From Alphaproteobacteria bacterium (GTDB taxonomy: Bacteria; Pseudomonadota; Alphaproteobacteria; Bin95): a DNA stretch of 64,000 nt. Below the pieces are notes generated by a model. It saw nothing but the letters and a program-made list of their open reading frames with translations, did no database searches and had not been told where the DNA came from. Below, one piece after another: positions 1-64,000 of this stretch. The DNA lies in assembly GCA_963665325.3 (NCBI GenBank), contig OZ224045.1, forward strand, positions 1,440,001 to 1,504,000, in the 5' to 3' direction. How positions within the stretch are numbered: the stretch's first letter is position 1; the number at the start of each line of letters is the position of its first letter. The translations under genes and the position numbers were made by a program.

Positions 1-366
1 ATCGGTGACCGCGTCCGGCAGCATGTCTCCGGGCGGCACGAGCTTCGACCAGTCGAGCTGGACGAACACGCCTTCCTCGCAGCCACGGACCAGTTCCGAA
101 GTCTCGACCTGCACCACATCCCAGGGGATTTGCCCGGTGTCCTGCATGGCCTGGAACTGGGCCCAGCCGCCGAGATAGACGTCTTCCAGGAAGGCGGTGC
201 CCGATTCCTGGCTGAACGGGGTGAAATAAACCTCGCGCTGGGCGTCCTGATAGCTGCCGCCCCAGCTGGCAATCGTGAAATCTCGGGCTTCAGCGGCCCC
301 GGAAAGCACGCCGAGCGCCGCGGCAACCGCGAAAAGGGGCCTGAAACTCCTCCCGATGGTTTTCAT
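1..366 (-). CDS. Polyamine/opine-type ABC transporter substrate-binding protein, N-terminal part (runs off window start)
   Basis: Manual translation from ATG at 366 (AGGAG RBS upstream): MKTIGRSFRPLFAVAAALGVLSGAAEARDFTIASWGGSYQDAQREVYFTPF...WDVVQVE...RGCEEG. Signal peptide plus the SWGG motif of PotD/PotF-like proteins; follows potABC-like genes. Confidence 0.85.
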   Translation of the reverse strand, partial: MKTIGRSFRPLFAVAAALGVLSGAAEARDFTIASWGGSYQDAQREVYFTPFSQESGTAFLEDVYLGGWAQFQAMQDTGQIPWDVVQVETSELVRGCEEGVFVQLDWSKLVPPGDMLPDAVTD

Positions 367-473
367 TGCTCCTCCTCCTTTCCGCCGCACAGGGCACCTT
401 GCTGATGGTCGCAATCTATCAGTGTCCTGCTCCGGGAAGCCTTGTGCAACCGGTTTCCTTCCGGCTGCGCCCC

Positions 474-1304
474 TCAGTCGGTGCGCGCGGAGCGCTGGCG
501 GGAGCTTCGCCATTGCAGCAGTTCCACAACGACGAGCAGGGCGATGGAGAAGGCGATCAGTATGGTTGCTATCGCCACGATGGAGGGATCGACCTGGTCG
601 CGGAGGCCAGTAAAGAGCTGGCGCGGCAGGGTAAGCTGGGCCGGACCGCTGACGAAGAGCGCCACGATAACCTCGTCCAGCGAGGTGACGAATGCGAAGA
701 CCGCGCCCGCCAGCACGCCCGGCAGGATGAGCGGCAGCGTCACCTGGAAGAAGGCCGCGAGCGGCCGCGCGCCCAAGCTCTCTGCAGCGCGCACGAGGTT
801 CCAGTCGAATCCCTTCAGCGTCGCCGACACGGTGATGACGACGAAGGGCACCGCCAGCACGACATGCGCGATTATGAGCCCGATATGCGTCTGCACGAGG
901 CCGACCCGCGCGAAGAAAAAGTAGAGGCCGAGCGCGGTGATGACGAGCGGCACTGCGAGCGGCGAGATCAGCAGGCCGAAGACGAACGGCTTTCCCGGGA
1001 AGTCGGCGCGGGTCAGGCCATAGGCCGCAAGCGTGCCGAGCGCCGTTGCAATAATCGTCACCGTGACGGCGACGATCAGGCTGTTTTCCAGCGCGAACAT
1101 CCAGGGGAAGGGCTCGACCACGGCGTCGTACCAGCGCATCGAAAAGCCGGGCAGGGGATAGCTGAGGAAGCTGCCCGAGCTGAAGGAGATCGGCACGATG
1201 ACGATGATCGGCCCGATCAGAAAGACGAAACCGAAGCCGCAGAAGAGCCGCAGGCACCAGTACCAGACATGCTGGCCGCGCGTGGCGTTGACGGGCATCG
1301 CCAT
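474..1304 (-). CDS. potC: Spermidine/putrescine-type ABC transporter permease (PotC-like)
   Basis: Hydrophobic helices, EAA-loop-like AAESLGA and FVTSLDEV; start MAMPVNAT at 1304. Confidence 0.85.
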   Translation of the reverse strand: MAMPVNATRGQHVWYWCLRLFCGFGFVFLIGPIIVIVPISFSSGSFLSYPLPGFSMRWYDAVVEPFPWMFALENSLIVAVTVTIIATALGTLAAYGLTRADFPGKPFVFGLLISPLAVPLVITALGLYFFFARVGLVQTHIGLIIAHVVLAVPFVVITVSATLKGFDWNLVRAAESLGARPLAAFFQVTLPLILPGVLAGAVFAFVTSLDEVIVALFVSGPAQLTLPRQLFTGLRDQVDPSIVAIATILIAFSIALLVVVELLQWRSSRQRSARTD

Positions 1305-1312
1305 CGGCCGGC

Positions 1313-2572
1313 CTAGCCGAGCCGGAGGCTGCCGCCGCGCACCAGCCCCCGATAGATCGGGTAGAGGGCGACCACGCTCAGCAGCAGCAGGATGGCGATG
1401 GCGCTGGCCATGCCCCAATTGCCGGTCCGGGTCGCGAACTCGGCAATCAGGTAGCTCAGCATCTGGTCGGACGCGCCGCCGATGAGGGCGGGCGTGATGT
1501 AGAAGCCCAGCGACAGGATGAACACCAGGATGCACCCGGCGCCGAGGCCGGGCAGGGTCTGCGGCAGATACACCGACAGGAACGCGGCCGGCGGCTTTGC
1601 GCCGAGCGAGGCGGCGGCGCGCATCTGGCTCGCCGGGATGTTCCGCATGACGGCGTAGAGCGGCAGAACCAGGAAGGGAAGCAGGATGTGGACCATGGCG
1701 ATATAGACGCCTGTCCGGTTGAATATCAGCGTCAGCGGTTCGTCGATGAAATCCATGTAAAGCAGGGAGTCATTGACGATGCCCTTGTTCTGGAGCAGCA
1801 CCACCCAGGCGGCCGTGCGCACCAGGAGCGATGTCCAGAAGGGCAGCAGTACCAGCACCAGCAGGAAGCGCGACCAGCGCTTTTCGGATGTGGCGATGAG
1901 GAAGGCCATCGGGTAGCCGATGGCGATGCAAAAGGCCAGCACCCAGAAGCTGATCCAGAACGTGCGTTTCAGATAGTCGATATAGATGGTGCGCTCAGGT
2001 GGAGCGGCGCCGATGCTGCCGTCCCACCGCCTTTGGAGGTCGACGGCCGCCAGCAGGTAGCGGGTAGTGTAGGGCCCGGCTGAGGCTTTGATCGCGCGCC
2101 AATAGGTAATGTCGCCCCAGCGCTTGTCGAGCCCGATCAGGGCCTCCTTGTAGGGCGGTCCCTCAATGCGGCTTATCTTGCGCCCGGTGCGCATGACCAT
2201 GCTGCGAAAGCCGCTGATCTCGTAGTTGAGCCGCATGGCGGCCGCCGCAACCGTTCGGTTCGAATAGCCGGTGCGGATTTCCTCGACCACGGTGGCGAAG
2301 GCCTCTTCGCCCGGCAATTCGGCCCCGTCCCACTCGGCCACGGTCTCTGCGGTCAGGGGCATGACCTCGGCGAGTTTCGGGTCGTCCACGCTGAAATAGA
2401 GCAGCGAGAGGATCGGGCCCGCAAACACCACGACGATGAACAGAAGCAGGGGCGCGACAAGCAGGAAGGCGTTGAGCGAGCGGCGCCGCTCGGCGCGTCT
2501 GAGCTTTATCTCCAGGCTACGGTCTGCGGGACCGGCCTTTCCTTCACCCGCGAATCCGGCAGGCGCGTTCAT
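1313..2572 (-). CDS. potB: Spermidine/putrescine-type ABC transporter permease (PotB-like, long periplasmic loop)
   Basis: LLPFWTSLLVRT, AAASLGA and LGFYITPALIGG motifs. Confidence 0.85.
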   Translation of the reverse strand: MNAPAGFAGEGKAGPADRSLEIKLRRAERRRSLNAFLLVAPLLLFIVVVFAGPILSLLYFSVDDPKLAEVMPLTAETVAEWDGAELPGEEAFATVVEEIRTGYSNRTVAAAAMRLNYEISGFRSMVMRTGRKISRIEGPPYKEALIGLDKRWGDITYWRAIKASAGPYTTRYLLAAVDLQRRWDGSIGAAPPERTIYIDYLKRTFWISFWVLAFCIAIGYPMAFLIATSEKRWSRFLLVLVLLPFWTSLLVRTAAWVVLLQNKGIVNDSLLYMDFIDEPLTLIFNRTGVYIAMVHILLPFLVLPLYAVMRNIPASQMRAAASLGAKPPAAFLSVYLPQTLPGLGAGCILVFILSLGFYITPALIGGASDQMLSYLIAEFATRTGNWGMASAIAILLLLSVVALYPIYRGLVRGGSLRLG

Positions 2573-3663
2573 TCCGGAGCCAGCACGCGGCAGTGCTTCG
2601 GAGACCAGCCGACCTCGACCGTCTCGCCCGGCGCGAGGGCATCGCTGCGGGTGCTGGCGGGGGCAAGCGCGATGATGTCGTCCCGCCCCGTCATCGCCAG
2701 CCGCACGCGGTTATGCGCGCCGAAATAGATCACCTCGACAACGGTGGCGCCGAACCGGTTTGCAACGTCGTCGGCATCCGGGTCGATGACCAGACGTTCC
2801 GGACGCAGGGACAGCACCGCTGCATCTCCCTTCGCGCGCGGGGTTGCGGAGCGCGCACGGACGACATCGCCGTTTGACAGCCGGACGGCGCATTCCGAGC
2901 CGCTCATGCTCTCGATCCGGCCTTCGAAGCTGTTGTTTTCGCCTACGAAATTGGCAACGAATGCGTTGGCGGGCTCCTCATATACCTCATGCGGCGAGCC
3001 GACCTGCTGGATGAGCCCTTCATTCATGATCGCCACCCGGTCGGACATGGTCAGCGCCTCGCCCTGATCGTGTGTGACATAGGCAACGGTCATGCCGAGC
3101 TCTTCGTGCAGATGCTTGATCTCGATCTGCATCTGCTCGCGAAGCTTCTTGTCGAGCGCGCCCAGCGGCTCGTCCATCAGCACGATCTCTGGCTCGAAGA
3201 CGAGCGCTCTTGCGAGCGCGACGCGCTGCTGCTGTCCCCCGGAGAGCTGGTTGGGGCGCCGGTCGTCGAGGCCCGACAGGTCCACCATGCGCAGCGCCGC
3301 CTCGACTTTCTGGCGGATCGCTTGCTTGGAATTGCGGCGCTGGACTAGCGGGAAGGCGACATTCTGGAAGACCGACTTGTGCGGGAAGAGGGCGTAGTTC
3401 TGGAACACGATGCCCATGTTCCGCCGGAAAGGCGGCACATTGCGCAGCGAGCGGTCGTTGAGGGCGATGTCACCGGCCGTCACCGCCTCGAAGCCGGCAA
3501 GCATCAGCAATATGGTCGTCTTGCCCGAGCCGGACGGGCCAAGCAGCGTCAGGAACTCGCCCCTGCAGATTTCGAGGTTGAGGCGGTCCACGACATTGAC
3601 GCGACCGTCATAGGTCTTCTCGACATCCCGGAACCGGACGAGGACTTCGGGCTCGGGCGCCAC
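2569..3663 (-). CDS. potA: Polyamine ABC transporter ATP-binding protein with C-terminal TOBE domain
   Basis: Walker A GPSGSGKT, VFQNYALFPH, LSGGQQQR, MDEPLGALD. Confidence 0.9.
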   Translation of the reverse strand: MAPEPEVLVRFRDVEKTYDGRVNVVDRLNLEICRGEFLTLLGPSGSGKTTILLMLAGFEAVTAGDIALNDRSLRNVPPFRRNMGIVFQNYALFPHKSVFQNVAFPLVQRRNSKQAIRQKVEAALRMVDLSGLDDRRPNQLSGGQQQRVALARALVFEPEIVLMDEPLGALDKKLREQMQIEIKHLHEELGMTVAYVTHDQGEALTMSDRVAIMNEGLIQQVGSPHEVYEEPANAFVANFVGENNSFEGRIESMSGSECAVRLSNGDVVRARSATPRAKGDAAVLSLRPERLVIDPDADDVANRFGATVVEVIYFGAHNRVRLAMTGRDDIIALAPASTRSDALAPGETVEVGWSPKHCRVLAPE

Positions 3664-3818
3664 TTCTAGCGGCGCTCCCGGCCCGCTCCGTCAGCCGCGC
3701 TTCGGGTGCGAAAACCTGCAAGGCGGGCCGCGCGGCCGGAGAGGCCGCCCCGCCGCAGGCAGGAGAGCGGCAGCCCGGCTGGCGACCCTAATGACAAGGC
3801 GTTGCAGCCTTGCCGGGG

Positions 3819-5207
3819 TTATGCAACCGCCTTGCCCTGTCTCGTCAGCAGGTCGAGCCCCTCGTCGAGCGCCTTGGCGTAGCGGTCGAACATGTCGTCG
3901 ATTTCGCTCTTCGCGATAATCAGGGGCGGGGAAAAGCACATCGCATCCCCGACCGGCCGCGTGATCAGCCCGTGCTCCGCGCACAGGTTGTTGACCAGCG
4001 CGCCGACGCCGTCGGATGCCGCGAACGCCTCCCGGGTTGCCTTGTCCTTGACCAGCTCGGTCGCCCCGACCAGTCCGACGCCGCGAACTTCGCCGACCAG
4101 GGGATGGTCGGTAAAGCCGCGCAGGCGTTCCTGGAAGTGCGGCGCCACGCTGCGGACATGGCCCAGCATGTCGGTTTCCTCGTAGATCTTGAGCGTCTCG
4201 AGGGCGACGGCCGCGGCCACCGGATGCCCGGAATAGGTGTAGCCGTGCCCAAACACGCCCATCTTGGCGCTTGCATCCGCGATGGCCTGATAGACTTGAT
4301 CGCTGATCATCGTGGCCGAGATCGGCACGTAGCTCGACGACAGCGCCTTGGCACAGGTGAGGATGTCGGGCTCGATACCGTAAGTCTGGGACCCCCAGAA
4401 ATTACCGGTCCGGCAGAAGCCGCAGATCACCTCGTCGGCGACGAACAGCACGTCGTGCTTGCGGAGCACGGCCTGCATCTTCTCGAAATAGGTGGCCGGC
4501 GGCACGATGACCCCGCCGGCACCCATGACCGGCTCGGCGAAGAAGGCAGCCACCGTTTCGGGCCCTTCGGCCTCGATCAGCGCATCAAGTTCCTCCGCCA
4601 TCCGCGTCGCGAAATCCTCTTCGCTCTCGCCTTCCTGCCCGGCACGGTAGTAGTGCGGATTGCCGGTGTGGATGAACCGGTCAAGCGGCGCATCGAAACC
4701 GGAATGGTTGAGCGAGCGGCCGGTCAGGCTGGCTGCCGCCAGCGTGATGCCGTGATAGCCGTTGACGCGTCCGACGATCTTCTTCTTCTGGTGACGGCCG
4801 CGGGCATTGTTGTAGTACCAGATGATCTTGATCGCGGTGTCGTTCGCCTCGGACCCGGAGTTGTTGAAGAACACCTTGGAGACCGAGGTCGGCGCGAGGC
4901 CCATCAGCTTCTCGGCGAGGTCGATGCCGGGAAGATGCGATTTCTGCCCGAACTGGTGGTAGTAGGGCAGTGTCTCCATCTGCTTTACGGCAGCGGCGAT
5001 AAGGCGCTTGTGCTGGAAGCCGAGTGAGGTGGACCAGAGGCCCGCCATGGCCTCGATATACTGCTTGCCGGCCGTATCCCAGACATAGACGCCTTCGCCG
5101 CGCTCGATGACCATCGGCCCCTGTTCTTCGTGCTGGCGGAAGTTCGTGTAAGGGTGAAGCAGATACGCGACATCGCGCGCTTCCGGTGAATTCGGCTGCA
5201 ATGGCAT
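3819..5207 (-). CDS. Class III PLP-dependent (omega-amine:pyruvate-type) aminotransferase
   Basis: SGSEAND, GYHG, FFAEPVMGAGG, DEVICGF and AKAL (PLP lysine); start MPLQPN at 5207. Confidence 0.9.
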   Translation of the reverse strand: MPLQPNSPEARDVAYLLHPYTNFRQHEEQGPMVIERGEGVYVWDTAGKQYIEAMAGLWSTSLGFQHKRLIAAAVKQMETLPYYHQFGQKSHLPGIDLAEKLMGLAPTSVSKVFFNNSGSEANDTAIKIIWYYNNARGRHQKKKIVGRVNGYHGITLAAASLTGRSLNHSGFDAPLDRFIHTGNPHYYRAGQEGESEEDFATRMAEELDALIEAEGPETVAAFFAEPVMGAGGVIVPPATYFEKMQAVLRKHDVLFVADEVICGFCRTGNFWGSQTYGIEPDILTCAKALSSSYVPISATMISDQVYQAIADASAKMGVFGHGYTYSGHPVAAAVALETLKIYEETDMLGHVRSVAPHFQERLRGFTDHPLVGEVRGVGLVGATELVKDKATREAFAASDGVGALVNNLCAEHGLITRPVGDAMCFSPPLIIAKSEIDDMFDRYAKALDEGLDLLTRQGKAVA

Positions 5208-5529
5208 GGGACGGCCTCCGGGGACGCTGGTGGCGAGGGGAAGCCATAGTCTAGCACCCTGCGGCGGCCCGTCCCAAGTTCCTTTGTGGGCGGGCTCCGG
5301 TTCGTTTGCAGGAGTCTGGTGCGGCCGGCCGCGCCATTCGACACGCGGCCAATCGTTGCGTTGACAGGGTCGCCAGTTGGTGCATGGTCTCCGCACGCCG
5401 ACAGGAGGCCCGTTCGTTGCCGACCGTTGGCATCTGGGCTGCGCCGCCATTGCGCGCCGGATGCGAACCTGCGGGACCGGGAACGACAGCGGACCCTCCA
5501 GCCGGACACCAATCAGGGAGAAGACAAAA

Positions 5530-7068
5530 ATGAGTTTCAGGAAACTTGCGGGCGTGGCGGTGTCGATCGCCGGCGCCGCAATGATCGCAACCTCGGCCAA
5601 CGCGGGGCCCGACGACGACTCGCTGATCGTCGCGTGGGGTTCGACCGGCCCCATTGAGAACGTGGACAACTATTTCAACACCAACCGGACCGGCATCTGG
5701 TTCAGCCGCATGGTCTGGGACCAGCTCATCTATCGCGAGCCGAAGACCTTCGAGTTCAAGCCGCTTCTGGCGACGAGCTGGGAACTGCTCAACGACACGA
5801 CCTGGCAATTCAAGCTGCGCGAGGGCGTCAAATTCCATAACGGCGAGCCGTTCGACGCCGATGACGTGGTCTTCACCATGAATTGGATCTCGAACCCGGA
5901 CAACGGCGTCAAGGTGCAGCGAAACGTCAACTGGATCGACCGGGCTGAGAAGGTAGACCAGTACACCGTCAACCTGCACATGAAGAAGCCGTTCCCGCAG
6001 GCTTTCGAGTTTCTGTCGGGGCCGCTGACGATCTATCCCAACGAGTATTACGCCGAAGTCGGCCCGCAGGGCATGGGCCAGAAACCGGTCGGCACGGGCC
6101 CGATGAAGGTCGTTTCGATCAAGACCGCTGAGGAATATGTCTTCGAGAAGAACGAGGACTACACCTGGGGCAGTCCGAAGGGCGGGGCGCAGGTCTCGAA
6201 GATGGTCGTGCGCGAGATTGCCGATGTGCAGACTCAGATTGCCGAACTGCTGGCGGGCGGCATCGACGTGACCGCCGATATTTCGGCCGACCATGTGGAC
6301 CAGATCGGCCAGGTGCCGGGCTACAACGCCCTCCAGGCCGGCACGATGCGAACGGGCTATATCGGTTTCGACGCCGCTGGCCGCGGCAATTTCGAGCCGA
6401 CCACGAAGCTCAAGGTCCGCCAGGCGATGGCTCACGCGATCGACCGCGCGTCGCTCGTCAAGAACCTGATCCGGGGCGACGCCGGCGTCATTCATACGCC
6501 TTGCTTCCCGACCCAGTTCGGCTGCGATGCCGAGGCGGCGGTCAAATACGAATTCGACCCCGAGAAGGCCAAGATGCTTCTCGCCGAGGCCGGCTATCCC
6601 GACGGGTTCGAAATCGGTTTCTACACCTTCCGTCCCGCGGACTGGGCCGAAGCGATCATGGGTGACCTGGCCAAGGTCGGAATTAAGGCGACGCTGACCA
6701 AGATGCCCTACTTCGCGCTGCGCGACAAACAGCGCAATGAGGGCACGACGCCGATGTTCCTGATGGACTGGGGCTCCTATTCGATGAACGACATGTCGGC
6801 GATCACCAGCCACTTCTTCAAGAAGGGGCCGGACGATTTCGCGCTCGACGACGAGGTGGCCGCGTGGCTCGAAGAGGGCGACACGAACTCGGACCCGGAG
6901 GTGCGGAAGGCCGCCTACCGCAAGGCGGTAGAGAAGATCACCCGCGAGGTCTACTGGCTGCCGATGTTCAACCATGTCCGCAACTACGCCTATCGCGAGG
7001 AGCTGAACTTCATCCCCTACCAGGATGAGATTCCGCGCTTCTGGCAGTATGGCTGGGCAAGCAGCTAA
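5530..7068 (+). CDS. Peptide/nickel ABC transporter substrate-binding protein (family 5)
   Basis: Signal peptide; PLLATSW...FKLREGVKFHNGEPFDADDV; GTGP; AKMLLAEAGY. Confidence 0.9.
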   Translation: MSFRKLAGVAVSIAGAAMIATSANAGPDDDSLIVAWGSTGPIENVDNYFNTNRTGIWFSRMVWDQLIYREPKTFEFKPLLATSWELLNDTTWQFKLREGVKFHNGEPFDADDVVFTMNWISNPDNGVKVQRNVNWIDRAEKVDQYTVNLHMKKPFPQAFEFLSGPLTIYPNEYYAEVGPQGMGQKPVGTGPMKVVSIKTAEEYVFEKNEDYTWGSPKGGAQVSKMVVREIADVQTQIAELLAGGIDVTADISADHVDQIGQVPGYNALQAGTMRTGYIGFDAAGRGNFEPTTKLKVRQAMAHAIDRASLVKNLIRGDAGVIHTPCFPTQFGCDAEAAVKYEFDPEKAKMLLAEAGYPDGFEIGFYTFRPADWAEAIMGDLAKVGIKATLTKMPYFALRDKQRNEGTTPMFLMDWGSYSMNDMSAITSHFFKKGPDDFALDDEVAAWLEEGDTNSDPEVRKAAYRKAVEKITREVYWLPMFNHVRNYAYREELNFIPYQDEIPRFWQYGWASS

Positions 7069-7101
7069 CGGCGCCTCGCCCTCGCAAGGGGGCAGCGACA
7101 G

Positions 7102-7130
7102 GGCAGGGCGGGCCGTGCTCCCGCCCTGCC
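7102..7130 (+). terminator. GC-rich stem-loop after the substrate-binding gene (mRNA-stabilising or attenuating hairpin)
   Basis: GGCAGGGCGGG-N7-CCCGCCCTGCC, perfect 11-bp stem; no strong U-tract. Confidence 0.5.
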
Positions 7131-7158
7131 GTTCCTTCGACCGTCGGAGAGCGGCGGA

Positions 7159-8076
7159 ATGCCTGCCTACACGCTCAAGCGGACCTTCGTTGCGTTCCTG
7201 ATCCTGATCGTCGTGTCGGGGCTGACCTTCTCGCTCAGCCATCTCTCGGCCGATCCGGCGCTGACCATTGGCGGCGAGCAGGCGAGCGAGGAGGACATCC
7301 AGGCGATCCGCAAGCTCTATGGCTTCGACCGGCCCGTCCATGTGCAGTATTTCGACTGGCTGGGCCGCGCCCTCTCCGGCGATTTCGGCGAGAGCTACCA
7401 CTACAAGCAGCGCGTCTTCGACATGGTCTCCGAACGGATCGGCCGGACGATGCTTCTCGGCACGCTGGCGATTTTGTTCGCGCTGGTTGTCTCGATCCCA
7501 CTCGGGACGCTGGCGGCCATGTGGCCCAATTCGATCGTTGACCGGGTCGCATTATTCATTGCGGTTCTCGGGCAGGCGCTGCCGACCTTCTGGTTCGCGC
7601 TGATGATGATTATCGTCTTCGGCGTCTGGTGGCGCTGGCTGCCGATTTCCGGCCATACGCAGTGGGCCAACTATGTCATGCCCACCATCGCGCTCGGTTA
7701 CTATGCGACGCCTGCGCTGATGCGCCTGACCCGCGCCGGCATGATCGAGGTGCTGGCCTCCGACTATATTCGCACCGCGCGCGCGAAGGGGCTCAGTCCG
7801 GGCTCGGTGCTCTTCAAGCATGCGCTCAGGAACGCGATCATCCCGGTGGTCGCGCTGGCGGCCGTGTGGTTCGGATTCATGCTCGGCGGTTCGATCGTCA
7901 TCGAGACGATCTTCAATCTCAAGGGCATCGGCTGGCTCTCTTACGACGCACTGTTGCGATCGGACCTGCCGGTCGTGCAGGCGATCGTGCTGGTCTTCGC
8001 TTCCTTCTATGTGGTGCTAACGCTGCTGGCCGACCTGCTCAACGCCTATCTCGACCCGCGAATCTCGGTGCGCTGA
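7159..8076 (+). CDS. Peptide ABC transporter permease (DppB/OppB-like)
   Basis: DYIRTARAKGL EAA loop; GGSIVIETIF; YLDPRI. Confidence 0.9.
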   Translation: MPAYTLKRTFVAFLILIVVSGLTFSLSHLSADPALTIGGEQASEEDIQAIRKLYGFDRPVHVQYFDWLGRALSGDFGESYHYKQRVFDMVSERIGRTMLLGTLAILFALVVSIPLGTLAAMWPNSIVDRVALFIAVLGQALPTFWFALMMIIVFGVWWRWLPISGHTQWANYVMPTIALGYYATPALMRLTRAGMIEVLASDYIRTARAKGLSPGSVLFKHALRNAIIPVVALAAVWFGFMLGGSIVIETIFNLKGIGWLSYDALLRSDLPVVQAIVLVFASFYVVLTLLADLLNAYLDPRISVR

Positions 8077-8085
8077 GGTATTGCC

Positions 8086-9012
8086 ATGACCAGTACCGAC
8101 GCCGCCAGACCCCTCGTATTCCGACAGCGGCAGACGGCCGAGGAAATCCTCGAGCCCTCGCCCTGGTCCAAGCTCCGCCGGCGCATTCTCGGGAACCACA
8201 GCTTCCTGATCGGCGCGATCATCCTCGCCTCGATCTTCGCGGTGGCGATCCTTGCACCCCTGCTCGCGCCGCACGATCCCTACGACCAGGACCTTGCGAA
8301 GCGCCTGACCAACCCGTTCTGGCATGAAAAGAAGATTGATCCGGAGCATATTCTCGGCACCGACAAGGTGGGCCGGGACTATCTCGCACGGCTCATCTAC
8401 GGCAGCCAGATTTCGCTGCTGATCGGCTTCTCGACCATGCTGATCTCAGGTGTCATCGGCACGGTGCTGGGGGTGACGGCGGGCTATTTCGGCGGCCGGG
8501 TCGATATGGTGGTGAACTTCATTATCAACACGCGACTCGCGATGCCGGTCTTCCTGGTCGCGATGGCGGCCGTCGTGGCCTTCGGTGCGTCGCTGACCGT
8601 TGTGATTCTCGTTCTCGGGCTCTTTCTCTGGGACCGCTTCGCCGTGGTGATGCGGAGCATCACCATGCAGGCCCGCGACCTCGACTATGTGAAGGCCGCG
8701 CGAGCCATGGGCTGTTCGACGCCCTATATCATCGTGCGCGAGATCTTTCCGAACGTGCTCTCATCGCTGACCGTTGTCGCAACCGTCGAGATGGCGAACG
8801 CCATTCTGCTCGAAGCCGCGCTCTCCTTCCTCGGTTTCGGCGTCCAGGCGCCGACGCCGAGCTGGGGCCTGATGCTGAACGAGGGGCGCGAATACATGTT
8901 CTTTTCGCCCTGGCTCCTGGCATTGCCCGGCGTCTGCCTCTTCATGCTGGTTCTGGCGATTAACCTGTTCGGCGACGGGTTGCGGGATGTGACGCGCGAA
9001 CGGGACCGCTGA
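8086..9012 (+). CDS. Peptide ABC transporter permease (DppC/OppC-like)
   Basis: HILGTDKVGRD; EAALSFLGFG; PSWGLML; GDGLRD. Confidence 0.9.
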   Translation: MTSTDAARPLVFRQRQTAEEILEPSPWSKLRRRILGNHSFLIGAIILASIFAVAILAPLLAPHDPYDQDLAKRLTNPFWHEKKIDPEHILGTDKVGRDYLARLIYGSQISLLIGFSTMLISGVIGTVLGVTAGYFGGRVDMVVNFIINTRLAMPVFLVAMAAVVAFGASLTVVILVLGLFLWDRFAVVMRSITMQARDLDYVKAARAMGCSTPYIIVREIFPNVLSSLTVVATVEMANAILLEAALSFLGFGVQAPTPSWGLMLNEGREYMFFSPWLLALPGVCLFMLVLAINLFGDGLRDVTRERDR

Positions 9013-9013
9013 G

Positions 9014-10030
9014 ATGGCGCCCGGAAATATCCTCGAAGTCGAGAACCTCCGTGTCGATATCCCCGTGGCGTCCGGGATGTTGCATCCCGTGCGCGGCATC
9101 GACTTTTCGGTATCGCGCGGCGAGACCCTTTGCATCGTCGGCGAGTCCGGTTGCGGCAAGTCGCTGACCTCGCTCGCGGTCATGGGGCTTCTGCCGAAGA
9201 CCGCCCGGCGCACCGCCGCCCGGATGGATTTTCTCGGACACGATATCCGCACTTTGCGCGAACGCGAGATGGCGCGTCTGCGCGGCGGGTCGATATCGAT
9301 GATCTTCCAGGAACCGATGACCTCGCTCAATCCGTCCTACACTATTGGCAACCAGCTGGCGGAGGTCTATCTGCGCCATGTCGAGCAGAGTCGCTCGGCC
9401 GCGCGCGACCGGGCGGTCTTCCTTCTCGAGAAGGTGGGCATTTCTTCGGCCGGCTCGCGCCTCGGCCAGTATCCGCACCAGCTGTCGGGCGGGCAGCGCC
9501 AGCGCGTGATGATCGCCATGGCATTGATGTGCGGGCCAGAACTCATCATCGCCGACGAGCCGACCACCGCACTCGATGTCACCATCCAGGCCCAGATTCT
9601 CCATGTCCTGGCCGATCTGCAGCACGAGTTTGAGATGGGCATGATTCTCATCACCCACGACCTCGGCATCGTTGCGCGCGTCGCCGACAAGGTGCAGGTG
9701 ATGTATGCAGGCAAGACGGTCGAGGAAGGCCCGTGCGAGGCGGTTTTCGATGCGCCGATGCATCCCTATACGCAAGGGTTGCTTCGCTGCATCCCGATTC
9801 CCGGCAAGACGCAACGCGGCGAGCGTCTCGGTTCGGTGCCCGGTATCGTGCCGAACCTCGTCGGAGAGCTCTCGGGCTGCATGTTCCGGAACCGCTGCGA
9901 ATACGCTTCCGAGGCTTGCGCAGAAATGAGGGATGAGCCGACGCGCATGGGCGACGGCCACGCCTATACTTGCCTGCGCGCGCCGGAAGAGATTGTGGGC
10001 GAACGGCAGGGCGCCGGGGGGGTGCTGTGA
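9014..10030 (+). CDS. Peptide ABC transporter ATP-binding protein (DppD-like)
   Basis: [36 protein letters not shown]. Confidence 0.9.
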   Translation: MAPGNILEVENLRVDIPVASGMLHPVRGIDFSVSRGETLCIVGESGCGKSLTSLAVMGLLPKTARRTAARMDFLGHDIRTLREREMARLRGGSISMIFQEPMTSLNPSYTIGNQLAEVYLRHVEQSRSAARDRAVFLLEKVGISSAGSRLGQYPHQLSGGQRQRVMIAMALMCGPELIIADEPTTALDVTIQAQILHVLADLQHEFEMGMILITHDLGIVARVADKVQVMYAGKTVEEGPCEAVFDAPMHPYTQGLLRCIPIPGKTQRGERLGSVPGIVPNLVGELSGCMFRNRCEYASEACAEMRDEPTRMGDGHAYTCLRAPEEIVGERQGAGGVL

Positions 10031-11025
10031 CCGAAGCCGCCGCCGCGCTCGAGACGGTCGATGTCACCTGCGTTTTTCAGGTGGGGCAGGGCTTCCTGCG
10101 TGGCGCGAAGCCGCTTCGCGCGGTCAATGGCGTCTCGCTGAAAATCCCGCAGGGTCAGGTCGTGGGGCTGGTGGGCGAGTCTGGCTGCGGCAAGAGCACG
10201 ATGGCGAACATCCTGCTTGGGCTCCAAAAGCCCAGTTCGGGGGATGTGCTATATTCCGGCAATAGCGCGGCCGGCTTCTCCCGCCGCCAAATCGCGCGTC
10301 GAATCCAGCCGATTTTCCAGGACCCCTATTCTTCGCTCAACCCGACAAAGACCATCGAGTCGATCGTCTCCCAGCCGCTCAAGATCCACAATGTCGGCGA
10401 GCCGTCGGAATGCTCTGCGAAAGTTGCCGAGATGCTCGATGTCGTCGGGCTGCCGCGCCGGGTGGCATCGAGCTACCCAAGCCAGCTTTCCGGCGGCCAG
10501 CGCCAACGCGTGGCGATCGCCCGGGCGCTGGTCATGCGCCCCGAGGTGGTGATCTGCGACGAGCCGACCTCGGCCCTCGATGTCTCGGTGCAGAGCCAGA
10601 TCCTCAATCTGCTGCAAGATCTGAAGGAAGAGCTGGGCCTCACCTATCTGCTCATCAGCCATAATCTGGCTGTGGTCCAGCACATGGCCGATCGGGTCGC
10701 GGTGATGTATCTCGGCCGGATCGTCGAGGAGGCGGATGCGGAAACGCTCTTCAACGACCCGCGCCATCCCTATACAAGGGCGCTCCTCGGTTCGGTGCTT
10801 ACGCCTGACCCGCGCCTCGGCGTTCCCGATACGCATCTCGGCACGGTCTTCCCGAACCCGATCGACCCTCCGCCCGGCTGCTCGTTCCATCCGCGTTGCT
10901 CGGAGTGCATGGAGATTTGCAGGTCGCGGGCGCCTCGACCGGTCGTGGATGGCGGCCACGAGACCGAGTGCCACCTCTACGGCAACACCGGCGGGCAGGA
11001 TCGACACGTCGCGCATAACGATTGA
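10027..11025 (+). CDS. Peptide ABC transporter ATP-binding protein (DppF-like)
   Basis: GESGCGKS, FQDPYSSLNP, CDEPTSALDVS, GCSFHPRC; GTG start overlaps the previous stop. Confidence 0.9.
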   Translation: MTEAAAALETVDVTCVFQVGQGFLRGAKPLRAVNGVSLKIPQGQVVGLVGESGCGKSTMANILLGLQKPSSGDVLYSGNSAAGFSRRQIARRIQPIFQDPYSSLNPTKTIESIVSQPLKIHNVGEPSECSAKVAEMLDVVGLPRRVASSYPSQLSGGQRQRVAIARALVMRPEVVICDEPTSALDVSVQSQILNLLQDLKEELGLTYLLISHNLAVVQHMADRVAVMYLGRIVEEADAETLFNDPRHPYTRALLGSVLTPDPRLGVPDTHLGTVFPNPIDPPPGCSFHPRCSECMEICRSRAPRPVVDGGHETECHLYGNTGGQDRHVAHND

Positions 11026-11039
11026 ATGGGGGGACAAAC

Positions 11040-12497
11040 ATGAAAGTCTTCATCGCCTGCCTCGGGACCGAGACCAACACCTTCTCGTCCATGCCGACCG
11101 GCGTGCGGACCTTCGAGGACACGATGCTGTTCCGCGGCGATGCCACCCGGCATCCCCCCACAGCGTTCAGCATGCCCCTGCATGTCTGGCGCACCGCCAC
11201 CGAGGAGCGCCAGGGCCAGGTGGTCGAGAGCATCGCCGCCTTCGCCCAACCCGCCGGGCTGACCGTCCGCAGGGTGTATGAGGGGTTCCGCGACGAGATT
11301 CTGGACGACCTGCGCGCGGCGCTGCCGGTCGATATCGTGCTGCTGTCGATGCACGGCGCCATGACCGCCGAAGGTTACGAGGATTGCGAGGGCGATCTGC
11401 TCGCCCGCGTGCGCGAGATCGTCGGGCCGGATGTCGTCATTGGCGGTGAGCTGGACCTTCACTGCTCGATTACCCCGGCGATGGTCGAGAACGCGGATGC
11501 GCTCGTCGTTTTCAAGGAGTATCCGCACATCGATGTCGGCGAGCGAGCGGCCGAGCTCTTCGATATCTGCCTCGCCGCGCACCAGGGCGATGCGAAGCCC
11601 GTCATGGCCGTCCATGATTGCCGGATGGTCGGCATGTGGCGCACGCCGGTCGAGCCGGTGCGCAGCCTCGTCGAGGAAATGCAGGCGGCTGAAGGCAGGG
11701 ACGGCATCCTCTCCGTCTCCTTCGCGCACGGCTTCCCTTGGCAAGACGTGCCCGAAACCTCCGCCAAAATGCTGGTTATCGCCGATGGCGATGCAGAAAT
11801 TGCAGCCGAGACCGCGCGGGCCTTCGGAAAGAAGATCTGGGAGCAGCGCGGCGAGACGCAGCAGGAAAGCGCGACGATCGACGAGGCGCTCGACCTGATC
11901 GAAGCGGGTCCCGGCCCGGTGGTCGTGGCCGATGTCGCGGACAATGCCGGCGGCGGCGCGCCCTCGGACTCGACCTTCCTGCTGTCCCGCGCGCTCGAAC
12001 GCGGCGCAACGGGGCTGCTATCGGGCTACTACTGGGATCCGGTCGCCGTGCGCTTCTGCGAAGAGGCGGGAGAAGGCGCCACGATTCGGCTCCGCGTTGG
12101 AGGCAAGTGCGGGCCGGACTCGGGCGACCCGGTGGACCTGACCGTCACGGTGAAGCGCATTCTGGAGGGCGCCAGCCAAAGCTTCGGCGAAGCCACGATG
12201 GGCATGGGGACAGCCGTCTGGTTGTCGGCGGACGCGGGTATCGACCTCATCCTCACTTCGACCCGAACACAGGTCTTCCATCCGAACGGCATGACGCAGC
12301 TCGGCATTGACCTCGCCGGCTACAAGGGCATCGCCGTCAAATCGACCCAGCATTTCTATGCCGGGTTCGCGCCGGTCGCATCGCGGATCGAATATATCGC
12401 CTGCGAGGGCGCGATTCCGCCGGACTTTGCGACGATCCCCTTCCAACGCTTCGCCGCCCCCTACTGGCCGCGCGTCGAGAATCCTTACGAGGACTGA
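11040..12497 (+). CDS. M81 family (MlrC-like) metallopeptidase
   Basis: ETNTFS, MHGA, DLH, YPHID, DNAGGG and KSTQHF motifs. Confidence 0.88.
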   Translation: MKVFIACLGTETNTFSSMPTGVRTFEDTMLFRGDATRHPPTAFSMPLHVWRTATEERQGQVVESIAAFAQPAGLTVRRVYEGFRDEILDDLRAALPVDIVLLSMHGAMTAEGYEDCEGDLLARVREIVGPDVVIGGELDLHCSITPAMVENADALVVFKEYPHIDVGERAAELFDICLAAHQGDAKPVMAVHDCRMVGMWRTPVEPVRSLVEEMQAAEGRDGILSVSFAHGFPWQDVPETSAKMLVIADGDAEIAAETARAFGKKIWEQRGETQQESATIDEALDLIEAGPGPVVVADVADNAGGGAPSDSTFLLSRALERGATGLLSGYYWDPVAVRFCEEAGEGATIRLRVGGKCGPDSGDPVDLTVTVKRILEGASQSFGEATMGMGTAVWLSADAGIDLILTSTRTQVFHPNGMTQLGIDLAGYKGIAVKSTQHFYAGFAPVASRIEYIACEGAIPPDFATIPFQRFAAPYWPRVENPYED

Positions 12498-12544
12498 AGG
12501 TTGTGCCGCCGATACTTGGCGGCATTCCGGGTCATTGGTTTAGT

Positions 12545-12620
12545 TGGTGCCGCGCAAAGGATTCGAACCCTTGACCTGCCGATTACAAATCGGCTGCTCT
12601 ACCGACTGAGCTAGCGCGGC
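12545..12620 (-). tRNA. tRNA-Thr (anticodon TGT)
   Basis: Reverse complement GCCGCGCTAGCTCAGTCGGTAGAGCAGCCGATTTGTAATCGGCAGGTCAAGGGTTCGAATCCTTTGCGCGGCACCA: 76 nt, cloverleaf, TTCGA loop, encoded CCA. Confidence 0.97.
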
Positions 12621-12632
12621 ATCGGGCGCATT

Positions 12633-13655
12633 CTACGCGCTTGGCGCTGTCCGCGAAACGGCCTGCCGGCGCTGCGGCCTGCCGTTCGCGGCCTGTGCGA
12701 AACTGCGCTGGTAGCGCCCGGGCGTAGTGCCGACCAGGCGTCGGAAATGGTGGCGGAGGGTTTCGACCGAGCCGAAGCCGGACTGCGCCGCGATTTGCTC
12801 CACGGTGAGGTCGGTCGTCTCGGCAAGCTGCCGGGCAAGGGCGATACGTTGGCGGGCGAGCCACTCGCCGGGCGTTGTCCCGAGCGTCTTCCGGAAACGG
12901 CGCTGGAAGGCCCGGAGGCTCATCCCGGCGCGCCGGGCGAGGTCTCCGACGGTCAACTCCTCGTCGAGATGGCCGGGGAGCCAGTCGAGCAGCGCCGCCA
13001 GCCGGCCGTTGCCGGCCTCGCACGCGACGGGCGTTGCCACGAAGTGCTGCTGGCCGCCGTCCCGGTGTGGCGCCAGCACGAGACGGCGGGCAACATTGTT
13101 CGCAACCGCAGCGCCATGGTCCCGGCGGACGATGTGCAGGCAAAGGTCCAGGCCCGCTGCGCTGCCCGCCGACGTCAGCACCGACCCTTCGTCCACATAT
13201 AGGACATCGGGGTCCACTCGGATGTCGGGGTACCGCCGCGCCAGGGACTCGGTGTAGCGCCAATGGGTCGTTGCCCGCTTTCCGTCGAGCACGCCGGTAG
13301 CGGCCAGCACGAAGACGCCCGAGCAAATCGACACCAGCCGGCCGCCGCGTTCCGAAACGCGCATCAGCGCATCCAGCAAGGGCTGCGGGGGAGACTCGGT
13401 TTCGCCCCGCCAGCCGGGCACGATCACCGTGTCCGCCCGCTCAACCAGCGCCAGGTCGTAGGGAGCCTGCACCGCAAGACCGCCGGCCGCGTACAGCGGG
13501 CCCGGCTCGGCGGCGCAGACGTCGAAGCGGTACCAGGGACGGTCCAGCTCCGGCCGTGGCAGGCCGAAGATTTCGTAAGTGCAGCCGAACTCGAAGGTGC
13601 AGAGACCGTCATAAGCCAGCGCGACGACGCGCGAATGAAGCGGTTGACCCGGCAT
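12633..13655 (-). CDS. ftrA: GlxA/FtrA-type AraC family regulator (DJ-1/PfpI domain plus AraC HTH)
   Basis: LAYDGLCTFEFG, SICSG, ATTHW, TSAGSAAGLDL, HRDGGQ, double HTH. Confidence 0.85.
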   Translation of the reverse strand: MPGQPLHSRVVALAYDGLCTFEFGCTYEIFGLPRPELDRPWYRFDVCAAEPGPLYAAGGLAVQAPYDLALVERADTVIVPGWRGETESPPQPLLDALMRVSERGGRLVSICSGVFVLAATGVLDGKRATTHWRYTESLARRYPDIRVDPDVLYVDEGSVLTSAGSAAGLDLCLHIVRRDHGAAVANNVARRLVLAPHRDGGQQHFVATPVACEAGNGRLAALLDWLPGHLDEELTVGDLARRAGMSLRAFQRRFRKTLGTTPGEWLARQRIALARQLAETTDLTVEQIAAQSGFGSVETLRHHFRRLVGTTPGRYQRSFAQAANGRPQRRQAVSRTAPSA

Positions 13656-13754
13656 GGTGGCGCGATCTTACCGAGAATGGGCAAAAACGCCACGGGACGA
13701 GCCGGCGCGCGTGTCCAATCATGTACGACGACCGGACTCTGTAAGGAACCGCCG

Positions 13755-14366
13755 ATGCTTCGCCTCTACGACAACCACACCTCCGGCAACGGCTACAAGC
13801 CGCGCCTGCTGCTCGCCCATCTCGGCACTGCCTTCGAGCGCATCGAGGTCGATATCGACAAGCGAGAGTCCCGCACGCCTGCCTTCCTCGAGAAGAACCC
13901 GAACGGGCGCATTCCCGTGCTGGAACTAGAGGACGGCGCCTGCATCGCGGAGTCCAACGCGATCCTGTTCTATCTGGCGGAAGGTTCGCGCTTCCTGCCT
14001 TCGGAGCGGCTCGCCCGTGCGCTCACCCTGCAATGGATGTTCTTCGAGCAATACAGCCACGAGCCGTTCATCGCCGTCGCGCGCCACTGGATCCATACAG
14101 GAATGAACGATGAGCAACGTGCCCAGCTGCCCGCCAAACAGAAGGGCGGCCGCGCCGCGCTCGCGGTCATGGAAGACCGGTTGGGCAAGGCGGACTGGTT
14201 CGGCGGCGAAGGAATGACCGTCGCCGACATCGCGCTCTACGCCTATACGCATGTCGCCGAGGAAGGCGGTTTCGACCTCGGGGAATTTCCAGCCGTGCGC
14301 GCCTGGCTCGACCGGGTCGCGGCGGAGCCGGGGCATGTTCCGATGGCCGTGGAGGGGATATCCTGA
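13755..14366 (+). CDS. Glutathione S-transferase family protein
   Basis: SGNGYK, NPNGRIPVL, AESNAIL, FFEQYSHEP, ADIALYAY. Confidence 0.9.
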   Translation: MLRLYDNHTSGNGYKPRLLLAHLGTAFERIEVDIDKRESRTPAFLEKNPNGRIPVLELEDGACIAESNAILFYLAEGSRFLPSERLARALTLQWMFFEQYSHEPFIAVARHWIHTGMNDEQRAQLPAKQKGGRAALAVMEDRLGKADWFGGEGMTVADIALYAYTHVAEEGGFDLGEFPAVRAWLDRVAAEPGHVPMAVEGIS

Positions 14367-14413
14367 GGGCGAACCGGATCGAGGCCTGCCGCCTTGCGGC
14401 AAAAGGATGAAGG

Positions 14414-14893
14414 ATGACGAACGACAAGCCGCCGCCGGCGATTGCCGCCGTGGATGTTGCGCCCCGGACGAAGGCTTCCAACTACCCGGAACCCTTTTTC
14501 AGCCGTATGGCGCGCCGGGAGAAGCGGGCGCTCGGCGACTTCTTCGGCCTGAAGAATTTCGGCGTGAACCTGACGAGGATCGCGCCAGGCGGCGAGTCGG
14601 CGCTGATGCACACGCACAGCATGCAGGACGAGATGGTCTATGTGCTCGAAGGCGAGGCGGTGCTGGCAACTCCATCCGGCGAGACCCGGCTCGGGCCGGG
14701 CGACTGCGCCGGATTCCCGGCCGGGGGCGAGGCGCACCATATCCTCAACCGCACCGACCGGGATCTGCTGATTCTGGAAATCGGCGACAGGCCCGAGGGC
14801 GATGAGGGCAGCTATCCGCAGGACGATATCCAGGCCGTCATGGGCGCTGACGGCAAGTGGAGCTTCGCCCGCAAGGACGGCACGCCCTACTGA
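14414..14893 (+). CDS. Cupin domain protein
   Basis: GLKNFGVNL, HTHSMQDE, GFPAG..AH, LEIGDR. Confidence 0.85.
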   Translation: MTNDKPPPAIAAVDVAPRTKASNYPEPFFSRMARREKRALGDFFGLKNFGVNLTRIAPGGESALMHTHSMQDEMVYVLEGEAVLATPSGETRLGPGDCAGFPAGGEAHHILNRTDRDLLILEIGDRPEGDEGSYPQDDIQAVMGADGKWSFARKDGTPY

Positions 14894-14929
14894 CGCGGAG
14901 CGGGGTCCGCCGGACGCATCCGGCGGGCT

Positions 14930-15919
14930 TCAGCGCTCGTAATGTTCGGCTTCCCGCGGGCCGGCCCGCATGTCGTCGATGGCCCGTGTGACGTCCTCGA
15001 CCGCCGCCTCCAGGCGGGCGATGACCGCCTCCGGTTCCTGATGGAAAGGCAGGGTTTCGATCAAGGCTTCGAGCCGTCCTTGCGCGCGCCAGGCGGCATG
15101 CCTGGCCAGTTCCGTATAGATCGCCGCCTCGTCGTCGATGCCGAAGAGGTCGCGCATGCGGCTCTGGTCGTCCCGGCTCCGGTCCATAGCCACATAGGCA
15201 TTGACCATGGTGATGCGTTCGGCCCGCTCGGCCAGAGGGGCGGCGCGATGGACGACCATGTTGCCGTGGAGCGCGATGGCGTAGCCGGGGCCCGGGAAGT
15301 CCGGGACGACAACGCGGTCCCGGGGCGGCGTTCTGCCCTGGGCGGCGAGCGCGGCAGCCTCGGCCTTCGTGCCCATGAAATATTCGAACCGCCCGCCCGC
15401 CAGCCCCGCCGGGTCCGTCACCATCATCACGTAGTCGAGGGGGATTGTGTCGTGATGCCACTTGTCGACCGCTTCCGCGAGATTGGCGGGCTCGAAGTTC
15501 ATGTGTCCGAGATGCACGGGCATGGAATGAGGCGCAATGCGCGCGCCGTAGATGTCGGACATTGCCTGGGTGACCTCCGGGCTGATGCACAGATCCCGTA
15601 GCCAGCGGGAGCGGTAGCAGCCGCCCCGGACGACGTTCTCGATCCGGTTGCCGGCCCGGGCCGCCCAGGGCCGCAGGCGCCGAGCCGTTTCCAGCATGAT
15701 CCGGGCGCCGTCTTCGGAGAGCACGCGAAAGGGTGCCGAGACCGCGACCGGGGTGGCAGTCGGTTCGATCTCGGCCTCGCTGTAGCCGAACTCGGCCAGG
15801 CCGGTCACGCTTGCCGGCCGCTCCAGCGCCAGGTGCGTGTCGGGATCGAAAGGGACTTCGTCGGGAAGCCACTCGTAGCCGACCGGACGTTCTAGCGGAA
15901 AAGGCACCGCGACGTTCAT
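14930..15919 (-). CDS. Putative Fe(II)/2-oxoglutarate dioxygenase
   Basis: WHHD (HxD), distal VHRA and RITMV are consistent with a double-stranded beta-helix facial triad and a 2OG-binding Arg. Confidence 0.65.
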   Translation of the reverse strand: MNVAVPFPLERPVGYEWLPDEVPFDPDTHLALERPASVTGLAEFGYSEAEIEPTATPVAVSAPFRVLSEDGARIMLETARRLRPWAARAGNRIENVVRGGCYRSRWLRDLCISPEVTQAMSDIYGARIAPHSMPVHLGHMNFEPANLAEAVDKWHHDTIPLDYVMMVTDPAGLAGGRFEYFMGTKAEAAALAAQGRTPPRDRVVVPDFPGPGYAIALHGNMVVHRAAPLAERAERITMVNAYVAMDRSRDDQSRMRDLFGIDDEAAIYTELARHAAWRAQGRLEALIETLPFHQEPEAVIARLEAAVEDVTRAIDDMRAGPREAEHYER

Positions 15920-15974
15920 GGCGGGGTTCTCCCGTTCACAGGCGACCCGTGCCTTGCTCCGCCTGAGCCGGCCC

Positions 15975-16361
15975 TCAGCCGGAGCGGACGGCGATTGCCT
16001 CGATTTCCACCTTGAGTTCCGGCATGGCCAGCGCGCTCACCTCTACCAGAGTCGAGACCGGGAAATCGCCGGCGAAGAACTCGCGCCGCGCCCTCCAGAC
16101 CTCCTCGCGCCGCGAGATATCGGTGACATAGATCACGACCTTGACGACATCAGCCATCGACGCGCCGGCCGCGTCCAGCAGCTTGGCGATCTTGTCGAAA
16201 ATCGCCTGCGACTGCCCGTATTCGTCGTCGGCCAGGATTTGCGTTCCGGTGCGCGCCGTCATGCCGGCCACGAAGATATGGTTTCCCGCAACCAGGCAGT
16301 TGGACCATGTTTCCGGCGGCGGTTCGGCCACATCCGGATGGGTGACTCGCATGGCCGCCAT
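15975..16361 (-). CDS. RidA/YjgF family protein
   Basis: IFVAGMTA, DVVKV, FPVSTLVEVSAL..PELKVEIEA. Confidence 0.85.
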   Translation of the reverse strand: MAAMRVTHPDVAEPPPETWSNCLVAGNHIFVAGMTARTGTQILADDEYGQSQAIFDKIAKLLDAAGASMADVVKVVIYVTDISRREEVWRARREFFAGDFPVSTLVEVSALAMPELKVEIEAIAVRSG

Positions 16362-16375
16362 GGCTCTCTCCTCGG

Positions 16376-17713
16376 TCAAGCTTTCACGATCCGCGCCGGG
16401 CGCGGCCGCTCATCGTAAACATTGCGTGTATCGACGACCAGCGGCAGCGCCGCCGCCAAGGCCTCCCAGTCCACCGCATCGTGGTCGGTCACAGCCAGCG
16501 CGGCATCGAAACCGGCGAGCGCCTCCCGCGACCAGTCGATACATGGCGTGCCGGCCAGTTCGGGATGGGCGCGGGTGGCCGGAATCGCCAACACATGCGG
16601 GTCGTAATAGGCGACTTCGGCCCCGCGCTCCGCCAGCAGGTCCCAGAGGCGCAGCGCCGGGCTTTCGCGCGTGTCGTCGATGTTCTTCTTGTAGGCGACG
16701 CCGACCAGCAGGATACGGCTGCCCGCAAGCGCCGCGGGCGCCAGCGCCTCGGCCAGCCTTGCGACCACGCGCTCCGGCATTTCGGCGTTGATCTCGCCCG
16801 CGAGCTCGATGAAACGGCTCGGCAGACCGACGCTGCGCGCCTTCCAGGCCAGATAGAACGGGTCGATCGGGATGCAGTGGCCGCCCCAGCCCGGCCCCGG
16901 ATAGAAGGGCATGTAGCCGAAGGGCTTGGTACTCGCGGCCTCGACGACTTCCCAGATGTCCACATCCATTCCGGCGTAGATGCCCTTGAGTTCGTTGACG
17001 AGTGCGATGTTGACGGCGCGGAAGACATTTTCGGTGAGCTTCGCGGCTTCCGCCGCGGCCGGCGACGACACAGCGTGCACCGCCGGCGAAACGGCCTCGT
17101 AGAGCGTGCGGGCGAGCGCCAGCGCTTCGGGCCCGTCGGCGCCGACAACGCGCGGGATGCGCCGCTCGCCGCTGCCGGGAGATTCGCGTTCCGGCGCGTA
17201 GGCGAGGAAGAAGTCGCGTCCGCTTCGGAGCCCGCCTTCCTCCAGGATGGGTTTGACGACCTCGTCGGTTGTGCCGGGCCAGGTGGTCGATTCGAGAATG
17301 ACCAGCTGTCCCGGCCGGAGGGTTTCGGCGACGGCGCGAACGCTCGCCTCGACGAAGCGCAGATCCGGCTCCCGGTCCGGACCGAGCGGCGTCGGCACGC
17401 AGATCGCGATGACGTCGGCCTCGCCGAGGCGGGCGAAATCGTCCGTTGCCTCGAACCGTCCGCTCGCGGCCATCGCCGCAACCTCTCCGTCGGCGACATC
17501 CATGATGTAGGAGTGTCCGGCTGCGAGCAGCGGGGGCTTTTCCGGGTCCGTGTCGAACCCGGTTACGGAAAAGCCCGCCTCGTGAAAGGCGCGGGCCAAC
17601 GGCAGCCCAACATAACCGAGCCCGACGACGCCGATGCAGGCCCGGCGAACCTGCAGCTTGTTCAGCAAAGCTTCAGGCGTAGCTGCGTTCGCCTCCAACA
17701 TTCCTTCGTCCAT
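16376..17713 (-). CDS. Nucleotide-sugar (UDP-HexNAc-type) 6-dehydrogenase
   Basis: GLGYVGLP, CVPTP, LESTT, KLTENVFR.VNIA, GGHCIPIDP, YKKNIDDTRESP; only the 3' part of the 1098-aa track ORF is real. Confidence 0.9.
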   Translation of the reverse strand: MDEGMLEANAATPEALLNKLQVRRACIGVVGLGYVGLPLARAFHEAGFSVTGFDTDPEKPPLLAAGHSYIMDVADGEVAAMAASGRFEATDDFARLGEADVIAICVPTPLGPDREPDLRFVEASVRAVAETLRPGQLVILESTTWPGTTDEVVKPILEEGGLRSGRDFFLAYAPERESPGSGERRIPRVVGADGPEALALARTLYEAVSPAVHAVSSPAAAEAAKLTENVFRAVNIALVNELKGIYAGMDVDIWEVVEAASTKPFGYMPFYPGPGWGGHCIPIDPFYLAWKARSVGLPSRFIELAGEINAEMPERVVARLAEALAPAALAGSRILLVGVAYKKNIDDTRESPALRLWDLLAERGAEVAYYDPHVLAIPATRAHPELAGTPCIDWSREALAGFDAALAVTDHDAVDWEALAAALPLVVDTRNVYDERPRPARIVKA

Positions 17714-17868
17714 CAGGGATCGCTTCTCTTGTCGCACCGGGCCGAACGTCGTCTTCCCCGGGACTAGCGTCAAGGCGTCCCGGCCATCCATACGATCGTG
17801 ACGGCGAAGAACGGCATCTCGTCGGTCGAGATGGGCCGCCGGCGCGGCGCGGGAGCCGCCTCGGCCCC

Positions 17869-19344
17869 TCAGGCGCTCGAATCGGCCTCCTTGCCGAAGA
17901 GGCGGACCTGGGCACCGGCGAGCAGATCGGCGAGCCGGCCGCGAATGGCCCAGAGGCAAATGAGCGACGGGATCACCATGAGCGTGGTGATGACGAAGAA
18001 AGTGCCCCAGTCCCCTTCCAGCCAGTCCACCAGTTCGCCGGAGGAGGCGGCGAACAGGGTCCGCCCGGCCGTGCCGATGGACGCGAGCAGCGCATATTGG
18101 GTCGCGGTATAGGTCCGGTCCACCAGCATCGAGATGAAGGCGACGAAGGTGACGGTGGCAAACGCGCTGGTGAGGTCGTCCATCACGACGGCGGCGGCGA
18201 ACAGCAACTCCGACTTGCCCGACCAGGCCATGAGCGCGAACAGGAGGTTGGTCGCCGCCATGGCGATGCCGGAGACGAACATCGCCCGCACCAGCCCCAT
18301 GCGGATGGCGAACAGCCCCCCGAGCACGGTGAAGACCACAGTGGTGAGCCAGCCGAGGCCCTTGGAATAGACGGCAATGTCCGACTTCGAGAAACCTACC
18401 TCCTTGTAGAAGATCAGCGACATGCGCCCCATGAACGCCTCGCCGATCTTGAAGAGGAAAATGAAGCCGAGCACGGCGCCGGCGATGGCGAAGCCGTTGC
18501 GCCGGAAGAAGCTGAGCAGCGGGCCGCCGACCGTTCCGGCAAGCCACGCGGAGACACGGCCTGCCGGGCCGGGGACTCCGAACCGGGAAGCGATCAGCTG
18601 TTCGTCCCGGTCCTGCGCGGCGATGCGTTCGGCCGCGGACGGCTCGGGCACGAAAGCCAGGCCGATATTGCAGAGCACGACCACGATGCCGAGCACGAGG
18701 AACGTGGCCTGCCAGTACTGCTCGACGCCGGCCTGCTCGAAATACTGGGCGGCCTCCAGCGCGACGATGCCGCCGAGCTTGTAGCCTGTCCACCAGCCGA
18801 CCACGGCCACGGCCGCGCCCGCTGCCATGGAACCGCCCTCGTCCTTGCCGATCTGCTCGATCCGCAGCGCGTCCACGGCAATGTCCTGCGTGGCGGAGGC
18901 GACGGCGATGGCAAGCCCGATCGCAACGACGAGGCCGAGATCGGCAGTGGGTTCGACCGTACTCCACAAGATGAGGCAGATGAGGATGACCGCCTGAAGC
19001 GCCACGATCCAGGACCGCCGGTGGCCGAGCCGGTCCGCGATCCAGGGCAGGCGGATGCGGTCGATCAGCGGTGCCCAGAGGAAGTTGAACGCATAGACGC
19101 CGAAGATGAGCCCCGCCCATCCGATGGTGCTGCGGCTGAGCCCCTCCTCCTTCAGCCAGAGGTTCAGGCTGCTGCCGATGAGCACCCAGGGGAAGCCGCT
19201 CACGATGCCCAGCAGCAGGATCCGCGCCATGCGCCGTTCGAAATAGGTCGTCAGCGATTCCCGGAATTGCGCCACCCTGCCACCCCTCGTCTGCCGTTGG
19301 ACGCCGCCGAGGCTGCCGGTTTCGGCCGCGGCCTCCTCCCGCAT
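17869..19344 (-). CDS. ampG: AmpG family muropeptide MFS permease
   Basis: LGIVSGFP, FLWAPLID, ASATQDIAVDA, YTATQYALL; start uncertain. Confidence 0.85.
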   Translation of the reverse strand: MREEAAAETGSLGGVQRQTRGGRVAQFRESLTTYFERRMARILLLGIVSGFPWVLIGSSLNLWLKEEGLSRSTIGWAGLIFGVYAFNFLWAPLIDRIRLPWIADRLGHRRSWIVALQAVILICLILWSTVEPTADLGLVVAIGLAIAVASATQDIAVDALRIEQIGKDEGGSMAAGAAVAVVGWWTGYKLGGIVALEAAQYFEQAGVEQYWQATFLVLGIVVVLCNIGLAFVPEPSAAERIAAQDRDEQLIASRFGVPGPAGRVSAWLAGTVGGPLLSFFRRNGFAIAGAVLGFIFLFKIGEAFMGRMSLIFYKEVGFSKSDIAVYSKGLGWLTTVVFTVLGGLFAIRMGLVRAMFVSGIAMAATNLLFALMAWSGKSELLFAAAVVMDDLTSAFATVTFVAFISMLVDRTYTATQYALLASIGTAGRTLFAASSGELVDWLEGDWGTFFVITTLMVIPSLICLWAIRGRLADLLAGAQVRLFGKEADSSA

Positions 19345-19394
19345 TGTGCGGCGCGGCGGTTTTGCTACAGTCCCGGCGGCAAGGAGGCAAGACG

Positions 19395-20288
19395 ATGACG
19401 GACTTCGGACCCGACGCAATAGGGGGCATCGTGCCGCCCATGACGACGCCGTTTTCGGCGGCGGGCGAGATCGACGAGACGGCATTCCGCGCCGAGGCGC
19501 GCTTCCTGCTCGATGCCGGCGTCCACGGGCTTGCGGTCGCAGGCAGCACGGGCGAAGGCCATGCGCTTTCCACCGACGAGGTCTGCCGCCTTACGGCCAT
19601 CGCGGTTGAGGAGGCGGAAGGGCGCGTGCCGATTGTCGCCGGTATCATCGTCGATTCGACCCAGCAGGCCATCGACCGCGGCCGGGCGGCAGCCGAAGCC
19701 GGTGCGGCGGCGCTGCAGGTGACGCCCGTGCATTACCTCTTCCGGCCCGACGACGCCCATATGAAGGAGCATTTCCGCGAGATGGCCGAGGCCGTCGCTT
19801 CGCCCATCATCATCTACAATGTCGTGCCCTGGACCTATCTCTCGCCCGAACTCCTGGTCGAGATCATGACAGACATACCGGGCGTGGTCGGCGTCAAGCA
19901 GAGCGCAGGCGACCTCAAGCTGTTCGCCGACCTGATGGCGACCGCGCCGGAGGGCTCGCGCATCATGAGCGCGGTCGATGCGCTGATGTACCCTTCCTTC
20001 ACGCTCGGCGCGCACGGGGCGGTCGCGGCGATCCTGACGGCAGCGCCCAAAGCATCCGTGATCCTCTGGGACGCGGTGGCGGACGGCGACCACGCAAGCG
20101 CGCTCGACCTGCATTTGCGGCTGCTGCCGCTCTGGAACGCGATGATCGACGATAACCTCCCGGCGGCGGTCAAGGCCGCGCTGGACTTCCAGGGGGTCGC
20201 GGGCGGTCTGCCGCGCCGGCCGATGCCGGTGGCGTCCAACAGCCAGCGCAGCGCCATCGCCGCGGCCCTCAAGGAGTTGCCGCAATGA
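19395..20288 (+). CDS. Dihydrodipicolinate synthase/N-acetylneuraminate lyase family aldolase
   Basis: TTPF, GSTGEG, IYNV, GVKQS (Schiff-base Lys); AAGGAGG RBS. Confidence 0.85.
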   Translation: MTDFGPDAIGGIVPPMTTPFSAAGEIDETAFRAEARFLLDAGVHGLAVAGSTGEGHALSTDEVCRLTAIAVEEAEGRVPIVAGIIVDSTQQAIDRGRAAAEAGAAALQVTPVHYLFRPDDAHMKEHFREMAEAVASPIIIYNVVPWTYLSPELLVEIMTDIPGVVGVKQSAGDLKLFADLMATAPEGSRIMSAVDALMYPSFTLGAHGAVAAILTAAPKASVILWDAVADGDHASALDLHLRLLPLWNAMIDDNLPAAVKAALDFQGVAGGLPRRPMPVASNSQRSAIAAALKELPQ

Positions 20289-21544
20289 ACGCTGCCGCCA
20301 ATACGGCCGACATCATGCCGGCCTGGCCGGAGGGCGGCGTCTCCCGCGTGCCCTACCGGCTCTTCTCGGACAACGATGTCTATGCGCTGGAGCAGGAGCG
20401 GCTGTTCCGGGGGCCGGTCTGGAACTATCTCTGCCTAGAGCTGGAGGTGGCGGAACCCGGTGATTTCCGCACCGCCTTCATCGGCGAGACGCCCGTCGTC
20501 GTCGCGCGGGACGGGAACGGCGAACTGCGCGGCATGGTCAATCGCTGCGCGCACAAGGGCGCGCTAGTCTGCCTCGCCGAGCGGGGAAATCGCAAGCACT
20601 TCTCCTGCATCTACCACTCCTGGACCTACCATCTCGACGGGCGGCTTCGCGGCGTGGCCTTTCGCGGCGGCCTGAAGGGCAAGGGCGGCATGCCCGAGGA
20701 TTTCGATCCCGCCCGCCACCGCATGCAGCCGATCCGCGTCGAGGTGTTCTGCGGGCTCGTCTTCGGTACCTTCGAGCCGGACATGCCGCCGGTGGAGGAG
20801 TGGGTCGGGCCGACCATGGCGCACTTCCTCAAGCGCAATCTCGGCTCGCGTCCGCTGAAGGTGCTGGGCACCCACAGCCAGATCATCCACAACAACTGGA
20901 AGCTCTACGCGGAGAATGTGCGCGATTCCTACCACGCCACCCTGCTGCACACCTTCTACACCACCTTCAAGGTGAACCGGCTCGACATGGACGGCGGCAT
21001 CCTGCTCTCGGAGGGCACGCCCTGGCACCATATCAGCTACGCCAAGCGCGCAACCCTCGAGGAGGCGGCGGAATACAAGGACGCCAACGTTCATTCGGCC
21101 AGCTACGATTCGAAGCTCAACGGCCCCGCGCTTCTGAAGACCGAGGATGAGTTCGACGACGGTATCACCCACTCGGTGCAGTCGATCTTCCCGACGCTGG
21201 CGGTGCATTTCACGCTGAACTCGCTCTGCGTGCGTAATTTCGTGCCGCGCGGGCTGGAGGAGACCGAGCTCGTCTGGACTTATCTGGGCTATGCGGACGA
21301 CAGCGAGGAGATGACGGCCATGCGCGTGCTGCAGGCAAACCTGACCGGCGCGGCCGGGCTGGTCTCGCTGGAGGACGGCTGCATCAACGAGTTCGTTCAG
21401 CGCGGCACCAGGGGCAGTGGGGACGCCGCGGCCGTGCTGGAGATGGGCGGACGCGGGCTCGAGTCCAGCGAAAGCTCGCGCGCGACCGAAGTCTCGATCC
21501 GGGGCTTCTGGAGCGGCTATCGCGGCCTGATGGGCTACGCATGA
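20285..21544 (+). CDS. Rieske aromatic ring-hydroxylating dioxygenase alpha subunit (TphA2/NagG/AndAc group)
   Basis: Rieske CAH...CIYH; mononuclear-Fe ENVRDSYH..LLH and LEDG; WNYLCLE, TYLGYADD, IRGFW. Confidence 0.9.
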   Translation: MNAAANTADIMPAWPEGGVSRVPYRLFSDNDVYALEQERLFRGPVWNYLCLELEVAEPGDFRTAFIGETPVVVARDGNGELRGMVNRCAHKGALVCLAERGNRKHFSCIYHSWTYHLDGRLRGVAFRGGLKGKGGMPEDFDPARHRMQPIRVEVFCGLVFGTFEPDMPPVEEWVGPTMAHFLKRNLGSRPLKVLGTHSQIIHNNWKLYAENVRDSYHATLLHTFYTTFKVNRLDMDGGILLSEGTPWHHISYAKRATLEEAAEYKDANVHSASYDSKLNGPALLKTEDEFDDGITHSVQSIFPTLAVHFTLNSLCVRNFVPRGLEETELVWTYLGYADDSEEMTAMRVLQANLTGAAGLVSLEDGCINEFVQRGTRGSGDAAAVLEMGGRGLESSESSRATEVSIRGFWSGYRGLMGYA

Positions 21545-22014
21545 TTGACTCGGAGACGCGCCAGCGGACCGAAGACTTCCTGCTCGACTGCGCCTGGACC
21601 ATCGACGAGGACGATCTGGAGGCGTGGCCGGGCTTCTTCGCCAAGGACGGCCGCTACCGCATAACAACCCGCGACAACGAGGAGCGCGGCCTGCCGGTCG
21701 GCATCATGCTCTGTGAGGGGCGCGGCATGTTGGAGGACCGGGTGCTGGCGCTGCGCACCGCCAATATCTTCGAGCCGCACCGCTACCGGCACATTCTGGG
21801 CCGGCCCCGCCTTCGCGAGAGCGAGGACGGGCTCATCCGCTCCGACAGCAGCTTCATCGTGATGCGCACCATGCAGGATGGCCGCATGGACCTGTTCGCC
21901 GCCGGCAATTACCGCGACCTGCTGCGCGTCGAGGACGGCCGGGTGATGTTCCAGGAGCGCGCGGCGGTGCTGGAGTCGCGGCGCGTCGATGTGCTGATCG
22001 TCATCCCGATATGA
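21541..22014 (+). CDS. Ring-hydroxylating dioxygenase beta subunit
   Basis: LEAWPGFF, MLEDRV.ALR..NIFEPH.YRH, C-terminal VIPI; coupled to the alpha subunit. Confidence 0.9.
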   Translation: MIDSETRQRTEDFLLDCAWTIDEDDLEAWPGFFAKDGRYRITTRDNEERGLPVGIMLCEGRGMLEDRVLALRTANIFEPHRYRHILGRPRLRESEDGLIRSDSSFIVMRTMQDGRMDLFAAGNYRDLLRVEDGRVMFQERAAVLESRRVDVLIVIPI

Positions 22015-23060
22015 CGCGGGCGGGAACGGGAGCCTCGACAATGCGGCCTTTGACCGACTCTACCGGCATTCAGGACGACGGGGCGAAGCTCCGCGAGCGG
22101 GCGGCGGCGGACGGCTATGTTCTCGTCCGGGGGCTCCTTCCGCGTTCGCTGCTGGAGGAGGTGGCCGAGGAAATCGCCGAGCCCATGGCCGAGGCCGACT
22201 GGATCGCTCCGGGCGAGCCTTTGGCGGACGCCAGGGCGGACCTTTCCAAATTCTGCGTGGAGCCGCAGCCGCCTTTCATGGAGGTGTTCTACAGGCAGTT
22301 GTCGCTGCGCTCGCTGCACGCGCTCAAGCTGCACGGGAACCTGCTCGGCTTCTTCGGCAAATTGTTCGGCGAGGAGGCATTCTGCCCGCCGCATTTCGTG
22401 ATGCGGCTCGCCTTCCCCGGCAAGGACAAATACGCAACGCCGGCGCATCAGGACTACACGCATTTCGAAGGCAGCCGGCGCAATTGGGCCGCCTGGATTC
22501 CCTTCACCGACATCGACGCGGAGCGCGGCGGCCTTGCCGTCGCCGCCGGCTCGCACAAGGGCGGCGTGCTAGACATGCGCCCGGCGCTCGGCGCGGGGCA
22601 GATGGTCATCGACGCGGACCTCGACGCATACGACTGGCGCTGGAGCCCGATGCAGGTTGGCGACGTGCTCATCCACAATTGCCAGACGATCCACAAGGGT
22701 CTGCCGAATGCATCGGGCGCCATGCGGGTTTCCATGGACTGCCGCTACCAGCCGCTTTCGGAGCCGGTCGGCGAGAAATATCTCGGCGTCTCGCACCAGA
22801 TGCGGACCTGGGAAGACCTCTATGCCGGCTGGGAGGAGGATGACCCGCTGAAATATTACTGGCGGGACCTGCCCCTCACCGTCCAGCCCTTCGAATATCG
22901 CTGGTACGACCGGCGGGACGAACGCGCCATCGAGATGGGCGAGGCCGGAGACCCGGAAGCCCTCCTTGCGCTGGAGAACATATCGCTGAAGCACCGGTCG
23001 GCAGCCGTCAGGCAGAGGGCGGACGCTGCTCTGTCCCGGTTGCGGACGGCGTTGGGGTGA
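22011..23060 (+). CDS. Phytanoyl-CoA dioxygenase (PhyH) family protein
   Basis: DGYV, TPAHQD, WIP, GSHK, GDVL, TIHKG, RVSMDCRY. Confidence 0.85.
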   Translation: MTRAGTGASTMRPLTDSTGIQDDGAKLRERAAADGYVLVRGLLPRSLLEEVAEEIAEPMAEADWIAPGEPLADARADLSKFCVEPQPPFMEVFYRQLSLRSLHALKLHGNLLGFFGKLFGEEAFCPPHFVMRLAFPGKDKYATPAHQDYTHFEGSRRNWAAWIPFTDIDAERGGLAVAAGSHKGGVLDMRPALGAGQMVIDADLDAYDWRWSPMQVGDVLIHNCQTIHKGLPNASGAMRVSMDCRYQPLSEPVGEKYLGVSHQMRTWEDLYAGWEEDDPLKYYWRDLPLTVQPFEYRWYDRRDERAIEMGEAGDPEALLALENISLKHRSAAVRQRADAALSRLRTALG

Positions 23061-23094
23061 GTCCGCAAGAACGGTTTTTTCGGAACCCGGTCCG

Positions 23095-23820
23095 TTATTC
23101 CTCCGCCGCCATCACGGCTTCTGCCCTGTCGGGGTAGATGATGCGCTCGGCGAAGCGGTGCATGAGGTCGATCTCGTCCTGGCTCCGATATTCAATCCGG
23201 CTGCCCTTAATCGCGGCGAGATGCTCGGCGATGATGTTGCGCTTCACCTCGGCGGCGAAGGAGGTCAGGCGGTGGTAGGCCTCCGAGATCGTCCGGCCGA
23301 GCGTCGTCACGCCGTGCCCGATCAACACCACGCAATTGGTATCGGCGATGAAGTCCTTGACGGGTCCGACATCGGTTTCGACGTCGATATCGGCGGGGAG
23401 ATAGTAGGGCGGCTTGCCGTGGATGAACGGCATGTCGAGCGAGATTATCCGGACTTCGCTGAAGGCGCCCGAGCCGAAAAACGCGATGGTCTCGTCGTGA
23501 TGAACATGGATGACCGCGTCGATATCGGGCCTGAGCCTGAGGATCTCGCGGTTGAGGTTATGGCCGACGCTCGTCATCGCCTCGCCATGCAGCAGCCGGC
23601 TGGTCGGAATGTCGGTGATGACGATGTTGTCGACGGTCATTTCCTCAAGCGAAATCTCCGCATGCTTGGTATAGGCCACGCCGTGCTCGAAATCCGGATG
23701 CGGCTTGCGCATCACCATGTTTCCCAGCGTGTTGTGAACGTAGCCCCGCCTCGCGACCATGTGGGCGTAACGGATGAAGGCGGCGCCGAACTCGGCATCG
23801 AATTCAACTTCGTTGACCAT
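23095..23820 (-). CDS. Class II aldolase/adducin family protein
   Basis: GN, LRPDIDAVIHVH, LIGHGV (Zn-binding histidines). Confidence 0.8.
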   Translation of the reverse strand: MVNEVEFDAEFGAAFIRYAHMVARRGYVHNTLGNMVMRKPHPDFEHGVAYTKHAEISLEEMTVDNIVITDIPTSRLLHGEAMTSVGHNLNREILRLRPDIDAVIHVHHDETIAFFGSGAFSEVRIISLDMPFIHGKPPYYLPADIDVETDVGPVKDFIADTNCVVLIGHGVTTLGRTISEAYHRLTSFAAEVKRNIIAEHLAAIKGSRIEYRSQDEIDLMHRFAERIIYPDRAEAVMAAEE

Positions 23821-23936
23821 CCAGCCTCTCCTCCTTGCTACGGCCCAATATCTCATAAATTTCAATGGATTGGGAGAGGTCGCCGTTCTCCTTCGCCGCG
23901 GTTGGCCTGCTGTCGAATTCGAGTCTTTGGCTTGCG

Positions 23937-24263
23937 TTACCGGGCTATGCCGAGAAATACGATGGCTGCACGACCGATCCGTTGCATGTCGGCATTCCCA
24001 AGCATACCGATTCGGCGATGAAGGCGGTCACGGCGAACAGTCGTGATCTTGTCGATCATCGCGTGGCAGCGCTCATTCAGTCCATTTTCCGGAGAAGGCA
24101 AGAGAGGGATTCGGAACAGCGGCGCAGAGGTACTGTCGGTAGTCAGGCCGCAGACCGTAACCGACGGGGTTCGGTCGAAACGGTTGTCCTGGAGGATTAC
24201 GACGGGCCGGGGTCTTCCGGCGTAGTCGCCGCCGGCTGCTATCCAGACTTCGCCACGGTTCAC
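23937..24263 (-). CDS. PemK/MazF family type II toxin
   Basis: RGEVW..GDYAGRPRPVVILQ, TVCGLTT, MIDKITTV. Confidence 0.9.
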   Translation of the reverse strand: MNRGEVWIAAGGDYAGRPRPVVILQDNRFDRTPSVTVCGLTTDSTSAPLFRIPLLPSPENGLNERCHAMIDKITTVRRDRLHRRIGMLGNADMQRIGRAAIVFLGIAR

Positions 24264-24478
24264 TCTTCGTTGAATTCCGAAATCGAGTCGATGAAGGCCT
24301 GGTCGTCATCGGCATGAGCACTGGCCGCGATGGCCAGGGACTGCCTCCGGGCTTCCTCGGCAAAACCCGGCGCCCGCGTGTCCGCGACCCAAATCTGAAC
24401 AGGCCGCAAGCCTTGCTGGCGGAGCCGGGCGCGATGCCGGCGGACCTTTTCCACAGCGCCGTCCTGAGCAGACGACAT
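24260..24478 (-). CDS. MazE-like (DUF3018-type) antitoxin
   Basis: KVRRHRARLRQQGLRPVQIWVADTRAPGFAEEARRQS; 4-bp overlap with the toxin gene. Confidence 0.88.
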   Translation of the reverse strand: MSSAQDGAVEKVRRHRARLRQQGLRPVQIWVADTRAPGFAEEARRQSLAIAASAHADDDQAFIDSISEFNEE

Positions 24479-24495
24479 GGCACATGTCCTTATAG

Positions 24496-24509
24496 GGTTA
24501 CATGAAACC
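24496..24509. promoter_or_regulatory. Imperfect palindrome upstream of the antitoxin (candidate TA operator)
   Basis: GGTTACATGAAACC near-palindrome about 20 bp upstream of the start codon. Confidence 0.4.
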
Positions 24510-24546
24510 TAACGCAGAGGAGGCCTCCGGGCAAGAGCCGCACACT

Positions 24547-25590
24547 TCACGCCGGGCGGATCGTCCAGACCAGCGTATCGCCTTCCATCTCGGCGTCGAC
24601 CGCCATGAACCGGCGGTGCGAGGCGACGGCGCCCCGCCAGAGTTCGATCCAGCAGGCCAGCAGGGCTTCGCGCTCCGGGCCGGGGAGCCCGCGCACGATC
24701 CTGAGCCCCGTCTGGCGGAGGGCTACAGAGTCTCCTCCTGCGGCCTCTGTTTCGACCCCGTCGCCCATGCCTCGGAACATGGCGGCGAGGAATTCTGCGG
24801 CCTCTTTCGGCCCACTGTCCACGCCGCCTACGGCCTCGGCCATCCGGCGGTAATGCTGCAGGCCCGTCAGCCGCGCGGCGCGCTTGCCGTGCGCCAGCGC
24901 CTTCTCCACGCCGACCGTCTCGACCAGTTCGCCGATGCCGGTGCGGATGAATTCGGCCGCATAGTTCCGGTTGGCCCTGGCCAGGCGTCCCTCGCTCCAG
25001 TCGGCCTCGGGCGCGGCGGGCTGCCGGTCGGGATCGAAGGGCGGTGGGCGCTCGTCGGGCGCAAAGACCAGGCGCTCGTTGTCGCTGAGGTCGCGGTCGT
25101 ACTCCCTGAAATATCCGCAGAAGCCGAACTGGCCGGTCATATCCTCTGAGACGCACACGAAGCCGAGCCTGGGATTGTTCAGCGACACGCCGTTCTGCGC
25201 ATACCAGCCGCGCAGGAAACCCCGGCCCGCCTCGACCGGCATGCCGCAGATCGCCGGCCCGTCGAACATCCAGCGCGGATAGCGGAAGCGGACCCAGGCC
25301 TTGCGGTCGGACTCCTCCATATACTCGACGGGGACGCCGCCTATGACATTCGAGAGCGTGTGATACCGGGCGCAGGCCACCGCATCGGGCAGGCCTTCCA
25401 GTCCCAGCTTCGCGAAGCTCGACAGGAATTTCTCCTCATGCAGCCGACGGAAGAGCCGGAACATCCAGTCTCCGACGACCTCCGGCCGTTCGTGCGCAGC
25501 CACCATGAGTTCGAGACCCAGCAGATATTGGTGGTGAAGCTCCGCCTGGGCGGATATGGCGGCGGCTTCGGTAGTTTCGGCAGGGGTCAT
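24547..25590 (-). CDS. Hypothetical protein
   Basis: 347-aa ORF with natural composition, AAGGA RBS and translational coupling to the ligase-like gene; family not recognised. Confidence 0.75.
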   Translation of the reverse strand: MTPAETTEAAAISAQAELHHQYLLGLELMVAAHERPEVVGDWMFRLFRRLHEEKFLSSFAKLGLEGLPDAVACARYHTLSNVIGGVPVEYMEESDRKAWVRFRYPRWMFDGPAICGMPVEAGRGFLRGWYAQNGVSLNNPRLGFVCVSEDMTGQFGFCGYFREYDRDLSDNERLVFAPDERPPPFDPDRQPAAPEADWSEGRLARANRNYAAEFIRTGIGELVETVGVEKALAHGKRAARLTGLQHYRRMAEAVGGVDSGPKEAAEFLAAMFRGMGDGVETEAAGGDSVALRQTGLRIVRGLPGPEREALLACWIELWRGAVASHRRFMAVDAEMEGDTLVWTIRPA

Positions 25591-27146
25591 TCGGCGTTCC
25601 TTCGTTCAAGCAAGCTCGGTTCGTCTGCCATCAACCGTTGAAGGCTGTCTGCGGCATCCGGCGCTAGGTCCCAAAGAATCCGGACGACCTCCGGGCGTTC
25701 GAGCGCGAGGCCCGCCTTGCGGCGCGGCGCGGGGCGGACCTCGTCGAACGAAACTTCCAGCACCAGCGCCGGCTCGACGGTGCGGACGGGGCCGTAGCGT
25801 CCGGCGGTGTGCGCGCGAATCCAGCGGCCCAGCCGCTCGCGTTCCTCGCCTGAGAGGCGGCAGGGCGCGTCCCCGACCGCCACCGGCGCACTGTCCCGGA
25901 GGAGGGCGACGCTGTAGCTCGGGCCGGCTTCCCCGACTCCTGCGGGCCGAACGGCGAGCAGCAGGGCGCGGACCGTTCGCGGCGCGGCCTTCCGGAGGAG
26001 CCAGGGCGGGCCGTCCGGGCGGTAAGGGGCGTCGGCGCGTTTCAAAATCACGGAGACGCTGGCATCGAGTTCCACCCGCCCTTCGAGCGCAAGCAGCGGC
26101 GACAGGTCGAAGCGGGGCCGGCCGGCGACCCGCGCCTCAAGCCGCGTCCGCCGCTCATGGAACGGCATGGCGCGGTTGTCCTCGCCGCCGTCGAACAGCA
26201 TGTCGAACAGGCGCACGAAGGCTGGGACCTCCGCCGGCAGCCGGCGCGGGACGGTCTTGCGTCCGAGCCGCCTTTCCAACGCTTCCGGCGGCGCTAGCCG
26301 GTAGGGCGGGCCGTCCGGGCCGCGGGCTGTCATCAGCACACCGTCGAAGACACCGTCCAGCCCCTCCATGGCCGCGACGATATCCGGGAAGAGGAAGGAA
26401 ATATCGTCACCCGAGCCGCTGTAGAGCCGATGCCGGTCTGCTTCCGCAACAAGCTGCACCCGCAGGCCCGGCCATTGCCGCTCGGCCCGGTATTGCGGGA
26501 GGTCGATGCCGGCGGCGTCCGCCTCCTGAAGCGGGCGGACGGGCATGAGCGGGCGAAAGCCGGCGACGACCTCGGGACGCGGCGCGCGGCCCTCCAACCA
26601 GGCGAAGAGCGGCCCGTAGGGCGGGACCTGCCCGTGCCATACTTCTTCGACGGCGCCGAGATCGGCCTTGAACGCGGCGGCGAGCGCCGTTCTCGCGAGC
26701 CGGGGTGTGACGCCGGGAGGCTGCCGCCCTGCGGCAAGCTGCGCCAGCGCCAGGCGAACCGGCGCCTCGGAGCGGTCGAACCAGCCGGCAAGCAGGCGTG
26801 GCGCCGCCGGGCGGGAGCTTCCGGAAAGCGCCGGCACGGCTTCGGCGAGCGCGGGCGGGCAGGGCGCGGCCCCGCTGTCCGGCCATATGAGCGCCGCCGT
26901 TTCGACCGGATCGCCGACGAATTCGAGCGAGAGCCGCAGCAGTTCGCCATCGACGCGCTCCGCCGCGAGCGCGCTGAGGGCCGCCGGCCGGATGCGGGCG
27001 GCGTCGAGGCCGCCGGCCAGCACGGCAAGCGCCCAGCCCCGGTCCGGGTCTGGCGCCCGCTCCAGATAGTCGGCCATGAGACGGATGCGGACTGCGGGCG
27101 AGGACGCGAAGGAAAGTCCGTCCAGCAGCGCGGCGAAGTCTTTCAT
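25587..27146 (-). CDS. ATP-dependent DNA ligase homolog of the ligase-associated DNA damage response cluster, catalytic motifs degenerate
   Basis: PDPDRGWALA, EEVWHG..PPY..LFAWLEGR and YGPVRTVEP.LVLEVSFD are family hallmarks; motif I reads ERQWPGLRVQ instead of EWKWDGIRVQ. Confidence 0.85.
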   Translation of the reverse strand: MKDFAALLDGLSFASSPAVRIRLMADYLERAPDPDRGWALAVLAGGLDAARIRPAALSALAAERVDGELLRLSLEFVGDPVETAALIWPDSGAAPCPPALAEAVPALSGSSRPAAPRLLAGWFDRSEAPVRLALAQLAAGRQPPGVTPRLARTALAAAFKADLGAVEEVWHGQVPPYGPLFAWLEGRAPRPEVVAGFRPLMPVRPLQEADAAGIDLPQYRAERQWPGLRVQLVAEADRHRLYSGSGDDISFLFPDIVAAMEGLDGVFDGVLMTARGPDGPPYRLAPPEALERRLGRKTVPRRLPAEVPAFVRLFDMLFDGGEDNRAMPFHERRTRLEARVAGRPRFDLSPLLALEGRVELDASVSVILKRADAPYRPDGPPWLLRKAAPRTVRALLLAVRPAGVGEAGPSYSVALLRDSAPVAVGDAPCRLSGEERERLGRWIRAHTAGRYGPVRTVEPALVLEVSFDEVRPAPRRKAGLALERPEVVRILWDLAPDAADSLQRLMADEPSLLERRNAE

Positions 27147-28132
27147 CCGCCGTTCCCCTCCGGCGGTTCCAGCGGCCGGGCGTCGAGGCCTCGGCCCTGC
27201 GCCCAGCGGATCAGGGCGCCGGGTGCCCCATGCGTCACACGGATATCGGATGCTCCTGTCTCGCCAATTGTAGCCGTGAGCCCGGTCCAGTCGGCATGAT
27301 CGGAGATGGCGAGCGGCAGTTCGACGCCCCGCCGGCGGGCACGGGCGCGAATCTGCATCCATCCCGACGCGAACACCCTCACCGGTTCGGCAAAACGGTC
27401 TGTCCGCTGCTCCGGCCCGGGAGGTTGAAGCACGATTTCGCCCGCTAGGCCCCGGGCATTTCCTAACGGGCGCGTCTCTCCGAGGTCCACGCCGAATTGG
27501 CGGTAGAGTGCGCTCATCCGCTCCAGGGTGTCGTGCAGCCAGACCGGGCGGTCGTAGCCGGCGCGCCGCAGCAGGCCCAGTATGCGCTGGCACTTGCCGA
27601 GGCTATAGACCCCGATGACATGGGAGCGGTCCGGGAAGGTCTCGACCGAGCGCAGCAGGCGGGCGGTCTCTTCCATGTCGTCCGGCAGGCAGAAGACCGG
27701 CAGGCCGAAGGTCGCCTCGGTGATGAAGACATCGGAGCGAACCGGCTCGAACGCGGCGCAGGTCGGGTCCAGCGTTCGCTTGTAGTCGCCCGAGACGGTA
27801 ACCCGCCGTCCACGATATTCGAGCACGGCCTGGGCCGAGCCCAGCACATGGCCCGCCGGCGCAAGCCGGACGGAGACGCTCCCGGCCTGCACAGTCTCGC
27901 CGTAGCGGAGCGGCTGCTGGGCCGGGCGGTCGCGAGGGTAGCGCAGCGCCATGATCGCGAGCGTCTCCGGCGTCGCCAGCACCGCGCCGTGTCCGGGACG
28001 CGCATGGTCGGCATGGCCGTGGGTGACGAGTGCGCGCGGGACGGCCCGCTGCGGGTCGATATGGAACCCGCCCGGCTCGCACCAGAGGCCCGCCGGCGTT
28101 GGCCGCAACCAGTCTTCGAGCGCATCCGCCAT
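27143..28132 (-). CDS. Ligase-associated DNA damage response exonuclease (MBL/beta-CASP)
   Basis: GGFHIDP, THGHADH, AGHVLGSAQ, SGDYKR, TEATFGLP, ASGWM, SDHADW. Confidence 0.92.
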   Translation of the reverse strand: MADALEDWLRPTPAGLWCEPGGFHIDPQRAVPRALVTHGHADHARPGHGAVLATPETLAIMALRYPRDRPAQQPLRYGETVQAGSVSVRLAPAGHVLGSAQAVLEYRGRRVTVSGDYKRTLDPTCAAFEPVRSDVFITEATFGLPVFCLPDDMEETARLLRSVETFPDRSHVIGVYSLGKCQRILGLLRRAGYDRPVWLHDTLERMSALYRQFGVDLGETRPLGNARGLAGEIVLQPPGPEQRTDRFAEPVRVFASGWMQIRARARRRGVELPLAISDHADWTGLTATIGETGASDIRVTHGAPGALIRWAQGRGLDARPLEPPEGNGG

Positions 28133-28178
28133 CGCGCTACTATGGCCCCCTCGGGCCGGGGGAAGGAAGCGCAGCGGC

Positions 28179-30638
28179 ATGGAGGCAGGCACGGGGGTCT
28201 CTCAGCCCGCCGCGATCCAGAACTGGTTCCGGGCGCGCGGCTGGCGGCCTTACGCGCATCAGTTGGCGATGTGGCGCGCGGCCGAGGCCGGACGCTCGGC
28301 CCTGCTGGTGGCGCCGACCGGCGGCGGCAAGACGCTGGCCGGCTTCCTGCCGAGCATCGCGGAACTCGCCACCGAACCGCGCCCCGGCCTGCACACGCTC
28401 TACATCTCGCCGCTTAAGGCGCTCGCCGTCGATATCCACCGCAATCTCGAAGCGCCGATTACGGAGATGGGCCTCGATATTGGCGTCGAGACGCGCACCG
28501 GCGATACGCCGCAGCGCAAGCGCGAGCGCCAGCGCCGCAAACCGCCGCAAATGCTGATGACGACGCCCGAGTCGCTGGCGCTGATGCTGTCCTGGCCCGA
28601 TTCGCCGGCGCTGTTCGGCGGGCTGCGCTGCGTCATCGTCGATGAACTGCATGCGCTCGCCGACAACAAACGCGGCGACCTCCTGTCGCTCGGCCTGGCG
28701 CGGCTCGGCGGCATGGCCCCCGGCGCCCGGCGGACGGCCCTTTCCGCCACGGTTGCTGACCGCGAATACCTTGCCGGCTGGCTGTCGCCCAGCGCCGGGC
28801 GGGAGCCGGATGTCGAGGTTGTCGTCGGCCGCGGCGGCATTGCGCCCGAAATCGCCATCGCCCGGATGCGCGGGCCGATGCCCTGGTCCGGCCATATGGC
28901 GGTCTATGCGATGGGCGAAATTTACGACGCGATCCGCCGGCACCGCACGACCATCGTGTTCGTCAACACCCGCGCCCAGGCGGAACTGATCTTCCGCGGG
29001 CTGTGGGACCTCAACGAGGACGGTCTCGCCATTGCGCTCCATCACGGCAGCCTGGCTCCGGAGCAGCGCCGCAAGGTAGAGGCCGCCATGGCGGCTGGCC
29101 GGCTGCGGGCCGTGGTCGCCACCTCCTCGCTCGATCTCGGCATCGACTGGGGCGATGTGGACCTGGTGGTGCAGGTGGGTGCGCCGAAGGGGGCCGCGCG
29201 GCTGCTCCAGAGGCTCGGGCGCTCCAACCACCGCCTCGACCGGCCGAGCAAGGCGCTGCTGGTGCCGGCCAACCGCTTCGAGGTGCTGGAATGCCATGCC
29301 GCCATCGACGCGGTCCGCGCGGGCACGCTGGACGGCGACGCGCCGGAACCGGGCGGCCTCGATGTGCTGGCCCAGCATATAGCGGGCGTCGCGGCGTCGG
29401 GGCCGTTCGAGGAGGAGGCGCTGTTCCAGGAGGTGCGCTGTGCATTCCCCTATCGCGGCCTCACCCGCAAGACCTTCTCGGAGGCCGTCGATTTCGTGGC
29501 GACGGGCGGCTATGCGCTCGGCGCCTATGAGCGCTACCGGCGGCTGAAGCGCGACGCCGCCGGCCGGCTGAGGGCCACCAACGGCGATGTCGTGCGCCGC
29601 TACCGGATGAATGTCGGTACTATCGTCGAGGCGGTGACGCTGAAGGTGAGGCTCGGCGGGCGCGTGCTCGGCGAGGTCGAGGAGTATTTCGCCAACACGC
29701 TGACGCCGGGCGACACCTTCGTATTCGCCGGCCGGATGCTGCGCTTCGAGGGCATCCGGGAAATGACCATCCGTACCTCTCCGGCCACGGGCGAGGCGCC
29801 GCGCATTCCCGCCTATGGCGGCGGACGGCTGCCGCTGACGACCCATCTGGCCGAACGGGTGCGCGGCCTGCTCGCCGACCGGCGGCGCTGGCGGGAGTTC
29901 CCGCCCGACGTGCTCGAATGGCTGCGCGCGCAGGACTGGCGCTCCGTGCTGCCGCGTCCGGGCGGCCTCCTGGTCGAGACCTTCCCGCGCGGCGGCAAGT
30001 GGTATCTCGTCGCCTATTGCTTCGAGGGGCGCAACGCCCACCAAACGCTCGGCATGCTGCTGACAAGGCGTATGGAACGCGCCGGGCTCGGCCCGCTCGG
30101 CTTCTGCGCCTCCGACTATGTGCTCGCGGTCTGGAGCCTGCGCGAGGCGGAGGAGGTGGACGAGCTGTTCTCCGAGGACATGCTGGGCGACGACCTTGAG
30201 GACTGGATGGCCGAGTCCACCCTGCTCAGGCGCACCTTCCGCAATGTGGCGGTCGTGGCGGGGCTGATCGAGCGGCGCCATCCGGGCCGGGAGAAGACCC
30301 GCCGCCAGGTTACCTTCAACGCCGACCTGATCTACGACGTGCTGCGCCGGCACGAGCCAGGCCATCTGCTGTTGCGCGCCACCCGCCGGGACGCGGCCAG
30401 GGGTCTGACCGACATCCGCCGCTTGGGCGAAATGCTGGCACGGGCCAGGGGCCGGATCGAACTGCGCCGGCTCGACCGGGTGTCGCCGCTTGCCGTGCCG
30501 GTGCTGCTCGAGATCGGCAAGGAGTTCGTCTATGGCGGTGCCATCGAGGAATTGCTGGCCGAGACGGCGGCGGACAGCGAGAGCGACCTGGTGGCCGAAG
30601 CCATGAGCGGCGCGGACATGGCGGAACTCCCGCTTTGA
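28179..30638 (+). CDS. Ligase-associated DEXH-box helicase (Lhr-core)
   Basis: APTGGGKT, YISPLKAL, TTPES, DELH, LSAT, HHGSL, SLDLGID, QRLGRSNH, NVGTIV. Confidence 0.93.
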   Translation: MEAGTGVSQPAAIQNWFRARGWRPYAHQLAMWRAAEAGRSALLVAPTGGGKTLAGFLPSIAELATEPRPGLHTLYISPLKALAVDIHRNLEAPITEMGLDIGVETRTGDTPQRKRERQRRKPPQMLMTTPESLALMLSWPDSPALFGGLRCVIVDELHALADNKRGDLLSLGLARLGGMAPGARRTALSATVADREYLAGWLSPSAGREPDVEVVVGRGGIAPEIAIARMRGPMPWSGHMAVYAMGEIYDAIRRHRTTIVFVNTRAQAELIFRGLWDLNEDGLAIALHHGSLAPEQRRKVEAAMAAGRLRAVVATSSLDLGIDWGDVDLVVQVGAPKGAARLLQRLGRSNHRLDRPSKALLVPANRFEVLECHAAIDAVRAGTLDGDAPEPGGLDVLAQHIAGVAASGPFEEEALFQEVRCAFPYRGLTRKTFSEAVDFVATGGYALGAYERYRRLKRDAAGRLRATNGDVVRRYRMNVGTIVEAVTLKVRLGGRVLGEVEEYFANTLTPGDTFVFAGRMLRFEGIREMTIRTSPATGEAPRIPAYGGGRLPLTTHLAERVRGLLADRRRWREFPPDVLEWLRAQDWRSVLPRPGGLLVETFPRGGKWYLVAYCFEGRNAHQTLGMLLTRRMERAGLGPLGFCASDYVLAVWSLREAEEVDELFSEDMLGDDLEDWMAESTLLRRTFRNVAVVAGLIERRHPGREKTRRQVTFNADLIYDVLRRHEPGHLLLRATRRDAARGLTDIRRLGEMLARARGRIELRRLDRVSPLAVPVLLEIGKEFVYGGAIEELLAETAADSESDLVAEAMSGADMAELPL

Positions 30639-31342
30639 AGGCGGCGTGCTTCCGGTTGAACGGGGCGTCGCTGGCAGCGGACCCCTCGGGCGCGCTCTGG
30701 TGGCCGGAGGCGAAGACGCTGGTCGTGGCGGACCTGCATTTCGGCAAGGGGTCGGCCTACGCGGCGGAGGGCGGCGCGCTGCTGCCGCCCTATGACAGCC
30801 ATGCAACGCTGGACCGGCTGGAAGCGCTGGCGCGGCGCTACCGCCCGGCGCGCTGGGTGTCGCTCGGCGACGGCTTCCACGACCGGGATGCCGGCGCGCG
30901 CCTCGACCGCGGCGCGGCGGAGCGTCTCGACGGGCTTGCGCGAAGCTGCGACTGGCTCTGGCTGCGGGGCAACCACGACCCCGAGCCGCCTTCGGGCTTC
31001 GGCGGGCGCGCGCTCGCCGAATGGCGCGCGGGACCGCTGGTCTTCCGCCATGAGCCGCATCCGGGTCCGGCGCCGGGGGAGGTCGCGGGCCATCTCCATC
31101 CGCGCGCGACAGTGACCACGGGCCGGCGGCAGGTTTCCGGCCGGGTGTTCGCCACGGACGGGCGGCGCCTGCTGCTGCCGGCCTTCGGCGCCTATACAGG
31201 CGGCCTCGATGTCCACGACCCGTCCGTCCGCATGCTGTTCGCCGGCCTGCCGCGCGTTTTCCTGCCGGGTCGGGAGGCCGTCCACGCCTTCCCCTGGAGC
31301 CGCCTGGCGGTTCCCGACCGGCTGAGGAACGGGGTCGGGTAA
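30635..31342 (+). CDS. pdeM: Ligase-associated metallophosphoesterase/endonuclease PdeM
   Basis: ADLHFGK, LPPYD, GDGFHD, GNHD, GHLHP, PAFGAYTGGL. Confidence 0.9.
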   Translation: MKAACFRLNGASLAADPSGALWWPEAKTLVVADLHFGKGSAYAAEGGALLPPYDSHATLDRLEALARRYRPARWVSLGDGFHDRDAGARLDRGAAERLDGLARSCDWLWLRGNHDPEPPSGFGGRALAEWRAGPLVFRHEPHPGPAPGEVAGHLHPRATVTTGRRQVSGRVFATDGRRLLLPAFGAYTGGLDVHDPSVRMLFAGLPRVFLPGREAVHAFPWSRLAVPDRLRNGVG

Positions 31343-31351
31343 GCGGCCGGC

Positions 31352-31786
31352 CTATATCGCAGCGGCCGGGTCCACGATGTCGATATGGCCGGCATAGCGG
31401 CGGAAGTCGCGAATATTGAAGGTCAGCAGGCGCCGCTCGCCATGCGCCAGCATGGTTGCGACGATATTGGCGTCATGCACCTGCTTGCCGCCTATGGGAA
31501 TCTCCTGGCAGAGCGCCGCCAGCACGTCCATGACCTGCGGCCCGTCCTCCAGTATCTCGAATGCTTCCTGCATCCATGAGAGATCGGCGAGAGCCCTCGC
31601 TACCGGCAAGGGCGCGGACCAGGCCTGCGGTCTGGTCGCCGCGGCGAGATATTCGCGCATGACCTGCCGGCTGATGCGCAGCGCCTCGCCGGCCCGCTCG
31701 GCCCGCTCCAACGCCGCTCTGGCAACAGCATGCGCCGGAGCCGCGTCGAAGCGGGCGGGAATGAAGAGATTGGTATCGACGAACAC
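31352..31786 (-). CDS. PIN-domain (VapC family) toxin
   Basis: FVDTN, ISRQVMREYL, GGKQVHDANIVATM, LTFN..DF. Confidence 0.88.
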   Translation of the reverse strand: MFVDTNLFIPARFDAAPAHAVARAALERAERAGEALRISRQVMREYLAAATRPQAWSAPLPVARALADLSWMQEAFEILEDGPQVMDVLAALCQEIPIGGKQVHDANIVATMLAHGERRLLTFNIRDFRRYAGHIDIVDPAAAI

Positions 31787-31790
31787 GGCG

Positions 31791-32384
31791 TCAGCCGTCG
31801 GACCCGGAATCGTCCTCCGGCCCGCCGGTCAACCGCCCCATATCGTCATAGATCTGCTCGCGGCTTACGGTGAAGCCTTCCGGCCAGGGGCCGCCATTCC
31901 AGGGCGGGAAATCGCGGTCGAGGTTCAAGTCGCGTTTGCGGCGCTGCGCGGCCGGCCGCGGCGGCAGGCCGATCGATGCCGGGGCCTCACGGAGGCCTTC
32001 CGTCAACCTGCCCATATCGTCGCCTCCCTCTCCGTAGCGCATGGACCCGGTTGCTAGCGGCTGCGCCTCGTCTCTCGCGAACGCCAGCGTCTCCGCCTCC
32101 AGATCGACGCGCGCCGTCCGCCATCCCGCCGCCTGCCAGGCGAGCGCATGCGAATGGCCACTGCCCTTGCGGGAATTGGCCCACCAGGGCCGGTGCAGGC
32201 GCGCCGAATCGGGCAGGCGGAAGCCCAGCACCCGCTCGAGCTCGCCGAAACCGGTCCGCCACTCGGTCATCGACCGGAGCGACAGCAGATGCCGGTAGAG
32301 CGGAGCGTATTTGCCGCGCGCCGCCGCTTCCCTCATCAGCCTTTCGCGGTCCGTCGCCACCGGCCGGCTCCCACTGCCATACAT
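31791..32384 (-). CDS. Putative antitoxin fused to an N-terminal GKYAPL...SA...WWANS domain (DUF7662-like)
   Basis: GKYAPLYRHL...LGFRLPDSARLHRPWWANS...AWQAAGW; C-terminal VSREQIYDD resembles VapB-type tails; lies directly upstream of the PIN gene. Confidence 0.6.
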   Translation of the reverse strand: MYGSGSRPVATDRERLMREAAARGKYAPLYRHLLSLRSMTEWRTGFGELERVLGFRLPDSARLHRPWWANSRKGSGHSHALAWQAAGWRTARVDLEAETLAFARDEAQPLATGSMRYGEGGDDMGRLTEGLREAPASIGLPPRPAAQRRKRDLNLDRDFPPWNGGPWPEGFTVSREQIYDDMGRLTGGPEDDSGSDG

Positions 32385-32503
32385 ACTTACTTACCTGAGT
32401 GTTGTATTACCGACCGGGTTTGTCAACACCGTTCCCACGCCCGTCATGGCAAGCCTTCCCATTTTGGTAGTCGCGTAGAAGAATGGCCGCAGGGAGGCAT
32501 GCG

Positions 32504-34207
32504 ATGCAGTACGACTACATCATCGTCGGCGGCGGGTCCGCCGGCTCGGTCATGGCGAACCGGCTTTCGGCCAGGAGCGCCAACAGGGTTCTGCTTCTGG
32601 AGGCGGGTATCGACACGCCGCACGGGGCGATTCCGCCGGATGTGCATTCGAGCTATCCCGGCACGGCCTATTTCAACCCGGACTACACTTGGAACAAGCT
32701 CCGTGTCCGGCTTCAGCCGGTCAACAAGAACCTGCCCGAAAGCGAAAAGCCCGAGCTGCGCAATTACGAGCAGGCGCGGATCATGGGCGGCGGGTCGTCG
32801 ATCAACGGGCAGATGGCGAACCGCGGCTCGCCGAACGACTATGACGACTGGGGCCGCCAGGGCGCCGAGGGCTGGAACTGGGAAGCCTGCCTGCCCTATT
32901 TCCGCAAGCTCGAGCGCGACATGGACTTCGACGGTGCGCTTCACGGCAATGAGGGCCGCATCCCGATCCGGCGCATCTACCAGCAGGAATGGACGCCCTA
33001 CGCCAAGGCGGTGGCGGCGGCGATGGCCGACCTCGGCTACCCCTATCTCACCGACCAGAACGGCGCCTTTGAGGACGGGCATTTCCCGGTCACGGTCTCC
33101 AACCTTTACGACCGGCGGGTCTCGACGGCGATCGGCTATCTCGACCCGCCGACGCGGCTGCGCGAGAATCTGGAAATCCGGTCCGAGACGCAGGTGACCG
33201 AGATCCTGTTCGACGGGTTGCGCGCGGTCGGCGTCAAGGCCGAGCGGCGGGGCAAGTCGGAGACCTTCTCGGCGAACGAGGTGGTGCTTTGCAGCGGCTC
33301 GGTGCACTCGCCCGCGCATCTGCTGCGCTCGGGCATCGGCCCGGCCGGCCATCTCGGCGACATGGGCATAGAGGTCCGCCACCACCTGCCCGGCGTCGGG
33401 CAGAACCTCATGGACCATCCCTCGGTCGCCTGCTCGACCTGGCTTCCGGACGAGGCGCGGATGACGCGCAAGGACGCCCGCCACATCCATGTCGGTGCGC
33501 GCTATTCCTCGGGCCTGCACGACGCGCCCCGGGGGGACATGTTCATCGTCCAAGTCTCGAAGTCCGGCTGGCACGCCGTCGGCGAGCGCCTCGGCTCGCT
33601 GCTGGTCTTCGTCAACAAGTCCTATTCGACGGGCGAGGTGCGCCTGGCGACGAAGGACTGGCGCGAGGAACCCGAGGTCGAGTTCAATCTGCTCTCGGAC
33701 GAGCGCGATCTCGACCGGCTCAAGGACGCCTTCCTGCGCGCATCCACCATCAACCTGCATCCCGCCGTGGCGGGCGTCGCCGGCCATACCTTCCCGTCGT
33801 CCTACAGCGAGAAGGTACGCGCCATGGGCCGCGTCACCAGGCGCAACGAGATGATCTCGAAGGCGGTGGGCGGCGTGCTGGACATGGCCGGCGGCCTCCG
33901 CGGCACGCTGATCGACAAGCTGATTACCGGCGGGCTCAGGCTGCGCGACATGCTGGAGGACGACGAGGCGCTGGAGGGCTTTGTGCGCGCCACGGCCGTC
34001 GGGGTCTGGCATGCCTCCTGCACCAACCGCATGGGAAGCGACGACGACCCGATGGCGGTCACGGACGAGCAGGGCAGGGTGCGCGGGCTCGCCGGGCTCA
34101 GGGTGGTGGACGCCTCGATCATGCCGTCCGTGCCCTGCGCCAACACCAATATCCCGACGATCATGATGGCCGAGCGCATCTCTGACGGCATGGTTTCGGG
34201 CGGCTGA
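32504..34207 (+). CDS. GMC family oxidoreductase
   Basis: GGGSAG, LLLEAG, GGGSSING, LLRSGIG, VGQNLMDH, WHASCTNRMG, VVDASIMP, NTNIPTIM. Confidence 0.93.
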   Translation: MQYDYIIVGGGSAGSVMANRLSARSANRVLLLEAGIDTPHGAIPPDVHSSYPGTAYFNPDYTWNKLRVRLQPVNKNLPESEKPELRNYEQARIMGGGSSINGQMANRGSPNDYDDWGRQGAEGWNWEACLPYFRKLERDMDFDGALHGNEGRIPIRRIYQQEWTPYAKAVAAAMADLGYPYLTDQNGAFEDGHFPVTVSNLYDRRVSTAIGYLDPPTRLRENLEIRSETQVTEILFDGLRAVGVKAERRGKSETFSANEVVLCSGSVHSPAHLLRSGIGPAGHLGDMGIEVRHHLPGVGQNLMDHPSVACSTWLPDEARMTRKDARHIHVGARYSSGLHDAPRGDMFIVQVSKSGWHAVGERLGSLLVFVNKSYSTGEVRLATKDWREEPEVEFNLLSDERDLDRLKDAFLRASTINLHPAVAGVAGHTFPSSYSEKVRAMGRVTRRNEMISKAVGGVLDMAGGLRGTLIDKLITGGLRLRDMLEDDEALEGFVRATAVGVWHASCTNRMGSDDDPMAVTDEQGRVRGLAGLRVVDASIMPSVPCANTNIPTIMMAERISDGMVSGG

Positions 34208-34362
34208 CGGGCGTCGATACATACTGTCGCATATTTCGAATCGCTGCATAATCCTAAACAGGATCAACGGCTTGCCAGGCCACTGGGTTTCTTGACAGGC
34301 GGGCGCCCGCGGCCATAGGGTCCGGACGGTTTCGGGGCGGGCTGCGCGCCGGATCGCGTTTC

Positions 34363-34710
34363 GTGGCGAAAATGGGCGAAGACGACAAGAACGGCCCCCT
34401 TCACGATTTCTCCGACAGGCTCGACGACGCACGGCGTCGCCGGGACGGTGCTGCGCCGAAGCCGGCCCCGAAAGAAGGGCTGGGCGCGGCGATGCGGATC
34501 GGGGTCGAACTGGTGGCGGCGCTGGGTGTCGGTGCGGCTGTCGGGTGGGGGCTGGACCGCTGGCTCGGCACGGCGCCCTGGTTGATGGTGGTCTTTTTCG
34601 TGCTCGGAGCGGCGGCCGGGGTGATGAACGTTTACCGGTATATGAGCGGCATGGACGCTTCGCCCGGCTGGCGCCGGGGGCGCCCGCCGCAGGACGGACA
34701 GGAAGGCTAG
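34363..34710 (+). CDS. atpI: AtpZ/AtpI family protein
   Basis: RIGVELVA..VG..VGWGLDRWLGTAPW; first gene of the F0 operon. Confidence 0.85.
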   Translation: MAKMGEDDKNGPLHDFSDRLDDARRRRDGAAPKPAPKEGLGAAMRIGVELVAALGVGAAVGWGLDRWLGTAPWLMVVFFVLGAAAGVMNVYRYMSGMDASPGWRRGRPPQDGQEG

Positions 34711-34722
34711 GGGGGGAACCCG

Positions 34723-35457
34723 GTGGCGGGAGACGCGCACGGTCCGCTGGAGCAGTTCCGGATCAAGGAGCTGGTCGATATTCCTGTGGCCGGAGTCCAG
34801 CTCGACATCACCAATTCCACTGTCTGGATGGCGGTCGCGGCTGCCGGCGTGATCGCCGTGATGGTCGGCGGCACGCGCAAGCGTGCCCTGGTACCGGGGC
34901 GGCTGCAGTCGATAGCCGAGCTCTCCTACGAGTTCATAGCCGGGATGGTGCGCGACACGATCGGGGACGAGGGCCGGAAATATTTCCCGCTCATCTTCAC
35001 CGTGTTCATGTTCATCCTGTTCGGCAATCTCGCCGGCATGATCCCCTACAGCTTCACCTTCACCAGCCACATCGCGGTCACCTTTGCGATGGCGGCGGTG
35101 GTCTTCATCGGCGTTACCGTGCTGGGCTTCGTCAAGCACGGGATGCACTTCTTCAGCTTCTTCGTGCCGCCGGGCGTCTCGGTGTTCATGTGGCCGCTGC
35201 TGATCCCGATCGAGATCATCTCATACCTCTCGCGGCCGATCAGCCTGTCGGTGCGTCTGTTCGCCAACATGCTGGCCGGCCACACCCTGCTCAAGGTCTT
35301 CGCCGGCTTCGTGCCTGCGCTCGGGGTGGCCGGCATCCTGCCGCTCGCGTTCGTTTCGGCGCTGACCGGGCTCGAGATCGTGATCGCCTTCCTGCAGGCC
35401 TATGTGTTCGCGATCCTCACCTGCCTCTACATCAACGACGCGCTTCACCTCCACTAA
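34723..35457 (+). CDS. atpB: F0F1 ATP synthase subunit a
   Basis: PLEQF, VPGRLQ, SLSVRLFANMLAGH, LQAYVFAIL. Confidence 0.97.
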   Translation: MAGDAHGPLEQFRIKELVDIPVAGVQLDITNSTVWMAVAAAGVIAVMVGGTRKRALVPGRLQSIAELSYEFIAGMVRDTIGDEGRKYFPLIFTVFMFILFGNLAGMIPYSFTFTSHIAVTFAMAAVVFIGVTVLGFVKHGMHFFSFFVPPGVSVFMWPLLIPIEIISYLSRPISLSVRLFANMLAGHTLLKVFAGFVPALGVAGILPLAFVSALTGLEIVIAFLQAYVFAILTCLYINDALHLH

Positions 35458-35493
35458 CCGGCTTTCCGCATACGCGAAGAAGGGACCAATCCC

Positions 35494-35718
35494 ATGGAAA
35501 CAGAGGCCGCCAAAGTCATCGGCGCGGGTCTTGCCGTCATCGGCGTCATCGGCGCCGGTATCGGCATCGGCAACATTTTCGCTTCCTTCATCCAGGCGGT
35601 CGGGCGCAACCCGTCGGCGCGGGGGGAAGTGTTCCCGATGACGATGCTCGGGTTCGCCCTCGTCGAGGCGATCGCGCTCTTCGCGCTCGTCGTGGCGCTC
35701 GTCATCCTGTTCGGCTAA
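35494..35718 (+). CDS. atpE: F0F1 ATP synthase subunit c
   Basis: GAGIGIG, RNP loop, FALVEAIALF. Confidence 0.97.
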   Translation: METEAAKVIGAGLAVIGVIGAGIGIGNIFASFIQAVGRNPSARGEVFPMTMLGFALVEAIALFALVVALVILFG

Positions 35719-35738
35719 GGCCGCGCTCCGCGCCCGCC

Positions 35739-36233
35739 ATGCCACAACTGGAGCAAATCTCCACCTATGCGAGCCAGATCTTCTGGCTTGTGGTGGTGTT
35801 CGCCGTCCTGCTGGGCGTGATGATCAGGGTCGCCCTCCCGCGCGTGCAGGGCATTCTGGAAGAGCGGCAGAACCGGATCGACGACGACTTCGCCCGGGCC
35901 GCAGCGCTGCGCGACGAGGCCGAGGGCGTGCTGCGCGCCTATGAGCAGGCGCAGGCGGATGCGCGGGCCGAGGCGCGCCGCCTCCTGCGCGAGCAGCAGG
36001 AAGCGGCAGCGGCCGAGGCGGCGGCGCGCCACGCGGCGCTCGGCGAACGCCTCGCCGGGGATACCGCCGCGGCCGAGGCCCGGATCGCCGAAGCGCGCCG
36101 CGAGGCGCTCGCCGGGATCGAGGCGGCGGCAGGGGAAGTCGCCCAGGCCATGACGGCAAGGCTGATCGGCGTCGAGGTGGATGCGGCGGAGGCTGCCGCG
36201 GTTGCCGCCGGGACCGGACAGGCGGGCGCGTGA
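35739..36233 (+). CDS. F0F1 ATP synthase subunit b'
   Basis: MPQL...YASQIFWL, LPRV..ILEER, Ala/Glu coiled coil. Confidence 0.9.
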   Translation: MPQLEQISTYASQIFWLVVVFAVLLGVMIRVALPRVQGILEERQNRIDDDFARAAALRDEAEGVLRAYEQAQADARAEARRLLREQQEAAAAEAAARHAALGERLAGDTAAAEARIAEARREALAGIEAAAGEVAQAMTARLIGVEVDAAEAAAVAAGTGQAGA

Positions 36234-36715
36234 TGTTCAACGACCCCACATTCTGGACCGCGGTCGGCTTCGTCATCTTCGTTGCCGCCGTCGCGCGCGT
36301 CGTCTGGCGGATGGCGACCAAGGCCCTCGACGACAGGGCAGCCGGAATCAGGGCCTCCATCGACGATGCAGTGGCGCTGCGAGAGGAAGCCCAGGCCATG
36401 CTCGCGGACTACAGGAAGAAGCAGCAGGGCGCGGAAGAGGAAGCAGAAGCAGTGCTGGCGCACGCTCGCGAGGAAGCCGCGCGCATCGCCGGGGAGGCCG
36501 AACGCGCGCTCGAGGACGCTCTCAGGCGCCGCGAGCAGCAGGCGCTCGCCAAGATCGCCCAGGCCGAACAGGAGGCGGTGGCCGAGGTTCGCGCCCATGC
36601 CGTTCGGCTATCGGCCGCGGCCGCGCGCACCCTGATCGAGCGCCATCTGGACAAGCCCCGCGCCGACGCGCTGGTCGCCGAATCCGTAGAGAGCCTGCCC
36701 CGGCACCTGCACTGA
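36230..36715 (+). CDS. atpF: F0F1 ATP synthase subunit b
   Basis: PTFWTAVGF, ALDDRA..I, LREEAQ, KIAQAE. Confidence 0.92.
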   Translation: MMFNDPTFWTAVGFVIFVAAVARVVWRMATKALDDRAAGIRASIDDAVALREEAQAMLADYRKKQQGAEEEAEAVLAHAREEAARIAGEAERALEDALRRREQQALAKIAQAEQEAVAEVRAHAVRLSAAAARTLIERHLDKPRADALVAESVESLPRHLH

Positions 36716-36894
36716 GTCATAGCCGGGAACCGCAGCCAGGTTGCCGCAATTTCGGTCGGGAACGGCGTTGCCCGCTTCGCGGCTGGCCGATTCGAAGACC
36801 GGTTATGCAACTTCCCTATGGATATTCTTGAAAACAAGCATGGGCGCTTACGGCCCTTGCCTGTAGAAGGCGCGTGTCCAAGTCAAGAAATCGA

Positions 36895-37755
36895 ATGGCA
36901 ACATCCGATATCGAGATCAAGCTCCTGCGCGCTTTCCTCAGCGTCGCCACCGAGCAGAGTTTCACGGCCGCCGCACGGTCGGTCGGATGTTCGCAAGGGG
37001 CCCTATCCACGCGGGTCCGTGCGCTTGAGAACCAGCTCGGTGTGCGGCTGTTCCACCGGGCCCGGTTGAATGTGCGGCTGACGCGGGCGGGCGAGGAGCT
37101 GTTTCCGGAAGCGCAGGCCCTGCTGGACCGCCACGACCGCCTCTTCGAGGAGGCGCGCTCGAGGACGGTTGCTGGCCCTGTCCGGGTCGGCGCGGCCGAG
37201 GGTTTCGGTGTGGCTATGCTGGCGCCGCTTCCGGAGCGCGTTCGCGAGCGCTGTCCGGCCGTCGAGCTGGAGGTCGCCTGCGACTCCGATGCTGGGCTGC
37301 ACCGGGCGGTGGAGGCGGGCGGCCTCGATCTCGCCCTTCTGGTCCAGGAGAAGGCAGAGCCGTTGGCGACGATGCTGGGCCAGCCCCGACTTCACTGGGT
37401 AGGCGCGCCGGAATTCGCGTTCGACGGGGACGGGCCTGTCGTTGTTGCCGGCTACCCGGAAGGCTGCCCGGTCCGGGCGGCGGCACTGGCGGCACTGGAG
37501 AGCCGGGGCGTCGCCCATCGCATGGCGTTGAGCACCTGGAGCGACCGGGTCCTCGACCGTGCCTTGCAGTCGGGCTGGGCGCTTGCCGCCATGCCGGAGA
37601 ACCAGGTGCCCAGGGATTTGAAGGTCCTCAACCGGCCGTCTGTCCTGCCGAAACTGGACAGGATATTCGTCCAGCTTCTGGAACGGCCCAGCCTCGACAA
37701 TGAGGCCGCGAGGCTCGTGGGCCGCGAAATCGCGGATATCTACCACGGTCGATAG
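36895..37755 (+). CDS. LysR family transcriptional regulator
   Basis: LLRAFLSVATEQSFTAAA...SQGALS..VRALE..LG..LF.R...LT.AG plus substrate-binding domain. Confidence 0.9.
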   Translation: MATSDIEIKLLRAFLSVATEQSFTAAARSVGCSQGALSTRVRALENQLGVRLFHRARLNVRLTRAGEELFPEAQALLDRHDRLFEEARSRTVAGPVRVGAAEGFGVAMLAPLPERVRERCPAVELEVACDSDAGLHRAVEAGGLDLALLVQEKAEPLATMLGQPRLHWVGAPEFAFDGDGPVVVAGYPEGCPVRAAALAALESRGVAHRMALSTWSDRVLDRALQSGWALAAMPENQVPRDLKVLNRPSVLPKLDRIFVQLLERPSLDNEAARLVGREIADIYHGR

Positions 37756-38392
37756 GCAGCAGTCGCCTGCCAGCGTGTCCGCGCCATCGGTAGAAAATTG
37801 ACTGAATAGTGACATTCTTTTTATGGAATATAAACCCACATTTCCCAAGTGACCGCTTTGCCTGATGCCTGATTGGCACGATTCTGCTATAAGAATCACT
37901 GGCTTGAGGGTGTCGGAGGGTGGCTCGGATTCGATATCCGGAGGGTGAATCGGATCATGGTCCACTCCGGCCCCTTTTCGACCGCCGCCAGCCCCGGCAT
38001 GAGCGATGGCATCCTGTTCCTTCGGGTCGCCGCCGACAGGATCGGTGCGCCCGGACCGGACCGGCGCGAAGATGGTCGTCATTCGAAGGCGACTGCACGT
38101 CAAGCGGATTCGAGTCACACTCAATGGGCTGAGAGGGTTCCCTATAGGGAATCCCGGTTAAAACCCTTTTTCTCAAAACTTCCCCACCTCAACCGGACAC
38201 TGGCGGTAATCGATAACTTATGACGCCGATCAGCGTTGAAGCGGTAAGCTGAGTGGCATCCGGGTTCGAAATAATTTTGTCATTACCTCCCATTTGGGAG
38301 GCTCAAATGAGCTTCTGGATGAGATAATGTAATTCTCCGTTGAATATTGCTGCGCCTTTCAGACAACCCCGGTTTTGGAGAATCCGACATAA

Positions 38393-38728
38393 ATGGAAGA
38401 CTTCGACCCTAGGCTGCTGCGCACCTTCCTTCATGTCGCCCGGGAAGGGAGCTTTTCGGCTGCCGCCCGGCGCATGGGCCTGTCGCCGAGCACGGTTTCG
38501 CTTCGGGTGCGGACGCTGGAAGAGCGGCTTGGAACGACACTGTTTCATCGCGGCCGCCGCGGCGTGGCCCTGGCGCCTTCGGGGTCGGGCCTGCTGCCGG
38601 CGGCCCGGGAAATCGTCGCCATGAACGACCGGCTGTTCGAACGCGCGGCTTCGATTTCTGTCCCGGAATCCGCCGCGCCCGGCCTTCCGCGCCGCGCGGA
38701 TGCGCCATCCGCCACCCCGGACCCCTGA
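38393..38728 (+). CDS. LysR-type HTH-only protein (no effector domain)
   Basis: LLRTFLHVAREGSFSAAARRMGLSPSTVS..VRTLEERLG..LF.R; ends after the linker helix in a Pro/Ala tail. Confidence 0.75.
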   Translation: MEDFDPRLLRTFLHVAREGSFSAAARRMGLSPSTVSLRVRTLEERLGTTLFHRGRRGVALAPSGSGLLPAAREIVAMNDRLFERAASISVPESAAPGLPRRADAPSATPDP

Positions 38729-38776
38729 CGGCGCCGGGTCATACCGGCGGCAGCGGGCCGCGCGCCGCGCTCCGCT

Positions 38777-38887
38777 CTCTCCTCATCCTGAGTAGCGCCC
38801 GCGCGAGCGGGCGCGTATCGAAGGACCGTTCCGGTGCCGGAAACGCCTCCCTCGATACGCGGCTGACGCCGCTACTCGGGATGAGGG
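38777..38887 (+). repeat. 111-bp palindromic REP-like doublet (CCTCATCCTGAGTAGC...GCTACTCGGGATGAGG), copy A
   Basis: Self-complementary ends; near-identical inverted copy at 45104-45214. Confidence 0.85.
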
Positions 38888-39256
38888 AAGTGGAGCGGGC
38901 CAACGGCAGTGGCCGCGTCGCCAGAGCGGAATCCATTTGAATTGAACCGCAACCGGAACCGAACCCAAAACCGTCACCCCGGCCCCCGAGCCGGGGTCCA
39001 GAACCGCCTTCGAAACCTGGTCAGGCCCCGGTAGACTGGACCCCGGATCTCCGCTCCGTCCGGGGTGACAATTGAGGCTCCGCGTTCGACTTCGTTTCAA
39101 CTCGAACGGACCGTGCTCTAATCGCGATGAGGGGGAAGTGCAGCGGACCAACGGCAGTGGCCGCGTCGCCGGAGCGGAGTCCATTCGAATTGAACCGCGA
39201 CTGGAACCGAATCCAAAACCGTCACCCCGGCCCCCGAGCCGTGTGTGGACGCCTCC

Positions 39257-39508
39257 CTGGATGCAAGCAGTTTTTTCGGCTTGGTCGGGCCTATGCGGTC
39301 AGGCGGAGTCGTGTGTCCGGTTTCCCTTGTGCGGCACTTGAGTTGCCGCGGGCCAGTATGGAGATACGCGGATCGGGTCCATATCGGGGTCATGCGCTCG
39401 CGGCGCGCCGGCTCAGCCTGGTTTTCCCGATCCCGTCTCATTGACCGTTTGCCCTTACCCCTTGCCTCGGCCTGCCTGCATCCTCCGACGGCTCGCCGCA
39501 CCGCCTTC
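39257..39508 (-). ncRNA. Putative seekRNA/bridge RNA of the IS1111-type element (exact ends unknown)
   Basis: Non-coding region downstream of the recombinase contains GAGCCG(G) and GACCCCG around a GCGC hairpin (both target halves ending in the CG core) and ACACACG (donor end). Confidence 0.72.
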
Positions 39509-40540
39509 TCAGGCGGCTGCGGGAGCCCGGTAGGTCTCCTTCTTCACGGCCAGCGCCCACAGGATGCGCGCCATGCGATTGGCGAGCGCGACGGCGACCA
39601 GCTTGCGCTTCCCTGGCTTGCTCGCCAGCAGGCGCGCCAGCCAGGGATCGTTGCACTTGCCCCGGCGGATGGCGTTCTGGATCACCGACATCGCCCCGAC
39701 CACCAGCAGGCGGCGCAGGTCCTTCTGGCCCATCTTCGAGATCTTGCCGAGCCGCGGTTTGCCGGCTGTACTGTGCTGGCGGGGCGTGAGGCCGAGCCAG
39801 GCAGCGAAGTCGCGCCCCTTGCGGAAGGTTTCGAGCGGCGGGGCCAGGGCCTGGAGCGCCAGCGCCGTGACCGGCCCCACCCCCGGCACGGTCATCGCGC
39901 GGGCCGCCTCCTCGTCCTCGCGCGCGGCGGCCCGCAGCGTCCGGTCCAGCTCTCTGACCTTCCCGTCCAGCTCGGCGATCCGTTCCAGCAGCAGTGCCCC
40001 CATCTCGTGCGTCAGCGCCGGCAGAGACGCCCCCTCTTCGCCCTCAAGTGCCCAGGCCAGACGTGCCACATGCGCCGGCCCCTTGGGAGCTACAAGGCCG
40101 AACTCCGCTAGATGGCCCCGCAGCGCGTTGATCGTCTGCGTGCGCTGGCGCACCAGAAGCATGCGCACCCCCAACTGCATCGCCCCCGCCTGGCTCTCCT
40201 CGCTCTTCACCGTCACGAAGCGCATGGTCGGGCGCTGCGCCGCCTCGCAGATCGCCTCCGCGTCCGCCGCGTCGTTCTTCTGCCGCTTCACATAAGGCTT
40301 CACATAAATCGGCGGGATCAGACGAACCTCATGGCCCAGCTTGCCGATCTCGCGGCCCCAGTAATGCGCACCCCCGCACGCCTCCATCGCAACCGTGCAG
40401 CGAGGTTGAGACAACAGAAACGCCAGAACCCGACCCCGCGACAGCTTGCGACGGAACGCCACCGAGCCGTCCGAATACGCGCCGTGCATCTGAAAGCTGT
40501 TCTTCGACAGGTCCACCCCGATGATGCTAACCTCCTTCAT
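39509..40540 (-). CDS. IS110 family DEDD recombinase (transposase)
   Basis: IGVDLSK, MEACG, KNDAADA, VPGVGP, AAWLGLTPRQHSTAGK, VALANRMAR. Confidence 0.95.
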   Translation of the reverse strand: MKEVSIIGVDLSKNSFQMHGAYSDGSVAFRRKLSRGRVLAFLLSQPRCTVAMEACGGAHYWGREIGKLGHEVRLIPPIYVKPYVKRQKNDAADAEAICEAAQRPTMRFVTVKSEESQAGAMQLGVRMLLVRQRTQTINALRGHLAEFGLVAPKGPAHVARLAWALEGEEGASLPALTHEMGALLLERIAELDGKVRELDRTLRAAAREDEEAARAMTVPGVGPVTALALQALAPPLETFRKGRDFAAWLGLTPRQHSTAGKPRLGKISKMGQKDLRRLLVVGAMSVIQNAIRRGKCNDPWLARLLASKPGKRKLVAVALANRMARILWALAVKKETYRAPAAA

Positions 40541-41266
40541 TGGATGCCTCCTTCCCATTGGGGGTTTCAACAACACCACCATGGCACATTGCGATGCCGT
40601 CGGATGGAGGCGTCCACCCTATCGGGGTCCAGAACCGCCTTCGAAACCCGGTCGAGCTCCGGTAGTCTGGACCCCGGATCTCCGCGCTCCGCTCCGTCCG
40701 GGGTGACAATTGAGGCTGCGCGTTCGCCTTCATTTCAACTCGAACGGACCGTGTTCTAATCGCGATGAGGGGGAAGTGCAGCGGGCCGACGGCAGAGGCC
40801 GCGTCGCCGGAGCGGAATCCATTTGAATTGAAGCGAAACTGGGACCGAACCCAAAGCCGTCACCCCGGCCCCCGAGCCGGGGTCCAGAACCGCTTTTGGA
40901 ACCTGGTCAAGCCCCGGTAGACTGGACCCCGGATCTCCGCTCCGCTCCGTCCGGGGTGACAATTGAGGCTGCGCGTTCGCCTTCGTTTCAACTCGAACGG
41001 ACCGTGTTTTAGAGCGGAATTCATTCGAAGTGAACCGCAACCGGAACCGAACCCAAAACCGTCACCCCGGCCCCCGAGCCGGGGTCCAGAACCGCTCTCG
41101 AAACCTGGTCAGGCCCCGGTAGACTGGACCCCGGATCTCCGCGCTCCGCTCCGTCCGGGGTGACAATTGAGGCTGCGCGTTCGCCTTCATTTCAACTCGA
41201 ACGGACCGTGTTCTAATCGCGATGAGGGGAAAGGGCGCCAGGCCGATGGCAGGGTTGCCGTCGCTA

Positions 41267-42589
41267 TCAGAACTGGCGTACGAAGCTGAGCTCGGCGCGG
41301 TCGCGTTCATAGTCGAGCGCCTGGGCGTTGGTCTCGCGCTGTTCGTTGATGAGCGAGAGGCGCGGGCTGAAGCCGAGCACGGTGACGGCGCGGTTGTGGA
41401 CCGAGAGCGAGAGGATCCGGGTCTTGTCCTCGCGGGGCTGCCGGTCGCGCGTGCGGTGGCGGAAACCCCGGCCTTCATAGTCCGTCCATACCATCGTCGC
41501 GCGCGCGCCGACGGTGAAACCCAGCGGCAGGGCCAGCGTTGCGCCAAGGCTGGCCGTCGGCCCGTCGGTGCGCCAATCCTCCTCCTCCGCGCGGCTCCAG
41601 TTCCAGCCGGCGTTTCCGCCGACGCGCAGGATCGGCAGCGCCACCCAGTTCGCGCCGAGCGAAACTTCGCCCACCGGGCCGTCCAGCCAGTCGCAGTCCC
41701 GGCAATTTCGTTCGCGAAGCCCGGCGCGACCCTGCACGGAGAGGCGCGGGGTCAGTTGTCGCGCCGCTTCCAGACGAAGGCCGTACTGGTCGGTCTCGGG
41801 TGTGCCGCTGCTCCATTGCCGCTGCACGGTGGCAAGCAGGCTGCCTTCCGTACGGGCGTCGATGAGCCAGCGCGGCCCGAGATAGGCGGACGCGAACTGC
41901 CGGTCGAACAGGCCGCCCTTGTATTCGCGGACCGAGGCGTCCGCCCCGGAGCGCAGGCGCCAGCGGGCCGCCAGTGGATACTGGTATTCGCCGCCGCCCC
42001 ATACGGAGAGGCCGAGCCCGGACTTCGGCGCGGTTTCCGCACCGCGGAGGAAGGGCAGCCGGCCCCAAGGCGTGTCGAGCCAGATTGTCCGGTTGTCTGA
42101 GGCGGTATTGAGATTGCTGTCGGGCGCCACGGCGAAGCCGAACCGCGCTTGCCAGCGCCGCCTTGCGCGCATGATATTCAGGAAACGCTGGATATTGGCT
42201 GCGACCGCAGGTGGCAGGTTCCCGGCCAGCGCGTGTTCGAAGTGCCGACGCGCCAGTGTGTCCTCCTCCTTCATGAAGAAGGCGCGGGCGAGTTCGAGCC
42301 GCACCCGCACAAGCTCCGGGCGGTCGATCAGGATCGACCGGAAGACGGAGATCGCTTCATCCAGCCGGGCGTCCCGCGCCTCCGGCGAGGCGGCTCCATG
42401 GGCGGCCTTGAGAGCGTTCATGCCGATCTTGAACTTGAGAGCGGCGCCGAAATCGGCCGCGGCATCCGGAGGCGTTGCAGGTCTTTCCTTCGCTGGGGCC
42501 GCAGTTTGCGCGAAGCCACCGGCCGGAGCCAGCAGGACAAGCAACAGCGGGAGGAACGAAAGTAGGCGAAGGGACCGGGGCGGCTTCAT
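41267..42589 (-). CDS. Surface lipoprotein assembly modulator (Slam/DUF560, type XI secretion outer-membrane protein)
   Basis: Signal peptide; TPR-like RPELVRVRLELARAFF...ARRHFE; APDSNLN; amphipathic beta strands; C-terminal FVRQF; adjacent to a TbpB-like lipoprotein. Confidence 0.82.
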   Translation of the reverse strand: MKPPRSLRLLSFLPLLLVLLAPAGGFAQTAAPAKERPATPPDAAADFGAALKFKIGMNALKAAHGAASPEARDARLDEAISVFRSILIDRPELVRVRLELARAFFMKEEDTLARRHFEHALAGNLPPAVAANIQRFLNIMRARRRWQARFGFAVAPDSNLNTASDNRTIWLDTPWGRLPFLRGAETAPKSGLGLSVWGGGEYQYPLAARWRLRSGADASVREYKGGLFDRQFASAYLGPRWLIDARTEGSLLATVQRQWSSGTPETDQYGLRLEAARQLTPRLSVQGRAGLRERNCRDCDWLDGPVGEVSLGANWVALPILRVGGNAGWNWSRAEEEDWRTDGPTASLGATLALPLGFTVGARATMVWTDYEGRGFRHRTRDRQPREDKTRILSLSVHNRAVTVLGFSPRLSLINEQRETNAQALDYERDRAELSFVRQF

Positions 42590-42618
42590 TGCGAGCCTCG
42601 AAATGCATCCGAAGACAA

Positions 42619-42646
42619 GAAAAAGAGGGCGGCCCGGAGGCCGCCC
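42619..42646 (-). terminator. Rho-independent terminator between the lipoprotein and Slam genes
   Basis: Minus strand GGGCGGCC-TCCG-GGCCGCCC followed by TCTTTTTC. Confidence 0.7.
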
Positions 42647-42679
42647 CCATAGGTGCTGGTCTTGTCGGTAAGCGGCGTC

Positions 42680-44587
42680 CTATTGCGTCGCTGCCGGCGT
42701 CCACTCGCTCCCGTCTGCACCGAACGCACCGACGACACCCTTGTAGCCGGCGGGGTCACCGTCAGCGTCGGTCAACTGTGCAGTAATGGCGCTGAAGTTG
42801 CCGGCGACGCCTGTCGGCGCTCCGACCGGGGTCGCTCTGCCGCCGGGGCCGTAGAGCTGCGCCATCCAGTTGCCGCTCCAGACCACGCCGTCCGCCGTGC
42901 CGCCGGTCGTGCCGGCATTGTCGAAAGTGCCCGCGGCGTTGATCGCGGTGCCCTGCAACGTGACGCCCCAGTCGTTCTCTCCGCCCTGGTTGGCATCGTT
43001 CGGAGAATCGGGGTTGTCGGTGTCGATATACCGGCCCGCGCTATCCCGGAAGTTCTGGATAGTGCCCGACAGCATGTCGCCGCTATCGGTGAAGGCGGCG
43101 GTCAGGCCCGCATCGGCGGTGAACAGGCCGTGGGCTTCCCCGTTCACATAGTAGCCCGCTGCCTTGCCGGCGAATGTCGCCGTCCCGTCAGCCACAGTGC
43201 TTACGCCGGCGTATGTTTCCATACCGTCGTAGAACACGCCGATATCGTGGTGGCCGTTCAACATGTTGTCCGGCGCCGTCAGCCACACACCGAAGGCCAC
43301 CCAGTCCTGATCCGGGATCGTGACCTCCTCACCCGCATCGGGCATGAAGTGCCATTGGCCAGCGGACAGCGCGAACGGTGTGCCGCCGGTTGTCGCCCTG
43401 CTGATCTGGCAGGCGTCGTTGGTGCATTTGAACGTGCCGCTCGCGCCAAAATACTCGCCCCGGATCTCATCGTTGTCATCGGGATGGGCAACCAGCCCGC
43501 TGAAGGTCTGGCCGGACGGTGAGATCAAAGCATTCGCTACCTGCGGCGCGGAAAGTGCATCTGCCGCGTCCTCGATCACTACGGTGTTGTTGGGATCGTC
43601 GGTGTCGTCGTTGCCGTCCGTTGCGCTGCCCGTACCGTAGTTGACCGTGAGGGCAAACCAGGTCCGCAAGCCGCCCGCACCCGTAGTAGCATCGGCCAGC
43701 ATGGCTGAGACATCCTCGAAAGGCACCGATGTAGCCGGGTCCACGCTGGAGTAGATCAGCGCCGCCGTCTCAATGCCGGCATCGAGGCCGCCTGCGGTGT
43801 CGCCCCAGTCGGCGTGAAGCACCTTGTGCGACCAGTCGGTGAGGCCGAGCGCGCCCGCCTGCACCATCCCGATGTCATTCGACGCGTTGTCGTCGTCGGC
43901 CATGGCTCTCAACGTCGAGGTCGCCACATTGGGGTCGAAGGGACCCATCAGGGTGACGCTGTTGATGTCATCCGCGCCGGCGTTGGCAATCTTCGGGTCG
44001 GAACCCCCGATCGTTCCGGGGCCCTTCAGCCCGCCGAGGACGGCGGTATCGTCCGCACCATCTAGGGTCGGGGGGGTTGCAGTCGAATCGCCCGCTTCAC
44101 CGATAGTGTTCATCATCCGCCCGGCGAGCGTCGCTTCGTTCGGCTCGTTCATGTTCTCCAGCGGATCGATGAACGTGGCGGTGACTTCGCCGCCGGTCGA
44201 GGTGGCGGAAACGCCGTTGACATTTCCGTCCGCGTCCTTCGTCACGGTGATGTTGACCGTGCAGGTCCCGGCGTCCTCGTCGGCATCACAGACGAACCTG
44301 ACACCGCCGGGCGACCACATGTAACCGTCGGCCGCGGTGATGTCATGCGTCTTCGTCGTCCCGTCCGGAAGCGCGTCGGTAAGCGCCGCGTGGAAACCGG
44401 TCGTCTGCGGAATATTCGCAATCGCGACGTGTGCCGGCGTAGGATCCACGCTCGGGGCCGGGGGCGGATCATCGCTCCCCAGCCCACTACTACTACTGCT
44501 ACTGCCGCCACCGCCGCAGCCGGCAAGCGCCAGCGACAGGGCGAGGGCGCCTGCAGAAAGCGCCCAGAGTTTCGTTCTCGATGTCAT
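42680..44587 (-). CDS. Slam-dependent surface lipoprotein with a C-terminal TbpB-like beta-barrel
   Basis: Lipobox LAGC followed by a GGGGSSSSSS linker; Asp/Thr/Gly-rich; ATFAGKAAGYY, AGLTAAF, SGTIQNF, GNWMAQLYGP, PTGVAGNF, GAFGA. Confidence 0.8.
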   Translation of the reverse strand: MTSRTKLWALSAGALALSLALAGCGGGGSSSSSSGLGSDDPPPAPSVDPTPAHVAIANIPQTTGFHAALTDALPDGTTKTHDITAADGYMWSPGGVRFVCDADEDAGTCTVNITVTKDADGNVNGVSATSTGGEVTATFIDPLENMNEPNEATLAGRMMNTIGEAGDSTATPPTLDGADDTAVLGGLKGPGTIGGSDPKIANAGADDINSVTLMGPFDPNVATSTLRAMADDDNASNDIGMVQAGALGLTDWSHKVLHADWGDTAGGLDAGIETAALIYSSVDPATSVPFEDVSAMLADATTGAGGLRTWFALTVNYGTGSATDGNDDTDDPNNTVVIEDAADALSAPQVANALISPSGQTFSGLVAHPDDNDEIRGEYFGASGTFKCTNDACQISRATTGGTPFALSAGQWHFMPDAGEEVTIPDQDWVAFGVWLTAPDNMLNGHHDIGVFYDGMETYAGVSTVADGTATFAGKAAGYYVNGEAHGLFTADAGLTAAFTDSGDMLSGTIQNFRDSAGRYIDTDNPDSPNDANQGGENDWGVTLQGTAINAAGTFDNAGTTGGTADGVVWSGNWMAQLYGPGGRATPVGAPTGVAGNFSAITAQLTDADGDPAGYKGVVGAFGADGSEWTPAATQ

Positions 44588-44844
44588 TTCTACGAGGCTC
44601 CCCTCTTTTCTCAATCGTGGAGAGGCCCCCTTGGAGAGGCCTCGTGGCGAAGCGGAATCATACCGGCTTCAATTTCCGAAGCAAGATAAAAACACAATGT
44701 AGAATTTTATATCAAGATATTTGTTGCACAAAGGCCACAGCGCGCGGCCGGCAACGGAATTCCGGCCCTCTTCCCGTCATACCCGGACTCGTTCCATTGC
44801 TGTCCGGTTTGGACTTGGCGAACGGGGCGCCTTGCCCCCCTCTT

Positions 44845-45007
44845 GTCGCCCCGGCCCTCCAATCGTCGTCCCGGACTTGATCCGGGACCCAGCACTGCCG
44901 GCGCAGCCCGCAGGGGCCTCGACAGGCTGGACCCCGGCTCGTTGGCCGGGGTGACAAGTAGTAGTTTGCCGGAGTGACAAGTAGCGGGTGGCCGGGGTGA
45001 CAGGTAA
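44845..45007 (+). repeat. REP doublet (GTCGTCCCGGACTTGATCCGGGACCCA...TGGACCCCGGCTCGTTGGCCGGGGTGAC) plus 23-bp tandem repeats, copy 1
   Basis: Direct copy at 45281-45469 and inverted copy at 48945-49096; GTTGGCCGGGGTGACAAGTAGTA repeated about 3 times. Confidence 0.85.
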
Positions 45008-45103
45008 TACCGGCAGCGGTCGATCGGAACCGATAGCGAGGGGCCCCTGCCGTCGGCCCCGTCCTCTTTCCCCTTATCCCGAGTACCGGCGTCAGCCGTT
45101 TCC

Positions 45104-45214
45104 CCCTCATCCCGAGTAGCGGCGTCAGCCGCGTATCGAGGGAGGCGTTTCCACCGGTGGTACGGTCCTTCGATACGCACCCGCTGGCGCGGGCGCTACT
45201 CAGGATGAGGAGAG
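45104..45214 (-). repeat. 111-bp palindromic REP-like doublet, copy B (inverted relative to 38777-38887)
   Basis: Reverse complement matches copy A except in the central loop and a few substitutions; partial tandem copy at ~45068-45098. Confidence 0.85.
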
Positions 45215-45280
45215 GACCGGGACGCCGAGCCAGGCGGACGCCCGCGCTCTCCGCCTTGCCGCCCCCCACGCCCCCCTTTA

Positions 45281-45469
45281 GTCGCCCCGGCCCTCCAATC
45301 GTCGTCCCGGTCCTCCAATTGTCGTCCCGGACTTGATCCGGGACCCAGCACTGCCGGCGCAGCCCGTCGGGGCCTCGACAGGCTGGACCCCGGCTCGTTG
45401 GCCGGGGTGACAAGTAGTAGTTGGCCGGGGTGACAAGTCCGGGGTGACAAGTAGTAGTTGGCCGGGGTG
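45281..45469 (+). repeat. REP doublet plus 23-bp tandem repeats, copy 2
   Basis: Near-identical to 44845-45007. Confidence 0.85.
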
Positions 45470-45574
45470 GCGAAGGGGTCGTCTGCGGCGCGGCGATCAG
45501 GGGGAGAGGGCGCGCGCGGGGGCCGGGGTCCGGGCCTGCCGGGCGGTCCGCTGCCGCGCCGAACGCGGCGAATG

Positions 45575-46024
45575 TTACGAATGGCGGCGTTGGCGCCGCC
45601 GCGTCCCCCGCCCGCTCTGCCCGGCGCGGCGGTTTTCGCGCTCCAGGCCGTGGCGCTTCAGGAAGCGCTGCACCGTGGACTCGTGAACCGCCACCCCCTC
45701 GGCGGCGAGCGCGTCGCGCAGCCCGGCTATGGAAAGCTCCGGGCGCGTCGCCAGAATGTGCAGGACGCGCTCGCGCTCCGCCTCGATTCGCGAGGCCCTG
45801 CCGCCCTGCTTGCCGGGCCGCAGATGGCCGTGTTCGCGAAACTGCGCCACCCAGCGGCAGACCGTCGTCCTGCCCAGCCCGAGGCGCCGGGCTGCGGCGG
45901 CGGGGCTGACGCCCTCATGCAGCACGGCCGCCACCGCCACGCCCCGCAATTCCACGTTCACCGCCCGGCCCTTCTTCGGCCCCGGCAGGGTCGCCGCCGG
46001 CCCGTCGGTCGATTCGTTCGTCAT
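45575..46024 (-). CDS. Stand-alone IS630-type tandem HTH protein (transposase DNA-binding half, no DDE domain)
   Basis: ELRGVAVAAV..G.S..AAARRLGLG..TVCRW...RE.G...PGKQGG...LRDALAAEGVAVHESTVQRFLKRHGL resembles IS630 OrfA; GGAGGAG RBS; no OrfB downstream. Confidence 0.7.
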   Translation of the reverse strand: MTNESTDGPAATLPGPKKGRAVNVELRGVAVAAVLHEGVSPAAAARRLGLGRTTVCRWVAQFREHGHLRPGKQGGRASRIEAERERVLHILATRPELSIAGLRDALAAEGVAVHESTVQRFLKRHGLERENRRAGQSGRGTRRRQRRHS

Positions 46025-46337
46025 CGCGTCTTCTCCTCCGGCTCCGCCGCCGGTCTTCGCCCAGGTTGACTGCAAAAAGCAGCCCGTTTCCGCCCAGGTT
46101 GAGTGCAAACAGGCGCATCCCGGACACACCTCTCCTTGTCAATCGGCTTTCAATAATGACCCCCTATCGGCGTGCAAAATTGACCCCCTGAGAGGCACGG
46201 TGGAGGTTGTCCCGGTAGTCAATAGGGGGGACCCGCGCGGCTTCGTGTAGCGTCTCACGCTACGCGGAGCGAAGCCGCGTGGGGGGTCCCTGTTGACCCA
46301 CCGGGGCAACCGGGCCGCAGGGGAGGCCGGCGGCGGG

Positions 46338-47066
46338 TCAGGAGCGGTTCTTGAAGCGCCAGCTCTCGTTGCCGGTCTCGATGATCTCGCAATGGTGGGT
46401 GAGACGATCGAGCAACGCCGTGGTCATCTTGGGATCGCCGAAGACGGACGGCCACTCGCCGAAGGCGAGGTTGGTGGTGATGACGATCGAGGTTCGCTCG
46501 TAGAGCCGGCTCATGAGGTGGAAGAGGAGCTGTCCGCCGGCTTGGGCGAAGGGCAGGTAGCCGAGTTCGTCGAGGATGACGAAGTCGCGTCGGACGAGCT
46601 GGTCTGCGGTGCGGCCCTGGCGCCCGGCACGGAGTTCGGCCTCGAGGTGGTTCACCAGGTCGACGACGTTGTAGCAGCGGCCACGGGCGCCCTTGCGGAT
46701 GCAGGAGCGCGCGACGGCGACGGCGAGATGGGTCTTGCCGGTGCCGGTGCCGCCGACCAGGACGATGTTGCGCTGGCCCTCGAGGAAGCCGCCGCCGGCG
46801 AGCTCCTGGATCAGGGGCTCGTTGACCGGCGAGCCGGCGAAGTCGAAGTCGGCCAGTTCCTTGGCCGTGGGCAGCTTGGCGGACGCCATCTGGTACTTGA
46901 TCGAGCGTGCCCTCTTGTCGGCGATCTCGACCTGCAGCAGCGTACCGATGATCTGCTGCACCGGATGACGGCGCTTGAGCCCGTCGGCGAGGATGTCGTC
47001 ATAGGCGGCTCGCATGCCTGCGAGCTTCAGCTGGGTCATCATCTCCAGCACATCATGACGCTCCAT
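46338..47066 (-). CDS. istB: IS21 helper ATPase IstB
   Basis: [44 protein letters not shown]. Confidence 0.95.
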
Positions 47067-48567
47067 GACCGGCCTCCCTCAGGCTGTCGTAGCGCTGACA
47101 GTCGGCCACCGGCTGGTGGCGGAGCTTCAGGCCCTCGGGCGTCGGGATGATTGCCGGCGGTGCCGGCTGGCGCTGCCGGGCGAGGATGTTGAGCACGACG
47201 TCGGCGCTGCAGGCGCCGCAGGCGAGCGCCTCGGCGCAGGCCGCCTCGACCGCCTCCAGCCCGTCCTCCAGCACCGCCGCGAGGATCTTGACGAACTGCC
47301 GGTCGCCGTCGTCGTGGCCGGCGAGCCGGGTTCGCAGGCGGCCCAGCGCGTTGGGCAACTGCCAGTCCTTGAAGGGTGCGCCGTTCCTCAGTGCGCCGGG
47401 CTTCCTCGTCAGGATCGGCACGTAATGCCACGGATCGTAGACGAACCGACCGCGCCCGAAGCTCCGGGGATGCTCGGCGACGATCTCGCCGTCCTGGCGG
47501 ATGACGATCCGCTCGGCATAGGCCCGCACGTCCACCGGCCGTCCCACCGCGCGGGCAGAGACGCTGTACTGGTTGTTGTCGAAGCGCACCAGGCAGGTCT
47601 TCGAGACTGACACCTCGCTGGCATGGAAGCCGTCGAAGGGACCGCGGTATGCCATCAGGAAGGGCCGCTCCTCCTCGAATACCTGCCACACCGTCTTGCC
47701 CTCGATCGTCGGATGCGGCTGCTTCCTGGCCTCCTCGATGCACCGATCCATCAGCCACTCGTTGATCTCGGTGTAGGAGCGGCCCCGCGGGCTGCGCGCG
47801 AACAGACGCCCGCGAAGGTCTCCCACCTGCTTCTCAACCTGCCCCTTCTCCCAGCCCGCCCCTGGCGTGCACGCCACTGGCTCCACCAGATGGTGCGAGC
47901 ACATCTCCTGGAAGCGGCGGTTGTAGGCACGCTCCTTGCCGACGAAGATCGTGTTCACCGCCGTCTTCATGTTGTCGTAGATGCCCCGTCGGCAGACCCC
48001 GCCGAAGAAGCGGAAGGCACGCTCGTGCGCCTCAAAGACCATCTCCTGGCTCTCGCGGGGAAAGATCTGCACCAGATACATGCGGCTGTGGCACAGCCGC
48101 ATGTGCGCCGCCTTCACCTTGGTCGTCGCTCCCGCCAGACGCGCATACTCGTGGCTCCAGTCGAACTGGTAGGCCTCGCCCGGATCGAAGATCAGCGGCA
48201 CATAGGCCTGCGACGGCGATAACAGACGGCGTCGGCGCCGCCACGCCCTGGCGTAGCGCCGGACCGCGTCATAGCCGCCCTTGTAGCCCAGCTCGCCAAG
48301 GTCCTCATGGATCTGCAGCAGGGACAGGCGATCCCGGCGCTTCTTCTTCTCGTTGGCCTCCAGCTGGCGCTCAAGCTCTGCCACCCAAGGCCCAAGCTTC
48401 GGCATCGGCTGGATCTTGCGCTCATAGCTGTGCGAGGTCGTATCGCCCCGAACCACCTTGCGTATCGTGTTCTTCGAAACCCTCAAATCCCGCGCCAGCT
48501 TCTTGATCGGAACGCCCTTCACCAGATGATCCCGACGGATCCGCGCTATCGTCTCCACAACCAGCAT
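47053..48567 (-). CDS. istA: IS21 transposase IstA
   Basis: N-terminal [44 protein letters not shown]. Confidence 0.95.
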
Positions 48568-48832
48568 CTCCCCCACCCCGTCCGTCCAACGACAGGGCGT
48601 GTTCATGGACACAATCCATGGGGGGTCAATTTTGGACGCCGATAACCCCCAACAGGGGGTCAATCTTCCACGCTTAACAACACTCTCCTGTCGACCGGCC
48701 ACCGGCCGACCGTCGGGACTGCGCACCAGTTTCGTCAAATGAGTAGCGGCGCGCGGCGCCTATGCAGCCGCCCGCTCCTCCCGCTGTCTCGTCAGGTCAT
48801 GTCTTTCCTCGGTTTGTTTTCATAACAATATC

Positions 48833-48864
48833 GCACATATAAAGAACAAACAGGCTGAAGTCAA
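48833..48864 (-). promoter_or_regulatory. Sigma70-like promoter (TTGACT-N17-TATATG) overlapped by a near-consensus alphaproteobacterial LexA box (GTTC-N7-GTGC)
   Basis: Read on the minus strand: -35 at 48864-48859, -10 at 48841-48836, box at 48847-48833; points toward the HTH gene across the IS21. Confidence 0.45.
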
Positions 48865-48944
48865 GCCCTACGCGGGGCCCTGCCACGCTGTCGAGCTTGC
48901 CACCGCATTCATTGCGGTGGAGGCCCTCGCCGAGCGGAGCCCCC

Positions 48945-49096
48945 CTTGTCACCCCGGCCAACTACTACTTGTCACCCCGGACTTGCCTGCCCTCGCGAAG
49001 GCGGGGGAGCCGGGGTCCAGCCTGTCGAGGCCCGTGCGGGCTGGGCCGGCAGTGCTGGGTCCCGGATCAAGTCCGGGACGACAATTGGAGGGCCGG
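48945..49096 (-). repeat. REP doublet plus 23-bp repeats, copy 3 (inverted)
   Basis: Reverse complement matches 45307-45469 apart from an extra hairpin in one REP loop. Confidence 0.85.
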
Positions 49097-49200
49097 ACGG
49101 GAGGGAGAAGAAGCGGCGGGCGACATCGCTGCCTCCAGGGATTCCGGACGGGAAATAAGGGCGGGACGGATGCCGGGGGCCGGAGTATTCTGGGCGCGCC

Positions 49201-50523
49201 GTGAATCCGCGCGACGCAGAGATCGTTCCCGCCGAGGGCGGGGCGCTGACCGAAGCGACCGGCCCGAAGCCGCGCCGGAGGCTCCGGCGCTTGCGGCGGG
49301 CGGTCCTGCCGCTGCTCGTGCTCGGGGCGGCCGTAGCGGCTTTCGGGGCGATGATGGCGACGCGCACGGCGATCCTGCCGGCAATGCCGGGCGAGCGCGT
49401 CTGGGCGGTCGGCGCGGCGACCGTGGCGCTGGAGACGACCCGCCCGCGGATTCCGCTTTTCGGCCAGGTGGTCGCCGGACGCTCGGTGGATCTGCGCCCG
49501 CTGGTGGCCGGGAGAATCGCGGCGGTCGGGCCGGGCTTCCGGGAGGGGGGCTATGTCGCCGAGGGCGAGTTACTTGTCGCAATCGACCGCTTCGACTTCG
49601 AAACGACCCGGGCGCTGCGCGCCGCGGAGCTTGCCGAAACAGGGGCCGCACTGCGCGAGGTCGAGGCCGACCTTGCCGGCGCCCGCGACCAGCTGAAGGA
49701 AGACGGGCGCCAGCTCGACCTGCTGCGGAGGGAAGCGGACCGAAGACGCCAGCTCCGTGAGCGCGGCGCCATCTCGCAGAAGGCCGTCGATGACGGGGAA
49801 CTGGCTCTGAGCCGCCAGCAGCAGGCGGCCAGCCAGCGGCAGAACGCCGTCGAGCGCTTCACCGCGCGGGTCGAGCGCCAGAAGGCAGCGATCCGGCGCG
49901 CCGAAGCCGGGCTCGCCCGCGCGGAACGCGACCTTGCCGAAACGCGGTTGACCAGCCCGTTCGGCGGCTGGTTGGTCGACATCGGCGCCGAAATTGGCAA
50001 GCAGGTCGGCACCGGAGAGCGCGTCGCCCGGCTGGTCGATTCGTCCCGGCTGGAGATCGGCCTGTCGATTCCCAACGGGATTTTCGGCGACCTCGATGCC
50101 GGGGAGGGGATCGTCGGGCGACGGCTGACGGCAGTCTGGCGCACGGGCGAGACCGTCCGCAGTTTCCCGGCCCGCATCGCCCGGCTGGAGGGCGAGATCG
50201 ACGCGGCCAGCGGCGGGATCGCCGCGTTTGCGAGCCTGGAGGCCTTGCCGGAGGACACGCGCCTGCGCGCCGGAGCCTTCGTCGAACTGCTGCTGGAAGG
50301 CCCGGAATTGCAGGACGCCGTGCGCCTGCCCGCCTCGGCGGTGTTCGACGGCGGGAGGGTCTATCGGGTCGGCGCCGACGACCGGCTGGAGGCCGTCGAG
50401 GTCGCTGTCCGCGCCAGGGAAGGCGAGAGCCTGCTGGTGCAGGGGCCGCTCGAGAACGGCGAGCGCATCGTGCTGACGCGCTTCCCGGAAATCGCCCCCG
50501 GCGTCAAGGTCACCGTCCCTTGA
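49201..50523 (+). CDS. RND efflux periplasmic adaptor (membrane fusion protein)
   Basis: N-terminal TM anchor, VAGRI, long coiled coil, RDLAETRLTSPFGG, VRLPASAV. Confidence 0.88.
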   Translation: MNPRDAEIVPAEGGALTEATGPKPRRRLRRLRRAVLPLLVLGAAVAAFGAMMATRTAILPAMPGERVWAVGAATVALETTRPRIPLFGQVVAGRSVDLRPLVAGRIAAVGPGFREGGYVAEGELLVAIDRFDFETTRALRAAELAETGAALREVEADLAGARDQLKEDGRQLDLLRREADRRRQLRERGAISQKAVDDGELALSRQQQAASQRQNAVERFTARVERQKAAIRRAEAGLARAERDLAETRLTSPFGGWLVDIGAEIGKQVGTGERVARLVDSSRLEIGLSIPNGIFGDLDAGEGIVGRRLTAVWRTGETVRSFPARIARLEGEIDAASGGIAAFASLEALPEDTRLRAGAFVELLLEGPELQDAVRLPASAVFDGGRVYRVGADDRLEAVEVAVRAREGESLLVQGPLENGERIVLTRFPEIAPGVKVTVP

Positions 50524-53500
50524 TTGCGCTGTTCGCGCGTCACCCGACGGCGGCGAACCTGCTGATGGCGGCGATGCTGGTTATCGGCCTGCTCGCGCTC
50601 TCGCGGATGAACAAGCAGTTCTTCCCGGATTTCGGCATCGACGTGGTTCTCGTTACGGTAACCTGGCCTGGCGCTGGCGCAGAGGATGTGGACAACGCCA
50701 TCGTCCAGGCGATCGAGCCCGAAGTCCGGTTCCTCGACCGGGTGAAGCGGGTTGTTTCCAACTCCCAGGAAGGCCGCGCCAGTATCAGCGTGGAGTTCGA
50801 AGCCGGCAGCGACATGCAGGCGGCGCTGGCGGATGTGGATGCGGCCGTATCCCGGATCGCCACCCTGCCCGAGGACAGCGAGGCGCCCTGGATCCGGCGC
50901 GTCGTGCGATACGAGAACCTGCTGCGCATCGTCCTTTCGGGGAACCTGCCGGAGCGGACCCTCAAGACATGGGCGACCCAGATGCGCGACGGACTGATCC
51001 GCGCCGGGGTCGATGAAGTGGAGATGGTCGGCGCCCGCGACGAGTGGATCCTGGTCGAGGCCGACCAGCGGGACCTGCTGGCGCTCGACCTGCCCGTGTC
51101 GGAAATCTCCAGCCGCATCGCGGGCGCTTCGCGCGACATACCGGGCGGCGACACCGGCGGACATTCGGTTTCCCGCGTCCGCTCGCTGGGTCTTGCGCGC
51201 ACCGCCGAGGAGGTCGCCGCCGTGGAGGTCCGGGCCTTCCCGGACGGGCGCAGGCTGACCCTGGGCGAAGTTGCGGAGGTCTCGGAGGCCTGGGACGAGA
51301 ACCAGCCGCGGATCTACTTCGAGGGCCGCCCGGCGGTCGAGCTCATCGTCAAGCGTGCGACGACGGCCGATGCGCTGGAGACCGCCGAAGCGGCCGCGCG
51401 ATTTCTCGACGACTTCCTGCCGACGCTGCCTCCGGGCGTCACGGTCAGGCAGTACGACGCGGCGGCGGAACTGATCGACCAGCGCATCGACCTTCTGGTC
51501 CGCAACGGCCTCGGCGGCATGGTCATCGTGTTGATCGTCCTGTTCGTGTTCCTGAATGCCCGCACGGCGCTCTGGGTAGCCGCCGGCATTCCTGCCGCCC
51601 TGCTGGCCGCTATGGCCCTCGCATGGGCGCTCGGGCACGCCATCAATATGGTAATCCTTTTCGGGACCATCCTCGCCATCGGTCTCGTCGTGGACGACGC
51701 CATCGTGGTGGCCGAACACGCCGAAACCCGCGCTCGCAGGGGCGACGACCCATTGCAGGCGGCCATGGAGGGCGCCCGGCGCATGGCGGGCCCGGTATTC
51801 AGTTCGAGCCTCACCACCATCGCCGCCTTCCTGCCGTTGATCCTGATCGGCGGCGTTATCGGGCAGATCATCCGGGAAATCCCGATCATTGTCGTGCTGG
51901 CGCTGGTGGCGAGCCTGGTGGAGTGCTTCCTGGTGCTGCCCGGCCATCTGCGCCATTCACTCGCCGCGACGGCGGCCGCGGCAGAGGGCCGGACGTCGCG
52001 CTTCCGCAGGGGATTCGACGGAGGCTTCCGCCGGTTCCGGGAGGGGCTCTTCCGGCGCATGGTCGCCCGCGCCCTCGTCCACCGCTACCTGGTGCTGGCG
52101 CTCGTTGTCGGCTTGTTCCTTGTCAGCGTCGGGATTGCCGCAAGCGGGCGCATCGCCTTCACCTTCTTTCCTTCGGTCGAGCCGAACAACATATTCGCGA
52201 ACCTGCGCATGGTTCCGGGCACGGCCCGGGAGGAGACGCGCGAACGCCTGTTTCGGATAGAGCGAGGCGCCCGCGCCGCCGCCGAGGCTTTCGGCGAACC
52301 CGGCCTGATCCACACGTCGCTCGTCGTGGAGGGCACCGAGCGCACCCAGAGCCCCGGGGGGCCCCGCCAGCGCGACGACACGGTGGGCGCCGTAGTCGTG
52401 CAGCTCGTCGACTCAGACAAGCGCGATGTGCGAACCGAAGCGTTTGTGCAAATGTGGCGGGACAGTATCGGGCCGATCGTCGGAGCCGACGCCCTTACCG
52501 TCCGCGCCGCGACGGCCGGGCCTCCGGGCCGCGAGATCGATGTGCGCCTCTCCGGCGACGACCTGGACGACCTCAAGGCGGCCGCCGGGCGCGTGAGGGC
52601 CCTTCTGGCATCCTATCCGGGCGTGAGCGCCATCGGAGACAATCTGGCGTATGGCAGCCGCGAAATGCAGTTGAGGATAACGCCGGCGGGCCGCGCGATG
52701 GGCTTCGACATCGCACGGGCGGGAAACCAGATTCGCAGCGCGCTTCAGGGCGACATCGCGCTGCGTTTCGCCAGGGGCGACGAAGAGGTGGAGGTAAGGG
52801 TTAGGCAAAAAGAGAATCCCGGCGGGCTCGGCGCGCTCTATCTCTTCGGTCCGAATGGCAGCGAGGTGCCGTTGAGCGCCGTCGTCACCGTGACCCCCTC
52901 CAGCGGCTATGACGTCATTCGCCGCGAACGGGGCCGGCGCGAGGTCTCCGTTACGGCAGAGGCGGACGAGACTGTCACCACCAACAATGTCGTGCTCGCG
53001 GCACTCCGGCGTGACGGTGTTGCGAAGATCGCCGCGGACGCCGGCCTCGAATGGCGCTTCGCCGGCAAGGCGGAGGAGCAGGCGGAGACTTTCGCCGACA
53101 TGGGCGTGGGCGCCGGCATCGGGCTTGCGGGCATGTTCCTCGTGCTGGCATGGATCTTCGGCAGCTACAGCCGGCCGGTAGCGGTGCTGGCGGTGGTGCC
53201 GCTCGGCTTCATCGGGGTCGCGCTCGGCCACTACTTCACCGGCTTCGACCTCACCATCCTTTCGATGATCGGCATGATCGGGCTGTCCGGCATCGTCATC
53301 AACGATTCGATCGTGCTCATCGTGGCGATCGCAGACCACGAGCAGGAGGGCAAGCCCGTCCACCGGGCCATAGAGGACGGGGCGTGCGACCGCCTGCGCG
53401 CGGTGATCCTCACCTCGCTTACCACCATCAGCGGCCTGCTGCCGCTCTGTTTTGAGACCAGCCTGCAGGCCCAATTTCTGATTCCCGTGGCGCTAACCAT

Positions 53501-53663
53501 CGTGGCGGGGTTGGCCATGGCGACCTTGCTCGTGCTGTTCGTCGTTCCCGCGATGCTGGCCGTCGGGTATGATCTGCGGCGCCTCGCCGGTGGCACGGGG
53601 GGGCGCGAGCGGCAGGTTGTGGTAAGTGGACGGGAAACCGGAACGGAAGCCATAACCCGATGA
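50520..53663 (+). CDS. RND efflux permease (AcrB/AcrD/AcrF family)
   Basis: ANLLM, WPGA.AEDVD, IGLVVDDAIVVAE, LSGIVINDSIV, RLRAVILTSLTT..GLLPL. Confidence 0.93.
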   Translation: MIALFARHPTAANLLMAAMLVIGLLALSRMNKQFFPDFGIDVVLVTVTWPGAGAEDVDNAIVQAIEPEVRFLDRVKRVVSNSQEGRASISVEFEAGSDMQAALADVDAAVSRIATLPEDSEAPWIRRVVRYENLLRIVLSGNLPERTLKTWATQMRDGLIRAGVDEVEMVGARDEWILVEADQRDLLALDLPVSEISSRIAGASRDIPGGDTGGHSVSRVRSLGLARTAEEVAAVEVRAFPDGRRLTLGEVAEVSEAWDENQPRIYFEGRPAVELIVKRATTADALETAEAAARFLDDFLPTLPPGVTVRQYDAAAELIDQRIDLLVRNGLGGMVIVLIVLFVFLNARTALWVAAGIPAALLAAMALAWALGHAINMVILFGTILAIGLVVDDAIVVAEHAETRARRGDDPLQAAMEGARRMAGPVFSSSLTTIAAFLPLILIGGVIGQIIREIPIIVVLALVASLVECFLVLPGHLRHSLAATAAAAEGRTSRFRRGFDGGFRRFREGLFRRMVARALVHRYLVLALVVGLFLVSVGIAASGRIAFTFFPSVEPNNIFANLRMVPGTAREETRERLFRIERGARAAAEAFGEPGLIHTSLVVEGTERTQSPGGPRQRDDTVGAVVVQLVDSDKRDVRTEAFVQMWRDSIGPIVGADALTVRAATAGPPGREIDVRLSGDDLDDLKAAAGRVRALLASYPGVSAIGDNLAYGSREMQLRITPAGRAMGFDIARAGNQIRSALQGDIALRFARGDEEVEVRVRQKENPGGLGALYLFGPNGSEVPLSAVVTVTPSSGYDVIRRERGRREVSVTAEADETVTTNNVVLAALRRDGVAKIAADAGLEWRFAGKAEEQAETFADMGVGAGIGLAGMFLVLAWIFGSYSRPVAVLAVVPLGFIGVALGHYFTGFDLTILSMIGMIGLSGIVINDSIVLIVAIADHEQEGKPVHRAIEDGACDRLRAVILTSLTTISGLLPLCFETSLQAQFLIPVALTIVAGLAMATLLVLFVVPAMLAVGYDLRRLAGGTGGRERQVVVSGRETGTEAITR

Positions 53664-55201
53664 ACTTGCCGCGCATCGCCCTTCTGGGCATCATGCTTGA
53701 AAGCAATGCGTTCGCCCCGCCGGCGACGGAAGCCGATTTCCGCCGGCACTACTACCGGGAGGGCGACGATTTACTGAAAGACGCACGAGCCGAGGTCTCG
53801 GCGATGCCGGCCGAGATGGCCGCCTTCGTGCAGGCGATGGATGCGACGGGCCCGTGGGAGCCGGTGCCGCTGCTGTTCGCCAACAACCCGCCCTGGGGCC
53901 CGGCGGAATGGAGCTTCATTTCGGGCTGTCTGGACCGCATCGAGGCGATGCTGGCCGAGGCGGGATCGGTGGACGGCGTCTTCATCGCCAATCACGGCGC
54001 CATGACCACGACGGAGACGCTCGATCCCGATGGCGAGATCGTGGCGCGGTTGCGCGCGCTTGCCGGGGCGGAGGTCCCCGTGATCGTGACGCACGACCTG
54101 CATGCCAACCTCTCCGAGCGTCTGGTCGAGGCGGCCGACATTCTGATTGGTTACACCACCAACCCCCATGTCGATATGCGCCAGCGCGGGGACGAGGCGG
54201 CCTTCGCCATGCGCAAGATGCTGGCCGGGATGCGGCCGAAATCGGCCTTCATCCGCCTGCCGCTGACGCCGCCGAGCGTGACCCTGCTGACTGCGGAGGG
54301 GCCCTATGCGGACATGATCCAATACGGTCAGCGGCGGATGCGCGAGTCGGGCGGCGAAATTGTCAACGTCACGATTCTCGGCGGCTTCGTCTTCTCGGAC
54401 ACGCCGAAGAACGGTGTCGCCATCGTGGTGACGGCGCGCGAGGATGAGGCGCTGGCGCGATCGTTGGCGCGCGAAATCGCGGATTACGGCTGGTCGATGC
54501 GGCAGCGCTTCCGGCGCGACCTCATGTCCGTCGATGCGGCGGCGGCGCTGGCGCTCGAAACGGCGGGCGAACCCTCCCGCCCCGCGATTATCTTCTCCGA
54601 CGCCGGCGATAATCCGGGCGGCGGCGGGGAAGGGCGCACCACCTGGCTCCTGCGTGCGCTCGTCGAGGCGGAAGCGAAGCGCGTCTATTACGGCTCCTTC
54701 TTCGATCCCGAGTTGGCGCTGGAGGCGCACCGGCTCGGCGAAGGCGCGGAATTCGAAGCGGCGTTCAACCGCGAAGGCGACACGGAGTTCTCCAAGGGGT
54801 TCCGGGCGCCGGCGCGGGTCCTGAAGCTGACGGACGGGCGCTTCGTTGGCCGGCTTGGCATCTACCGGGGCCGGCTGGTGGATTTGGGGCCGTCGGCCGC
54901 GCTGCAGATCGGCGGGCCGGACGGCATCACCGTCATCGTAATCGGCGCGCGCCACCAGACCGCCGACCCGATGTTCTTCGAGAGCTTCGGACTGGATATC
55001 GCCGAGGCGCGGGTCGTCTGCGTCAAGTCGCGGGGCCATTTCCGCGCGGGCTTCATGCCCTGGTTCCCGCCCACGCAGGTCTTCGAGGTCGATACGGCCG
55101 GGCTCACCTCCCCGGTGCTGGACCGCTTCCGATGGCAAAGGCTGCCGCGTCCGGTCTTCCCGCTGGACGAAGGCGCCGAGTGGACCCCGCCACCCTGGTG
55201 A
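53660..55201 (+). CDS. M81 family (MlrC-like) metallopeptidase
   Basis: ESNAFA, NHGAM, DLHAN, NPHVD, DNPGGG, KSRGHFRA. Confidence 0.88.
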   Translation: MNLPRIALLGIMLESNAFAPPATEADFRRHYYREGDDLLKDARAEVSAMPAEMAAFVQAMDATGPWEPVPLLFANNPPWGPAEWSFISGCLDRIEAMLAEAGSVDGVFIANHGAMTTTETLDPDGEIVARLRALAGAEVPVIVTHDLHANLSERLVEAADILIGYTTNPHVDMRQRGDEAAFAMRKMLAGMRPKSAFIRLPLTPPSVTLLTAEGPYADMIQYGQRRMRESGGEIVNVTILGGFVFSDTPKNGVAIVVTAREDEALARSLAREIADYGWSMRQRFRRDLMSVDAAAALALETAGEPSRPAIIFSDAGDNPGGGGEGRTTWLLRALVEAEAKRVYYGSFFDPELALEAHRLGEGAEFEAAFNREGDTEFSKGFRAPARVLKLTDGRFVGRLGIYRGRLVDLGPSAALQIGGPDGITVIVIGARHQTADPMFFESFGLDIAEARVVCVKSRGHFRAGFMPWFPPTQVFEVDTAGLTSPVLDRFRWQRLPRPVFPLDEGAEWTPPPW

Positions 55202-55317
55202 GGGGCCGCCCGCCGCGATTGCGGCGGGGCGTCCGACGCCCTATCGTGCAAGCCATGCGGGGCTTGGCGGTCTACGCCCGCCCGCCCGGCCATCCATTGC
55301 AGGAGAAGGAAGCACCC

Positions 55318-56907
55318 ATGCAGTTCCGAAAACTTCTGATCGGCTGCGCGTTCGCCAGCTTGGCCGCAGTTCCTGCTTGGGGGCAAGGCGGGATGCTTAC
55401 CGTCGGCCTCAAGGCGGAGCCGTCCTCCATCGATCCGCACTACCACAATCTCGGCCCGAACAACTCTATGGCGGCGCACTATTTCAGCCGCTTGGTGGAG
55501 CAGGACGAGAAGCTTCGGTTGCTGCCAGGCCTTGCCGTGTCGTGGAAGCCGGTCGGCGACACCACCTGGGAATTCAAGCTGCGCGAGGGCGTGAAGTTCC
55601 ATGACGGCTCGGACTTCAATGCGGACGATGTGCTGTTCACTATCGAGCGCGCGCCCAATGTGCCCAACTCTCCGTCCAGCTTCGGCACCTACCTCAAGGG
55701 CAAGACATTCACCAAGGTCGACGACTACACCCTCCATATCAGCACCGAGCGCCCGTATCCGCTGATGCCGGTCGATATGGCGGCGGTGCCGATTATCTCT
55801 TCCGATGTGGGCGCCGAAGTCACCACGGCGGACTTTAACTCCGGCAAGGCCGCCATCGGGACCGGACCCTACCGCTTCGTCGAATGGGTGCCCGGCGACC
55901 GGCTGGTGATCGAGCGCAACGAGGACTATTTCGATGCGAAGCCGGAATGGGAAAAGATCGTCTTCAAGCCGATCAAGTCCGGCCCGGCGCGCGTCGCCGC
56001 GCTGCTCGCGGGCGATGTGGACTTCATCGACAATGTGCCGCCCATCGATATTCCGCGCCTGAAAGGCGACGAGAACGTGCAGGTCAGCCAGGGCGTTTCC
56101 AGCCGGGTGATCTACCTGCACATGGACCAGTACCGGGAGAATTCGCCCTTCGTGAAGGCGAATGGCGGCGGCGACATCAAGAACCCGCTTCTGGACGTGC
56201 GCGTCCGCAAGGCGATCTCCAAGGCTCTCAACCGCGACGCCATCGTGGACCGTGTCATGGAAGGCGTGGCCATCAAGGCCGGACAATTGCTGCCGGAGGG
56301 CTTCTTCGGCGTCACGCCCAACCTGAAACCCGAGCCCTACGACCCCGAAGGCGCCAAGGCGCTGCTGGCCGAGGCCGGCTATCCGGACGGCTTCGAGCTC
56401 ACAATCCACGGGCCCAACGACCGCTATATCAACGATGCCAAGATCTGCGAGGCGGTCGCCCAAATGCTGACCCGCATCGGCATCAAGACGGCGGTCGAGA
56501 CCATGCCCAAGGCGGTCTATTTCCGGCGTGCGAGCCGCGGCGGACCGGACAACTCGCCGGAGTTCAGCTTCATCCTCGTCGGCTGGGGCTCGGGCACGGG
56601 CGAGTCGTCATCGCCGCTCCGTTCCCTGATTCACACCTATGACAAGGACCGCGGCTTCGGCGCATCCAACCGGGGCCGGCATTCCGACGCCGAGGTGGAC
56701 ACGCTGATCGAGGACGCGCTCGCCACGGTGGACGACGATGCGCGCCTCAAGCTGCTGCAGGAGGCCACGGAGCTCGCCATCGGGCGCAACCAGGGCATCA
56801 TTCCGACCCACTACCAGGTCAACACCTGGGCCGGGAAGAAGGGCCTGTCCTACACTGCGCGGGCGGATGAGCGGACCATCGCCATGGGCGTGACCTCCGA
56901 CAAGTAA
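55318..56907 (+). CDS. Peptide/nickel ABC transporter substrate-binding protein (family 5)
   Basis: Signal peptide; SIDPH; PGLAVSW; FKLREGVKFHDGS; GTGPY; PNDRYIND. Confidence 0.9.
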   Translation: MQFRKLLIGCAFASLAAVPAWGQGGMLTVGLKAEPSSIDPHYHNLGPNNSMAAHYFSRLVEQDEKLRLLPGLAVSWKPVGDTTWEFKLREGVKFHDGSDFNADDVLFTIERAPNVPNSPSSFGTYLKGKTFTKVDDYTLHISTERPYPLMPVDMAAVPIISSDVGAEVTTADFNSGKAAIGTGPYRFVEWVPGDRLVIERNEDYFDAKPEWEKIVFKPIKSGPARVAALLAGDVDFIDNVPPIDIPRLKGDENVQVSQGVSSRVIYLHMDQYRENSPFVKANGGGDIKNPLLDVRVRKAISKALNRDAIVDRVMEGVAIKAGQLLPEGFFGVTPNLKPEPYDPEGAKALLAEAGYPDGFELTIHGPNDRYINDAKICEAVAQMLTRIGIKTAVETMPKAVYFRRASRGGPDNSPEFSFILVGWGSGTGESSSPLRSLIHTYDKDRGFGASNRGRHSDAEVDTLIEDALATVDDDARLKLLQEATELAIGRNQGIIPTHYQVNTWAGKKGLSYTARADERTIAMGVTSDK

Positions 56908-56968
56908 CGCGGGAAATGCGGGCGGCAGCGCTGCTGCCGTCCGCGCCCTGCGGGAGCGCCGAGGCCCC

Positions 56969-57946
56969 ATGACCGTCTTCATTATCCGGCGGCTGATGCA
57001 GAGTTCAGTCGTCGTTGCGGTGATGTCGCTGCTGGTGTTCGTTGGCGTCAACATCGTCGGCGACCCGGTGGACATGCTCATCAACCCGGAGGCCGACCAG
57101 GCCGAGATCGAGCGCGTGATGCGCGACCTGGGCCTAGACCGCCCGGTGCATGAGCAATACGGTTATTTCGTCGTCAACGCGCTCCAGGGCGACCTCGGCA
57201 AGTCCTTCATCTTCGGCGAGCCGGCGCTGCAGCTGATCGTGCAGCGCATGCCGGCTACCTTCGAGCTCGCGATAGCGGCGCTCCTGATCGCTGTAGTGCT
57301 CGGTATTCCGCTCGGGGTCCTCGCAGGGCTGAGACCCGAGGCGAAGTCGTCCAAGGCGATCATGGCCGGCTCGATCCTCGGCTTCAGCCTGCCCAGCTTC
57401 TGGGTGGGCATCATGATGATCATGCTGTTCGCCGTGATGCTGGGCTGGCTGCCCTCGACAGGACGGGGGGACACCGTGCCCTTCCTCGGCATGCAGGTCA
57501 GCTTCCTTACCTGGGACGGCCTTCAGCATCTGCTGCTGCCGGCTATCAACCTGTCGCTCTTCAAACTCTCGCTCGTTATCCGGCTGGCGCGCGCTGGCAC
57601 GCGCGAAGTCGTCCACCAGGACTACATCAAGTTTGCGCGCGCCAAGGGCCTGCGTGAGAGCCGGGTGGTGCTGGTCCACCTGCTCAAGAACATCATGATC
57701 CCGGTCGTGACCGTGCTCGGCCTCGAGTTCGGTGGGCTGGTGGCCTTCTCGGTGGTGACCGAGACGGTGTTCGCCTGGCCCGGCATGGGCAAGCTCATCA
57801 TCGACTCCCTGCACGAGCTCGACCGGCCCGTGGTGGTCGCATATCTGATGATCGTGGTGCTGATGTTCGTCATCATCAACCTGCTGGTCGATATCGTCTA
57901 TTCGGTCCTCGACCCCCGGGTCCGCCTACAGGACGCCCGCGCATGA
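56969..57946 (+). CDS. Peptide ABC transporter permease (DppB-like)
   Basis: DYIKFARAKGL; ETVFAWPGMG; LDPRV. Confidence 0.9.
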   Translation: MTVFIIRRLMQSSVVVAVMSLLVFVGVNIVGDPVDMLINPEADQAEIERVMRDLGLDRPVHEQYGYFVVNALQGDLGKSFIFGEPALQLIVQRMPATFELAIAALLIAVVLGIPLGVLAGLRPEAKSSKAIMAGSILGFSLPSFWVGIMMIMLFAVMLGWLPSTGRGDTVPFLGMQVSFLTWDGLQHLLLPAINLSLFKLSLVIRLARAGTREVVHQDYIKFARAKGLRESRVVLVHLLKNIMIPVVTVLGLEFGGLVAFSVVTETVFAWPGMGKLIIDSLHELDRPVVVAYLMIVVLMFVIINLLVDIVYSVLDPRVRLQDARA

Positions 57947-58854
57947 CCGTCAGAACCGACAGGCAGGTAGAGGCCGTCGCCGTCGAGACGCCGTTCCGCC
58001 GGTTCGCTTCTGACTTTTTCGAGAGCCGCATCGCAACGGTCGCGCTGGCGGTGTTCGCGGCGATCGCCTTTATCGCGCTCTTCGCGCCCTGGATCGCGCC
58101 GACCGACCCTTACGACCTCGCCCAGGTGAGCGTGCTCGACTCGCACATGCCGCCCGGCACCGAGGCCTTCGACGGGCGCGTCTTCTGGCTCGGCACAGAC
58201 GGCGCCGGGCGCGACCTGGTGAGCGCGATCTGCTACGGGTTGCGCATTAGTCTCGGCGTCGGCGTGATGAGCGGCGTCATCGCCATGGCTATCGGCTGCG
58301 CCGTCGGCCTCGCAGCGGCCTATTTCGGCGGGCGCGTCGATACGCTCATCATGCGTATCGTCGATATCCAGCTGAGTTTTCCGTCGATCCTGGTGGCGCT
58401 CGTGCTGCTGGCGGTGCTCGGCAAGGGGGTGGACAAGATCCTGATCGCACTCGTGACCGTCCAGTGGGCCTATTATGCGCGCACGGTGCGCGCCAGCGCG
58501 CTCGTCGAGCGTTCGAAGGAATATATCGATGCGGCGACCTGCCTGGCGCTCAGCCATCGGCGCATCCTGTTCCGCCACCTGCTGCCGAACTGTATGCCGC
58601 CCCTGATCGTGGTGGTCACGGTCCAGACGGCCCATGCCATCTCGCTGGAGGCAACGCTCAGCTTCCTCGGCATTGGCCTGCCGATCACCGAGCCCTCCCT
58701 CGGCCTGCTGATCGCCAACGGCTTCGAATACATGCTGAGCATGAAATACTGGATCAGCGTCTATCCCGGCGTCGCACTGCTCGTCACCATCGTGTCGATC
58801 AACCTGGTAGGCGACCAGTTGAGGGATATCCTGAACCCGCGATTGCAGAAATAG
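57943..58854 (+). CDS. Peptide ABC transporter permease (DppC-like)
   Basis: LGTDGAGRD; EATLSFLGIG; GDQLRD. Confidence 0.9.
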   Translation: MTVRTDRQVEAVAVETPFRRFASDFFESRIATVALAVFAAIAFIALFAPWIAPTDPYDLAQVSVLDSHMPPGTEAFDGRVFWLGTDGAGRDLVSAICYGLRISLGVGVMSGVIAMAIGCAVGLAAAYFGGRVDTLIMRIVDIQLSFPSILVALVLLAVLGKGVDKILIALVTVQWAYYARTVRASALVERSKEYIDAATCLALSHRRILFRHLLPNCMPPLIVVVTVQTAHAISLEATLSFLGIGLPITEPSLGLLIANGFEYMLSMKYWISVYPGVALLVTIVSINLVGDQLRDILNPRLQK

Positions 58855-58858
58855 CCCG

Positions 58859-59842
58859 GTGGCGTCGGCGCACGCGACCTTGGCCGTAGAGGGCCTGAAG
58901 ACGCATTTCTTCACCAAGGCCGGCATCGTCAAAGCCGTGGACGGGGTGAGTTTCGAGGTCGGGCGCGGCGAGATCATGGGGTTGGTCGGAGAATCCGGGT
59001 CCGGCAAGTCGGTCACCGGCTTCTCGATTATCGGCCTGGTGGACCCACCGGGCCGGGTGGTGGAGGGAAGCATCCTCCACAATGGCGAGAACCTTGTCGG
59101 GCTGGACGACGAGCGGATGCGCAACCTGCGCGGCAACCGCATCGCGATGATCTTCCAGGATCCGATGATGACCCTGAACCCGGTGCTGCGCATCGAGACG
59201 CAGATGGTCGAGGCGGTGCTCGCCCATAGCGCAGTCTCGAAGGGGGAAGCGCGGGGCATGGCGCGCGACACGCTCGGTCAGGTGGGCATCCCCTCGCCGG
59301 ACGAGCGCCTCCGGGCCTATCCGCACCAGTTTTCCGGCGGCATGCGTCAGCGCGTTGCCATCGCCATCGCACTGCTGAACAAGCCGGACCTCATCATTGC
59401 CGACGAGCCGACGACGGCGCTCGACGTCACCATCCAGGGGCAGATCCTTTACGAGGCGCAAAAGCTCTGTCGCGAGACGGGTACGGCGATGATTTGGATC
59501 ACCCACGACCTCGCGGTGGTCGCCGGCATCGCGGACCGCATCTCGGTCATGTATGCCGGGCGCGTCGTCGAGCAGGGCGAGACCGGCGATATCATCGACC
59601 GGCCGGCGCATCCCTATACCCGCGGATTGATCGGCTCCGTGCCCAGCCGCAACACGCGCGGCGGCAGGCTGTTCCAGATTCCCGGCATGACGCCCTCGCT
59701 GCTGAACCTGGCACCCGGCTGCGCCTTCCGGGAGCGCTGCCCGGCGGCCGATGGCGCCTGCATCGTCGAACCCGAGACCTCGCACCCGCTGCCCGGTCGC
59801 GAACTGCGCTGCCACCACCCGCAATTGGAGGCGATCCCTTGA
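58859..59842 (+). CDS. Peptide ABC transporter ATP-binding protein (DppD-like)
   Basis: [35 protein letters not shown]. Confidence 0.9.
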
Positions 59843-60822
59843 TCGAGGCGCGCGGCATCAGCAAGCGTTTCGTGAAGGCGCCGGACCTGGCGGCGCGGCT
59901 CGCCGGCCGGCTCGGCGCCGAGGTGCACGAGGAAACCGTGCACGCGCTGGACGGCGTGACGATCTCGGTCGAGCGCGGTGAGGTCGTCGGGCTGGTCGGC
60001 GAGTCCGGCTGCGGAAAGTCCACCTTCGGGCGGATCGTCGCCGGCATCATGGAGCCGACCGAGGGCACTGTCTTCTACCGGGGCCGGGACCTGACGACGC
60101 TGCAGGGACGCGAAGCGCGCGAGGCCGCGCTCCAGGTGCAGATGATCTTCCAGGACCCGTTCGCTTCCTTGAACCCCCGGATGCGGGTCGAGGACATCGT
60201 GGGCGAGGCGCCTTTGCTACACGGCATCGTCTCGAAGGGCGAGCGCAGCGACTATATCGACGTCACCATGCGCCGCGTCGGCCTCGATCCGTCCTTCAAG
60301 CGGCGCTATCCGCACCAGTTCTCGGGCGGCCAGCGCCAGCGTATCGGCATTGCCCGAGCGCTGGCGGTGAATCCGGAATTCCTGGTCTGCGACGAGGCCG
60401 TGGCCGCGCTCGACGTCTCGATACAGGCGCAGGTGCTCAACCTCTTCATGGACCTGCGCCGGGACCTGGATCTGACCTACCTGTTCATCAGCCACGATCT
60501 GAGCGTGGTGGAGCATATCTCCGACCGGGTGGTCATCATGTATCTCGGCCGCGTGGTCGAGTCGGCGCCGGCCGGGCCGCTGTTCGACGAGCCCAACCAC
60601 CCCTATACGAAGGCGCTGCTGGCCGGCGCGCCGACGCTGGATGCCCGCCGGCGCATCTACGAGCCGGTCAAGGGCGAGATTCCCTCGCCGCTCGACCCGC
60701 CGTCGGGCTGCCATTTCCATCCGCGTTGTCCCCATGCCGCGAAGCGCTGCCGCGAGGAGACACCGGCGCTGCGGGAGATTGCACCCGGCCGGCATTCGGC
60801 CTGCCATCTGAACGACGGCTGA
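59839..60822 (+). CDS. Peptide ABC transporter ATP-binding protein (DppF-like)
   Basis: GESGCGKS, FQDPFASLNP, FSGGQRQR, GCHFHPRC; TTG start overlapping the previous stop. Confidence 0.9.
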   Translation: MIEARGISKRFVKAPDLAARLAGRLGAEVHEETVHALDGVTISVERGEVVGLVGESGCGKSTFGRIVAGIMEPTEGTVFYRGRDLTTLQGREAREAALQVQMIFQDPFASLNPRMRVEDIVGEAPLLHGIVSKGERSDYIDVTMRRVGLDPSFKRRYPHQFSGGQRQRIGIARALAVNPEFLVCDEAVAALDVSIQAQVLNLFMDLRRDLDLTYLFISHDLSVVEHISDRVVIMYLGRVVESAPAGPLFDEPNHPYTKALLAGAPTLDARRRIYEPVKGEIPSPLDPPSGCHFHPRCPHAAKRCREETPALREIAPGRHSACHLNDG

Positions 60823-60867
60823 GGCGTCAGACGGCGGGGCGGCGCGGGCTGCGGAGAGGGAACGGAG

Positions 60868-61347
60868 ATGAGCACGCGCAAGACGCTTTACCTGGCAAAC
60901 CCTTACGGCTTCTCGGCCCAGCAGAAGCAGGGGCCGCTTCGGGCGCTGGAAGCGGCGCTGGCGGCCGCCGGGGCGGAGGTGTGGGAGCCCTTCTCGCGCA
61001 ACAACCAGATCGACCGCGCGGCGCCCGGCTGGGCGTGGCGCATCGCGCAGGCGGACATGCGCGACGTCCGCGAGGCGGACGGGCTGTTCGCGGTTGTCAA
61101 CGGCTGCCCGCCGGACGAGGGCGTGATGGTGGAACTCGGCATGGCGTTCGCCTGGGACAAGCCCGTCTTCCTCTTCCGCGACGATTTCCGCCGCTGCACC
61201 GACAGCGAGCAATACCCCCTCAATCTCATGGTCTTCGCCGGCCTGCCTGCCAACGGTTGGGAGGACTACTGGTACACGTCGGTTGAGGAAATCGCCAATC
61301 CCGGCAAGGCGTTGATGCGGTGGCTGGCCGAACGCGAGCCGGCATAG
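60868..61347 (+). CDS. Nucleoside 2-deoxyribosyltransferase family protein
   Basis: YLANPYGFS, WEPF, D..DV..AD, PDEGVMVELG.A, NLM. Confidence 0.8.
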   Translation: MSTRKTLYLANPYGFSAQQKQGPLRALEAALAAAGAEVWEPFSRNNQIDRAAPGWAWRIAQADMRDVREADGLFAVVNGCPPDEGVMVELGMAFAWDKPVFLFRDDFRRCTDSEQYPLNLMVFAGLPANGWEDYWYTSVEEIANPGKALMRWLAEREPA

Positions 61348-61494
61348 ACAACAGCGTAAACAGGACGGTTGTTTTGGTCAGGCGGCCAAGTTCGCTACCG
61401 TCGTCGGTATATCGCAGACTTCCTTTCAACTATTCACATGGGATTGTCACGAAACTGTTGTATGTTCTCTTTCCCTCTATAGGACATCTCTGGA

Positions 61495-62421
61495 GTGACC
61501 GTGCAAATGAGACTGATTCATCCAATCTACCTTGATATACCCATGCTAGTGTCGTTTCCGGCGGCCTTTGAAGGAGGACTGTCATTCGGCACCGAAGTGA
61601 CTAGAGAGGAATCCAGTTCTTCGGCGGTTGCATTGGATGGTGGAGCGAAGTTTGGCTTGAGTCGATTGTTTGGCCAGTTTCTCGATGCGTCGGCCTCTTT
61701 GGATGTTCATGATACACAAGAGGGTATTGAACGGTCTGTGGAACGCACTTCGAGAGCTCATACAGAGTCTTCGGTTGCGATTCTACTATATGATAAATTG
61801 AGAAACGGTTCTGGTTATATTATCGATTTAGAAACGCTCGACGCTGCGAGGGAAATTGAGCCTGGTGCTTTAGTGGAAATTGCAGGAACTGTGGAGAAAA
61901 ATGCCATAGATGCAATAATTGACTGTATCGACGCGGTAAATATTCTTAGCAAGTTAGGGTCGGAAGACCAGCCTGAAGATTTCGAAAGAACATCTGGAAA
62001 GCGGAGAAATAATTCAGGCAGTTCTAGAAGTAAAAGAAGTAGTAACAATCCTTTGGCCGCTATACGCGATGCGCTTGATCAAGATCGTAAGCGGACACCA
62101 ATATCCAATATCCTTTTGCGTTGCAGTACCCCGAATGAAGTTACAGCTGTCGTTACACTCCGCACAGAGAATCTTCGAGATCTAACCCTTAGCGAGTTGC
62201 ACAAGAATAGCGTTCGTGTTCTTGGAAAGGTAACAAGAGTCATTGATCATGGAGAAAGTATGAGCCCATTTGAGAATTATGGAATGGCACTATTGCACCC
62301 GAGCACGTTGCAGGAAGCTTTTCGCGAACTTGGAAATAATGATGCAGTAGCTTTCGAGTTAAGCGAAGTGCAAGTCCAAGGACCGGCGCTGCAAATATTG
62401 CCACTGATGGTTTTTGTATGA
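61495..62421 (+). CDS. Low-GC hypothetical protein (DUF6414-like); start may be the ATG at 61507
   Basis: IHPIYLDIPMLVSF N-terminus, VLGKVTRV and C-terminal ILPLMVFV; AT-rich codon usage unlike its neighbours. Confidence 0.65.
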   Translation: MTVQMRLIHPIYLDIPMLVSFPAAFEGGLSFGTEVTREESSSSAVALDGGAKFGLSRLFGQFLDASASLDVHDTQEGIERSVERTSRAHTESSVAILLYDKLRNGSGYIIDLETLDAAREIEPGALVEIAGTVEKNAIDAIIDCIDAVNILSKLGSEDQPEDFERTSGKRRNNSGSSRSKRSSNNPLAAIRDALDQDRKRTPISNILLRCSTPNEVTAVVTLRTENLRDLTLSELHKNSVRVLGKVTRVIDHGESMSPFENYGMALLHPSTLQEAFRELGNNDAVAFELSEVQVQGPALQILPLMVFV

Positions 62422-62526
62422 AGGAGCTATAGGGGCATATTGAATGCGTTTCGACATAGTTTCCTAGAGTCCCGTTGACGATAGTAGAAAATGTTATGAA
62501 GTTGGGGTTAATCTGCTGGCGGGCCC

Positions 62527-63006
62527 TCACCCCTCCAGGTCGCCGTGGATGGCGAATTGTTCGAGGCCGGCGTCCTGGGGTTTGATGGAGCGGAAGCTTT
62601 CGCGCACTCCGGACTCGGTGAGTTCTCGGGCGACCGTCAGCAGCGTGTTGGTGTCGTGGTCCTCGCAGAGCTCGGACATCTGCGTCAGTTCCTCCTGCGC
62701 GACGGGCAACGCCGCCTCGACCGAGGGCGCCCCGTAAATCTGGACGAAATGCTCGGAGAGCCGCGCGGCCAGCGCCTCGAACTCCTCTTCCCGGATCGGG
62801 GTGACGGCGACGAAGGTGACGCGCCCGAAGGTCTCGACGCCGAGCCAGCCGTTGGCGAAGGCCTGGCGCGCCTTGCCCGCGAGGTCCGCCTCGGTCCAGT
62901 TGGAGAACTCGAAGCCGCCCGGAATGCACCACTCGCCCGTGCGCGCCGGGCTGTGGAAGATTCGCATGTCGCTCTCGTCGAAATGAATGGCGCGCGCGAG
63001 GTTCAT
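62527..63006 (-). CDS. DUF6505-like protein
   Basis: LARAIHFDESD..IF..PARTGEWCIPGGFEF, RQAFANGWLG, YGAP. Confidence 0.7.
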   Translation of the reverse strand: MNLARAIHFDESDMRIFHSPARTGEWCIPGGFEFSNWTEADLAGKARQAFANGWLGVETFGRVTFVAVTPIREEEFEALAARLSEHFVQIYGAPSVEAALPVAQEELTQMSELCEDHDTNTLLTVARELTESGVRESFRSIKPQDAGLEQFAIHGDLEG

Positions 63007-63719
63007 TGCGGTCCCCCTCGTTCCAGCAGGCCGGAGAGCGGCAGCAGGCTCGTCGTGTTCCCTTCGCGCAGCAGCATGCCGAAGCGCTCGTCTATGCCGA
63101 CGAAGAGGCCCGCCCGCCCGCCGACGGTGGCTTCCTCTCCGATGCCGTGGGCGAGGCCGCGCCATTCCCCGTGCAGCGGCGCGGCTCCGTCGTCGGACCA
63201 GCGATTGATCCAGACCAGCGTGTGGCGCGACCAGCTTTCGAGCAGCGCGTCGGGCGCCACCTCGACGCAGCCCTCCTCATAGAGCGAGGTCCGGTCCGGC
63301 GCGGCGCCGGGCGCATCTGCGTCCTCGGCGATAAGCGGCACTTCGAGGCCGACGACCAGCCAGTCCGGCACCTCCTCCGGCCCGCAGTCGGCGGCGGCGG
63401 CGCGGAGCCGCCCGCAGGATGCGCCATTCACAAGGATGCCGCCCTCCCAGGTGAGATGCACGGCCACCTCCGGCGGCGCCAGCGCGCCGAGCGCATTCTG
63501 GAACCCGACCCCGCAGGCGGGCAGCATCGCCATCGCGTCCTCCAGCACCACTTCCGGCGCGAACACGATGGCGGCCGCCAGCCCGTCGGCGCGGATATTG
63601 TAGATGACGGTCCCGCCGTCGCAGCCTAGCGCCGCGAGCGCGCAGGCCTTGGCGAAGGGGTCCGTGCGGCCCTCGACCGCCTGGCCCCTGAACAGCGGCG
63701 GGAAGACCGGATCGCTCAT
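63003..63719 (-). CDS. Biotin/lipoate ligase-like protein (DUF4444-type C-terminus)
   Basis: FPPLF, DPFAKA, AIVFAPEV, LAPPEVAV, ILVNGA.CG, PDWLVVG, TSLYEEG, SWSRH, GIDERFGMLL. Confidence 0.75.
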   Translation of the reverse strand: MSDPVFPPLFRGQAVEGRTDPFAKACALAALGCDGGTVIYNIRADGLAAAIVFAPEVVLEDAMAMLPACGVGFQNALGALAPPEVAVHLTWEGGILVNGASCGRLRAAAADCGPEEVPDWLVVGLEVPLIAEDADAPGAAPDRTSLYEEGCVEVAPDALLESWSRHTLVWINRWSDDGAAPLHGEWRGLAHGIGEEATVGGRAGLFVGIDERFGMLLREGNTTSLLPLSGLLERGGPQ

Positions 63720-64000
63720 CCCGCCCCGGTCTCGATCAGATGCCGTGCTATGCCGCGGAAGGCCATCGCCTCGGGCGAGGTGGGCCGCGATACCACGATG
63801 GGTGCGCCGCCGTCGGAGGCGAGCCGGATGCTGAGCGCCAGCGGAATGTCCGCAAGCAGCGGGATGCCGAGCTTCTCCGCCTCGGCGCGCACCCCGCCAT
63901 GGCCGAACAGGTGCTCCTCGTGCCCGCAATTGGAGCAGATATGCGTGGACATGTTCTCGATCATGCCGAGGATCGGTACCGACATCTTGCGGAACATGTC
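63716..64000 (-). CDS. Mrp/ApbC (NBP35) family Fe-S carrier ATPase, C-terminal part
   Basis: VPILGMIENMSTHICSNCGHEEHLFGHGG, IPL..IR..SDGGAPIV. Confidence 0.9.
   Translation of the reverse strand, partial: DMFRKMSVPILGMIENMSTHICSNCGHEEHLFGHGGVRAEAEKLGIPLLADIPLALSIRLASDGGAPIVVSRPTSPEAMAFRGIARHLIETGAG

Follow-up and report, generated by a model that had tools for sequence, protein, structure and literature searches.

A predicted target- and donor-reading RNA downstream of the recombinase gene in an IS1111-group element inserted in a palindromic repeat

We found that the window, the whole stretch of 64,000 nucleotides analysed here, carries a sequence-intact IS1111-group element of the IS110 family, whose DEDD recombinase very probably acts with a structured RNA from the 267-nt non-coding region downstream of its gene. 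The predicted small RNA of the element itself spells the palindromic repeat that receives the insertion. An earlier note had called this system intact, which holds at the level of sequence only. No new principle is involved, and the value of the element lies in a clean natural data set: across about 50 relatives, two target guides and one donor guide change in step with their DNA partners, which maps guide positions in one IS1111 clade. The data set also bears on two questions about IS1111 elements, namely the role of the longer RNA form and which strand exchanges first, and for genome annotation it means that such guides are legible straight from sequence.

The element, its copies and its target

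The element occupies positions 39242-40622 on the minus strand (1381 bp; Table 1), boundaries that follow from an empty-site comparison in which the two flanks abut exactly. An identical dinucleotide, CG in this case, borders both ends, as in 55 of 65 related elements; for the flank tests, 17 of the 82 elements examined were excluded by an end-geometry filter and 7 further ones had cut flanks. The subterminal repeats form a perfect 12-nt inverted pair, inside the 7-17 bp range of the IS1111 group, and the distribution of non-coding DNA (267 nt downstream of the recombinase gene versus 82 nt upstream) is the IS1111-group arrangement. A search for a circle-junction promoter yielded solely promoter-like hexamers with suitable spacing: TTGCAT and a hexamer across the joined ends would be separated by a 17-nt spacer and could form a candidate junction promoter, and TTG stands 19 nt from the right end in 47/54 distinct elements.

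Table 1. Features of the element and its surroundings (window positions; the right end is that as the element itself reads, along the window minus strand)
Feature	Position	Strand	Sequence or remark
Cluster of 200-255-bp repeat units	38872-41252		Each with palindrome ACCCCGGC-6 nt-GCCGGGGT
Empty target sites in repeat cluster	38988, 40874, 41076
CG core, right-end junction	39240-39241
Right-end subterminal inverted repeat	39245-39256		Plus-strand GTGGACGCCTCC, 3 nt inside end
Candidate -35 of junction promoter	39261-39266	minus	TTGCAT, 19 nt from right end
P1 3' strand	39296-39301	minus	UGACCG; closes multiloop with 39447-39442
Predicted donor guide (LDG, element's frame)	39309-39316	minus	ACACA-CG(-A); right end's last 5 nt + core
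P4 hairpin between the two donor-guide strands	39319-39354	minus	Helices 7, 8
Candidate second donor guide	39358-39363	minus	CUCCAU; complements left end's first 6 nt
P2 3' strand	39370-39381	minus	UGG-A-CCCGAUCC; helices 3, 4
Target loop 3' strand (LTG, element's frame)	39382-39393	minus	AU-GACCC-CG-AUA; left target flank + core, then left end's first 3 nt
P3 hairpin between target guides	39394-39408	minus	GCGC-GCCGCGA-GCGC; helix 5
Target loop 5' strand (RTG, element's frame)	39409-39418	minus	GGCU-GAGC-CG; reverse complement of core + right target flank
P1 5' strand, linker and P2 5' strand	39419-39447	minus	P1 39447-39442; P2 GGGAUCGGG-AAAA-CCA, 39434-39419
Recombinase gene, 343 aa	40540-39509	minus	DEDD + C-terminal motif
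Left-end subterminal inverted repeat	40606-40617		Plus-strand GGAGGCGTCCAC, 5 nt inside end
CG core, left-end junction	40623-40624

The start codon of the recombinase gene is the ATG at 40540 and not one further upstream. It matches PF01548 (N-terminal DEDD, RuvC-like domain; E = 3.8e-13), PF02371 (C-terminal domain; E = 3.7e-21) and NCBIfam NF033542, "IS110 family RNA-guided transposase" (303.5 bits, cut-off 140). In an alignment with the ISCro4 and IS621 chains, its DEDD residues D10, E53, D90 and D93 fall on the acidic residues of ISCro4. Together with the inverted repeats and the downstream non-coding region, these matches support the initial reading of an IS1111-type recombinase. Of 82 related sequences scanned, 75 have S/T-S/T-G at the catalytic motif; this recombinase has S-T-A there (GLTPRQHS-T258-A259), which fits the GL-P----S/T-G motif as a TA variant. 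This replacement favors the alternative of a recent but now inactive copy, disabled by the Thr-Ala variant or by a mismatch between second donor guide and left end, as does the occupancy of just 3 of the 33 exact 11-mer target sites in the genome. We consider inactivity unlikely: TA is mentioned as an occasional natural variant by Siddiquee et al. (PMC11187229), and the three copies in this genome, on contigs C1, C3 and C4 with different flanks, are 100% identical over 1378 nt, which speaks for recent movement.

All three copies occupy the site GAGC-CG-GGGTCCA in constant orientation (...CCCCCGAGC-CG / CG-GGGTCCA), and empty sites in the same window carry one CG (...GAGC-CG-GGGTCC...). The location previously given for the element, GAGC-CG-GGGTCC flanked by CG, was thus confirmed on both strands and by the empty-site comparison, and the expectation that every genomic copy lies at GAGC-CG-GGGTC was borne out in 3/3. 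The insertion splits one unit of a repeat cluster, which has a LysR-type fragment on one side and a Slam-like gene on the other. Tandem Repeats Finder returned nothing over 37500-42500, and the units were found by BLAST instead, which matched the unit (about 200-260 nt) to 31 places in the genome. The palindrome, with an 8-bp stem and a 6-nt spacer, is short, imperfect and extragenic, and exact 11-mer target sites number 30 empty and 3 occupied, where composition predicts 16.8. The targeted palindromic repeat is of low copy number and no classical high-copy REP; of the "REP" label first applied to it, the extragenic palindrome stands, whereas the copy number of hundreds per genome does not.

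RNA structure and target guides

The helices predicted for the downstream region covary across 57 related elements and frame unpaired strands that bear the guides. In these 57 sequences, 88.4% of cells were paired, versus 25-43% when partners were slid, and the covariation score was 0.324, compared with 0.05-0.06 for slid partners; 0/500 shuffles reached 0.324. Of 80 related loci, 76 were hit by the covariance model of the RNA, and three of the four loci missed have <100 nt of downstream flank. The region thus specifies a conserved RNA fold whose loops hold the guide strands, as expected of a bridge RNA or seekRNA, and the covariance model from homologues that the earlier note had proposed as a check placed both target guides unpaired between helices, not buried in stems. 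Within this genome the model matched just the three element copies and a 73% relative, with no orphan RNA copies, and an Rfam scan of 38500-41500 (E up to 1) matched zero families.

P2 (helices 3 and 4) was 89.5% and 97.7% paired with compensatory changes in 8 of 10 pairs, and P4 (helices 7 and 8) 97-99% paired with such changes in 4/5 inner pairs; the outer pairing of P4 is CCC/GGG in this element in place of GGCC/GGCC. P3 (helix 5), whose GCGC arms lie at 39408-39405 and 39397-39394, was 96.5% paired, and its middle pair varied widely (CG 15, GU 12, AU 10, GC 9, UA 8). In P1 (helix 1), 5/6 pairs changed on both sides and only 59.5% of cells were paired, since distant rows are badly aligned there. 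Single-sequence folds showed no unusual stability (z = -1.56 and -1.19), and a weak 3-bp local stem that holds part of the 5' guide in these folds was rejected, being unconserved in relatives. A 163-nt contig from an RNA library is identical to the window over 39324-39486; the evidence from RNA libraries consists of contigs only, and this one may reflect DNA carry-over and is no proof of transcription. In the RNA runs, element parts without contig cover are uninformative, and the shares are small.

The two strands of the loop between P2 and P3 match the two halves of the target, with GAGCCGG at 39414-39408, GACCCCG at 39391-39385 and ATA at 39384-39382 confirmed on the minus strand. We compared guides with flanks for 45 distinct guide classes drawn from 51 elements, using 20,000 permutations. 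The 5' guide agreed with its own target at 6.71 of 8 positions and with the targets of others at 4.27, and the 3' guide at 8.13 of 10 and 5.19, respectively; 0/20,000 permutations reached either value. The preference for the own target also held inside the CG-core (12) and TG-core (26) subsets. The closest relative (L009, 90% amino acid identity) differs from the window element at 9 aligned RNA positions, among them one base in each target guide (GAUC for GAGC, GGCCC for GACCC), and the site that it targets, AGGCCC-CG-GATC, is changed likewise. The 73% relative in the same genome has the guides GUGGAG-CA and AAUAA-UG-AU and sits at GGAATAA-TG...CTCCAC. The 5' target guide of the window element has only 6 contiguous Watson-Crick matches, or 8 with one G.U. 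Close to where the non-coding region begins, an 8-nt match, CGAGCCGU, was rejected as a guide, since the motif in which it falls is also conserved in relatives that have different targets. Identical sites in 3/3 copies, covarying helices and guide/target covariation together uphold the earlier note's two target guides that end in the CG core. Its continuation of the 3' guide into the IS end (ATA) likewise held, as TATCGGGGTC occurs in the window exactly twice (39382 and 40620) versus 0.06 expected, and 0/100 shuffles gave at least two occurrences.

Two other explanations of these matches can be weighed here. Chance similarity in GC-rich sequence could draw on the exact 11-mer target exceeding its composition-based expectation only about twofold (30 vs 16.8) and on a 7-mer, CGTGTGT, that is no rarer in the window than expected; its probability is close to negligible, given the 0.06 expectation for the 10-mer, and it is refuted by the family-wide permutations and by the one-base guide changes of L009 that are mirrored in its target. 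Alternatively, the internal matches may act as DNA, as pseudo-ends or old junction remnants that serve as alternative recombination sites, while the protein recognizes the palindrome. The target does sit in a hairpin-forming palindrome, the left junction has a 10-nt copy inside the element at the DNA level, and a target stem-loop adds specificity in ISPpu10, according to a preprint (10.64898/2026.03.19.712850). We nevertheless regard this reading as very improbable, because the matches lie in strands framed by helices with compensatory changes, which imply selection on an RNA, because guides and flanks correspond in the same way in relatives whose flanks are unrelated and not palindromic, and because the site of the C4 copy is only a partial repeat, with a common stretch of about 22 + 7 nt.

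Donor guides and proposed mechanism

For the RNA-guided reading, the donor side offers one well-marked strand. This is ACACACG at 39316-39310: in 48 of 54 rows the corresponding RNA 7-mer agrees at 7/7 positions with the right end and core of its own element, the matches span 11 different 7-mers, and the remaining 6/54 rows are off by one base. In the window alone, CGTGTGT (3 seen, 4.1 expected) is not beyond chance, so that support for this donor guide comes from relatives and not from the rarity of the 7-mer. The IS-end match proposed for ACACACG was in this way substantiated as a donor guide. A longer match to the left junction had also been reported, and the string is present as described, with agreement between plus-strand GAGTCGTGTGT (39306-39316) and GAGCCGTGTGT (39236-39246) at 10/11 positions. 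Its three extra matches beyond ACACACG do not recur in relatives: the closest relative has 1/4, and family-wide the own donor side gave 50/136 versus 41.1 when shuffled, with 282/20,000 shuffles reaching 50. A handshake beside the donor guide was rejected as weak and unsupported by relatives. In the donor guide, the base that follows the core is paired with the cognate donor; such an arrangement lowers activity in IS621 (PMC11208158).

With moderate support, CUCCAU may be the missing second (left-end) donor guide, of 4-6 nt and with one compensatory position. The first six nucleotides of the left end are ATAGGG in this element and ATGGGG in most relatives. Across 16 classes, CUCCAU would pair with left-end positions 1 and 2 in 16/16, position 3 in 14/16 and position 4 in 16/16 including wobble, and 3 classes, comprising 10 elements, have C:G in place of G:C at position 4; pairing at positions 5 and 6 is partial. 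In this element the core is uncovered and an A.C mismatch falls at left-end position 3. The mismatch is a further point for an inactive copy, against which L009, at 90%, has the same ATAGGG end and CUCCAU strand.

By analogy with published work on relatives, the downstream region would produce a bridge RNA (alias long seekRNA) that the recombinase binds. The internal loop between P2 and P3 would read the target, with the 5' strand GAGC-CG pairing with the top strand (core and right flank) and the 3' strand GACCC-CG with the bottom strand (left flank and core), and both guides would jointly specify GACCC-CG-GCTC in one arm of the palindromic repeat. AUA after the 3' guide, which matches the start of the left end, would act as a handshake segment, pairing once strands have been exchanged. 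In the multiloop, the two strands that flank P4 would read the donor, ACACA-CG recognizing the right end and core and CUCCAU probably the left end. Excision would yield a circle in which CG links the right end to the left end, and recombination at the CG core would insert the element and leave CG on both sides.

More tentatively, and with some doubt, we propose that the ~165-nt RNA of this IS1111 clade is a true two-partner bridge RNA whose donor strand follows the right end at every base and whose target loop, on the opposite strand, has the IS621 layout with a 2-3-nt handshake behind the 3' guide. If so, IS1111 elements would exchange first the strand that is "bottom" relative to the recombinase gene, and the unexplained "long seekRNA" would be the donor-reading form. 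Our literature search found no paper joining IS1111 with handshake guides beyond general mentions, and no solved IS1111-type complex.

Comparison with known systems

The element is a member of the known bridge RNA/seekRNA class and not a new kind of system. The IS1111 seekRNA elements ISEc11, ISPa11, ISKpn4 and ISPst6, compared by description (PMC11187229) and not by sequence, likewise have subterminal inverted repeats, a long non-coding region downstream of the recombinase gene, close relatives that are naturally retargeted, and two short target matches that overlap at the insertion point, the top-strand match being 5' of the bottom-strand one. Their target and core differ from the CG core described here, and they have Ser/Thr-Gly where this recombinase has Thr-Ala. 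The long seekRNA form of 145-170 nt fits the ~165-nt structured region. Its role was left open by Siddiquee et al. (2024; PMC11187229), whereas here the extra part bears a strand that tracks the right end.

With IS621 (PMC11208160; PMC11208158), the element shares a DEDD and Ser-type recombinase and a short extension beside one guide that matches the non-cognate partner (the predicted handshake), and, with CUCCAU as candidate second donor guide, it would also share the reading of each DNA partner by two guides that address opposite strands and converge on a 2-nt core. Followed along the other DNA strand, the target loop has the order known from IS621: left guide, hairpin, right guide, handshake. 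In contrast, the RNA lies at the other element end, the core is CG instead of CT, the donor strands are in a multiloop and not an internal loop, as Durrant et al. (PMC11208160) noted for many IS1111 orthologues, and recombinase similarity is detectable in the C-terminal domain only (E = 1.4e-07). IS621, ISPpu9 and ISPpu10 also insert site-specifically at a fixed dinucleotide in a repeated hairpin-forming intergenic sequence, as described (PMC12288879; 10.64898/2026.03.19.712850). These belong to the IS110 group, have the RNA upstream and target REPs in the hundreds, compared with 31 places and 33 exact 11-mer sites here. By description, the element also resembles ISCARN28, ISAzs32 and ISPa11, for which Extended Data Fig. 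10c of Durrant et al. (PMC11208160) predicts a right-end RNA that bears LTG, RTG, LDG and RDG, its donor nucleotides lying in a multiloop, and the element or a near relative may already be among the published predictions for ISfinder elements.

Element anatomy, relatives and insertion sites

The insertion sequence is a 1381-bp element at window 39242–40622 with CG directly outside each end, as read on both strands. Its recombinase carries the Pfam domains PF01548 (DEDD) and PF02371 and scored 303.5 bits against the NCBIfam model NF033542 ("IS110 family RNA-guided transposase"; cut-off 140). In sequence comparison, similarity to the solved ISCro4 (E = 2.5e-09) and IS621 (E = 1.4e-07) was confined to the C-terminal domain; the acidic residues D10, E53, D90 and D93 were aligned, and Thr258-Ala259 stood opposite the catalytic Ser-Gly of ISCro4, a rarer variant of the S/T-G carried by 75 of 82 scanned related sequences. 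The non-coding stretch downstream of the gene measured 267 nt, versus 82 nt upstream. Such anatomy is that published for the IS1111 group (PMC11187229; PMC11208160), and the element has every defining feature of this group that could be tested. Two long frames antisense to the recombinase gene, 39245–40111 (+; 288 aa) and 39564–40295 (+; 243 aa), are most likely artefacts of high G+C.

Coordinates and sequences of the features described (window positions; guides and helices in the element's orientation)
Feature	Position	Strand	Sequence or description
Recombinase gene	40540–39509	minus	343 aa; start codon position fixed at 40540
Inverted repeat			12 bp, perfect; 3 and 5 nt inside the element ends
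Helix P1			CGGUCA/UGACCG; closes the multiloop
Helix P2			GGGAUCGGG-AAAA-CCA with UGG-A-CCCGAUCC
Internal loop, 5' strand	39418–39409	minus	GGCU-GAGC-CG; reverse complement of core + right flank
Hairpin P3			GCGC...GCGC; caps the internal loop that follows P2
Internal loop, 3' strand	39393–39382	minus	AU-GACCC-CG-AUA; left flank + core + first 3 nt of left end
Order beyond P3			linker, hairpin P4, 3' strand
Candidate second donor guide	39363–39358	minus	CUCCAU; complementary to first 6 nt of left end
Donor guide	39316–39310	minus	ACACA-CG; directly 3' of P4
Repeat cluster	38872–41252		200–255-bp units, each with the palindrome; surrounds the element
Further exact target sites	44930, 45386, 49007		in the window, beyond the cluster

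A contig scan matched 563 stretches, 454 of them encoding relatives, and the best 80 of these 454 (47–90% amino acid identity) were examined together with the window element and L004, a related element in the same genome. The geometry core, 6 nt, TGGA ... TCCA, 4 nt, core was found in 65 of the 82 elements (7 with cut flanks), and the 17 outside this filter were left out. Identical dinucleotides bordered both junctions in 55 of the 65 (TG 34, CG 16, AG 5). L004 has unequal flanking dinucleotides (TG left, TC right) and guides carrying UG/CA. In four relatives (L028, plus L027, L031 and L056 from a single genome record), the left junction is TG and the right junction CG, with CG in all three RNA guides covering the core, an asymmetry that could be a trace of how a mismatched core is resolved. 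Related elements are also common on alphaproteobacterial plasmids, with 935 matching records and 65–70% identity in the best full-length matches.

Within the genome, the element had eight matches: three full copies, L004 (G000:C5:113347-114739; 73%) and four fragments. The full copies, on contigs C1, C3 and C4, were 100% identical across all 1378 queried bases and lay in identical orientation at ...CCCCCGAGC-CG / CG-GGGTCCA, so that the GAGC/CG/GGGTC site expected by the earlier note was occupied by 3 of 3. The palindrome ACCCCGGC-6 nt-GCCGGGGT contains this site in its right arm and is itself carried within a repeat unit of ~75 + 130 nt; at three empty sites of the local repeat cluster the flanks were joined exactly, with one CG. 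The cluster is bordered by a 111-aa LysR-type HTH fragment on one side and a Slam-like outer-membrane gene on the other; the 111-aa ORF (38393–38728, +) comprises the HTH domain alone and is apparently truncated right before the cluster.

The earlier note had called the target a REP, which fits in spirit, as the site is extragenic, repeated and palindromic, but not in copy number, given that the unoccupied exact 11-mer occurred 30 times in the genome (6 within the 64-kb window) versus 16.8 expected by composition, that BLAST with the 260-nt unit gave 31 genome matches, just 2 of which were at least 180 nt long, and that the C4 copy occupies a site with just ~22 + 7 nt in common with the repeat. 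Repeated palindromes are known insertion targets of the IS110-family elements IS621, ISPpu9 and ISPpu10 (PMC12288879; preprint 10.64898/2026.03.19.712850).

Target guides and RNA structure

The two target guides described in the earlier note, the second running on into the left end through AUA, correspond to the 5' and 3' strands of the internal loop, and the covariation with target sites that it proposed to look for in homologs was found. The test used 51 whole-flank elements, representing 45 distinct guide classes, and took for each strand the best score obtained on sliding it along its expected word. The 5' strand scored 6.71/8 on its own target versus 4.27 on those of other elements, and the 3' strand 8.13/10 versus 5.19; none of 20,000 permutations reached the observed sum for either strand, and the gap was also present inside each core subset, CG (12) and TG (26). 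In L009, the closest relative (90% amino acid identity), 9 aligned RNA positions differ from the window element, two of them being guide changes (GAGC to GAUC, GACCC to GGCCC) that are both mirrored in its target, AGGCCC/CG/GATC. The guides of L004, GUGGAG-CA and AAUAA-UG-AU, accompany the site GGAATAA/TG...CTCCAC. A 171-bp left-end remnant of a 90%-similar element (L005; G000:C1:1733445-1733615) lies at ...GGCCCC-CG, the left target half specified by the L009 guide and not by that of the window element.

The 166-nt segment 39289–39454 (minus) was aligned with 56 non-identical relatives and analysed by RNAalifold and pair counting. Paired cells amounted to 88.4%, versus 25–43% with partners slid by 1–3 columns; the covariation score was 0.324, reached by none of 500 shuffles, versus 0.05–0.06 with slid partners, and 22 of the 30 pairs had both sides changed in at least one sequence. 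Pairing was weakest in P1 (59.5%), owing to poor alignment of the distant rows in this part. When the region was folded as a single sequence, its stability was not unusual (z = −1.56 and −1.19). A covariance model built from this alignment detected the RNA at 76 of 80 loci; of the four misses, three had <100 nt of downstream flank. In the window's own genome the model matched only the three copies and L004. Judged from the alignment, the predicted RNA has the structure and covariation of a bridge RNA/seekRNA.

In the L004 RNA, a 23-nt stretch comprising the P3 hairpin and the first part of the 3' target guide is duplicated in tandem. Second model matches occurred in L022 (904–1066), L035 (599–752), L059 (1–95) and L039, where the matches at 1134–1296 (+) and 1393–1551 (−) lie tail to tail, an arrangement suggestive of adjacent or nested elements.

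Contigs from four RNA libraries were also compared with the element, such contigs being no proof of transcription. One of 163 nt was identical across 39324–39486; others, from three studies, shared the conserved scaffold 39418–39461 and diverged at 39417, a few bases from the start of the 5' guide, one of them with a tail resembling the loop of L010/L013. This divergence reads as natural guide swapping in environmental data.

Donor guides, handshake and joined ends

That ACACACG matches an IS end, as the earlier note had it, was borne out: in 48 of 54 rows the donor 7-mer was identical to the right end plus core of its own element, and in the other 6 it differed by one base, with 11 different 7-mers matched (e.g., ATACACG, ACAGATG, ACGGATG, ACAAATG and ATATATG). 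Of its 10-of-11 match to the left junction, this 7-mer is real and the extension unsupported, given that the four bases past the donor guide matched the right target flank at 50 of 136 positions versus 41.1 with shuffled flanks (50 reached by 282 of 20,000 shuffles) and at 1 of 4 in L009; the window element matched at 3 of 4.

By symmetry, a second donor guide is expected directly 5' of P4, where CUCCAU is a candidate that probably reads the left end. Across 16 distinct classes, the equivalent strand paired with left-end positions 1 and 2 in 16/16 and, wobble included, with position 3 in 14/16 and position 4 in 16/16, and only partially with positions 5 and 6; position 4 was C:G in place of G:C in 3 classes (10 elements). 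The left end ATAGGG of the window element and L009 leaves an A.C mismatch at position 3, and the two bases past CUCCAU have no complementarity to the core. Donor-binding nucleotides lie within a multiloop in many IS1111 orthologues according to Durrant et al. (PMC11208160).

Across 34 distinct classes, the two bases past the core of the 3' target guide agreed with the first two of the left end in 26 and 27 classes and with those of the cognate right flank in 12 and 9 classes, consistent with a putative handshake; since every left end starts with AT, these bases are unable to covary.

The sequence TTGCAT is located 19 nt from the right end, and 47 of 54 distinct elements have TTG at this spacing. 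Once the ends are joined, a hexamer made up of the terminal 2 nt of the right end, the core and the initial 2 nt of the left end (CACGAT here, CATGAT in 22 relatives) would lie 17 nt downstream of TTGCAT, which fits a putative junction promoter of the kind described for the IS110 family (PMC12288879).

Comparison with known systems

Literature on handshake guides in IS1111 yielded nothing past general mentions, and no IS1111-type complex was found among solved structures. Seen from the opposite DNA strand, the order along the target loop is GAGC-CG as left guide, the hairpin, GACCC-CG as right guide and a putative handshake with complementarity to the terminal bases of the left arm of the donor. 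This is the guide order of IS621 in Hiraizumi et al. (PMC11208158); should the analogy hold, strand exchange would begin with the "bottom" strand relative to the recombinase gene. The guide order is also that of IS1111 seekRNAs, in which the top-strand match lies 5' of the bottom-strand match (PMC11187229). The window element belongs to the known IS1111 bridge RNA/seekRNA systems and, while unsurprising to a specialist, makes a good worked example of its kind.
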